Shown piece by piece: positions 1-64,000 of a stretch of 64,000 bases of DNA. Each line of letters begins with the position of its first letter. The stretch's first letter is position 1. This DNA is from Octopus sinensis (Eukaryota), in the NCBI RefSeq assembly GCF_006345805.1, contig NC_042997.1, positions 28,830,001 to 28,894,000 on the forward strand, read 5' to 3'. The notes under the pieces were generated by a model. The model saw nothing but the letters and a program-made list of their open reading frames with translations. It searched no databases and was not told where the DNA came from. The translations under genes were made by a program, and so were the position numbers.

Positions 1-1039
1 TAACTCATAAATCTGTTGGAGTGTGGCAAGTAAAATGGTCACCACTAGTTCATGACACAATCAAAGAATTCTTTTTTTCTAAATGAAACATCTAAGTGAA
101 ATTCTAATGTCATTAAATACTGTGTCGGTCACTCTTTATTTGCCAATATTTAAATAAACTTATACATGAATATAAAATTTGTATGAATGCAAATCAAAAT
201 AATCCTTGCAATTACCTGTTGCAAACATATTTCGTTTCGCAGTCTTATGCATATGTCAGCATTCTCTCTGGGCGTTCCTATCTACGACAAAAGCCTTCGT
301 CTGTGACTGATGGGCCTATGATATATACACAAACAATCCATCACTGTTTCAGATATGTATCCATTCACTGACTTACCACAACATACACGAATTTATCTTA
401 AGAAATATGAGTACATTGATGATACATTTCTTAAGGTAACAGATTACCATTTGGGGAATATTGTATTATACAGTTTTAGAATTGTATTTCCAAATCAAAT
501 GAGATGTGTTGGATTGGATTATGGAATTAAATACTATTATTCACCACATATTTGCTTTCGATTTTAAATAAATTCTAGGCATTGAAGATGCGATGGAATA
601 CTAAGCTATAGTGTATTAAGATTAATACATCTTGGTGCTCAATTCAGATAAAGCATTAATGATTCAATAATATTAATTCATGTTTGAGACAAAATATAAA
701 AATCTAATAAGCCAGCTACTTCTGTCAATTTATTTAACGTTTTCATATGTGCATATGGGTATGTATACTCTGTGTATGTTTGTGAGTGGGAATATGCGCG
801 GGTGCGTGTTTCTTTACATTTTTGTATGTACACATATTATTTTATCTTCTTAAAAGAATGAAACGATGTAATGATATATAGATTATTACACGGCAGGAGT
901 GTAAAAGATTTCGTGCTTAAGGGACATACAGCTATCTCGCGTTTGAATTCATATCACATTCTTTCTGTATAAGCGTTTATTAATTACTAAATGAAACCGC
1001 CCAGAGAACGTGGAATGCGTATTCGTAAAATCAGTACTT

Positions 1040-1660
1040 GTGGAAACAAGCCCGTTTTTTATTGCAATATGTACCGATGAGTGAGGAGGAAAGGCGAGAA
1101 GGAACACTTCAGAAATGTAACAGATCCTTTCCCTTTGGAAACATAAAAACAGAAGCTTCAACCAGTCAGGTAGAAACTATGGCAAAGCCTCTCATCGAAG
1201 TGATGAACAAAAGCAGAAGTGCCCTTGCCTTTCTAACCAGAGTTTCAGGGAAGCTGCATCTTGTGCCATATCTATGACCTTTACCTCATCCTATTTCCGG
1301 ACCACCGGTGAACAATACTGAAGCAGAACCTAGCAGCCCGCCATATCGTTTAACAGCAAAGGCAAACTTCCTCAAGTGCCGACATACACGCCTTTGACTA
1401 CACCACAAATATGTATTCCTTTGGAAATTGATGACCGCTTGCAACTAATTGGCAACGGGCATCATGATCATCAGTTACTTCCATATTCACAATTTTACAT
1501 TGCATATCTTGTCTGTTCCTTCCGGAGAGCTAGCAATTTTAAAAACGTAGGGGAGGCAAACCTGACAGACAAGCAAAAAAAAAAAAGGAACAGAAACTAC
1601 ATCAACTGGAGCAGTACAAATAGTAAACAGGAATCAGCATGGCAATGCCTATGAACGTTT
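1040..1660 (+). mobile_element. Possible highly decayed Ty3/Gypsy gag (Zn-knuckle)-protease remnant
   Basis: Across frames: GRNYGKASHRSDEQKQKCP...SGKLH (eroded knuckle-like), then a DTGA-like relic near 1448-1465; GC above background; many stops. Confidence 0.25.
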
Positions 1661-2656
1661 TCAGGCCACCGAAAATTGTAGATAAGAGAGAGGAAAATGT
1701 ATCCAAAACTGATAATCACTCATACATTATGTAAGAATGAGTCCACTTAAATTCCTTTCACTCGAACAACAAATTAAACAGGCTAAATAGAAAGGCGGGA
1801 ACTACTCTCTCTCTTTTTTTTTCACATGGAGTCCTCCATGATTTCATAAAATGATTTCTTGTTACAGGGGTTAAACAAAAGATTATCAGAAATATAGCAC
1901 AGATTAATTTTCTCAAAACAGGATTTAAATGTCAGTGCCTATTCATGCAAAATTATCTGTGAAAATATTGTTAGCTGTTGTCTGAGTTGATTGTTCAGAT
2001 TTTTTTGCTAGTTCTAAAACAAGCGTGGCCTTGCTTTATAAACTCAGCTGCATCTCTGAATAAGTGATATAAAAGTAAAGAAATACAACATTGATTTCTT
2101 GTAACTTCCAACATATATAATAAGAAGTAAATGAATTGTGTCTATTTCAATATCCATTACTGCAGAGTTTTGAAAGTTATAATAGTACTTCTGCACTCAT
2201 TCCGAATATGTTTTACTAGTTTGCAAGCTTCTGGATGTATTTCTTTCGTCTTTCAAATTCGATAATTCTCAAACTTTGTCTTTTCCGCTTAAAGTACACT
2301 TCAATTATTCAGGGAATTGTTTTCAAAGATTCAGACCAACATATTTCTTTTATAATTTAGACACACAATTTTCTTTTTCCTTGTTTTCCAAAGTTGTACG
2401 TACATTTGTTTTTGTAAAGGAGAAAATGTTATAAATAAGATCTTTTGATACATTGATGATTCATATCTATAGTGTGTCAGCAAAGTTAAAGATTGATTAT
2501 GAATAAATCCAATCAATGAGATAAGAAAACATAACGCTGTAGCTGGATTCCCGTACAGTGGCAAATAGCAAGTCAAACAGTTTGAGGTGATACGCAATCA
2601 TTTTAGAAAAATCGCCCCGTTACACCCGAGAGAAATATGAAACAAGGAAGATAAAA

Positions 2657-3016
2657 TCCTTATCTTTTATCCTTTATTTGTTTCACTCATTAGACTGCAG
2701 CCATGCTGGGGCACCACCTTGATTTCATTTTAGAAGCAACTCTAGTTCTTATTTTCTTAACCAGGTACCTATTCTATCAGCCTATTTTGCTGCGTTGCGA
2801 AGTTACGGTGATGTAAACGCACCAACACCGGTGGTCAAGCTGGCACAAATGCGGGGAACACTGATACTAACACACACATATATACGACGGACTTTTTCAC
2901 TCAAAAGGCTATGGTCAGCCCGAGGCTATAGCAGAATACATTCGCTGACGGTGCCACGAAGAGGGAGTGAACTCGGAGACGTGTGTTTGGGAAGCATGCT
3001 TCTTACCATACAGTCC
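2657..3016 (-). mobile_element. tRNA-derived SINE family A, diverged copy
   Basis: Reverse-complement similarity to 22763-23165 (gactgcagccatgctggggcacc, ggtcagcccgaggctatag, cttaccatacag). Confidence 0.8.
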
Positions 3017-3854
3017 CATCTACACTTCCTCTCAGCTCCCCTTTAGCAGTACCTAAGTACTTTTTAAGAAAGTGCGTACACATATTTTCTAACGAAATAC
3101 CCATTATTATTGGATTTGAGCATATATAATGTTTTACGTATTCAGTCATCAATTATAAGTTTATGACAATTGTTTGGTGATACAGGCCAGTGTGGGTCTA
3201 TTATGTAACGATCAGTATTAAAGTTTAATAGAAAATATCCTGCTGCCTTGCAATAAATTTTACATCTGCTTTTATGAGTTACCGCACTCTTATCACTTCT
3301 ACGGGCCCATTTCGAATATCAGTTATTGTTTTCGGATTATTTGGCCAAATCTCATATTTCTTGTGTATCTCTTCCAGGTTTTCCATTTTAATGATGGCTT
3401 GCTTATTTTACCGAATTATCCGTTTCATTCTTCGCTGTTATACTCGCATCAGATCTATTTATTAATAGTTAGTCATGATTTCCGTATATAGATGGTTGAA
3501 CAACATACGTCATGGGATAATCTCCAGATTGTAGCAAAATTAAGTTAGCTACTTGCGATTTCTTATCCCATTTTGTTACAAACTTTTACGCTACAAAGAT
3601 ATACAAGCACACTTCAGTTGAGATGAAGAAACTGTTTTCGATAATGATTCATCATCACTTATATTTGGCATTTCTATTAATATTAGAAATAATGTCATTT
3701 ATATTTGCAAGGGTTTAGAAAATATATAGTATAGCTTAATTCTGCAATCATATTTATATTGAAATTTTGAATTCATATTATATCTCATGTAGTAGACCAG
3801 AGCAGCATATTAAAACAGGCAGTGAAAGTGATTTACATATACATGTATACATGT

Positions 3855-4155
3855 AGACGTGTGGAAATGGTTAGGATGTCGCACTCATGATCGCGAGATC
3901 GTTGGTTCGATTCCGGGACCGAGCAGTATGATGCATACTTCTGTAAAACACTTCATTGCATGTTGCTCCAGTCTACTTAACTATCGATTGATATCACCGC
4001 GACGAGCTAGAATTTCGGTCGGGAAGAATGTCGGCCTGCTGTCTTAGCCGCCAGAGTGGCGTCATTCTAAAGCTAATACGTGAAGAAAACTCAAAGAGAA
4101 CTTTGTGACTCGCGATTTATAACAAAATACGATAGTCGGAGTAATCACGGTTCAT
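3855..4155 (+). mobile_element. tRNA-derived CORE-like SINE family B, diverged
   Basis: A/B box-like gtggaaatggttagg...ggttcgattcc, followed by tgttgctccagtctact as in 18300-18633. Confidence 0.75.
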
Positions 4156-4869
4156 GTGACACTCCCCACCCACACGTATATATTTAGAGAGAGAGAGAGT
4201 GAAATGGGAAGGCAGAGAGAAAACGGTACTGAAATACCCATTTGTAGACGATTTGTTTTAAATTGTAATATACTTCTTTTACTAAATTAAGCCAAAAGTC
4301 ATAAGTTTGATGTTCTACTATGTCTTACTAAACATATTACTTGCAATATTTCAATAAAGATTGTTTTTATAATTGATATACTTTGACTGAACTCAAATTG
4401 TGTACGTGCACTGTATATTATTTATGCTCTAAAATAACATACTTAAGATAAGAAACATTAGTTGCTAAATATTAGTCCTGACCAACTAATCAATACTTTA
4501 GTAGTTGCTTTCTCGAACATGTAGGAGAAGCATTCATACATTACTCAGATACAAATTAAACAGAAAACGTAACAGTGAAATTTTGTAAGTGCATATGAAC
4601 TAAACTTTGCATGTCCATACTATCTTCATTTTGAAAATTTGCTCTCCCTTATTGGATAAAATTTCTAAAATTAGGTGGAGTGTTATCAACACAATAACTG
4701 GAATAAATTGAATCAACCACGTTAAGATAAAATCTGAAAATCCCACGGAAAAAGTTAATTATGGAAGGAGCATTTTGGTAAGAAAATTGGACAGCCTGCT
4801 TCGCTAGCTTAAGGAAATATGGACAAAATAGTATACACACTTCCCATTGATATTGGTCATTTAACATTA

Positions 4870-5576
4870 CAAAAAGTGGAAAATGAAACTAAGTCTAAAA
4901 CCAAGCAACAATGATAAAAGCTTGGATAGTACACTTCGTGTGGAAAGAATGCATGAAAGAAGAGATGCTCAATATTTGCCTGAAGAATTTCAAAGGAGAT
5001 GTATTGAATATGTGGAGAGAAAAGAAGAAGCGTGCATCTCCCAAGAATGGTGACCTAGCGGAATATACAGCAAATTATAGCGGAGTTACTTCATCAGAAT
5101 GAATATTGATGAACAGAATAAAACCATATCAAGACCCGAAACTCAGAAAAAATCTGAATCTGTTAAAACCGAACAGATGAATTATTTCACAAATATTGAC
5201 GCTGCCCGGGCTACCAGAAGGAATCAGATCAAAGAATTTGTACTAACATTTAGTAAGTTCAAAAAGGCTCTTGCTGCCATATCAAGAGGAAGGCTTATGT
5301 TGGTTCTAGTTGCACGTGACATACCTGAGACTTCACTTTCTGCTATAAATGTCCTCTAAATTAATAAGAAAACTCAAGTTTCCTTTCTGGATGGTGATAA
5401 CGAGTTTTGAAGTCATAGCAGTTGTTCTCAAGGTGAACAATTGTCAACTTATTTTATTTTCGCTCTGGTTCATGTCATGTAGACAGAGATTGTTAATGAG
5501 CAATATTTTGGCTTTACATATGTTTCAGAAAGAGGAAATCACTTCTACTTCATCTGCTTTATCTATTAGTCATTAA
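4870..5576 (+). pseudogene. Frameshifted L7Ae-family (RPP38-like) pseudogene
   Basis: Consecutive ORF pieces: KKALAAISRGRLMLVLVARDIP (L7Ae-type motif), then after a frameshift KLKFPFWMVITSFEVIAVVLKV; upstream FVWKECMKEEML...EKKKR resembles the RPP38 N-terminus as I recall it. Confidence 0.4.
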
Positions 5577-6477
5577 TATCGTGGAAAAAATCAATAATCT
5601 GGCTGGTGTTGCAGAGTGCCTAAGTAATGTATAGCAACTCTGAGTCTCTTGCTATAAACTCAGTTGCATTTTTTGAATAAATTCTAAATGATGTTGCATC
5701 CTCACATGTCTTTATTAAAAACGAGAAAGTATATCCCTGTCATATGACCACCTTCAGTAGTGCCAAGTGTGTGTACTTAAATCATATCTGACGTGAAGTG
5801 TTGATGTACGGTCTTTTACGCATAAATGATTGTATTACACACAAACGAAAGCTGTCACATGTCTCATTTGCAACGTGTATTATTATAAACCGAAACTTCT
5901 GTTGCTTCACTCATAAGTGAAGAGTTCGAATAAATTACTGTCAGAATAGTTTGAGGTTATGTGATTCTAAACAAACTTCAGACGTATATACGCAAATATT
6001 TTCTATGTGACAGGCTTAGCGAGCAATTTAAAAGGTTTCTAACTTTTATTATTTAAATACAGACTGTTCAGACGCTTTACTTCGAGTAAGTGCATACCAA
6101 CATTTTGAAATTGATATTATAACAATTGAACAGTATGTAAAATTATTTATTTACTCGCATTGGAGTTATGTTTAAGTAAGCATAGTTTAGAACGAAGTAT
6201 CAATTCACGAAGTGTGACAATGAATATTATATGAAATCGAAATCGACTTATTACCTATTAATAACAATAGATTATATGCTTTAACAAATACACATAAATA
6301 CCGATTTTCCTTTCTGTCATAACAACTGGAAACGATATTCGATTACCCTACCGAAAAGAAACTATTATAATCCCAAACACTGAATATCAACCCTTAAAAA
6401 TAACAGTGCCATTTTCTGACTTGTTGCATTTTACCTGGATTATCTAAACTGACATCGCAAAAAATGTATAAATATCG

Positions 6478-6685
6478 GTTTCAAATTTTGACACAAAGCC
6501 AGCAATTCTAGAGGATAAGGTGCAGTCGGTTACATCGACTCCAATGCCCAAATTGTATTTTATCGATCCTGAAAGGATGAAAGATAAAACGGACATCGGC
6601 TGAACTTGAAATCACAACGTAAGGACAGACGAAATGACACTAAGTGTTGTACTCGGCACACTAACGATCCTGACTGGGCATCGTT
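6478..6685 (-). mobile_element. SINE family C (central domain gcctttcatcctttcggggtcgat), diverged
   Basis: atcgatcctgaaaggatgaaag and gacgaaatgacactaag match the reverse complement of the 53119 copy. Confidence 0.75.
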
Positions 6686-7099
6686 TTAGAAGATGTAAAT
6701 ATATTAAGCTTATTATTCTTTTTCATGAAGAACGCGAAGGATACTGTGAGGCAGGTGTATTGCTATAAATAGGAAGTAATGATCAACAAAGGCTAATATT
6801 ATATGTATAAAGAAGAGAATCGGTGCATTATAGCGTCGCTAGTATTCTAGTGTACGGCGCAGGTGGATTCTCGAAAGAATAGTTCTGAATAACAGCAATA
6901 AAAAAATGCATGCACTAACATTTTTACATAGAAAAGCGGAGTGAGAATTATGAACTTGGTGCAAATATATCTAACTATCTTTCAGATGCAAAATTAACTT
7001 GATTTAAATACTGTTGGAGGAAAGGTTTCCCTGAATTTAATATGCATTATGTAAGCAAACATGAAGAAAAAATGTTAAATCGAAATTCTGATGTCATTG

Positions 7100-7565
7100 T
7101 AGCAACGCCTTGACGGCCTTTAGCCGAGCAATTCGACCTCGGTTATTATTTAGCTTTTTTAAAGTCCGGCACTTATTCTACCGGTCTTTTTGCCGAACCG
7201 CTAGTGGCGAATACGTACACAAGCCAGCACCGGTTTTCAAGCGGAGTGGTTGAGCACACACACAAACACACAAACACACACACACACACACACACATACA
7301 CACACACATACACACACAAGCACACATTTGTATCTGTTTATCTATTTATCAATATATATGTCTGTCTATCAATCAATCCATCTCTTTATATATATGTGTG
7401 TGAAAGGTTGTGTGTGTGTATGTGTGTGTATTGATAACGGATTTCAATAGACTTTCAGTTAACTTAACATATTCCCGTGTCATAGACTGGTCTGGGACTA
7501 TAAAAGGAGTTATGTACTCGAAGTGACGCTCATGTGTTTGGAATGTGAGTTTCTTAACCAAATCA
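7100..7565 (-). mobile_element. SINE family A with expanded internal (CA)n
   Basis: ttttgccgaaccgctag and ccagcaccggtt as in 55222-55649; (CA)n at 7255-7325. Confidence 0.7.
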
Positions 7566-8479
7566 TGCTGAGTACCCAGCGATATCGCAGTAATACTCTA
7601 CTTGTTTCATTAGTGCATTGCAATTAAAATATATTCAGCTGGACATTGAATTCATTTTCAGTGCTTCAGGAAACCAAGAATAATGAACTTTAGCATTCAT
7701 ATTTAACCACAAATAAATCGAAACAACCGAAACAGCTAAGATTTATTTACAAAGAACATATGCAGAGCAATAGCATTCTTCAACCAGAAAACTTGTAAAA
7801 TGTCTATTGTTGAACGACACAATTACCTCTTACAAAATCAAGGTAAACTGATATATTCTTGAATAAATTACTATGCTTTGAAATATGTGGGATCATTCTT
7901 CAATTTTCAATAAATTTCGCATGCAAATTGACACTTGTTTCTTACAGATAACCCATCAAAATTGTTCAGTGAGTGGCCATATCGTTCGTAAATTAAACAT
8001 TTACCGCATGAATATTTCATCCTATATTTATGCGTGTTGATTTACACTTCATACCAATAGTAGCTTGCAAATAATCCATATTCACTATCATCGAGACATT
8101 GACACTGACATTGTATATTTAGTTTGCTACAATCTACATCATACATTTCTCAATAGCAACCAGAGCATATGCATTTACGCAAAAATATATTCACTTCTTT
8201 ACAATATAGATGCCACTTCCTATTGCAGAACACATCAACACGCAGGACTTGAATATAAATACTATTGATAACTGGTGCAACCAGAGTTAATTATGCGGCA
8301 AAAGCATAACTGTAGTTACACTATATTGACGTTCAGCGTTTTTATTAATTATAGCGATCAGAGCGATTATATAAATGTCAGGAAAAAAGCCGAGAAAAAT
8401 CTCAGTTTTGTGGACAGATATTGACAGTTAATTAAAATAAAGCAATATCCCAATAGAATCCGATAGTTTGGCTTCAGAA

Positions 8480-9350
8480 TTCTTATTCATTTGGTGACAC
8501 AAAAGAAAATCATACCATTCAGATGGAAAATTATGACACAGATGTGATAATAATAAGAGTGTAATTTCAAGAGAACTCGGTGTTTCTCAGAAATTTATGC
8601 CTGATCGGAGAGGTATACCAAAAACCTCAGATAACGCAAAAAAAAATATGATAATAAATTCTGTATTAAACGTGATTAAATATTGCAACTGGCTTGGAAC
8701 GTTTATGAATGGGTTCATTTATATCTTCAAGTTGGAGAATGAGTAACACATGTAGACGTACAAATTTGTTCAGAAAAGGAATTTAAACAGGCATGGAATT
8801 TAGAATTTGAAATTCTAAATTTGCGAATGAATCTTGGGGCGACGTATTTCTTCTAAAATTCCTCAAATATTGACAGATGAAATGTTATGAATTAACATTA
8901 TTTAGAGACGTGATTGAAAAGTATTTTTGAACTTGTACACGACAGAGTAAAGAATACCTGACGAAATGGAGAACATGTTATACGGATAGCATGCACTAGA
9001 CTTGGGTATACAGCATCGATTTCGTTTTTTCGTGTATGGTGGATAGTATGCAATTAGATTTTGGAGAAAATAATTCTTGGGGTAATTTTCTAATACAACT
9101 CGATCTACAAGTACAGCAACAAGGATGGACGGATGACTCATATTCACATAATTGAATAAATATTATAGCGGAGCATAAAGAATTTTCAGGTCCAATATGT
9201 TAATATTAGAGGTATTGAAAAGAACTGAATGTTATTTCAAATCACATTGGGGAAAATATTCGAAAACTGTTACAGTTAGTCCTGTCTTATTTGGTGGTGC
9301 AGTGCTTCTTTCTTTTACCCAAAAATGTCAATTTTACAATTAATTGCAAT
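8480..9350 (+). mobile_element. Fossil pogo/Tigger-like (CENP-B HTH + DDE_1) transposase
   Basis: Relic motifs in the expected order: SRELGVS; VYEWVHLYLQVGE*VTHVDVQ; KFANESWGDVF; LQVQQQGWTDD; VLFGGAVLL (cf. IPGGxTSLLQP). Confidence 0.5.
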
Positions 9351-11333
9351 ACATAGATGAGAACATATCACAGATTAAACAATAGTTTTCTTTTAGCATA
9401 TTTATTACTGAAGATGTTAAACTACGCATATTAGGATAGATATTTCTCTCAGAGAGGTGTTTCAACCACTGAAGCAGAGAACATTGCTGACACAAGCAGT
9501 AGCCATCCGTCATGTTTGTGATTCACCTGCATTGATTGCTAGTCCCCATGGTCGTCATGTGTTGGTGGAATCACCCTCCTTGTTCAGCACTACTGACACT
9601 ATAATTTTCAAAGAAGTTATCCAGATGACTGAGCAGGAAATATCCATTTACTCTCGTTTTGCTGGCTAGTGTTCGAAAACTCGTTAACAATGTCTGCACA
9701 AGTTCTTCATAACTGTACAAACATTTTCACCTGGAAATTAGACGCAACCGTAGTGAAAGCATTCCATGCTTCTATTACACCGACAGTTACTTGTCCGGCA
9801 ATAACCACCTAATCTGCAGTAACTCAAACACATCAACCTTACTTTCCTATCGAGACAAGTCTGGGAGCCTCCTGCCCAAGTATTTGAAGCAGATACTCTC
9901 TCGTTGTTATATTTACTTTCATCCTAGTGATTCTGTTCGGTAAATTCAGGACAACATAGCTATTGCAGTCAAATATGGCTGCAAAGCAAGTCTCTTCCAT
10001 AAGATGGAGATGTCTTTAGTAATTCCGTTCTACGCACTATAAGGAGTGTCCAAACTTTAGATATATACCATAGTAAGATGAGCTTTTTATGCAAATATGT
10101 GTGATTTGGTATATCTCCTCAGATAAACATCCGCAAATATAGCAGAAGATGTGAAAGCTGTTTTGGTATTATTCTTCTCTCAAAACTGGATATAGTTTTG
10201 AAATACAAAAGATATACAGAATCCAGGTGTCACACAGGGAAAAAATTCTCAGAGTTGCCAACAGTTGCAAAGTAAGCATATACACATTGGTGATGGCAAA
10301 GTTCCATAAATTGCATTGCATGAAATCCTTTCTACAGTTTTTGAACATGCTTGAAACAAAACTTACCTTAAAACATGTGAGCTCACAATTACAACATTAG
10401 AATTGTATTTAAGATACCAACTTTTATGAGGAATGATTAAAGTTTCAACAAAACATTTCCCACCCGGTTTGCAATAAGAGTCACTCTAAATCAAGAACAG
10501 CATGGGGATATCTGAAGATAAAAGAACATATTAAATAAATGTGAGAAGTGTGAGACGTCAAGTACCACAAAGAAGTGTTATTTAATATTTAAGTTTTATA
10601 AAGGACATCATGACATTTAAATGTGATTAGATTGAAAATACTTAAGATAACATAAGCATAACTTCACTTTTCACATTTGCAATTGCATTTACTTTCATTG
10701 AAATACCATGTTCTCAGTATTATTTGAAGATTCGCACATGTGTCTGCATTTAAGGAAGCAAAACCACCTATCCTTAGAAATAGTGACAACACTGGAAATG
10801 TTGAAAAAGTTGACATGTAAGTTTTTGAAATATCTTGACATGACAGAGCAAAGTGGATATAAAATTTTAAATTAACACTCCAAAAGTAGTTGGAGATATG
10901 TCTTCAAAACATTTGGATAATTACTGGTATCACTATCGCCATTCCCTGCCTGTGCTTATATTATCCAGAGCTGAGAAAATTAGTATAGTAAATTGAAAAT
11001 CAATCACCACATTTTGACTAAACCTTTCGACAGAAGCTACAAAACACGAATGAAGCAGAGACTATTTTCAAAATGCTGGAAAAAGGAAATTTGCGTGAAT
11101 ATTAAACAAGAACTTGTTGAAACAAAGTACAGCATATATTATAAACAACATCTAATTATTGTTGGGTTTTAGATAATACCACGTCAAAACATGTGATCTA
11201 AAGAAAGATCTATGGCTATTAAATGAAATCCTTAAAGATTGAAAACGAATAAAATATCACACGCATATTAGTCTTTAGATAGCAATCCGTAAGTAGTAGC
11301 AAGTAACTACACCCGGACGTATATATATATATA

Positions 11334-12198
11334 GGAGGTGCTGTCAGAAATATCCGACCTTGATATACTTTTGTATAAAATAACAATTCGTGAGATGGCC
11401 GCACCCTTCCTGAGCATGCACCCAAAATTTCCTGTTGTAGGTTGCGTCATTCGCCCGCAGTGACGCGTTGAGTACAGACGAAAAGTGCGCTCTGCGATTT
11501 TTCTTTTTGAGACAAGATGACCGAACGCATTAAGGAAAGATACTGTATCAAATTCTGCCAAAAACTTGATAATACGCAAGCCCAGAGTTTCAAGAGGATT
11601 CAGAATACTTTTCAGATAATGCAATGGAAACAAAACACAAATAAATGAATGGTAGCACCGGTTCATAGATGACCGCACTTCAGTGGACAGTGAGCAATGA
11701 ATATTCACCACAGAGTCAGACAATTAACAAAGAATACTACCTGGGGGTTGTTCATCGCCTTCGTGAAGCTGTACGGCAAAAACTACAACTGACCTGTTGG
11801 CAGAAAACTCCACCATGACAACACAGCCGCTCATTCCACTCACGTCGTCCAAATTTTCTTCGTCAAGTAAAACATGCCACTTGTCAGCCCGGCTTCCTAC
11901 TCCCTAGACGTGCCTCAGTGTTACTTTTGGCTATTCTCTACGCCTGAAAAGAACACACACACAAACAAACACGTAGACACATCAAAGGAGAAGATTTAAG
12001 TAACCAGACGACATTAAGCACAGCTCTAGGGCATCCCTAAAGTGATTTCCAGAAATGTTTCCAGCAGTGCCAGGAACGCTGGTATAAGTGTGTCGCTTCT
12101 CAAGGCGAATACTTTGTGGGAAACTAAACCAAAATGGTGGGTTTTCTAATGTTACTTGCCATTTGACAAAAGGTCGGATTCCTTTTGACTACACCTCG
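11334..12198 (+). mobile_element. mariner element, internally deleted and decayed
   Basis: TIRs ggaggtgctgtcagaaatatccgacct / aggtcggattccttttgactacacctcg with TA flanks; CIKFCQKL, LHHDNTAAHS, YSLDVPQCYFWLF (YSPDLAP motif). Confidence 0.85.
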
Positions 12199-12286
12199 TA
12201 TATATATATATATATGTATTACTTTGGCCTATATGTAAATAAATTTATTGAAAAACATTTATGTGTTTTACAAATGTAAGTGCATT

Positions 12287-13509
12287 TGGAAACACCTAGC
12301 ATCATGCCATCATAAGTTTGAATTAAAATTTTGAAATAAAACTGTCAAAAGCTTGTCTATTTTATGTTTTTATTTATTTATTATTAGTGTTGCTTAATAT
12401 GTTTTGCTAAAATTACCGTTTCGTTTCAGATATCACCAGGAAAATGTAATTAAAAATTATTAAAATGACAGATCTATCACCCTTTCACAGAGGTAAAATT
12501 GTTGGTGCTCGTATGACAGGCACTAGTGTAATGAAAACAGCTAAAATATTTGTCGTATCAAGAAATACTGTCTCATCGAAACAAAACTCCGGAATAAAAC
12601 CAAAAATTCCAGATAGGGACCATAAGTCTCTTATGCGAATTGTTAGAAAGGATCACAAAAGCCAGCTTCCTAAATTACTGCAGAGCTTAATGACCACCTC
12701 GAGAACCCAGTTTCCACAAAATCTGTTTGCTGGGACAGCACAAAGACGGATTTCACGGGTCGGCTGCAATCAGAAAACCTATACTTTCAAAAACAAACGT
12801 TGCAAAGCCTTTAGAGTAGAGTATAAACCTACAGATTTACTCTCGAGAGCAGTGGAAGAATGTTATTTTCTCGGAAGAGTCATCCGTTACCTTACTTCCC
12901 ACTACCGGCCGAGTATACGTGTGAGAAGAGCCAAGAGAAGCATATGATCCAGTTTGCCTTTTTCCGACTGTTAAACAAGGAGAAGGATCTATGATGATCG
13001 GGGAGTGTGCTATATCTTGGGAATCTGCCGGACCAATGTTTTCTCTTCATGGTAGAATTAATAGTCAAGACTTTTTAAGAATATTATCTGACCAAATTCA
13101 TTCTATGATTGCGGAACCGTTTCCGAGGAGAAATGCAATCTTTTAGAATGATAATTCCCCAACTCACACAGATAAAGTTGTTACTGAATGGCACTAGAAA
13201 CATTCTAGTGAAGTTGAACATCTTATCTGGTCACCACATTCCCCAGATTTCAATATTATTGAACATTTATGCTGCATTTAAAAATCTATAAAACATGTAA
13301 GGAGTCGATATCATCCACCACCATCACCACAATAACTGGATACCGTTTTAGCTGAAGAATGGACAAACATTCTTTGAAAACAATTTAAACTTTGCCCGAG
13401 TCCATACGTCGTAGAATTCAAGCTGCAATTACTGCCAAATGCTGCCCTACCACATATTAAAATATATTTGTTTGAAATTTTAAGGTGCTTCTATTATTTT
13501 GTCAAACCC

Positions 13510-13512
<3 letters not shown>
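12287..13512 (+). mobile_element. Tc1-like transposon with degenerate transposase (about 12465-13460)
   Basis: MTDLSPFHRGKIVGARMTG HTH; WKNVIFSEES, PTVKQGEG, NDNSPTH, WSPHSPDFNIIEHL; right TIR ...ttgtcaaacccctg|ta; only the inner left TIR (ggaaacacct) remains. Confidence 0.9.
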
Positions 13513-13575
<63 letters not shown>

Positions 13576-13630
13576 TACATTATATGTAATATATATTATA
13601 TAAAAACAATTTATTATATACATATATATT
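13513..13630. repeat. (TA)n microsatellite, imperfect
   Basis: Direct reading. Confidence 0.95.
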
Positions 13631-13725
13631 ACCGTGTTAAAGAGAGTTATTCTCTTTTAGTGCCTTATTACACTTAACTCACTCACCGGTTCAATTTGTA
13701 TTCATTTACTTATTCTTTCTAAATT
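13631..13725 (-). mobile_element. Fragment of the same family as the 26194-26567 element
   Basis: gagagttattctcttttagtgccttatta...actcaccggt matches 26267-26313. Confidence 0.75.
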
Positions 13726-16700
13726 ATGTATGAGTGTATGTATTTAGGCGTGAGATATTTCGTGGTACTTAGACTAGAAGTGACGACGATGTTGTTAAAC
13801 CTCCAAAGTATGATTCAAATGATGCCTGGCCATATGAAAGATTAACCATAATTATCTCGTTACTTCTTCATTAAACAATATTTATAGCGAAAACATTCCC
13901 TTCTATTTATAGACATGAATATATCATAATATCTTTCAAATAGAACAAACGATGGAAGAAATATGAACGCGAAAGAAAACTTTCCGTATCTGAAAATTTA
14001 ACGAATCTGTCACGAATAATTGGGATACGCAGGTTCCGTCCCAACTCAACACAGGCAATAATAACACAATATGAAATAACTCACATATGACATTCACAAA
14101 CTACTTTAGCTAACCTAGAAAACAACACAGATATAGAGAATATTCTACGTGCATTAGGAGTATATATTTGCTCCTAGGAAAGCATGCAAGAAAATAATGG
14201 GGTGAAAGAATAATAATGATCATTACACTGTTAAACTTTTGCCAAAACATCAGTTGGTATAGTTTAGCGAAAGCTGATCAAATTGACTTCTTCGGCACTT
14301 CATTCCTTGAGGATCTGTGAGAATTTACGATGCTTGGAATAGTTCCAAGCAACTGGCTTCTTTCCCACATATAGTGCTAATAATATAGATCTCTACATTT
14401 GAAGCTGCGACTTACTTACAATGTAAAGCATAAATACTTCATAATCAGTTAAACATGGCATATGAATTGTTATAAACATAGATATTATTGGCTTGTTGTA
14501 GAACTGAGACTTCCTGTAAAATGTTTCAAATACTTCAATGACATAATTTAAGATATGCATATAACTCACTAATATATGGGGAATTTGAAAATATCGAATA
14601 TACTAACTGTGATCTCTGATTCGTAACGATCCAGCATTATAATGATTCACATATATCAAAACTTCCCAACTAATGAAATTTAAGAGCTCATTTTTATTGT
14701 TCTCAAAAGTGTGATAATGAAAGCGGAAACTTCCACTTCAATTGTCATAACAATGAATACTGAGGAAGAAGAACTGAGCAAACTTTAATTCTTTTCATAT
14801 TGATGACAAGTGCTTTTACCTCCTTCGGTATTTGTGTACATACCGGATAAATTAATAGATGAGAAACAAGGTGGAACACGAAAGGAAATAGAGATATGTA
14901 AAAATCGTATATGTTGTAATATAAAACTTTTCAAATATTCTGAGCTGTAAATATTATGATAGAATACTCGACTTAAAATAAAAATAAAATCTGAAGAGCT
15001 TTTTGTCCATTTTCCTCTTTCAAAGTATATCGATATATTCCAGAATTTGTAACAAACAAATTCATATAAAGTGTAGTTTCTGATACGTAAAAAAATAAAA
15101 CTGAAATAAATACTTGTTGTTCAATGTTCAAATTCATTTCGTAATAGTTCTACCTGATCATGTATGATGTAAAGCAACAGCAGAATTTAAAAAAAAAAAA
15201 TCTGGAAGATTACTTAGCTTTGTCTATACTTTGTATAATATGGAGCAAAATACTTCATATATCATCTATCATTTTCGCTCTCACGTGTTAACACTAAAGC
15301 ATCAAGTTAATTGCAGTTTCTTTCGACACAAACAGAAGGTGCACTGATACATTTTAGTCTAAGTATCAATACCTAAATGAACCAGAAAACTGAATTAAAA
15401 CACGTTGTTATGTTCGTAATTATTTAACATGGTATAGTTGTTGTACTTCTTAAAAGGCATTGTAATATATTTAACACGCTCCTACTACAAATAATAAAAT
15501 AAAGAAAATCGAGCGGTGATATACTACTTTGAAAAACAAAGAAATGTACTGGCCATTAAATTTCTGCGTGTGTAGACGTGCAGCAAGAATAGCTTAATTC
15601 TACTAAAATCTTTGCAGTAAGAAAATACCAAATTCGACTCTAATATCTAGACACACACTGAAGTATGCTAAGAGCAGGCCTGCTCTTTGCGATATCTGTT
15701 TATTGGTAGCAGTTCTGAAATCACTCGTTTACATAAATTTCACTCCTGAATAGAGAAAGACATCGTAACATTTTGCAATCAAAGCCTACAAGAAGAAAAT
15801 CATAAGAAAAATTCGTATTTATCATTATTTTTACCCCAACTCAAAGCCAGTTCAACAGAAACTATGACCGGAAGAAATTCAAGCGAGTGCTACGTATTAT
15901 GATTTCATTTGACTGAATTTAGTAAATGTTTTCTAAAAACATCCAAATCTTATCAAATGCATTTGCTTTCCAGCCCTATTTGATCAAAAGAAATTAGATG
16001 TCCTGAATTTGTTGAACAAACTTTCGGAACTGAAAGCGAATGTTCAACGTTGATATTCGACAGAGAAATATTCAACTTTAAGAGAACAGCATCAAAATCA
16101 GAATATCTTATATACAAGTGAACAGTAGACTCTGCTCAAACTAAATTATAAAATATATCAACAACCTAAAACTGTGGCGGTTTTGATAAAGGTAATAGTG
16201 CTTTAACTAAGATAACTTCGTTTATAAATACATGATGAAAATTTAGATAAGACAGTGTAATTTATTTATAGTAGAAACTAATTAGAAAGTGGAAAGAAAA
16301 ACTTTTAATTTCTACAATGTTGTACTATCTGTAAACTTTCATGAATAAACAAACACGACAATTTTCAAACCCGTTTTAGTTTTTAATTAGCAGTAAATAT
16401 ATTAACTGAGCTAAAGAGAGCTGAAGAAAATGGATGAAAGTAGATGCAAGCCATCGTTTGGAAATCACAGTTATTAAGAAGCACCTCAATTCTCAAATAT
16501 AGCTGAAATAGCAGCTTGATATTCCGAATTCTCGAATGATCCATTAACAACATATTTCTCTGAGATCATTTCGTAATTTAATTGAAACCCAGCAACTTAT
16601 TTCATGATTGCATCATTCGGTTATACAGTGTTCTGTATCGGGTTTGGAAAGGCAGTTGAGTTCATGTACATTTAACGTATCTTCAATAATTATTTGTCTC

Positions 16701-17116
16701 TGTATTCCTGAACTTAATGGGTTTATATAAAATGCATTATCAATGCAATTGCAATCGGCCATTAAGTCTTATTCTTTTCTTTTTAAAACAGTGCATCAAA
16801 AACTATATAAAATTTGCCACATATGAAGACGGAGAGTGTGATTTCGGAAAGAATTGTTTAAAATATCTATCAGGAGAATCAATTGCAAAAAAAACTCTGT
16901 GTCCAAATGAGTGTTCATATTCATCGCAGATTTGTTGTGCAACCTTGGAATTGTTCAATACGCAATGATACGTAAGGTGTTATTTTTCTTTCAAATTACT
17001 AGGTACAACGCCAGAAGTTCATTGAATGTTTTGGCTTGTCAAGACATCAATTATCCTTTCAATTATTCTCAGTATTTTCGTTGTTCGATACTCATATTTT
17101 CTTCAAATTAACAGCT

Positions 17117-18028
17117 TACCGGATTTCTGGCTCTGTATAAGAAATGCTCTGCCTTCATTATTGGAATACAGTCAGATAGCACATAAATACAAATATATAT
17201 TTATAACATACGAATACTTACATATACGAACGTATACATACATATATATGAACCTATTGCCCGCCTAAAACTCCCCCTGCGAGCATTTCTTATACAGAGC
17301 CAGATAACCGGGATCTTGAATTATCCACTAATATATTTTTTATAATTTATTTTGTCTGTCAGTCTTCTCTTCTGCAGGTGCATGAACATTTAATGTGGTT
17401 TTAGAGTCAAATTTGGGCTGCTATTTCCAGTGTGTTGGTATCTCTTAGATACCCTAAATTATAATTTTAATCATAATAAATACCTTTGAAGTTTTTTATT
17501 CCCATGCTGGCCAATTCATAAGATCGATATTTAAATTAACGATCTTATCCTTATTTATATAAATTTATATATTTATTTCGTCATTATATTCACTGCAGTG
17601 GTATTTTGACCACATCACACAAGTTTTAAGCAGGCAATTTAATCTAGTCGTGTGCAAGCGTGCATATATATGCATGTATACGTTCGTATATGTAAGTATT
17701 AGTATGCTATAAATATATATTTGTATTTATGTGCTTTCCGAGCACGTAATGATGAAGACAGAGCATGTCTTATACAGAGCCTGAAATCCGGGATCCAGAA
17801 TCACCCAGTAATTTTTTGCTAGTTTATTTTGTCTCTATGTCTTTTCTCCATGTGCTGTATGAACATTTAATGTGGTTTTAGAGTCACATTTTGGCTGCTA
17901 TTTCCAACGTGGTGGTATCTCTTAGATATCTTAAATTATAATTTTAATAATAATAATTACCTTTGAAGTTTTTTATTCCCATGCTGGCCACCTGATAAGA
18001 TCGTTATTTAAATAACGATCTTATCATT
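17117..18028. repeat. About 260-bp direct repeat (17301-17560 / 17761-18028) plus an inverted 33-bp copy of its start (17117-17149); possible pLTR-like remnant
   Basis: gagcatttcttatacagagcc...taacgatcttatc occurs twice; ggctctgtataagaaatgctc is its reverse complement. Confidence 0.8.
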
Positions 18029-18050
18029 ATATATATATATATATATATAT

Positions 18051-19340
18051 CCGAAGAAAGTTAGAGTTTGTGAATCCAACCAACTAAAGGATACTGCTGG
18101 TAAAATACCCAATTATTAATACACAAATGTCTTTTTTTATTGCATTGCAATTAGATTACCGATCTAATAAATGGTAATAAATGGGTGAGAGTAAAGAGTT
18201 GTTTTACCAATAATTTATAGAGCAATAAGAAAATAGAGGGGATCAATAGGGGGTATACATCAACTTTTAGACTTTATATTATGTCAATTTATTTATTTAT
18301 TTGTGAGGGCGCGTGGCTTAGTGGTTAGGGCATTCGACTCATGATCGTAAGGTTGTGAGTTCATTCCCGGCGACGCGTTGTGTCCTTGAGCAAGACACTT
18401 TATTTCACGTTGCTCCAGTCCACTCAGCTGGCAAAAATGAGTTGTACTTGTATTTCAAAGGGTCAGCCTTGTCACTCTCTGTGTCACGCTGATTATCCCC
18501 GAGAACTACGTTAAGGGTACACGTGTCTGTGGAATGCTCAGCCATTTGCACGTTAATTTCACGAGCAAGCTGTTCCGTTGATCGTATCAGCTGGGACCCT
18601 CGTCGTCGTAAACGGCGGAGTCTTTAAGTCTTTAATTTATTTATTTACTAAAGTGACAATTATAACAATATACATACATGTATAACATAATATCCATTGT
18701 TTGGAGGTTTCTCTAACTCTGGGCCTTGAGTCATTTTGTCACTTTCTTCGTTGATCTCTTCATTCATGGATTTTAGCTTATCTTTATTTGCCTCAGCCCT
18801 AAATTTTAGAAGTTCTAATTTCCTTTTCATTTTTTCCCGTGCCATTCTTTCCTTCAGGGGTTTTGTGTCAGGTTTATCTATAATGGCGTTGATCTGGAGT
18901 TTGCGTGGTAGAATTCACAGTGTCAAATTAAGCCATTTTTCGTATACATAGGTTATTATTATTGATTTTGATCATCTTCCAAAAGGCGAACTTTCTGTCT
19001 CTGTGTGATTTGTTCCATTGAGCTACTATGTGCTTTTTTTAATTGGTATGTTGTTAGTGTGTCAATCTCATACCTTGTTGTACTTTCCTTATGCATATCA
19101 ACTCGTGTGTTATTTTTCAACCTTCTACACATATATGTACATCAAATACAAAATATGTATATATGTATATATGATTTCATCTTTGAACTTCTCTGCATAA
19201 GAATTTGGAATATAAGATCTTCTCTACCTTGATGATGAAGGCTTAACTCACCCCAAGTTAAATGAGACCATATGGCCGCATTTTGGGATGGCCTAAATCA
19301 GCCGACATTATTATGGATAAACAGCAGTTGAACTTATAAT
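18051..19340 (-). mobile_element. Unclassified retroelement fragment (possibly Penelope-like) starting in (TA)n, interrupted by a SINE
   Basis: Sharp start after (TA)n; K/E-rich coding relic on the minus strand (MAREKMKRKLELLKFRAE); family assignment is weak. Confidence 0.35.
18300..18633 (+). mobile_element. Full-length tRNA-derived CORE-like SINE family B with 14-bp TSD
   Basis: A box tggcttagtgg, B box-like gagttcattcc, CORE-like gtgtccttgagcaagacact; TSD aatttatttattta at 18286-18299 and 18634-18647. Confidence 0.9.
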
Positions 19341-22300
19341 AAATTTCCACCCTTTAGATTTTCTCTGTCATTTGTATTCTTTGTAAGCTGGACCTATTAA
19401 TATAAATGTCTGTATATCTCTCTATATAAATTTATCACCTGAAGGCTTTCACTTTTTGATTTCTCTTGTTTTGCATGTATACATATACACACATTCACAC
19501 GCACACACACACACAAACACATATTGTATTTAATATTCACATACGCAGATCTGTGTTCATATACTTGTGTCTATAAGCGTGTGAATGCACGTATTAACAT
19601 AACTAGACTTCAGCTGTTTCATTCTGAGAGAATGATTTCAAAATTCGATTTTTGTTGTAAGGTCCGAATTTCATTATATAGATTGTGAGAAATATACGTG
19701 CTATCACAAAAATCGAACGTCTTTTCTCTTTTCAGATCACATATATATACTACTTGTCAGTCGCCACTTTACAGAGAAACATTTAGAATGAATTATGTTG
19801 CACAAGTACACCGAAAACATCTGCTGATATAAAATCTTCGACTGGTTTCACGCAACATCCTATTTTACTCGCCATGTGGCCTACGATTGGCATAGATTAG
19901 TGTAATTTCCAGCATGCTGTGAAAGAGACAGGTTTCTATTCTCATCTAAGTCATTTTTATGTTTGTATGATTTCTTATGCTCCTAAAAAATATCACGACC
20001 TGTTATGTTCCGAATGAAAGCAATTTTTTTTTGTCGAATAAGAAAATAACTTCTGCATTCAATGCAAAATTTTCCTCTGTGCTTCTTGGCCAGACATCTA
20101 TCGATTAGTATTTTTATCTTCTTTCATATCACTCTTGAGTGAATTTTTTTGGTATTGTCTCTCGATGGCTAAAACGTATGTATCACTGATATATGGGATG
20201 AAATCAATTGGCGTTTCTCGCAAGATTTTCTATATTTATTTTATTTTGTAAATGTTGTGTTGGAATCTATATGGAAAGATTTTCGTTGTTATCGCTAAAC
20301 TTGGCCATATGAGGCATAGGTCATAATAAAAGGCTTTCACCGAAAGCAATAGCAAATATATGCATACTGTTTTAATAAATATGTGGCTCAAATTTCAGGT
20401 GATGAAACAATACTTCCCCCTCTATATACATGTATTAATGCTCGAAATGAAGAGTAGATAGACAACTAATGAAGGGCTTTTGTTTATGTTACTGTCCTGT
20501 TTTCCATAAGGGATCAATTTGCAACTTATTTTATAAGGTCTCTGTTATGAAATTGTTCACTGTGATGACAATTCGTTATGTAACCAAACACCTGGAAGCA
20601 TTATAATTGACTGTAATGCGGATTGCTGGGACACCGGTCTGCCCAATTTGCAGTTTGCATTATTTTTAAAACAGATGTATAAGGTAACGAATTACCATGC
20701 TGGATGTGGGTAATTTTCAGATCCTTATACGGTTTCTCCCGCCTGGTGGAACTTAAACATTATTTTGATGACTGAATGTATGACACGCCATAAAGGGCTT
20801 TGTCGTGTTTTGGGAAAATCAAGAAGAATGAAACATCTGCCATCTTCCAAAAGAGCGAGTGTACTATGATATTTAAGAGCCGACTGCTGGCTCTTAAACA
20901 TCATAGGGTTTGGAGATGAAGAGAAAAAACCTTTCAATTAAATGAGACTTCGTTTCCGGATCATAAATATACGGTGACCTTTCATTTCTTGTCATTAGTT
21001 TGGAAAAGTAAACTTAATTTCACTGGGTGCAAACGTTTTCTGCACATCTGTCCAAACACCTGCAGTTCTCTCCCTCATATTCTGTTATATGTGTGGATAC
21101 ATTTATTTTACACACATTGTCCGTTACCAAAATCATATATAATACATAGTGACCAGATGCTGGCAGTGCAACAATGAAATATGACTCGTCTGCCCGTGCG
21201 TATCACTTCGTTCCTTCACTAGTGATTTGTGTCAGAGATCACAGTTCATAGTCTCCCTCTTTGTCATTTGTTTTCACTGTTGGTTTTCCTTTCTTTAAAG
21301 CTCTTCTGGTACCTGTGCACACTGTTTTACGCATGACGTCATCCCTGTAATCAAACTGTAGACATCAGCAAAAGTCGAATGACGTGAAACCCCAGTTTGT
21401 CTAAATGTAATTGACAGCGAATTTCTTCAATTCGTACGCCATTATTTGCCAGAAATGAGGAAGAACAGGAAAAGGTAGGGGTGAGGCCGCTAGAAGGACT
21501 AAGAGGTCAATAGGAAAACGTGACGGAAATACAGTTTCTTGTAGGAAAATTTGATGAGCAAGAACTGATACGAGACGAGTCGTTAAATAGTAGAATTAAA
21601 GTATAGCAGAGACCCAGGTGTACGAACAACAGAAATCTGAAGCGCGGAAGGAAATTTAATCAGTAACTTCAACCCAACTACAAAGACTATTCTTTCAGCG
21701 CACACGTTATGGTCAACTCTTGGCCACGCAATCTACTAGATGTAGCAACCAGATTTTCAGTAAAATATTACATCCTAGTACATGCAAATGAAAGAAATCA
21801 TTTCTCAATTTTACATTTTAAAAAACCCACCAAAACAGATGGACATACGAATGTAAAAGACCTATCCTGTTGTTTTCGTGAACATTGCAGAATGTCTGCG
21901 AATGAAGACAAACATATACAAGGATTTTAAAGAACAATCTATGACCCAGAGCTTTATGTCTGGGTGCATGCATATATATGTGCGCGCACAAGAAGACATG
22001 CACACACACACAGACACACACGCACAAAAGCAAATGCACACACATACACAACACAAACCCCCTGAACCCCGTACAAATCAGATTTATGAAGTGTCGGAAA
22101 ATCTATCACAAATCCGTTGTTCTTATTCTTCCCATAATTATGACAGTAGTTGTTGAACAGGTTATCCTTTTGGTTCAACAAAGGAATTTACCATGAAAAT
22201 TCTGCAATATATTATAATCCACACGAACAGTCAACTAAAAATAAATTTTGTATTGAGTGTGTGTATTCTTATAGCTATTATTTTGATTAGTTGACATACT

Positions 22301-22762
22301 GCTATTTTTATGTTTGCAACAAAGACATGAATGAACTATTTTAGTTTCAAGCATACATATATATTATTTAGTTTATAATAGCATTTTCCCAATACGCTGC
22401 TGCAACAATTCCATTGTTCTGGAGAAGTGGGTTGATTCGAATTAAATATATTTCACTTTTAGGTATTCGTTTTCTTTTAACATGCATATAATGTTTTCGG
22501 TGTGGCACTTTACGCTGAAATATGGTGTATAAAAAATTAGAATTTCTCTGATCACTAAGATACTGACATTTTTCAAGAGAGTACATCCGTATACTTATTC
22601 AGCCTGCTACCTCACCTGGTAGCATCAATATGAGACTACTGTAGATCATTGGTAAATTATACTAAACCGTGACCGAACAATTATAAACACAAAATGTAAT
22701 TGATGTGAAGCAGTCAATCTCGCTGAATATCTACATGGAAATTTATAACATTCATATACATA

Positions 22763-23165
22763 TAGGCGCAGGAGTGGCTGTGTGGTAAGTAGCTTGCTAA
22801 CAAACCACATGGCTCCGGGTTCAGTCCCACTGCGTGGCATCTTGGCCAAATGTCTTCTACTATAGCCCCGGGCTGACCAATGCCTTGTGAGTGGATTCGG
22901 TAGACGGAAACTGAAAGGGGCCTGTCGTATATATGTATATATTTGTATGTGTGTGTTTGTGTGTCTGTGTTTGTACCCCTAGCATTGCTTGACAACCGAT
23001 GCTGGTGTGTATACGTCGCCGTCAATTAGCGGCTCGGCAAAAGAGACCAATAGGATAAGTACTGGGCTTACAAAGAATAAGTCCTGGGGTCGATTTGCTC
23101 GACTAAAGGCGGTGATCCAGCATGACCGCAGTCAAATGACTGAAACAAGTAAAAGAGTAAAAAGA
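22763..23165 (+). mobile_element. Full-length tRNA-derived SINE family A
   Basis: A box tggctgtgtgg, B box ggttcagtcc, internal (TG) tract, tail (gtaaaaga)n. Confidence 0.9.
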
Positions 23166-23170
23166 GAGAG

Positions 23171-23278
23171 TATACATACATACGCAATACATACATACAC
23201 ACACACATACATACATACATTCATACATACATACATACATACATACATACATACATACATACATACATACATACACAC
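23171..23278. repeat. (TACA)n microsatellite
   Basis: Direct reading. Confidence 0.95.
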
Positions 23279-23742
23279 GACATATGAGTATGTTTATGCA
23301 TGTGTGTTTGTGTGTGCGTGCGCGTGTTTAATCGCCATGATTCCTACATCTTGTAGAATATTTGTATAGAGGCTTACGACATACACAATTAAGCATGAAC
23401 GAAATCGATTGTGTTGTTATTGCGAACATGGGAGAGGAGATCCTTCTCATTCTGAATGAAGCTTCGCACATTTACACCTGACGTCTCGTATACGAAACGG
23501 CCTAACAAAAATCACTGGTGGATATATTTCTATAGAATATCTGTAAAAATACCTCTAGCAAGTAAAGTTAACGCGCTCAGCTAACGCAGTAGAACGCGAT
23601 ATTCACTTATAAAAACGTTTAATATGCTTTAGAGTATATTATGGTTGCGTAACGAAATATCGTGTACTTATAGGCCATTTGTATTTGCATACCAGCTTTC
23701 AGGATTGCGTTTAATATGTGAAATTGCTATATCGAACTACTG

Positions 23743-23856
<114 letters not shown>

Positions 23857-24216
23857 TGGTTATTTACCCAATGTGTTCGAAGATGATTAAACGGTCCCAC
23901 GTTCGATTTCATTATTTGTTATATCCGAAATTTTGTATACGGAAAGTTGTAACAAAAGTTAGTGGCGACTATAATTTCTATGGAACATCTGTAGAAATAA
24001 ACTTTATCAAGTGATATATATATATATATATATATATAATAATAAATATTAGGGAATAAATCCAAATTTACAGGGAAAAAATCAGATTTAGGATTAAATC
24101 CAATTTTATAGTAAAATATTATAAAATATTATTAGAGACAAAACCACTATTTTGCAAAACAAACAAGGAAAGACTTAATCAATACATAAAATTTTAATAA
24201 ATAGTCAAAAAAACCG

Positions 24217-24259
24217 CCACTACAATCGTTTCTTGTCTTGATCGACAATCTTCAGGTGG
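24217..24259 (-). ncRNA. Minimal type-I hammerhead ribozyme (canonical core)
   Basis: Exact mirror of 24324-24366. Confidence 0.8.
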
Positions 24260-24323
24260 ACTTCCAATAATTCAGTGTCAAATTATGAAGTACTTCATAA
24301 TTTGACACTGAATTATTGGAAGT

Positions 24324-24366
24324 CCACCTGAAGATTGTCGATCAAGACAAGAAACGATTGTAGTGG
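24324..24366 (+). ncRNA. Minimal type-I hammerhead ribozyme (canonical core)
   Basis: CCAC-CUGAAGA-UUGUC(GAUCAA)GACAA-GAAA-C(GAUU)G-UA^GUGG; predicted cleavage after 24362. Confidence 0.8.
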
Positions 24367-24453
24367 CGGTTTTTTTGACTATTTATTAAAATTTTATGTA
24401 TTGATTAAGTCTTTCCTTGTTTGTTTTGCAACATAGTGGTTTTGTCTCTAATA

Positions 24454-24492
<39 letters not shown>

Positions 24493-24894
24493 TATATATT
24501 TATATTTATATATATACACACATACATACATGTGTGTCTTTATATACGACATATGTACATACACACACACATATATACACATATACATGAACGTATATAT
24601 ATATATTGTTAATAGCAAATTTACTCCCAAGAATATTTTGTTATAGTTCTACATATATCCTTGAGGAAATTTAATACCACCTCCATAGGAAATAATAAAT
24701 AAATTAAACGCCTGAAAATCTGTTGCAACGCGATCAAACGGCGATAATATGAATGTTCTATAACAGGAGAATGCAGTGAATGTAATAAAACTTCCTAAAC
24801 GATCTCTTAATGACCATCTTGTGTTAGTAGGTAATCTAAATTTAAATTTCCGATAAAATTTCATATTAATTTGTTTTGTAAATACTAGCTTTAT

Positions 24895-25082
24895 CATTAT
24901 TTCAACTCTAGGCACAAGGTCTTGAAAATGTTTGACGAGACGGGCTAGTCGATTATATCGACTCCGAAAGGATGAAAGGCAAAGGCATATTCGTTGGAAT
25001 TTGAACTCAGAACCTAGCGGCAGAATAAATATTGCTAAGCGTCTCGTCCGGCGTGCTAAAGATTCTGCCAGCTCGCCGCCTT
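24895..25082 (-). mobile_element. SINE family C
   Basis: gtcgattatatcgactccgaaaggatgaaaggcaaag...ctgccagctcgccgcc. Confidence 0.85.
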
Positions 25083-25169
25083 AACACTAGCTTAACATTT
25101 ATTTTACTAAACTTTCTATTATTTTAAAATTAATTAAATCAAAGATTATGTCTTTCAATAGAAATATCA

Positions 25170-25565
25170 TTTTGTACACTAGGCGCAAGGGGTGCAATTT
25201 TTAGGGAGGTTGCCAGTGGATTAGATTGACCCCAATATGAAACTGGTTCTAAATTTATCGACCCTAACAGGATGAAAGGAAAAATCGACCTCGGTGGAAT
25301 TTGAACTCAAAAGGTAAAGACAGACGAGATACCTATTTCTTTACTACATACAAGTGGCTAAACACAGAGGGGACAAACAAGGACAGACAAACGGATTAAG
25401 TCGATTATATCTACTCCAGTGCGTAACTGGTACTTATTTAATCGACCCCAAAAGGATGAAAGGCAAAGTCGACCTTGGCGGAATTTGAACTCAGAACATA
25501 ACGGCAGACGAGATACCGCTAAGCATTTCGCCCGGCGTGCTAACATTTCTCCCAGCTCGCCGCCT
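25170..25565 (-). mobile_element. SINE family C, dimeric form
   Basis: Two ggatgaaagg...gaatttgaactca units joined by gatacctatttctttactac; head at 25545-25565. Confidence 0.85.
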
Positions 25566-26193
25566 TCTCTCAACTAACAAGCAGCGCCATAATTGTTAAA
25601 ATGGTGAGTGCTCTGTTACCTCGAGCGCCGAACTAATTTCTCTTGTCGGAGAATAGACTCCACCAATCATAAACGACATGCTCCATTCATATAAGTGCAA
25701 GTCAGTTGCGGCTTAGAAATTTGTATTAAATCTCTTGTTGAACTGATTGCACAATATAATATAACCTTTCTCACACAACCATAAATTTTGTTCTAATATA
25801 AACTAAAAGTAATTTAAATGTTTTATGGTTCTTTGCATTATCTAAGTCAATAGAAGTTACTCAGAATACTCTTGCCAATAACAATACATCTGCATCTAGA
25901 ACGGGCGGAAGGAATTAATAATTTAATGAACCATAATATACCATTTTCGTTTCCTTTCGGCTGTCGAGTTTTGGTGGATCATATGTGCTGTTATTCGTTT
26001 AGTGCATGTGAAGACATAAGGCCTTAAATCTCTTCATATTAACATGACAATTTCACTTTCCTGCAAAATAAGGCAGGTCAGACTACATACATTTTCAAGA
26101 AGAACGTTGTATTTTTATCGTAGCAAAACATAGAATTTATATCATTCTTCATTTCCTGAACCAATCAAACTTTAGAGAAATAGCAGAAAATAT

Positions 26194-26567
26194 TTTGTTT
26201 TTGGATTTTGTTTGCAAGATTCTTTATATGAGTTCGTGTGTTGAAGCATATTCTGTTGTGTCTGGGGAGAGTCATTCTCTTTTAGTGCCTTATTATTTAA
26301 CACACTCACCGGTAAAATTTCTACTTATTTCTTATTTTTATTTTCTAAAATTTTCGTTGCATCTTGCAACGTTTTCAATAGTCTTGACTCTGTTCGTTAT
26401 TTACACAGTGTAAATAACGGACAGAGTCAAGATTATTGAAAAGGTTGTATGTAAGACACAACGAAAATTTTAGAAAATAAAAATAAGAAATAAGTAGAAA
26501 TTTTACCGGTGAGTGTGTTAAATAATAAGGCACTAAAAGAGAATGACTCTCCCCAGACACAACAGAA
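26194..26567 (-). mobile_element. ORF-less fold-back element: 57-nt tail plus palindrome 26251-26567, with 10-bp TSD
   Basis: Arms 26251-26406 and 26408-26567 around centre base 26407; TSD cagaaaatat at 26184-26193 and 26568-26577. Confidence 0.85.
26345..26381 (-). ncRNA. Hammerhead-like motif, U3-A8 core variant (diverged mirror copy at 26433-26473, + strand)
   Basis: CUA-UUGAAAA-C-GUUGCA(AGA)UGCAAC-GAAA-AUU-U^UAG; palindromic stem III AAUU; stem I only 3 bp. Confidence 0.5.
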
Positions 26568-27299
26568 CAGAAAATATATTTTTTCGAAAACCTATGATTA
26601 CGTGTAATGTGTATCTGTAAGCAACATATTAAGTCATCTGTTTCTGTTCGTGGGAAGTTTATTGACACATAACTTACGTGATAAATACTATTTTGTGTTA
26701 ACGTTTATGTATCGCTTAACAGATTGAATTATTGTAAAACAAATTGATTTATAGGTTTTTCAATTTCTTCCTGATAAATACCAATATTCATTTCATATAA
26801 ATCATTATCAGGAGAACCATTTAAAACTTAGAAATGTTCTTTCGTAAATCACAGTATTTCGATATAGATTGCAATCTTGCACAGCGAATACTTGTTATTA
26901 GCAAATTTCCTTCGAGCTATGTTAGCAGCATATGAAACGGCATTCCAAATATTGGTATTTTTCGGGTGGGCTGAAGGTTCGAAAGAGAAAGATTAATAGC
27001 ACTTGTATATTAAGCAATAAAGCGTGTTTAGTGAGCTTTTTTTTAGAGAATTTATTGTTTAATATATAAAGAACGCGTGTATTGACTTAATAAAAATATC
27101 TTTCTATAGTTTTATGCGATATATTTTGGAAAAATACTTCATATTCGGAAGTAAATTCAGCAAAATATATTTTACAAACATTTTTTATACACTAAAACTA
27201 TTATTTCTTTGAGAAGGATCAATAAGCATAACTTTCACATGCATATTTCTTAACTTTATAAATATGTTATAACTTTCTCGTAATTGAAATTCATTTCTA

Positions 27300-30167
27300 C
27301 ACTGGTCAACACGAATTTTGGTGCCATGAAACAAAAGACGTTTTTTCGCTAATTTGATGGTGCTGATTCCGAAAATGACCTTAGTTTTTCGTGGTTAGCT
27401 ACCGTTTTTGCTGTACTGAAATTGCTCATTTTTGGAAAAAAGATCCATTTACGATCTTGGCTGATCACAAAATTTAGTTTAAAAAGGTAATAGAAACCCA
27501 TAAATTTTTAGGTGGGCCGAGGATTTATATCAGCCACTTGAAATAAAGTAGTTTTATAAGTAAAAAAAAGTATTTTTGAATAAAAAATTTTAAAACAGAA
27601 GTACCGAATTTTCCCAATTTATAGCCAAAATTTAAATTAACTAATTAACTTTATCAGTAATACACCTTAGTAAACCTGATAATTGAGATGACATAAAAAA
27701 ATTAAACCCTAAAATCTGTTTGATATTCATAAATTTATCCCATCAATACGGAAGGAAACCAAGCACATTAAGAACATTTGTTTTCACACCTGGAAAAAAT
27801 CTCCAACTAAAGACATCCGAATTAAATGCATCTATTCCATTGTACATGATGACCATCATGAAAATGGTTTCACCATAATATCTGCCCTCCTCGCGGGATT
27901 ACGGAGATACGAATTAGAATCAGCGTAACGACTCTTTCCACCTTTTGTTATTGACAGTTTTACGAGTCTTTCCGTAGGACATTAGGAAAGTTCAAATTAC
28001 TTAAATGTGAACACGCAAAGTGTAATGTAAATGGTCAACCAACGCATATTTTTTTTAATCATACAAATAGATTTCAAATAACATGGCTTCAACGAGAGGA
28101 TGCAAAAATTATCCAAACTTATTTTGCTACATATGCGGCGAGTTCACATCGAAAGCCATCAGGAAAACGATATCTGACTTTCACAAGAAAGCCTATTGTG
28201 CTTACTTTTACGTAGAACTTGGTGATCGGGACAAATCATAGGCTCCTCACATTGTTTCCAAGACATGTTTGGAACACATGTTGCAGTGGACTTCAGGAAC
28301 CCGAAAATTACTGAGATTCGCTATTCCTGTGATCTGCCGTGGGCGAAAGAACCACTCTGACGAATGTTACTTCTGATCAGTCAGGGGTTCGAAAGAAACG
28401 CAGATCTATGGATAATCCCAGTCTTCTTTCCGCTATTCGACCAGTGCCGCGTTCAGATGATTTGCCAATCCCAGTATTTCACGAAGATTTGTTGAAAGTC
28501 ACGAGTCTGATACTGCTGTAAATGAGTGACACAACGAAAACGATCCTGACTATGTTCCCGAAACCTTGCCAGAACCGCTTAACCAAAATTAGCTGAATGA
28601 TTTGGTTCAAGATTTAAATCTAAGCAAACAATCAGCAGTCCTGACCTTCAGGCTCAACGAAAAGACCTGTAGCAAAAGGCACAAACGTAACATTCTATCG
28701 AAATAGGGAAGCCGATTTTGTACCATTCTTTAAAGAGAACACGGATCTTGTTCATTGCAATAATGTTGCGAGTGTAATTCTTCGACTAGGCGTCCACAAA
28801 TACAATCCTGAGTAATGTAAATTGTTCACTGATAGTTCAAAATGTAGTTTGAAATGTGTTTTGCACCATAATACCAACATGCGTGCACCAATACCTATAG
28901 ATCATTCAACAACACTGAAGGAAAAACATGATGCCATCAAACAGGTTATAAAACAGATTGACTACACCAAACATAAATGGGTGTTATGTGTCGATTTCAA
29001 AATGGTAAATTTCCTTCTTCGTCAACAAAGTGGCTACACGAAATTCCGATATTTTTTTGTGTATGTCGAACAGTAGAGCAAAAGAGGAGCATTGGGAAAG
29101 GGGTGATTGGCTACCCCGAGAGTTGAAAATCAAAGAAAAGAACGTTACTAGTGCAGCGATAGTTCCGAAAGAAAAACTTTATCTTCGTACCCTTGCATAT
29201 CAAATTGGGATTAATGAAATCACTCGACAAAGAAAGTAAATGATTTGAGTATATAGATAAATCGTTTCCAGGACTTATCACCGAAAATCTCAAAGCAGGA
29301 ATGCTTGATGGTCCTGATATGAGGAAACACAATAAGGAGGATGAATTTATTAATTCAATGAATGCATTGGAATTTTGCACTTGAACATCATTTGTTGAGG
29401 TGGGAAAAAACTTCTTAGGCAATCGCCGGGCCGAAATCTACCAGGAGTTATTGGAAAATCTGTTGAAAAGTCTACAGGACAAAGGCACTATGAGTATTAA
29501 GGTTCTTTTTTTACATAGCCATGTAGATAAATTTCTGGATAATTGCGTCGATGTGAGTGGTGAGCAAGGAGAACAATTTCATCAGGATATCAAAACAATT
29601 GAAGAGTGCTACCAACAACTATGGGGCAAACGAATGATGGCTGACTACTGCTGGAAAATCAAAAGTGACTTAACATTGAACATGACAGATAATCCAGAAA
29701 GAGAACATTTTTACAATAGTTCTTATGTTCACAAAAGTTTTATTTCTGCTGTTAGTTTCGTTAATGATTTGATGAAAATACTTGTTTGACTTGGTATATT
29801 CAATCGTGTTATTTTTAAACACTTCTTGTTATAGCAAAGACTTATTGCTACTTTTAAAGACGGATTGTTATTGCAAAAATAGCATTTCTCAATAAGTAGA
29901 CCAATATTTGTTGGTTTAAATACAAATTGAGAGGTTTCTACGATATTACTTGGAGAAATCCTGCCATCGATCAATAATCAAATATACAGAAAACAATTGA
30001 TTTTTTTCTTTTTTTTTCAAAAACGAGGCATTTCTCTACAGCTAAAATGGTAGTTAACCAAGAAAAAGTAAGAGCCTTTTTCAGATTCAGCGCCCCCAAA
30101 TTAGCTAAAAAAGGTGATTGGTGTCTCGACACTATTTCAATTTATTTTTTGTTGTTGTTGACCAGTG
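27300..30167 (+). mobile_element. Chapaev3-like (CMC group) DNA transposon, full length, transposase pseudogenised (about 28083-29680)
   Basis: Termini cactggtcaaca / tgttgaccagtg with about 120-bp imperfect TIRs; MASTRGCKNYPNLFCYICGE, LGDRDKS*APH, LHIKLGLMK, KAGMLDGPD, NFLGNRRA, FLHSHVDKF...SGEQGEQFHQDI...MMADYCW; family name from recall. Confidence 0.8.
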
Positions 30168-30823
30168 ATATCTATATAATGTATAATACAATTGTTTTTG
30201 TCTGTAGAGACAAGAGCATCTTTGATATTAGCAGATTATGTTAAAAACGTACAGTGTTCTATGTTTGCATATCCGGAATTATATGCACGATGGCCAATAA
30301 ACTCTGAGCTTAAACTTACCATAGTTTGTAGCTTAGGAACAATGCTAACCAACATTCAATTACTTGCCAATATTAATGTATTTGAAAATAATTGAAGTGT
30401 TGATAAACGTACAAAACATGGCCACAATCATTATAATTAATGCCAGCGAAAAATGTAAATAACCACCTTTAAAATTTAATGACATGCTGAAATCCGGAGG
30501 ATACATTCAGTTTCTTACAAAGCAACGCCCACATCGTGTATATTTGGAAGAAACACTACCGAGGCAAATTTGAAAGAACATAAAATTCAAGATCACAAAT
30601 GATCAGCCAGTATCCGTTATAACTTGTCAACTTGGATATGCATGCATGTATTTATGTCTGAATGTATATGTAACAGTAACAGTTAAGCTTCGTGCAATGG
30701 CCATACTCGATAACGAAGGGGCAGCCATAATCATAATAAAACAATGTAAGTGTATGGAGGTATGCATGCAAGCATATGCAATTGTATAAACGAAAGCATA
30801 CACACACATATAAATGTGTGTAT

Positions 30824-30824
30824 T

Positions 30825-30871
<47 letters not shown>

Positions 30872-30883
30872 CGAGAGAGAGTG

Positions 30884-30914
<31 letters not shown>

Positions 30915-30915
30915 C

Positions 30916-30953
<38 letters not shown>

Positions 30954-30979
30954 GTAGATATATATATATATATATATAT

Positions 30980-31055
<76 letters not shown>
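30824..31055. repeat. Compound (TA)n/(GA)n/(GATA)n microsatellite
   Basis: Direct reading. Confidence 0.95.
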
Positions 31056-31095
31056 GCGTACAACATGCGTTCGTGCAGACGTACGTACATATATA

Positions 31096-31888
31096 CGAAG
31101 TCTGATCAATAAGTATCTAGACTTTTGCCATAGTAACATAGCTAAAGCACGCTGAGTGAACCTGCTTAGCAAAGATTGACCTTCAGCTCTGATGTGCAAG
31201 CTACAGTGACATATATACAAATGCATATATACACAGCCATAAATACTAACCAAAGTACTACGCAGAGGCTACCTAATACGTATACCTCATTTCCGCTGTT
31301 TTCTGCAATGCTTGGGATGAAGGAGTGTAGCGTCTGATTGTAGCATTGACCATGACAGAGGGTGTACCTGCTCAGAGGCCTGCGCAAGGTTCCAGAAATT
31401 GTATGGAGAGGAGTCTATGATCCGCATGCAAGTGTAAGAGTGGTTCAGACGCTTTCAAGATTGCGAAAAAAGTGTTATTGACGAACATTGTGGGATTCCC
31501 GCAACCAGCTGAACTGAGGAAGGCATCGCAACTGTGCATGTAGCTATTAAGAAAAATAATCGAATCACCATATTTGAGTAATCAAGGGAGGGGCAGATTA
31601 GTTATGGTTCTGTTCACTCCATTATCTCTGAAAATTTGGGTATGAGACGCGAGCTCGCCAAGTTTCTGCAAAAATCGCTTTTAGCTGGCCAAAATGACAC
31701 TCGGTTTGTAGTTACACAATACCTACTTCACTGTGTCGAGAGCGACGAGAACTTCTTGAAAACTTTGCGTAGGCATTTGAGCAGATACCACCAAGCTTGA
31801 TGCAGATTCTCTGAACAATCTGTCCCAATCTGCTTGCTTAAGCTTCATTACTATGGCAAGAGACCGGATACTTATTGATCAGCACGTG
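31096..31888 (+). mobile_element. Internally deleted mariner element
   Basis: TIRs cgaagtctgatcaataagtatc / gatacttattgatcagcacg; N-terminal relic QISYGSVHSIISENLGMRR. Confidence 0.8.
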
Positions 31889-31907
31889 TACGTACATACA
31901 TACATAG

Positions 31908-31954
<47 letters not shown>

Positions 31955-32063
31955 CAGGTTTGATAATTGCGAACGCATGAGACGCTCGGTCCTTGAGTCA
32001 CACTAGCTTTTTTCTAAATATTAATAAAATAGATATAGTTCTACACCCTATCTATTTTCTTCT

Positions 32064-32250
<187 letters not shown>

Positions 32251-32653
32251 CCAATATAAAATATTGTACGTTTAAACTCAAGAGAAATCTACATTTAATA
32301 TGTAATTCTTACAAGCTAGAAGAAGCAGTCAAAACGACCAAAACCACATTTAAGAGCAATTTTCGAAGGGAATGGAAAATAAAACCTTTTACCTTGCTAT
32401 TTTTTACGGTTTTACCTAGTTTCAGATTATTATATATATGTGTTTATGTATGTGTGTGTGTGAAGCTACATTTTAAAGCCCGGATATATTTCTATGCTTT
32501 GAGTGTATCGTTACTCGTCAAGCCCATTGTGGAAATTTTTTGTCTCTCATGATAGCGTCTACATCTGTGGGTGTATGTGAAGTTGAATGTGTACGCCGAT
32601 GTTTATATATATTAGGCAACCTCTGCGTATGTACGTTGGTTAATATCCAAAGC

Positions 32654-32704
<51 letters not shown>

Positions 32705-32809
32705 TATATACCTATGCAGTATGTGTCAATTTCTGAGTGTTGGGATATGTGTAAATATACATATGCTTGTATATACATCTCTTTAATCATAGATATTTTC
32801 TTGTTTGTA

Positions 32810-33060
32810 AGAGAAAAAGTTTCCTTCAATATCTGTTGCGAAATATACTTTCATCTTTATATTTCGATTACAGGGTTTCACGTTAACAAAGAAGAAACAA
32901 ATATGTAATTTCTCATTAAACCGGACTACCTTCTTTCACAGTTGCATATTCAAATACACTCAATTGCAAAAGAGACGTGATACGTGTATGAGTGTGAAAT
33001 ATGTTTAAATTCATTTTGTCTGAGATATATTTTGATAAATCTCATAAAGTCAATTACTTG
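32810..33060 (+). pseudogene. Possible decayed C2H2 zinc-finger array remnant
   Basis: YECEICLNSFCLRYILINLIKSIT has C2H2 spacing with the His residues lost; upstream REKVSFNICCEIYF resembles a second finger. Confidence 0.3.
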
Positions 33061-33074
33061 GATGTACTATGAAC

Positions 33075-34369
33075 ACAGTGTATGGGGCGTTGTTATGTGT
33101 TCTTGTAGTGTGCGGATCCAGCACATCTTGATTGTAGGACGTAACATGTTCAATACCGTGTATGTCGTCCCTGGGTTTTCAAAACGGCCAAATATCGTCG
33201 GTACATGGATGCATGAGGCGGTTCACAAAAGCCATTGGCACGTGTGCCCACATCATCTGGAAAACTGCCTCCAGTTCCTCATGAGTTGTCGGCGTTGGGA
33301 CCACCTAGTCTAGCTGTATGTGTATTTCATCTAACATGTGTTCAATTGGGTTCAAATCCGGACTGAGAGCCGTCCACGTAATGTTTCTGATATGCTGCCG
33401 CCGGAAACCCATACTAAGCCTCACCGTGTGGAAGGGAGCATTGTCCTGCTGGAACACACAGCTTTTGCGCCGCCCATAGAATGGAACGATGTGAGGTCTT
33501 AGGATCTGCTCAACCTAGATCTGCGCTGATGACTCTGTCTGCACCAATATTTTGGAACATATGAGGCCCAATTTTCGGATTCCGGCCGATAGCAGCCCGA
33601 ACCATGATGCTTTGGACACTCCAGGCGTCTCTATACATTACACATGCATCTCTTACGCCACACCGTCACTCTGCCACCCGAGGGGGTAAAAACGCACAAC
33701 CGTCTCTCCTCAGAGAAGACTATTGATCGCCCTTGTTGATGCTGCCAATGTCGGCGTTATGTAGCCCACGATAATCGTGCCTGACGGTGGCGGGCGATGA
33801 GAACAGACCCGTCACCTCGTACCGGATGATGTCAACGCTAGTTGTTGGCGGCCAGTCGACGTCGCACCGTGTCCTCGCTGATGGGTCGCTGTCCAGTGTC
33901 AATGGTTACGCGAAAGGTCACGCTTGCCGGTATGAAGCGATGACGGAGGTGCTGCAGGTGAATGAATCGGTCCTGCCTAGGCGTGTTCACCCTGAGATGC
34001 CCTCTGCGGCCATGCGGTTTGTGTTGTGTCGTTGTTGCAGGCGATAGATGTGCCGATAGATTGTTCTCCCTGTGCTGCTGACAATTGGGTCATATCAGAT
34101 GCCCTCAAATTACTAATGAAAGGAACGCGGTTCAAGTTGATTTTTACGCATTCCTATTTTAATGACAAGTGTGTGCGACTGCCAATCGCGGCATTCAATA
34201 CAGCTGCGTTTTGGCGTCTCACTTTAGGGAAATTTGAAACGATACCCGCAATGTCGGTCTCAGACTTAAACCAGCATGTCTTGGAATATTTACACTTACA
34301 TTTCCGAAATAAATTTTGAGAAGTAGCCATGTATAACATTTAAAACATCGCGTTTCTTCAACAGTTCAA
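33075..34369 (-). mobile_element. Tc1-like transposon, decayed
   Basis: Minus-strand FQQDNAPFH and WTALSPDLNPIEHML; terminal ta|cattgaactgttgaagaaacgcg. Confidence 0.85.
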
Positions 34370-35070
34370 TGTATTGTATTTAGAACAAATTATTCTACTG
34401 TATACACAATAAGTTGCAAAATTGAACTCATTCGTATTTGTTAATAAAAATAATCATTACGAATTTTGAACAAATTTTTAACAGTCAAACCGGGCTTCGT
34501 TAAGAGTTGTCCAGCTTTGCTGTACGCTAATTGAAATTTGTAAGGAGGGGTATATATGACAACAATTCATTTCTTGCTACAAAATAAATAAGTATAGGTT
34601 ATTATTACTTCAGGTAAAGTGAATGGTTTCTTTAGAATTAATGGAAATATTTAAGCAAGTATTAGGATTAGTATCTTATATATCGTTTCGCGTTTAATTT
34701 GGCGGTGGAGTTAATTTTACTGCTAGCCATAAAATACAATATGACAGCATTACATATAGTATAACTTAACATCTTACACTAACTTTGAACTTGATTTTAA
34801 ATAACACGTTGTAAGAAAAATATATATCATTATAGTTCTCTTATCATTCCCTTCTAACACACAGTTTGATTTGTAGATTTTTTCATTCTAAAGTTTATTG
34901 AAAAATACTAAATATATAATGATGTGAATTAACTCGTATACACCTATCTACTATAAATGAATCTTTTACCGTATGTTAAATTATTCATATATCTACCGTC
35001 GCTTATCCCAGAATGCTGCGATTTCTTTTTTAAAGACTATATGACGTTTCAAGCAAACTATTTTGGAGTA

Positions 35071-35419
35071 TTATTAAATCTCTGAATGAGATGTAAACAG
35101 TAACCGCTCGACAATGAAAAGTATAATAGCCATCTCAATATGGCTAGCCACAAAGGGTGTTACTGTAGCTTTTAGCCCCAGGAGATCATCGTCTCCAGCT
35201 GGCTTTAGGCACACTATCTGGGCCCTTATGGTATTTGCAAAGGGAGGCCATCCGTTTCTCGTAAGCCTAAGTGATACACACCGGACCCTTTGCAAATACC
35301 ATAAGGGCATAGATAGTGTGCCTAAAGCCAGCTGGAGACGATGATCTCCTGGGGATAAAAGCTACAGTAACATCCACCCTTTGTGGTTAGCCATATTGAG
35401 ATGGCTATTATACTTTACA
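35071..35419 (-). mobile_element. ORF-less fold-back element: 43-nt tail, about 131-bp inverted arms, 41-nt spacer, 12-bp TSD
   Basis: Arms 35114-35244 and 35286-35420; TSD tattttggagta at 35059-35070 and 35420-35431; homologous to HHR-bearing 57090-57345. Confidence 0.85.
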
Positions 35420-36302
35420 TATTTTGGAGTAGCATAACTAGAATGGCGGTGTAGGGAATGTTACTAGTCGACAGATTCTCAATCTTGATCTAGGCAATAA
35501 CCAGTCAAATGTCAATGATATCTTGATCATATCGATGTTTTAGCTTTATTGAATCATACATACACAGAAGGTCTGCTTTGATATTGCTATTGCAAAGCAA
35601 CATTACAGGCAATTTCCTTTTCATGAGTTTCGTCAACACTTTTAGTGTTCGTCCCATAAGTTGGAGAGCTCACTTTCTGAATATTTCTCTATTGCCCACT
35701 GAATAAAATTTATGCTGCATATGTAATTGCGCAAAATGTGAGCGATCTCAACAAGAAGGTAAACATTTCCCCATTTTTTAGTTAATAATTTCCGTTTTTT
35801 TTACTATTTCAATGTTATATCATAGATATGCTACCAAACTGCCTCACAAGTACTTTAAATTTTTCATGGTAGTAAGGATTTCTTCACTGGTATCCTTTTC
35901 ATACGAATTCAAGTAATAAATTTATTTTAGTTCAAAAAGTGCCATACTTCTCAATAGAAACAGTTACATTTTTATCGTATTGATCCTTACATTGATATTT
36001 CCTGTCATCTTGTAGTATTTTGAGCTTCAGAACTTCCATTGGTGGATGAAGTATGTACGTTTATATGTCATTTGAAAGCACCCATAATCTAATAAGGACA
36101 TTCTGTATAATCAAAACAAATGAAACCGAATTTGTTGAACGAAGAATCTTTTGAAATGTCACTTAACGCGGCACATCAGCACCGAAGGATGCAACGTAAC
36201 ATTTCACCCACGTGGGATCTATGCAAGATGGGTCGAAACGATTGTTTTGATTAACAAGGAATCCCGTGAGTATCATTTAATTTTCTGTTTCTATTCAATT
36301 GT

Positions 36303-36345
36303 TATATACATACATATATATACATATACATACATATATATACAT

Positions 36346-36393
<48 letters not shown>

Positions 36394-36410
36394 ATATATA
36401 TATATATATA
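36303..36410. repeat. (TA)n/(TACA)n microsatellite
   Basis: Direct reading. Confidence 0.95.
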
Positions 36411-36536
36411 ATTATACATGTACAAATACACAGACACGTCTACACACTCTCCTAAATACTCACATACATACACACACATACATACGTACATATATATCAT
36501 GAACTAACTATTACTTTCTCAGATGCAGCACGAAGC

Positions 36537-36587
36537 TTTGTCAGTGAACAGGTCGCAGTCTCAAAGCGACGGAAATATTTTGAAAAA
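36537..36587 (+). ncRNA. Hammerhead-like motif, G3-C8 core variant, within a short insert (about 36500-36665) between TA tracts
   Basis: UUUGUCA-GUGAACA-G-GUCGC(AGUCUCAAA)GCGAC-G-GAAA-UAUUU-UGAAAAA; stem I 6 of 7 paired; one extra U near the cleavage site. Confidence 0.5.
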
Positions 36588-36692
36588 TTAAATTTAAGTG
36601 TTGAAGTGAATCTCACGGTTTTGTGTGTTTCTAAAATGGCTTATAAACACCTTCCACGCTGCCATTATATATATATATATATATATATATAT

Positions 36693-36801
36693 AAGACGGA
36701 GATGAAAATAGCACAGAAGTAAGTCTAAAACATTTCATTTTAAGAGGGAATTTAATAATATTGATTTTAAAAATTACATAAAGAAAATATTACCGGTTTC
36801 G
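36693..36801 (-). mobile_element. Short pLTR-like 3' fragment truncated inside a hammerhead
   Basis: Minus strand CGAAACCGGUA (GAAA + palindromic ACCGGU + A17) at 36791-36801; TA tracts on both sides. Confidence 0.45.
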
Positions 36802-36810
36802 TTATATATA

Positions 36811-38164
36811 GGAGACCCAGAAACTCCTAAATGCAAATCAGCATGGCTTTCGCTGTGGCAGGGACTGTCTAACACAGCTCCTACACCACATTGAAGATGT
36901 ACTCAAAGCCTTGGGAACAGGTTCGAACTCTGATGTTATATATCTTGACTTCAGTAAAGCGTTCGACAGGGTAGACCATAATATCCTACTCTCAAAATTG
37001 GCAAATGTTGGAATCCGTGGAAAAGTTCTACACTGGATCAAGTATTTCCTGGCGAATAGAACACAACATGTTGTAGTTGATGGAGTCCACTCAAGCCCAG
37101 CAAAAGTCACCAGCGGTGTCCCCCAGGGGACTGTCTTGGGTCCGCTACTCTTCATAATCTACATAAACGACCTTTCCAGTGTCGTACATTACTGCAAAGT
37201 GAAAATATTTGCTGATGAAACCAAGCTCCAACAAATCGTCAATGAAGAAGCAGACCGAACTCAACTCCAGTCTGATCTATATGCTGTAAGTCAATGGATA
37301 GACAGAAACAAAATGCAACTGAACGAGGGAAGATTTGAGCTGATGCATTTTGGAAGAAACTCCTCACTAAAACACCCATACACTCTTCCTTCAGGGGAAC
37401 CGCTCACAGCCTCTAACAATATCAGAGACCTGGGTGTAATTGTTGTTGACGATCTCAGTTGGAGTGCACACATCAACAAGAAGGTCGATATAGCTCGTAG
37501 GATGAGTTCCTGGATCTTAAGAACTTTCCGGTCCAGAGAACAAGGTGTCATCATACCACTTTTTCCTCCTTTGTACGGCCACACCTTGAATACTGCTGCC
37601 CACTGTGGTCTCCTCACACAAGACAAAACATCTCCAGAATTGAGTCACCTCAGAGGGCACTAACTAAACGCATTGAAGGCATGGCTGCTCTCGATTATTG
37701 GGATCGCCTTAAAGCCTTGAACGTTTACTCCCTCCCGTGTCGCCGTGAGCGGTACATCATTTGTACGATGTGGAAAATATACCGCCAACTTTGCCCAAAC
37801 GACCTAAACATTAGCTTCAAGGTTCATCCAAGACTTGGACCACGGGCTATACGTCCCCTGCCCAATTCAAGATCACAACATACATGTACACTGCAACATA
37901 ATTTCTTTTCCTCAACAGCCCCTGCCCTATTTAACATTGTCCCGAGAGAGATCAAAGAGGAAAAGGATCCCATCAACTTTAAACAGAGTCTGGATAGATT
38001 CCTTCAAAGAATGCCAGATAAGCCACCCATAATTGGATACAACTCACCCAACAAGAACTCACTACTTGAACAAAACTTGACTTAAACAGGATTCGAATAA
38101 TCCTATCAGGTGGTGCTATTAAGTTTGACATGGCCTGGACCAATCTTTGGTCGAAACATATCTA

Positions 38165-38168
<4 letters not shown>
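36811..38168 (+). mobile_element. 5'-truncated CR1-group LINE (RT domain, C-terminus, 3' UTR)
   Basis: NQHGFRCGRDC, YLDFSKAFDRVDH, SGVPQGTVLGPLLFIIYIND, FADETKL; frameshift near 37565; stop at 38085; ends in (TA)n. Confidence 0.92.
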
Positions 38169-38202
<34 letters not shown>

Positions 38203-38228
38203 TGCATGTATGTATATGTATATATATG

Positions 38229-38268
<40 letters not shown>

Positions 38269-38296
38269 ACCATGCTCATCCTTTAGTCTCCCCGTC

Positions 38297-38340
<44 letters not shown>
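38169..38340. repeat. (TA)n and (CT)n microsatellites
   Basis: Direct reading. Confidence 0.95.
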
Positions 38341-38342
<2 letters not shown>

Positions 38343-38742
38343 TTCGTGCAGCATAAGAAGAGAGCTTAATATACGCAATAAAATTAGTCCATATGTACTT
38401 ACATATTGCGTGGGCCATTTCATTGGTTGGAAACATTCAGTAAAGTTATTATCTTTCGATTATCTATATCTTCTTGCTACTTTCGCAACACACTTTGATT
38501 CTTGGGTTAAAACCACGATTATATTGGTTTCTCCTGCTAAATATTTCATATATATCTATTATGCAAGCTTTGAAGCAATCCTCTAAACAGTTTCAACCTA
38601 TTCATAATCAATATGTTACAATATGTTTGAATAACTTAATTTTCGAAACCGAATATTGTTTCCTTGTCACATTTACTCCCCACCCCCGCTGTTCTATTCC
38701 TGATGCCTTATATATTCTATTTTTATCGTCATTTCTTTAAAA

Positions 38743-38806
38743 GTAGATTATATGGCTTTATCTTTTAATCGTAGATTATATGGCTTTATCTTTTAATCGT
38801 AGATTA
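38743..38806. repeat. 28-bp tandem duplication (2.3 copies)
   Basis: gtagattatatggctttatcttttaatc at 38743 and 38771, partial at 38799. Confidence 0.95.
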
Positions 38807-40369
38807 CATGAAGCAGTAAACCATTGTCGTTTGTCCTTTCCAGTTTTTTCCTACCAGCACACGTTAAATAATACTGTATATAAATATGTCAACATTTTAT
38901 TTGCCAGATTCATTCAGTTTCGTAAAATCCTTCAAGTTAAGACTATAAACCTTAAAGCACTACAGGCACCTGCATAGAAATACTTTCCTTGCCTTCAGTG
39001 ATTTGCTGTTCATTTCCCTATCCATCATCTACGCCAAATAGCCATTTATGAAATTTTGAATTAGGAATGTGTCCTTAGTATCACGGATTCTAATTTTGGC
39101 GGACATAAAATAACTGTAGTGTGATCTATTCAAATATATACAACTTGTTATTAATTAAATGCATATCACGTAATATTTGATAGTTGTTGTTTCTTTTTGT
39201 AGTGGCAATCACCCAGGCAGGATAAAGCCATCTCCAATTGAGTTCACCACGTGACGGGTGAGTTTATTGGGGTTTGTAATCGTGAATCATTATACACGGC
39301 CGGTGGCAGGTCGTCTTTGTGTTACGCGTTCTTGCCGCAGGATGCCCGCAGACACGATCCAACGTTACCGGGAAGCCGTCGGATTCTGGAAGAGACCCTA
39401 CCTGGAATTCTCTGCTGTCTTCCAGTTAGCCGGGTTGTGGCCTTCCCACCGCCGAGATTAAACCTGTTCTCCTGGCAAAATGTGTTAAGGATGTGACTAT
39501 TATGTGATAGACCATGTGTTCAGTTCTTACCATCATTTCACAAGAATGGCCGTAATATTTTCTTGTGTAAATTTCTCATCATATTTAATCTACCGCTCTC
39601 TCGCGAATTTCCAATATATTTTACATATTTACTGATGTCCTGGAATTTTGCTAAATATATTTTTTAGTTCTTATACAATGTAATGGTTTTCACTTTGTTA
39701 CTTTCGGATTTTGCTTCTTTCTGTTCTGTTCAAGTTAATAAACTCCTCTCGCTTTGGCTGGTAGATATTTATTTTCATTCCATAGAATATCTGGTTATCA
39801 ATGGTATCAATATGCATTTTGATTTCTGCTCTCTTAAATTCCAAATCGATGTAATTATTGCATAGTTCATGTGCAAAAATTGGCGAAATCTCTTTCGTCT
39901 TTTGAGTTGTCGAGGTATGCTGCATGGATTATAAACTTATATGTCTTTATAATGTGTTTGTGTATTGAAGTGGCGAACATATTTTTCTCACTGATACAAA
40001 ATATTTTCGTTATCAGTCATATCTTCTCAAAAACAATATATTGAGTTCTTGGGCATATAGATTTCTTTAAATGTTCTTTCTTTTGAGCGTTTTCGCTTGT
40101 GAATTTAATTTATATATACTTGGAACAGTTCTCACAGTTGAAAATACGATTCAAAGGTTCTAAATGTTGTTTCTATAAGAATATTCCATGTTCCTGAAAT
40201 AAATAGAAGTAAATTCGTTCATAGAGCTTAATAGGATATTTTCGAGTATTTCATAAATTTTATCTTGCTTTTAGAGAAACATTTCTTGGAATATTGGGCT
40301 ATAGGTTTGTCAAACAGAATATATTGAAACTAGGTATATTGTGTGCATTATCCCTCTCTTATTATACAT

Positions 40370-40488
40370 CCATACACCCATACATACATAATACATACAT
40401 TCATACATGCATGCATACATACATACATAAATACATACATACATACACACATACATACATACATACATACATACATACATACATACAT
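40370..40488. repeat. (TACA)n microsatellite
   Basis: Direct reading. Confidence 0.95.
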
Positions 40489-40656
40489 GCAATCAAACCC
40501 ATACATGCTGACAAGAAGGTAATCGCCCGATAAACAGCAGTTCTTATTTCTAACAATGTAGGTGTTTGTAAAACCGTCAATCATAATTAATGACTTTCTT
40601 GAGCACACATTTCCTACTGCTCTTTATTTTAATTATATGTGTATGTGTATGTGTGT

Positions 40657-40689
<33 letters not shown>

Positions 40690-40767
40690 CAGTGTGTGTA
40701 GATAGATAAATAAATACATACATATATGTATACACACATATACCATATCGCATAGTAGATTGATGTG

Positions 40768-41103
<336 letters not shown>

Positions 41104-41719
41104 CACACGCATTACATATTACTGTGATTATGTATGTATCGTGTGCGTGTTTGCGTGTTTACATTTGTGATTTCGGAATTAAGAAGCTATTGCCAAATTT
41201 GCAATGATTCATTTAAGATTCAGTTTATCCTTCCTGCAAAATTTAAAGAGTTTAATATAATTGCACATTTAAGTAAACTGACGTTTTACTTCAATGTTAT
41301 TAGACCCGACTGTCTAAGTAATCGATTATACGGTTCTTTGTGCGTGATTTAGGCAATAAGAATATTGGTGGTGTGGAATTTGTCTCTAATTTACTTAGGA
41401 ACGGAATATTTTATCTGCCACAAGTGAGAAATAATACTGCATCTTTCTACGCTGCTGATATTTTATAAGGTATATTATACCTTAATCTCAATAACAAATT
41501 TCAGTTAAACAATAATGGCATCTGAACTTACATGGACAGTGTTATTTGTAAGATGCTTTGAATGTTGGAGTTGAATACATAACCTGCTGCTTACTGAAAT
41601 GCTGCACGTCTTCTACAATTTCTCTTTCTAGTTATGAGACAATTCTTTTACATTATCCAAGCATCTGAAAGATTATGTTTTATATGTCTGTGTGTATGAC
41701 TATCATGAAACATATTTCC

Positions 41720-42420
41720 TGCCTACCAGAATTCCGTGTCACGCTGCATGGATGAACTGGCAAAATTACTAATGAATGTTTGGTGGACAAGAACGGGAAC
41801 GTTGACTACGAAGTGGGGCGAGAGGAAGCTAACACTGAATGATATATAGGAGTTTCCTATGCATTTCGGCCACACTCTTCTACTCTCCGGTCATTAACGA
41901 GCGTTTGCCTTTGCAGTTTCTATGGATGTGGACGAGTTCCGATTCATTCGAACAAAATAATACTGCATGAGAGGATTGATATTCAATTACTAATGATTTG
42001 GAGTCATGCACTGAGGTTGCGACCTCTCAGACGCTTCCCGTTTGTGAATAGTTAAGAAGCACACTTTCTTCTCATAGCTCGTCTCTTTCATAGAGCTGTT
42101 ATACTGAATTTATCGTATATCGATACAAGATGCCAGAAGCTAGAATGTCGTTAGGCACTCACCGACATCCACCAGGTTGGCAACGTGTTCAATAGGGGAT
42201 TAAGGAGAGTGGGGAAACAATCTCGTAAGCGTTCATACTTTGCTCGAATATTTCTGGCTTGTTGAGTAATGTCAAACAACATTTGGTGCTAATAGGTTGG
42301 GTCCTGCTATCGACCGACACCTTTGTAAAGATCCCCTCTTTACCGTAAATTGGCCGGGAAGAGCTGGCAATTTTCCTATATCGGGTGGTTATAGATTAAG
42401 AACTCGTCTAGTGGACGGCA
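41720..42420 (-). mobile_element. Possible decayed LTR-retrotransposon gag fragment
   Basis: Elevated GC; weak relics such as DILASG; no decisive motif. Confidence 0.2.
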
Positions 42421-42534
42421 CTGAAATGACTCTAGACCTTATTTACTTAAAATAGAAGTTGATATTTTTTCGCCTCATGCATTTGTACATCATTATATCA
42501 AACGCGGTTACAGTGAATCACGATTAAAGTAAAT

Positions 42535-43560
42535 AGCAAATGAAATAGCTAAAATTAGCATAGATAGTTAAACCTTCACGCATAATTTTAGCAAACACAA
42601 TACAATAGATGAAAGAATCCCTTTAGTGATTAACTGGCATTTCAAAAGTGGTGCATGAAAGTTACCAGCATGTGGCGAAAAGTATCCTCGTTTCAAACAG
42701 ATATTTCCTCTGCCGCCTATTGTAGCCTTTAGGCGGAATAAGAATATAAGAGAATTATTGACCTCTATTTCTGACTCCAAGAAAACGAAGATTGGAGTAT
42801 CTGCACGCTGTACCTTGAAAAACAACTGGAAGATAGTTAAGCCTTGTTCATTGTGCAACAACAGGAGTCAAAGGAATTCCACCAGGAATCATAACAGAAA
42901 TGTTATGGTTTGTACAGAAGGTGGGACATGTAGAGATTCCCGTTTGATGTACGCGGCAGAATGCACGAAACACAATTTGATTTATGTTGGTTATACAACA
43001 GATCAATTAAACAAAACATTTAATGGGCACAGATCCGACGTCAAGCACAATACAAATAGTTCGACAGAACTTGCCGAACATTCTGTTTCAAACGGCTGTA
43101 ATTGTGAAAACAAGACTTGAAAGTACATATTCTCACAAAAAATTGTGAATCTGCTTCAGTTTCACTTCTCAGAATGCACGAGGAGAAAGTTGTTTGCGGG
43201 TTATTAAGATCACGTCCTGAAGAAATGAATATGACAGGAGAATATCATCAATTTTATACAAAACTGTATGAGTAAACATTCTTCTTTTCCCTTTTTTTGT
43301 TTCTTTCTTCTTTTTGTGTTTTTTCTATGTTTTTCTTGTCGCTTCTTATAAAATTGAAATATAAAGACTGATAATTGATTCCATCAATGTGTGGACGCTG
43401 GTTGCTCTCGTTCAATCATTAAATTTAAATTTCTATATTTTTTAATTTTTATCATTTCTTATTTTGAACTTGACAAAGACAGACTTACTGTCGAAATATC
43501 GTTCAACCAATAAAATATCTATTACAATCGCTCTCTTCGTCTTGATCGTTAACCTTTGTG
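42535..43560 (+). mobile_element. Penelope-like element 3' part: RT thumb/linker, GIY-YIG endonuclease (to about 43275) and 3' pLTR
   Basis: DERIPLVINWH, KQIFPLPPIVAFRRNKNIRELL, PCSLC, LMYAAECTKHNLIYVGYTTDQLNKTFNGHRSDV, ELAEH; hammerhead downstream. Confidence 0.9.
43464..43506 (+). ncRNA. Minimal hammerhead ribozyme, U3-A8 variant, in the Penelope 3' pLTR
   Basis: UUGAAC-UUGACAA-A-GACAG(ACUUA)CUGUC-GAAA-UAU-C^GUUCAA; 6-bp stem I, palindromic stem III AUAU; predicted cleavage after 43500. Confidence 0.75.
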
Positions 43561-43584
43561 AAGAGTTATGTCAATCCTTTTAAA

Positions 43585-43730
43585 ATGCAACAACAAAAAC
43601 AACAGCACCAATAATAATGATACTAATAATAATAATAGCAACAACAATAATAATAATTATCATCGTCATCATCATCATTATTGTTGTTGTTGCTGTTGTT
43701 TTTGCTGCTGGTGATGCTGTTGATGTTGCC
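43585..43730. repeat. Mixed trinucleotide repeat (CAA/TAA/CAT/TGT)
   Basis: Direct reading. Confidence 0.85.
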
Positions 43731-44244
43731 ATGCACGATAACTGGTTTAACCATGCTTAAATTCAGTTTTGGAAAGTTTAAATACTGACTGACGTCTTTA
43801 CCCTTTAACGAAATACTGGTGAGTTGCTTTCCGTTTAAGTAACATCTTTTGTTAGGGGAATTGTACATTTACGATTTGCATTGTTTGGGATATTTGTTTT
43901 ACTCTTCCAGTTTTATTTATAGCCTAAGTCATGGAAAAAATACATCAGTGAGAGAAGAAGAGAACGTGAAGTGAGCACCCATAGTGTTGTGGCGGGTTGG
44001 AAGATTTACATTCTAAATAAGGTTTTTACTCTATACGTGTCGTATGAGAGCGAAGGAGACATGAACAGTGATAACAACAAGACTAAAACAGCATAACAGT
44101 TTTTAAGAAGATCATCAACAACAAAACGGGAATATGCAATATAAATTTTAATTAAGTCAAGAGCTTTGTTCTATAGATTGGATGTAGGATGTAGGATTTG
44201 ATAAATATTTCCCTGCATTTATCACCCTTGAAAACGATTTTTAG

Positions 44245-44575
44245 AACCACGGGTCGGACCACGTCGCTGTATTGACTTCGCGGCTACGTCCACGTGTACG
44301 TGGGCGACACCGCGAGCTTCGGTTCGTTTTTTACGATATCCACGTCGCTGTATCGACCGCTTGTATCTCGTGACAGCCTTCGGGCATCGGTCGCGGGTAC
44401 GTCCACGTGTACGTGGGTGATACCGCGAGCTTCGGTTCGTTCTTTCAATATCGGGCACGGTCGCGCGGAGGAGCACCGGGCAACCGGCGCAGGCCAGCCC
44501 GTGGCGGTCCCACGGTGCGTAGACGAACGGGGAAAGCAAGGTGGCGTGAGCTGTGTGCAGTGCAGCATACGCAGA
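44245..44575. other. GC/CpG-rich island with a duplicated hairpin unit, origin unknown
   Basis: Units start at 44259 and 44340; ccacgt(gt)acgtgg and gagc(ttcg)gttc hairpins each occur twice. Confidence 0.8.
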
Positions 44576-45378
44576 TACCTTTTCGCAATATCTTATGATA
44601 ATATATATCAGCTATTGGGAGAATATCAGAAAAAAAAACGCAAGGTACAATAATGTGACAGGTAGTATTTTTGATGAATTCAGCTTTTAGTCATCATAGC
44701 ATATTAAACATATTTCGATTATTTGAGCACTAATAAGCAGAGATATTTCATGTGTAACTGACGTGTAATGAATAATCAAGCCTCATTCCATAGCTCTACT
44801 GTTCACAGTTGAAGAGCTGCATCTATACAGATCAAAGTTGAAGCCTTCCATCGAGGAAATTCATCGAGATTAACTTAAAAGTTAGTTTATAATACTCAAT
44901 ACTGAAAGTGAATAAGGAAATAAAACGTGGAACGGCGACTTTAACAAGGTACATGTATCTGCTTCCTCAAATATAAGAAATACACAATTTTCCTCTAGAA
45001 ATTGACAAATAATTCTGAACTAAATTCTTATCACAGGATTTTAAGATTTGGAGACGTATGTATATTCTCGGAAATAATGTCCAAAATGTTATTTGGATGT
45101 GACACCATTGCAGCAAGTAACAGATATAAATGTTGTCATGCAGCATGGAATCAAGAATATTTAATTTCTACTTGTGCAATGAAGATACTAGGTTTTATTT
45201 CATAAACTTCGCTTGTTCTGTTATCGCTCAATTCAACTTCCTAATATTGTATTGTATATATTAGAGAAATATAGATATAGATATACCAGATTAAATGTCA
45301 CATAATCATCCTTTAGCGAATAAATTCTCCCTGGAATACACAATTCATCGTGTCATTATTCATTTTTTATTTAATGTA

Positions 45379-45597
45379 CAATAATCCCTCACCATATCGC
45401 GGTTCACCTATCCCGGTTTATTATTTAGGGTTACGTCGAATTTACTGTGCTTTTGTTTTGCATTTATAAGAAAAAATATATATACAGATGATAAAAATAA
45501 TTTTAAAATACAGTACAACGCTGTTTTTACTTCTCGGATTTTATCCTATTACAGGAGATTTGGGAACGTAATACCCGCGATAGTCGAGGGATTATTA
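45379..45597. mobile_element. Tigger/pogo-type MITE
   Basis: TIRs caataatccctcaccatatcgcgg / ccgcgatagtcgagggattatta with TA on both sides. Confidence 0.75.
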
Positions 45598-46971
45598 TAT
45601 ATTGAAGAGGGATGTAGTAGAGACTGAATGATATTTATCATCATTGTTTAGTTGTAAATCATGTGATCATGATTATATGTGTAAAATGAAGCCTGGCAAA
45701 TATTTCCTCTGCAAAAAATATACGCATCTTTATCTAACTTCCTATATAAACAATAAAAATGTCATGATTACAGAAACGTTATATGATACCCATTATATTC
45801 CGAATATGAAATCTTGAGATATGCCCACATCAGAAAACACGGGACACAAATCCTTTCAACGGTCACATATTTTATACGCAACGCATTACGTATCCACATA
45901 AGCCTATACTAATACCATAGTGAAAACGAGCGATGCATATATTACTTCACCGCATAGCTTTAGGCAACTCAGTGGTTAGCGATTTCAGGGACATATTTAT
46001 CTTTAGAGACTGTGGACTAATTTAATTTTGAAAATGTCAAAGTAGGTTGCAATAGCCTTATATATTAAATTCAATGGTAACTACCCGCACTAAAAATACA
46101 TAAGAAAATTCTACTGAACGGTTGGTGTTACACGTATTTACACACATTTTTGTGCTAATCAAAGAAAGTTGGCATATACAAAATATAAAGAAAAGTAATT
46201 CATATATTTATGGCAGGCTTCTAAATTATGAATTCTATGTGTGTGTGTTTGTATTTTCAAGTGTCAGAAATGGTAGTGTGATACTAAAAGAAACACTGAA
46301 ATTGTTAAATTGATAGAATTCTGTTAAATTGATTGAATATATCAATAAGCCTGCTAGTGATATGGTTGCAGCCAAATTACATTCCAGTAAGAGTTACTGC
46401 CATTTGTTACAAATTGCTCGTCCTCTGAATTTAGAAAAGTATCAGTAGCAAACATAATTTTAATACTTGATATCCGCTCTGTTTCACTACTTTTGAGCAA
46501 AGACAGTAAATTAGCAAACACACTGTAATGATATATTTTAAGTTATACCTACGTTCTTCGTCCAAATCAAGTTCAGAAGGAGTTTCACTTCCACCCATTC
46601 AAGAGTCGATAACATAATCACAAGTTATAATCAACTCGTCCAAAAATATGTAGCCTTAAACATGTGATAGATTTCACGTTGTGCCAAAATATATGCGAAA
46701 TTACATTTTAAAAGTAATTCATGTTATAGGAATACATTTATAACTTTGATTTTTTGTGCATATCTGAGAACGATATCTATATATCATAAGGCTGATGAGG
46801 ACCACACAATTATGCCATGCTTACTTTAAATTTGGTAACATACTGCATGTCTAATGGTCGATATACAGAAGATATTCTTAATGATCACCATTCAAAGAAA
46901 ATTTCCATGTCATTTACGCATTTATTATTATTGTTTCTTGCATCTCGAAAGAAGTATTTCATCATATCCCC

Positions 46972-47019
46972 CTCTTTCTTTCTCTCTTTCTCTCTCTTTC
47001 TGTCTCTGCATGCATATAT

Positions 47020-47111
<92 letters not shown>

Positions 47112-47140
47112 TTATGTATGCATGCATGTATGTACACATG
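46972..47140. repeat. Compound (CT)/(TACA)/(CA)n/(TA)n microsatellite
   Basis: Direct reading. Confidence 0.95.
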
Positions 47141-48482
47141 TACGAGCATACTACTTTTTGTGAAGTACCCTGCAATTATTTCTTTCAAACTATGAAAGGA
47201 ATATAGTCCATTGTACGAAATAAGTGTTATTTAGACAAAAAATTAAATCTCCTACCAATCTCGGTTTTCAATTCATGATCAATTGTTCTTCAATTATACG
47301 TTTATTTGGAAGCATTAATTGAAATTGAATATATCATTCTTTCTTTTCTTTCTTTTGAAAGACTGAAACACCCAAAAGTTTGAGATCGTTATGCTGAAGC
47401 TAAAACCCTTAAAGTTGCACATACTTTCAATTGGCAATCAGGCCTGAGAGAATTATTTTTCTTTATGTTGTTATCATACACTGATATTTGTAAATGATTG
47501 ATCTGATGCTGTGCAGTGAGTCAATCAGCTAGAAATTATAGCCTCAGCGCTTCAAATCATACAGTGCTAATTTTCCAAAAATTGACGTGACTTTGAAAAC
47601 GAAGGTTGGGTTCATATGCAAATAAAAAAAAAAAGAATTTAAAAAATTCTAAAAGTACTGTATCGCCACAAACCTTTAATCAGACGTTTACCAGAGTAGT
47701 TTAGTAATAGAAAATAAAAAAAAGGAAGCTGTCGAAAACTGAAAACTATTTCAAATAATTGCGTTATAGATGCTATGCGCTATTCAAATATAGAGGATGA
47801 GCAATTTCATAGGGGTTACAATCTACCCTTTTTCGCTTGGTTTTAATCACTAAATCTTCTGACATATGGTAACAACACTATTACTTTGAAAATACCCAAG
47901 ATTTGGGTATTTGTCAAATATTCTCAATAAACTTTAGAGAATCCCCTCGGCTCGGAAGCGAAACTTGTGAATGTATCTGTGATTACTGTGTCGTTATGAA
48001 TATATTTGTGATTACTCTATGTATCTTTTACCATCCTAAGCATGTTCCAACACGTAATGCTCTATAGATGAAATGATATATCGAATAATATTTGTCACTT
48101 ATTTTACTATTGAAGCTAATTTATTTAAATATCCACTATTCGAAATATGTCTATTAATATTATTTTGCAGAAAATATTTGGAAATGTCAAGAGTTGTAAT
48201 AATGTCAAATTTTATATTATTTCTCTTATAAGATAAAATTCATATATATTCCATACTCCTGTTAGCAACATCTGTTTTTTTCTTTATTTTTTCACCGATA
48301 AATATTTTAATTCTATAAGCAATTCTGAAATTGAAGTAAACGGTGCTCTAGAATTCTGCTTTCGATGACACTTTATGGGCAAAATAGAAGTACATATAAA
48401 TGCAAATCTATATTTACTAAGTTTATTAAATTCTTTAATTCTAAGCATATAAAAAAGTAAGTTAAAATTTGCTACATTGAAA

Positions 48483-48660
48483 GGCGGCGTGGAGTTGGGC
48501 AGAGGTATTAGCACACCGTGCTAATACAGCATTTTTCAAATTCCTGCGCCCATCATCTTTACGAGGGTGGATAATATAACAACCAGTTGAGTACTGGGTC
48601 GAATTAATCGACGTATACCCTCTCCCATAATTTCTGGCCTTGAGGTAACATTAGAAATTG
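48483..48660 (+). mobile_element. SINE family C, deleted and diverged
   Basis: ggcggcgtggagttgggcagaggtattagcac...accagttgagtactgggtcgaattaatcgac. Confidence 0.6.
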
Positions 48661-49042
48661 ATATTAACTGTCTTATATAGATTCTTCCTACAGATGTCAT
48701 GAATCCCTGTTGATAAACATATCCTACTAATTTTTTCCCTATATTGCATTACATATTGGAAATATCCAATTTTTAAAAAAAATATATTGTCATGCTCTTT
48801 GAGCTTTAGGTATATTTATTGTTCTTTGTGAATATTTGCAGAATTCAATTTTATTAAAATATTTTATTTATTCCATTAAACAGCATATAAAGTTAGATCT
48901 AAGCACTAAGTAATTATTTGTAATTACTCACCGAAACATATCTACACACGGGCCCCAATATTTAAATCGATATTTCAGGCATGGTATTCTGCTATTTGTC
49001 TAACACATTATTACTGCAAAAATTTTACCAATCATGGAATCT

Positions 49043-49073
<31 letters not shown>

Positions 49074-49160
49074 CAACCACACACACACCACACCACACAC
49101 ACACACACAAGCACACACACACCACACCACACACACACACACATACACACACACACATAC

Positions 49161-50621
<1,461 letters not shown>

Positions 50622-50829
50622 TTTACCATGCTAATGTCATATCATGAAATTAATCTATTAGCTATATATTTACAAACGACAAAAGCACTGAATATACACT
50701 ATGCGTCACGTTTTCATATTATTTTTATGTAATTAGGAATAGATATGCTCACTAATGAAAAGTTGTATTTAAACAAATAATTGTTACAAATAATTTTTAG
50801 AATACTTTTATCACACCTATTTAATGTAT

Positions 50830-51800
50830 CTACCAATAGTATAAGTGGCTGCTACAATACGAGGTCCAAAGCATTGGTATAACACGATTTTTATCAACTT
50901 TGGCAGACGTAAGTATTCAATGTGGCAGACGTAAAAGATTTTCCGGTGTTACAGGGCATTCACTGACATCCCTGTGGACTACACCCCATACTTAATAGTC
51001 CAGTGTATTGAGGTCCTGTGAAATACGATGCTATGTGTGGGAGAACGTGACCATGAACGTTGGCTCGCATTCACATTCGGGTTCTCCTATACATCGGGAA
51101 CGGCTCAGTGTCATGTGTGAAAACACGGTGTCTCCGGTTGCGTACCCTTTCTGTCGGGAGCTTCATGACCGCTGGAGACGGTGACATTGATCTTAAACCA
51201 TGTGAAAGAAACGGAGGAAGCACTCAGCCTCCGTCGTTTGTGAGGATTCCTTCACTGTTGCTGGGACCATTGTATGCGCGATCTCAGAAACTCACTCGGG
51301 TTTCTGCTTAGACATATATCGTTCTTTCAGTTTACACTTTGACCTTGACCGAAGCTGTCTCATCGGAGAATAACCACAGAATTATTTTTCCTTAGTAGCT
51401 TAACTTTCTTAGTAATAGCTTTGCACGTATCGAGCGTTTCTCTCTTGCCACACCCGTCATAACTTGACCCCTCCACATCACATACAATTTGTACCGGATG
51501 TACTCATTCACCATCCTTCAGACTGTAAAATTCTGAAGACTTGAGGTCATTGGCAATGGCTCTGATTGACTTCACGGTGTTTTCGATTGGACCTTTTCTA
51601 TCATGGTATGTCTGCTGATGGTATTAAGAGCTTAAGACTATGTACAAGCATCTTCCGTTTAACTAATACTGGATCCACGTCAACAGCTTCCACCTCCTAC
51701 GAAATGAATGGGAATCTTTCTGGAAGCGATCTATATATATATGCTGCACTTACAACAGTCATTTTCCAAGAATACAACGTGCCTTTTCCTCTGATGATTC
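50830..51800 (-). mobile_element. Decayed Tc1/mariner-superfamily transposase, maT (DD37D)-like
   Basis: Minus-strand WLFSDET, PPFLSHGLR, VFTHDTEP (cf. FQQDSAP), SQDLNTLDY*VWGVV. Confidence 0.65.
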
Positions 51801-52911
51801 AACTTGATATTTGAAATCATTTATATCATTTCTCTGAAAATTAAAGGGAATTATAAGTTAGAATGATATTCAAACTCTTGAAAGAGGTGTCCTCAAAAAT
51901 CTAATCCAACTTGTACATATGTCGAGAGAAATAGAAACACTAATATAAAACACGGAAGAGAAAAAGAGTATAACACTGATTATAGTACTAGAAATGGAGG
52001 AAGAAATGTGATGTAATATAAGAGAGTTACTAGCTTACAATATGTTGGGAAAAAGGAATGTTATACAACAATTTGGTGGTTGTGGTATTCCTGGAAAAGT
52101 TACAGGTTTTGAAACCAGGATGCAATCAAGTCTAAACATGAGAAAAGTAAATACCTGAGAGAGATAAATTTAAGTACATAAATTATATGAGCAAATTACT
52201 AGATAGGTCATTTTATTGATAGATAGGAAACAATAAAATGCTGTATTCGAGTATAGGCCATGTTAATATGAGTATATAAATATTCCGAAACAGATATATG
52301 CCAAGAAGTACGCTGGAGAAGAAAAAAGGGACATTTGGAGTTGATGTCAAATGCTTTACTTTTAAAGAGGGAATATTGCGAAATACAGAAATGAATTAGC
52401 ACTTAATTTAAAATGTTACCTGATATAGATGAAAGCAAATTAAAGAATGTGGAGGTTGATGCTGTTGTACTGAAGAAAAACCATACCGTATACTGAAAAG
52501 AACTCCATGCATAAAGCACTATATAAACTTGTTCCTTTTCTCCCTAACAATATTACATTGGCTTTTTAAAATATCATTATTATTAAAATATCATTATGTT
52601 TACATTATTCCATTTATTTCCATTCTATAGTTTATCTTTTAAATGGTATATCTAGTAACATTGTGCTTCTTGTATATCATTCTTCCACACAAAGGTATTT
52701 CTTTATTTCCTGCTATCTTTCTCTCTTGAAGTCTTTATTAAATGATTTTCAGTTCATTTCAGTTTCCAAAATACTTCGTTTTTTTTTTGGTGTGTTCATA
52801 ACTAGTATTGCTAACTATCTTTTACTACTTCCAGTTAATTTCCTACCAGCATTTCTGTTTACCTGCTAATCTGTTAGAAGTTAGAAGGTTTTCCACTACA
52901 CTTAATATTCG

Positions 52912-53095
52912 TTTCAAATTTTGGCTGAAGACCAACAATTTCGACTCCAGTTTTCAACTAGTATTTATTTTATCGACTCCGAAAGGACGAAGGGCAATAA
53001 CGGCCACGGCGGCATGTGAACTCTGAACGTAAGAACAGATGAAAATCTCCTAAGCACTACGCTTGGCGTGCTAAGAATTTTGCAGCCCACCGCCA
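52912..53095 (-). mobile_element. SINE family C
   Basis: ttatcgactccgaaaggacgaagggc...gtgctaagaattttgcagcccaccgcc. Confidence 0.75.
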
Positions 53096-53118
53096 TCTGC
53101 TTATCATTATTTATTTAA

Positions 53119-53850
53119 TGCGGCTAGCTGGCAGAAACGTTAGCACGCCGGGCGAAATACTTAGCGGTATTTCGTCTGCAGTTACGTTCTGAGTTGAAAT
53201 TCCGCCGAGGTCGACTTAGCCTTTTAATCTTTCGGGGGTCGATAAATTAAATACCAGTTACGCACTGGGGTCGATGTAATCGACTTAATCCGTTTGTCTG
53301 TCCTTGTTTGTCGTCTCCCGGTTTAGCCCCTTGTGGGTAGTAAAGAAATAGGTATTTCGTCTACCGCTACGTTCTGAGTTCAAATTAGACCGAGGTTGAC
53401 TTTGCCTTTCATCCTTTCGGAGTCGATTAAATAAGTACAGGTTACGCACTGGGGTCGATATAATCGACTTAATCCGTTTGTCTGTCTTTGTTTGTCCTCT
53501 CTGTTTATTTAGCCCCCTGTGGGTAGTATAGAAATAGGTATTTCGTCTGCCGCTACGTTCTGAGTTCAAATTTCTCTGAGGTCGACTTTGCCTTTCATCC
53601 TTTCCGGGTCGATTAAATAAGTACCAATTACGCACTGGGGTTGATATAATCGACATAATCCGTTTGTATGTCCTGTTTCGTCCACTCTGTGTTTAGTCCC
53701 TTGTGGGTAGTAAATAAATAGGTATGTCATCTGTCTTTACGTTCTGAATTCAAATTCCGCCGAGGTCAGTTTTCCCTATCATCCTTATGGGATTGATAAA
53801 TTAAGTACCAGTTGCGTACTGGGGTCGCTCTAATCTACTGGCCCACTCCC
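53119..53850 (+). mobile_element. SINE family C, tetrameric array of about 185-bp units
   Basis: ggtatttcgtct-like unit starts at 53166, 53351, 53537, 53721; head only on the first unit. Confidence 0.9.
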
Positions 53851-53856
53851 CCAATA

Positions 53857-54062
53857 GTTGGCAGAATTGTTAGCCCGCCGGGCAAAATCCTTAATGGCAC
53901 TTCGTCTGTCATTACTCTGTTGGTTCGAATTCCACCGCGAGCAAATTTACCCGTTATCCTCTCGGGGCCGATGAAATACACTCCATTTGAGCATCGGTTA
54001 GACGTGATCGACTTGTCACCATACTTCAACTTACTGACCTTGCGCCAAAAGTTGAACCCAAA
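53857..54062 (+). mobile_element. SINE family C, older monomer
   Basis: gttggcagaattgttagcccgccgggc...ggttcgaattcc...tgatcgact. Confidence 0.7.
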
Positions 54063-54648
54063 TATTAATATTCGCTTGTTTTGAAGTCTTTGAGAGGGAA
54101 TTGATTTGTCTGTATGCATTTGTCTTTCAATTTCAAAAATCAACAAAATGGCAGCTTGCTTTACATGTATTTACTCATTAAATTTCACTTTATGATTATA
54201 CAAACTTCGCTATGCAAATTTGGAGATGTTTTTCGTTCTATATTCACAACAAATCATAGTTATTTGCATTGCCCTATTAGCATTATTTTTTACTTCATTT
54301 TCATTAGCTCAATTCATTTCAGTTTATGCTATATCTCTTTTTTCTCTTTTCCCAATAAAATTTCCATTCTTATATTTTTCCACTTGGCACATGACTCTTT
54401 TCACTGATAATTCGAGAACATGCGTATATTGTTAATATACCTGAGAATCTTTATTGTTAGAATAATTTTATATGTCTTTGTAGAATACATCTCCATTTTT
54501 TATTTACTGGTTATTATATAACATTCTGTCAGTATTAGACACGTTATCATTGAAAATTTTACGAGATTTGGAAAATGTAACTGTTTTAATTTGACATATT
54601 AACTCAGATGATGGAATAAATGGAACTTTTTAATCTACTAGCAAGAAA

Positions 54649-55051
54649 TCTTTATATATAAAAGAAAGGTTGTGTGTCTGTCTACTCCGATTTAGATTCC
54701 TAACTACTCCCACATTTTGCGATGCAGTTTAACCAAAACCGGGTATTTTATAGTCGTGATTCATATCGAGCCCTTCTGGGTATTAGCGCGCGTCTACGAT
54801 GAGTCTACGATTTTAAAAATAATTTACCATCATTTTTTTCCATTTTAATGTTAATGCATTTTTTCGCTATTATATAAGGGAAGTACCTCTCTAAAATGTC
54901 TACGATGAGTCAACAATTTAAAAAAAAAATTTACCATATTTTTTTTTTCCATTTTTAATGCATTTTTTGCTATTTTTTGGCTATAACTCTCTAAAAATGC
55001 TTTATAGTTATTTCCCTTACAAACCCGAGCAATGCCGGGCGATACTGCTAG
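54649..55051 (+). mobile_element. Non-autonomous Helitron (403 bp)
   Basis: A|TC start (tctttatatataaaag), 3' hairpin cccgagcaatgccggg, CTAG|T end, no TSD; internal duplication of about 105 bp starting gtctacgatgagtc. Confidence 0.85.
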
Positions 55052-55221
55052 TATCAAATATAACTGCGCTTTCACTTTCGGTTTCAGTATTTTTGTTGTA
55101 AACTGAGTAAAAGTTTTTATCTGAAAAATTAAGACAAATGTACGCTTATCCACTTAAATATTATAGAACGAAAGAGCGCAACAAAATTATCTTTAAAAAA
55201 TGTAGAAACGATACTTTTAAT

Positions 55222-55428
55222 ACTCTTTACTCTTTTACTCTTTTACTTGTTTCAGTCATTTGACTGCTGCCATGCTGGAGCACCGCCTTTAATCGAGCAA
55301 CTCGACCCCAGTACTTATTCTATCGGTCTATTTTGCCGAACCGCTAAGTGACGGGGACGTAAACACACCAGCATCGGTTGTCAAGCAATGCTAGGGGGGA
55401 CAAACACACTCACACAAACACACACACG

Positions 55429-55466
<38 letters not shown>

Positions 55467-55649
55467 ATATACATATACATATATACGACGGGCTTCTTTC
55501 AGTTTCCGTCTACCAAATCCACTCACAAGGCTTTGGTCGGCCCGAGGCTATAGTAGAAGACACTTGCCCAAAGTGACACGCAGTGGGACTGAACCCGGGA
55601 CCATGTGGTTGGTAAACAAGCTACTTACCACACAGCCACCCCTGCGCCT
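55222..55649 (-). mobile_element. Full-length SINE family A
   Basis: Reverse complement of 22763-23165; tail (tactcttt)n; internal (CA)/(TA) tract. Confidence 0.9.
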
Positions 55650-56278
55650 AATATTGACGAAGGCATAATAAAAAAAGGTTTCTATTATTTCTTAGAATAC
55701 AAACATTCTTTTGCTCCACAGAGACATGTTTTGGTTAAGTGTTGAAAAATTCGGAATGTAAGAAGGCAAAACTGTTACAATTTGGATAGATCTTCTCTAC
55801 GAGAAATATTTCGATACAATTACACTTAGGCACGCGCATACAAGCATACAGATACATTCAGGCATGTGTTTATTTGCGAATGTCTATTTTATTGACAGTG
55901 ATAGTAATTCGGTAAAATATTCTCTCTTTAAGCTGTTTACATACATTTCCATGCGTAGTTGTATCTCATAATTCATGAATTATCAGAATTAGCATTGTAA
56001 GAGCAACAATCCATGTCATAGCTATATCTAAACAGATAAATAAGGAAACCAAGAGGAAAATTAGGAGAAATGGAAACCGAACAGTGAAGTCAAAATCTAT
56101 ACATTACAATCTTAACATTTTTAGTGACATTTTGCTTAAATGTCCCCAGATTTTATGTGTACGGAAATACCTAGCAGCCATATACATGCATACACTGATA
56201 TCTGTCCTTATGTGCGCACAATAATACAAATCTCAAATCTATCTAACACCAATTCCATCCTCTCTCCTCTCTCTCTTT

Positions 56279-56319
<41 letters not shown>

Positions 56320-56324
<5 letters not shown>

Positions 56325-56622
56325 ATCACGTGACCGACCAGACCATCAGATGTTGTTACACATCGCTGGTCACAGTGCGTTCGCATTGTTTTAGCCTTCG
56401 AATGACGCCACCCCGCTGGCTAAGCGAGCAGGCCAACAGAAGAAATAGTGGGAGAAAGAGTGGTGAAAGAGTACAGCAGGAATCACCACCCCCTACCGGA
56501 GCCTTGTGTAGCTTTTTAGGTGTTTTCGCTCAAGAAACACTCACAAGGCCCGGCCTTGGAATCGAAACCCCGATCCTACGACTGCGAGTCCGCTGCCCCA
56601 ACCACTGGGCCATTGCGCCTCC

Positions 56623-56623
<1 letters not shown>
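56320..56623 (-). mobile_element. tRNA-derived SINE family D inserted in (TA)n
   Basis: Minus strand tggaggcgcaatggcccagtggttggggcagcggactcgcag...gtttcgattcc (A and B boxes); tail (cacgtgat)n. Confidence 0.85.
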
Positions 56624-56661
<38 letters not shown>

Positions 56662-56670
56662 ATATTATAT

Positions 56671-56735
<65 letters not shown>

Positions 56736-56825
56736 TATATATAGTGAGAGAGAGTGGGGAACGAACAAGATATATAAATAGATAGAGATAGAGATAGATA
56801 CACAGACAGATACAGAGAGATAATA

Positions 56826-57010
56826 GCAACTATTCCTCCGAGGCATGCCCCTATAAGGCCGGTTTCCCGAATTCGGGTGCGTAAATATTCCATCATGCTG
56901 CACAGGACGATGGTCCACTTATTGCCAGATGTGTGAATTGGAGCAACGTAAAATTAAACACGTGCCCGAAATCGAAACAACAATCTCACGATCTTACGAT
57001 GAGCGTCATA
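56826..57010 (-). mobile_element. Diverged CORE-like SINE remnant
   Basis: gaattggagcaacgtaaaattaaac...cgatcttacgatgag resembles the reverse complement of the family B head. Confidence 0.55.
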
Positions 57011-57089
57011 CATATAAACTATGTGCCTCTGTCTGTCATTCTCTCCCTCTCTCTCTCTTTCTCTGCTAATATATATATATATATATATA

Positions 57090-57365
57090 TGATAAATATC
57101 AGAGTGAGTTATCAACAGTAGCAGAAGCACATCGTGATGTAAATATGCCATTTGAATATGGCTAACCCCTAAGGGTGGATGCTACTGTAGTTTTTAGCCC
57201 CAGGAAGACGTCTCCTCCAGCTGGCTATAGACACACTTTCTGTACCCTATCAGTATTTGCAAAGGGAAGCCATTCTTCCCGTCTTCAACTTATGATACAC
57301 ACGGACCCGAGTTTCAAGGTATTGACCTATCATCAGCGTGTGACAATCACAGCTGTCGATAGGAA
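57090..57365 (-). mobile_element. Single-arm relative of the 35071 fold-back element (pLTR-like), retaining the complete hammerhead
   Basis: aatatggctaacccctaagggtggatgctactgtag...tttgcaaaggg...tgatacacacggaccc aligns to 35136-35288. Confidence 0.8.
57298..57342 (-). ncRNA. Minimal type-I hammerhead ribozyme (canonical core, GUC site)
   Basis: CACACG-CUGAUGA-U-AGGU(CAAU)ACCU-U-GAAA-CUCGG-GUC^CGUGUG; 6-bp stem I; self-complementary stem III ACUCGGGU. Confidence 0.85.
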
Positions 57366-57440
57366 GGAGGTTCTCTTCCAAATACATATACTTTTTCCAG
57401 TGTTCAGTGACACTGATATTGAAAAAGTGAAATCAACCAA

Positions 57441-57474
<34 letters not shown>

Positions 57475-57849
57475 ATATATATATATATATATACATATGT
57501 ATGTATTTATGAATGTATGTGTGTGCGTGCGATTTGAGTGTTTGCGCGCGTGTGTGTAAGGTAAAAGTAAGTGAAAAGCTAAAGAATAATAACGAACAAC
57601 TTTATAAATATATAACAATCGGTAACAAATTTGAAATATTTTTGTTACACACACGTAAACAACTCATTCATACAAAATTCTTAATATTAACTTTAGATTT
57701 AATATCTAAATTTCCCTATCGCGTGCAGGTTTTGTGTAAATGAACACCGCTATTTTTCTTCCTTTTTTTCACCCGCTTGTATTACGAAAGCTGTCTAAGC
57801 TACTTTCTCGCGCTACGTTTTATGTTAAGCATAGGTAAATAATAAATGA

Positions 57850-58700
57850 ACAAGTACGTTTTTTTCTATTTTCTCCGGCTGGCGGAGTTACCACCCCTGT
57901 GAACCACCATCTACTCAAGCGCTTTAGTATTCTGTTGTTACTACGGAGAGGTAACTTCTTGTACTTCTGTGAAACGTTGGTGTTTCCTCTTCCTTTATAG
58001 CTTGTAGGACGACGAGCTCTCCTTCTGCATGAATCAACAACAATATCCAATTACATTTGGGTTGAAATTACCTTAGTATCTTGTTTCCCTAATTGTAATC
58101 TGTTGGTGAGATAGCTCACCATGCTCATCAGTCACAGCCCCATGTTTGACCGGGAAGAAGTCAAGATGGAAAGTAAAAAAATGTATTTTGAACGATAATC
58201 TACATTCCATCGTTTCCTAAGGCATGTTTACTACGATTTCCCTGTGAATTTCAGCTCTGTTGTTTCAAAGAAAATGTTTGACAACTTCAACAAAAGATCT
58301 CTATACACCTAGTTCATTCTCATTTAGATTAGACAGAAACGATGTGTCATGGAGGACACTGGGGATCTGTGGCCCAATGGAAACTCTAGGTTCGTAACCT
58401 AGCATCTGTCGTTATGCCTTTGAATTTATCCTTTAAATATAAGTTTCATTAATGCCAGGGGCATGCGCTACAAGTATTAAAGGTCGGCATTGCCGTTGTA
58501 CAGTAATACTGATTTAAGGCTAGCTTTACTAGAGTCCATGAACAATTTCCATTCTTTTGGATCATAGCAAAAAACAATCCTTTCCATCAGACTACTGATA
58601 TCATCTTGACTTCTTCCCATATAAGTTATCCTTCCCTATTTCTATATCACTAGCAGAATTTTCAGATGAACTACTACCTTCAACAACTGCTCTACTTGTC
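57850..58700 (-). mobile_element. Possible piggyBac transposase fossil
   Basis: Minus-strand relics in the expected order: MP*ETM / RKRW region, VTDEH (cf. TVDEQ), SRWWFTG (cf. DNWFTS). Confidence 0.3.
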
Positions 58701-60514
58701 TGTCACATAGCATTTGATCATAAGGCCGTTATGATGTTCAACTCGGAAAAAAGTTTTATTGAACAAAATCTTTAGAATTTGTATATAGCTGGCAAACAAA
58801 ACTTGCTTTAAGCTTCAAAATCAAGTTTCATATTACTACCATTAAGACGATTAAAATCAAATCTGAACATGGTAGGAAATTTTACTCAGTGATGTGACAG
58901 AAATATATAATTATAGATTTGAAATCAGCATAGTGAAAGTATTTAAGAGCACTTATTTGGTCTTCTATAACAAAATATTTGTTGCCTAGTGTAAATCAAA
59001 CATACTCTCATTTGACAACACTCGTGTATAGCTATGTACATATTATGGGTATTCGTGTTAAAATACGTATTTATTCTCGTTTGCGACGTGTGAAACAACA
59101 ACTTGTCGATTATTTTCTGACAGAAATTTACATTTTCGGAATATTTCAGTATCGAGTTTTCCAATCAAATAAGAACACGCATTATTCGGCGTTGCGATAC
59201 CTAATTTGCCGTATCAGATATTTCAATTGATGAAAGACTATTTAATTCTTTTAACTCATCGGAAAATAAGATATCCTTTCTTTGCATGTATGACTTAGTA
59301 TATTCTGCGTGTTCAGAAATATTATGATGAGCATCCTATTGATTGAAATCAGGAAGAATACTATATTTCATACACGTGCGATATTAATCTACAACTAAAT
59401 TTCAAATATTTTAATGTTTTTTAATGTAAGCCAGTAGTCATTGTGCTAGTGAATATCATATCACAAATTTACGACGATACCTTCAATCATATTTAATTGT
59501 TTTAATGTTATATCAGCTTATTATTTCATGTATATAACGGATTGCATATTTAAATTCAGCAAAGTGTTCGTTCAATTACATGGTATAAATAGATTGCCAT
59601 TATCTGGCAGGAAAAAACGAACAAGGCATTCTAATTAAAAAGCTATAAAGTAATTGTTAATATTTGTATAATATGCTTGTGGTAGTATTCCCTATACGAG
59701 GTAAATTCTTTTTCCGCCTCTGGTACAATTTGTCAAACGTACGAGTGAATATATATTTCTCACATGATCTGATGTGAGTGAATTGTGTATTATGTGCCGG
59801 ACGTCGAGGCAACTATCCTAGAAAATGTGAAATCGACGCTATATATATTAATGCTGGAGTAACTGGTATGACACCTCACTGCTCTACAAAATGCGTTCTT
59901 GGTTGTCCCATTTGTGTTAGTTTCTTTATTAGGAATCCAATGCTTGTTATGAAAGTGAGGCATTGCTCCAATTTTTTTCTATGATCTTTTGTATACAACA
60001 GCATGACAATCACTTCTTGGATTTATTTGGCTGTCGAAATTTATTGCTGTACCAGATCACATATATCAGCAATGGAATGGGGAGCTGTCCACAGTATCTA
60101 TAATACAAAACTAAATTCTCTGTGTCAAGGTCATTTTAAACCATAAAGGCTATGTGATAAATCTCAACATAAATGCGTTCGTATGTTGCAAAAACAGTGT
60201 CAATTTTCATTGCTATTTCCAAGTAAATGTATTTCAATAAACAAACATTACTTCGTAATTATGTATATGATGCGACACTATTCTCGCTCATAAAATCAGT
60301 CACGAAATTATAGATCACTAATTGCAGTGTTTTGCAAATTATGTAATCAAACAGTCTTTTTATTTCAAAGCATAACTGCCTGATAACGTAGCAATTTCTA
60401 TGTCCACTAAATAAAATGTCCCTTGCAAATTCAAAACAAAATACGTAAGCACTTTAATTACATAATTACATAAAGTTTCCGAAAGAGTAAAGATATTTGA
60501 GCAATTATAATGTA

Positions 60515-61113
60515 CGAGGGTGAGTCATAAAGTGATGCCATTTAGTTTAGGATAGCTATAATTACGAACACAGGCGCATGTATCATACATCGAAATGAAG
60601 CTGATCCTCTGAGAGTCACATCCCTACAACTCAACATAGTCGCCGTTTCTCTCAATAGCAATGATCCACCTTCAAATGAGAGAATGTATCCCGGCCCCGT
60701 AAATTCTATAGACTGTTCTTTGAGCCACGTCTTCAGTACAGTTTTCACTTCCTCGTCACTGGACTATCATCGTCACTGGACTATCATCGTCACTGGACTA
60801 TCATCGTCACTGGACTATTATCTCTTCGGCCACAGGAAACAGAGTTTCAGAGGCAAACGTTATTCCATTGACGAGGAAGTGAAAACTGTAGTGAAGAAGT
60901 GGCTCAAAGAATAGTCAGCAGAATTATCCGGGGCAGGGTTACATGCTCTCATTCGAAGGTGGAACATTGCTATTGAGAGAAACGGTGACTATGTTGAAAA
61001 GCAGGGGTGTAATCCATAGAGGGCCAGTTTCATTTTGATGTATGATACATGTTCCTGTGTTGGTAATTATACCTGTCCTAAACAAAATGGCATTACCTTT
61101 TGACTCAACCTCG
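60515..61113. mobile_element. mariner-derived fold-back MITE made of two inverted 3' ends
   Basis: ta|cgagggtgagtca...tgactcaacctcg|ta; about 240-bp inverted arms carrying the transposase C-terminus (DYYLFG, RGKRYSIDEEVKTVVKKWL, RWNIAIERNGDYVEK); four 17-bp repeats at 60753-60820. Confidence 0.9.
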
Positions 61114-63821
61114 TATATAGTTATCAATAAAACTAAACATTGTAATTAATAGATACATAAAAAAAATTAATTCATTTGAAATTTACCGTTAGTTTTAAAA
61201 TCAATAGTCTTTTAATTTTACAAGAAAAAAACTTTTATTAGAGAACAAGTTATTTTGCATATGCATAATAATTCATTCCAAGTTTATGCATAAAGTTTAT
61301 CATATTTAATATGCTACTTGCAAAAGCAGAGATAGTTCATCAGCCTTTAATATATCAAACAGATGCTAATTTATATCTAATCACCTTTTTATCCGGAATG
61401 GAGGAAACTCTTTTGTTGGTATGATTTAAACTAATACTTGATTGCAACTTTCCATTTAAATAAGGAATCCATTTGATTAAGTATTCCTTAAATTATTCAG
61501 TTGATGCATGTTGGTTTCGTTTCGGGTGAAATAAGCCAACTAAGTGTTTTGCATACACATGCTGATAAACAGTTAACTTTATCACATCATACTCTTGAGC
61601 ACACGCATCTTGATTGGTTAAAAATATGCTCTCTTCCAATTATACCTCATTAAAAGGAAAGAAAGTTATATCATAAAAACATTGACAATTAGAAACTGAA
61701 ACTGACGCTGAGTTCCAAATAATTGATCATTTTTTATTTTAATTGTGAAGAAATGCTGAAATCGCACGGAAGATTTATATCCTACAAAAATACATAAATA
61801 AATATATTTCCTTCTCCAAATGGACAGGTAATTCACTATGAAATCTGTGAGCGAGTGTTTGTATTTATAGAATTTACACGATATAATTTTTGTTCAAGAT
61901 AAAAAAAAACAATTTTAGATCTATATACGCCATCGATAGTGTTTAATATAAACAATATTGATGGTGTATATCGATCTAGAATTGTTTCTTTCAAAGAGCA
62001 ATGGATCCTTGCGGTAAACAGACTTCATGCACACTAAATGCATTGCTTCATCTCCATACGGCCTTCAATATTCCAGTTTAGTGATTAATATAATATCCAA
62101 TATGTTGATACGTAGAACGGAAGGGTCTCTTTCTTTTTGTCTATTGTTGTTTTACGACGGTATGCAAAAATAAGAGTATCAAAGTTTTTTTCCCTGCCAA
62201 ATCGAGACCATTTTAATTTCTGACTCTACTTAACTAGGAATAGATTGACAATTAAATTCCTATAGATATTTTGATTTACACAAAGAAAAACAAGATGACA
62301 GATGCCTAAATATACGAACTACTGCTTTATAATCGTACATGTTGAATAAAGAATTGAAAAGAACTTATATGATATACTTCCATTGAGATACTTCGTATAA
62401 CATCCACCATCTTAATAGTAGTTAGGTCTGAGTTTAGGTGTAATACGTCCTTAAATGTCACCACCAAATAGCAGAGTAGTGTAGTATTAATTTTACATCA
62501 CTTGATTTCTAATGGAAATTCGGTAATTTAATACTTCATTATAGAATTGTAGTGAATTATTATTTCGATTAAAGCGCAAAGTGGTAGACAAGGTCAGAAA
62601 AAGAAAACGATATATGCACAACTGAAGAATGGTAACCTGCGCAAAAAATATAAATGGGAGTACCCAAGATTCTGCCGCTTCACGCAAAGTTAATAAAGAT
62701 ATTTCATGTATATATACACGTCTCTACGGTGTGGAATGCGAGCGTATGTGTTGCCTTTTAAAATAAAAAATGGAAACCTACTCATACCTTATTCTCTCAC
62801 ATAGTTTTTCCTTATTGTAACACATAAAAAAATCTCCATCTCGTATCAGCCTTCTCCAAATAGAAAGCATTATTGCAGTTTTGGAATTGTCATTCTTAGA
62901 TGTAACGTATGGAGGCTACATATTCCATTAATTATTTTCTTGGCTGTTATATATCGCAAGGTTTTATTACTCTAGTTCATTTCCCTATATAATTTTTAAC
63001 TGCGTTTTTGATACACTATACATAATATATAAAGTCATAAATCTCTATATGAAAGATAAAGTTCATACAGTTGGTGTATAAATCTTTTCGGTGATTCTCC
63101 AGTTGCCTGCCAGTACGTTAGTGGGAGAGTAAAATATATTAGGCAAAATAATTCCTCCGCTATATCACACCTAAGCTATAAATGAAATACGTAGAGTGAA
63201 TATGGGAAGGAAATATGAGAGACACATATTTATTTGCCACAAAATTTTTTAAAGTAAAGTCAATGTAAAAATCAGAAAATATGAACCTCGCGTGAATTTA
63301 AGTACAAAAAAGTTGTATTAGAGCAAATTTTTTATAATGTTCATAAGGTAAAGACTTGTTTATTGAGACAGTGCCATTAATTTTGACTGAGTATTTTGTC
63401 GCATTTTGGATATTTCTTTATATGTCAAGATTCATTTCACGAAACATTAGAGTAATTGAATAGTTACCTTGATTTATACATCAGCATCAAGCCGTGCAAA
63501 CTGAGAATAAATTGCGCGAGAGTTTCACTGACGTGTCAGAGAAAAGAAAAGAGAAATAGATCGTCGGTATATGAAAATAAAGATTTAACATGCTTTGAAA
63601 ATACAGACATCCCCATTTGAAATGATATTATTGATGCCCTGCGACGAAATACATAACTTCATCGTAATGATGATACATACAGAATAGATCATTATAATTA
63701 AGCAGCAAATAATTTTTATTTCAATATATTTACTTTTCATTTCATTGAACAACACACATAATATATATCTTGCATTAGGGTGGTTTCACATATTTATCAT
63801 ACCGATGAATATTTATCATAT

Positions 63822-64000
63822 CAGTAGTTAGAGCGTCGAGCTTACGATCGTGAGGTCCTGAGCTCGATTCCCGGACCGGACTGCGTGTTGTGTTTTTGAG
63901 CAAGACACTATATTTCACGTTACTCTAGTTGACTGAGCTGTACGAGTTGCGACATCATTGATGCCAAGCTGTATCGGCCTTTGCCTTTCCTTTGGATAAC
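63822..64000 (+). mobile_element. CORE-like tRNA SINE (family B-related), cut by the window end
   Basis: cagtagttagagcgtcg...gctcgattcccggaccg...tgtttttgagcaagacact. Confidence 0.8.

Follow-up and report, generated by a model that had tools for sequence, protein, structure and literature searches.

A spacerless hammerhead-bearing palindrome in Octopus sinensis, probably a head-to-head pair of truncated Penelope-like element 3' ends

The genome of Octopus sinensis carries, at the locus described here, two hammerhead ribozyme (HHR) motifs on opposite strands, one in each arm of a palindrome that has no spacer. Is such a locus a regulatory device, in which a hairpin controls RNA self-cleavage, or is it a by-product of retroelement insertion? 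The locus was analysed within the whole 64,000-nt stretch of DNA that contains it, called the window hereafter. The best reading is that of a young inverted pair of 3' ends of Penelope-like elements (PLEs), formed during integration. In particular, the palindrome is probably an ORF-less head-to-head pair of 5'-truncated PLE 3' ends, the ribozymes of which are predicted to be silent. This PLE origin is inferred from the anatomy of the locus.

The palindrome measures 344 bp and is made up of two arms of 172 nt each, 99% complementary and separated by a spacer of 0 nt (Table 1). It is the longest inverted repeat found when the whole window is scanned with spacers of 0-120. Base-by-base comparison of the arms gives a single mismatch, T at 24151 against C at 24432, located outside the ribozyme, and arm complementarity stops at 24119/24464. 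Scan and comparison both bear out a previous interpretation made from the letters only (the sequence-only reading), which had described a spacerless palindrome of this length with one arm mismatch. The element had also been taken to be very young or homogenised, and the low arm divergence (1/172, 95% CI 0.015-3.2%) fits either case; we infer a recent age, the alternative being gene conversion between the arms. At the outer tip of each arm, the four letters TATA may come from the target site rather than from the element. The arms carry no coding remnant, since stops break all three frames of the ribozyme strand, for the arm as well as for the arm plus its one-sided extension. As single-stranded DNA, the hairpin has a computed energy of -193.6 kcal/mol and its centre is 70% AT, so that extrusion of a cruciform by the palindrome is plausible.

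Table 1. Positions of the palindrome, its hammerhead motifs, its flanks and the PLE remnant, counted from the first letter of the window.
Feature	Position	Strand	Remarks
Left (TA)n run	24014..24037	.	Probably part of the target microsatellite
One-sided extension, ~82 nt	24038..24119	-	Between left arm and (TA)n; candidate PLE "tail"
Left arm	24120..24291	-	Likely 5'-truncated PLE 3' end (pseudo-LTR, pLTR), judged from anatomy; reads leftward
Only arm mismatch	24151	.	Partner 24432; base comparison
HHR motif, other strand	24217..24259	-	Same motif; descriptor match; predicted cut after 24221
Spacerless centre, AGTACT	24289..24294	.	Presumed junction of two copies
Right arm	24292..24463	+	Same sequence, reads rightward; last 4 nt enter (TA)n
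Type I HHR motif	24324..24366	+	Descriptor match; helix I 24324-27/24363-66; core 24328-34; helix II 24335-39/24346-50; self-pairing helix III segment 24354-61; predicted cut after 24362 (GUA)
Right (TA)n run	24460..24499	.	Adjoins right arm; probably part of the target microsatellite
Decayed Neptune/Nematis-type PLE, 3' portion	42467-43587	+	RT thumb to GIY-YIG, T-rich 3' UTR
Intact minimal hammerhead of this PLE	43464-43506	+	U3-A8 core variant

The hammerhead motifs were identified with a descriptor made up of helix I of at least 4 bp, CUGANGA, helix II, GAAA, helix III and UH. Only two matches with the CUGANGA core occur in the 64-kb window, one per arm and both pointing outward, the predicted cut sites being 141 nt apart. 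Block shuffling (100 shuffles) sets the chance rate of a descriptor match at 0.01 per 64 kb and, because no match appears in 20,000 shuffles of the arm, the motif is not a chance occurrence. Its catalytic core is complete (C3-U4-G5-A6-N7-G8-A9, G12-A13-A14, A15.1-U16.1, H17), and helix II has 5 bp. The GUA triplet at the predicted cut is found in natural hammerheads (PMC1636495). Hence, the earlier description of canonical divergent hammerheads holds for the divergent orientation and for the intact core. The word canonical does not hold: helix I has 4 bp instead of the 6 bp with loop 1-loop 2 contacts of canonical type I motifs, a 4-nt loop caps the 2 bp of helix III, pair 10.1-11.1 is U-A vs. 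G-C in the consensus, and Rfam returns no hammerhead match, either at gathering or at E<=10. The centre also matches Rfam miRNA precursors, but with scores well under gathering and on account of the hairpin, and a miRNA reading was therefore rejected. An integrated viroid-like RNA was also set aside, on the reasoning that the genomes of viroid-like RNAs form an imperfect rod whose plus and minus ribozymes differ, the palindrome having two identical arms.

The motif is best compared with those of PLEs, for which a consensus CUGANGAH...GAAAN-palindrome-NUH is given in Fig. S3 of PMC4209133. Compared by eye with this figure, the motif fits the consensus apart from G10.1-C11.1, and the arm thus has a type I HHR of the PLE kind near its 3' end. 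Rows for Hydra Poseidon, Drosophila, Aedes, rotifer and shrimp resemble the motif in their CUGANGAH core, 3-5 bp helix I, self-pairing helix III and NUH; the Hydra row further has the same U10.1-A11.1 pair and GUA triplet, and a Lottia row shares a 3-bp helix I and an 8-nt core with the motif. In the same figure, again by eye, U-A at 10.1-11.1 occurs in at least two of the 56 rows and an extra A before GAAA in one. The octopus motif, a putative ribozyme, differs from these rows in that its extra A before GAAA can pair with a usually bulged U and in that the G10.1-C11.1 of the consensus is lost.

The motif is of the dimer-dependent type described for PLEs, in which single minimal HHRs are inactive and dimers weakly active (PMC4209133). 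In the 43-nt monomer, helices I, II and III have probabilities of 0.89, 0.71 and 0.04, respectively, and the monomer folds no better than shuffled sequences (47/200). The helix III segment, 8 nt long, is self-complementary, and the minimum-energy structure of two 43-mers is a dimeric hammerhead (cofold -21.4 vs. 2 x -6.5, or -13.0, kcal/mol). By direct count, 36 of the 256 possible loops would also give a self-pairing loop III, so that this loop lends supporting, not strong, evidence to the dimer-type reading. The direct count replaces an earlier loop control (121/256), discarded because its cofold minimum chose non-hammerhead folds. The motif is thus predicted by folding to need a second sense copy in order to cut, and such a copy is not supplied in cis at this locus.

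Several features of the arms and flanks point to inverted PLE 3' ends. The strand that bears the ribozyme is T-rich (42-54%, with 42% in the right arm and 50% in the extension, which keeps the bias of the arm), vs. 54% T in the sense 3' UTR of a PLE present in the window. The head-to-head call assumes that the HHR strand is the RNA strand, an assumption that this T bias supports; with it, the locus shows inverted copies and a palindromic junction. Inverted pLTRs of 181-218 bp with palindromes at their junction and a tail on one side have been described, head-to-head being the commonest pLTR layout, and self-priming and antisense templates have been proposed to explain them (PMC3846280). An adjacent inverted 5'-truncated copy and a bias toward microsatellites are likewise reported for PLEs (PMC8557442). 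Pen2/Pen2a/Pen3a of Adineta vaga (PMC3846280), Penelope of Drosophila virilis (PMC2377424) and the scheme in Fig. 2 of PMC8557442 all represent head-to-head inverted pLTRs of EN+ PLEs. The octopus palindrome resembles them in the size of its inverted 3' ends (172 bp), its palindromic junction, its one-sided extension and its AT-rich, microsatellite target. It differs from them in that neither an ORF nor a direct pLTR separates its arms, the whole insert being the palindrome. Pairs of minimal HHRs on opposite strands, ~100-700 bp apart and probably derived from truncated PLEs, are also on record (PMC4209133). Those of Schistosoma mansoni and of a Cotesia bracovirus PLE, attributed to truncated PLEs in the text and in the legend to Fig. 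S4A of that paper, likewise consist of two close HHRs; at 141 nt, the octopus pair stands at the short end of the range, and its motifs are identical and lie within a near-perfect palindrome.

The flanks are consistent with insertion in a microsatellite, as (TA)n is found on both sides of the palindrome. The right end abuts such a run, the background being 2.1% of the window within 5 nt of one, and the left end is at most 85 nt from another (background 7.9% of the window). No target-site duplication can be distinguished from the TA repeats. At 82 nt, the extension is longer than the tail published for PLEs, which is optional, occurs on one end only and measures 30-40 bp (~31 nt in the inverted pLTR systems). 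Within the extension lies a degenerate repeat of 20-21 nt; nothing else in the window matches this extension significantly, and it could be host DNA instead of a PLE tail. As for the position of the ends, the predicted cut is 97-101 nt from the arm end, which itself lies 124-128 nt past the start of HHR stem II. In vitro, a PLE protein cuts AT-rich DNA on both strands and extends them, reverse transcription starting within the RNA, 111-118 nt past the first position of HHR stem II, with a protein-assisted HHR dispensable for insertion (PMC11167929). The distance in the octopus arm is close to, and somewhat longer than, this one, and the AC-rich stem-loop is missing: unlike that of Poseidon_Ac, the arm end is U-rich and folds barely (-2.7 kcal/mol).

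The tests run place the palindrome neither among autonomous PLEs nor among tandem retrozymes, and its motif outside the canonical Rfam hammerheads. The palindrome has no ORF with the RT and GIY-YIG domains of an autonomous EN+ PLE. A tblastn search with seven PLE-like proteins gave matches confined to 42.4-43.1 kb of the window, and no ORF-bearing parent of the arm was found within the window. As expected for an animal repeat, the exact 28-nt motif has no occurrence in prokaryotic genomes and the arm has no match in phages; an alignment of PLE proteins against prokaryotic genomes gave 42 pattern matches, none of which was confirmed. None of seven DNA motifs was found in the supplement of PMC8557442, which says little, as long runs are interrupted there. 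No description of this family or locus turned up in the openly accessible papers searched; subscription journals, Repbase or bioRxiv supplements may contain one.

Could the arm instead be the monomer of a non-LTR retrozyme, or of another non-autonomous HHR repeat, with the palindrome arising after insertion from fold-back replication or a repair error? Like the arm, non-LTR retrozymes are short, non-coding, AT-rich units with a type I HHR (PMC7229834; bioRxiv 10.64898/2026.07.22.740005). Their units span 51-972 bp, a range that includes the arm length, and solo monomers are common (bioRxiv 10.64898/2026.07.22.740005); furthermore, the window has other long inverted repeats. However, retrozymes form head-to-tail tandems that enable dimeric cleavage, whereas the octopus copies are head-to-head, and no direct repeat of the arm, nor any second copy of it beyond the palindrome, exists in the 64-kb window. 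Moreover, the duplication halts at the (TA)n boundary and takes in no unique host flank. We consider this origin unlikely, and it largely converges on that from PLEs, as the abstract of the same preprint derives animal retrozymes from PLE pLTRs (bioRxiv 10.64898/2026.07.22.740005).

A second alternative concerns the polarity of the arms and comes from the decayed PLE at 43 kb. This element has a CxxC linker of the Neptune/Nematis type, as defined in PMC8557442, and a GIY-YIG remnant with a Pfam E of 0.004, below the cut-off; its relatives carry RT and GIY-YIG domains. Its minimal hammerhead has a 6-bp helix I, a 5-bp helix II and no loop 3, is shortly followed by AATAAA, and the element ends ~90-110 nt past its own HHR cut, in a CAA/AAT microsatellite. 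HHR-bearing PLEs with the same end anatomy as the palindrome therefore exist in this genome. In sequence, the palindrome is tied to a PLE only by a match of 34 nt (82%) between the arm HHR and the minus strand of this element (43556-43523), opposite to its ORF and 22 nt past the cut site of its sense minimal HHR. If real, the match may reverse the polarity assignment: the arm HHR would be antisense in the 3' end of a Neptune-like PLE with ribozymes on both strands, and the palindrome would be tail-to-tail relative to the ORF. Shuffled queries seldom equalled the score of the match (1/100 and 0/600 in window-wide trials), and antisense templates are part of the model proposed in PMC3846280. On the other hand, the match was noticed post hoc, ends at the cleavage triplet, and lacks the CUGA core and helix I. 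Its extension is not significant (251, 2000, 390 and 450 of 2,000 shuffles in four scoring schemes), the best score of the whole arm is equalled by 23 of 100 shuffles, and the HHR strand is, by its composition, the better candidate for the RNA strand. Reversed polarity is thus quite unlikely. We give just as little credence to its fuller form, a PLE lineage with HHRs on both strands of its 3' end, in which the palindrome would be a self-primed copy keeping the antisense ribozyme intact and the 34-nt match its decayed counterpart.

Spacerless perfect inversions are a known type of chimera. The palindrome might therefore be a fold-back artefact of the library or of the assembly, the genome having a single arm; PLE inverted structures are indeed reported to trouble short-read assemblies (PMC8557442). 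However, the arms differ at one base, the mirroring ends at the (TA)n boundary, unrelated flanks of over 20 kb follow on either side, and there is no N anywhere in the window. An artefact is accordingly very unlikely.

The hairpin had also suggested a built-in off switch to the sequence-only reading. Its premises are supported. A transcript of either strand does carry a sense HHR and its antisense, as each strand holds the antisense followed by the sense sequence, and the hairpin does compete with ribozyme folding (-272.6 kcal/mol for the hairpin of the full transcript vs. -192.2 for the ribozyme fold). The switch itself is not supported by the folding computations. In the full transcript, imposing the hammerhead fold carries a penalty of 80.4 kcal/mol; this penalty is 72-80 kcal/mol at all four transcript end points tested, and only RNAs that begin at ~24260 or further downstream bring it down to 2-6 kcal/mol. 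Since the hairpin is favoured by some 80 kcal/mol and the antisense arm precedes the sense arm in transcription, read-through RNA is predicted to have no "on" state, its ribozymes being permanently off, silent rather than switched. In addition, cleavage would need the second sense copy discussed above, and the layout is that of a published PLE by-product.

The same idea may be put as a selected regulatory device, in which the hairpin turns self-cleavage off and on. The off state is computed, and RNAs starting at the centre could, by the cofold model, dimerise in trans: for the RNA 24292-24380, the dimeric hammerhead is the cofold minimum (-34.4 kcal/mol). For the full arm, however, the dimeric hammerhead is 5.5 kcal/mol above the cofold minimum, and all HHR helix probabilities are 0.03 or lower. 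TATAAA is not found at the centre, nor is there any other indication of a promoter there, and no evidence of a host gene or of conservation was found. Among 249 filtered ORFs of at least 55 aa, a set in which short exons would be missed, RVT_1 is the only Pfam domain above the cut-off (GIY-YIG and DDE_3 are below), and no host gene appears. The very low arm divergence, finally, fits a recent insertion. Such a device is highly improbable.

Least credible of all is the capture of a hammerhead by a fold-back MITE, derived from a DNA transposon and duplicating TA at its target: both ends are TATA and another long palindrome lies 1.8 kb away (26251-26567), but the terminal TATA is inseparable from (TA)n, the window holds a single full copy, the extension is one-sided, the termini match no transposon end among those testable, and the HHR is at a PLE-like distance from the end.

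The window as a whole is repeat-rich, animal-type DNA, with repeats resembling those of octopus genomes. The palindrome at 26251-26567 is MITE-like, with 118-nt outer arms (97%), 40-nt inner arms and a 1-nt spacer; it has a partial copy at 13642-13717 and no hammerhead descriptor match. Another inverted repeat (35158-35372; 87-nt arms, 41-nt spacer) has a related copy at 57180-57308, and at 60711-60916 a 53-nt inverted repeat surrounds a 17-nt tandem (4.1 copies), overlapped by a frame that we take to resemble the C-terminus of a mariner transposase and that has no Pfam match. A frameshifted LINE reverse transcriptase remnant occupies 36812-38085 (+; RVT_1 E ~2e-22). Likely remnants of DNA transposons are found at 12450-12947 (+; weak HTH match), 33308-33514 (-; weak DDE_3 match, E 0.0014) and 29385-29789 (+; an unassigned, presumably transposase-like frame). 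Finally, a SINE-like repeat unit of 184 bp, which we assume to belong to an octopus-like family, forms a tandem of 3.6 copies at 53166-53839 and has 80%-identical copies at 24952-25566, just right of the hammerhead palindrome.

How might a head-to-head pair of PLE 3' ends have formed? A PLE RT-GIY-YIG protein acting in trans would nick both strands of a (TA)n array, and each nick would prime reverse transcription ~100 nt past the site of ribozyme cleavage, with one of the two priming sites further out, which would leave the one-sided extension. The two cDNAs would then grow inward and join via a short self-complementary end, or a single cDNA would fold back; either route would account for the zero spacer. 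In both arms, cDNA polarity runs inward from the flanks, as this model requires. Without the parent element, joining of two cDNAs and fold-back would probably be indistinguishable. Cleavage by the ribozyme would be confined to dimers, in tandem transcripts of the parent, and read-through RNA of the inverted layout would give ~170 bp of dsRNA, more likely to undergo RNAi or A-to-I editing than to cut itself.

Head-to-head PLE palindromes, one-sided tails, microsatellite bias and opposite-strand HHR pairs are all published (PMC3846280, PMC8557442, PMC4209133). If the palindrome is made of two PLE 3' ends, it adds a further young and truncated insertion to those of a layout already published, and as such it matters little. 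Only ribozymes on both strands would surprise a specialist and, if true, would give direct access to the model in which PLE inverted repeats arise from antisense templates. If transcribed, the locus would be a ready source of dsRNA. Its modest value is that of a clean minimal case, an ORF-less and spacerless pair with one mismatch, which, given the sequence of the parent RNA and an empty site, could separate twin priming from fold-back self-priming.
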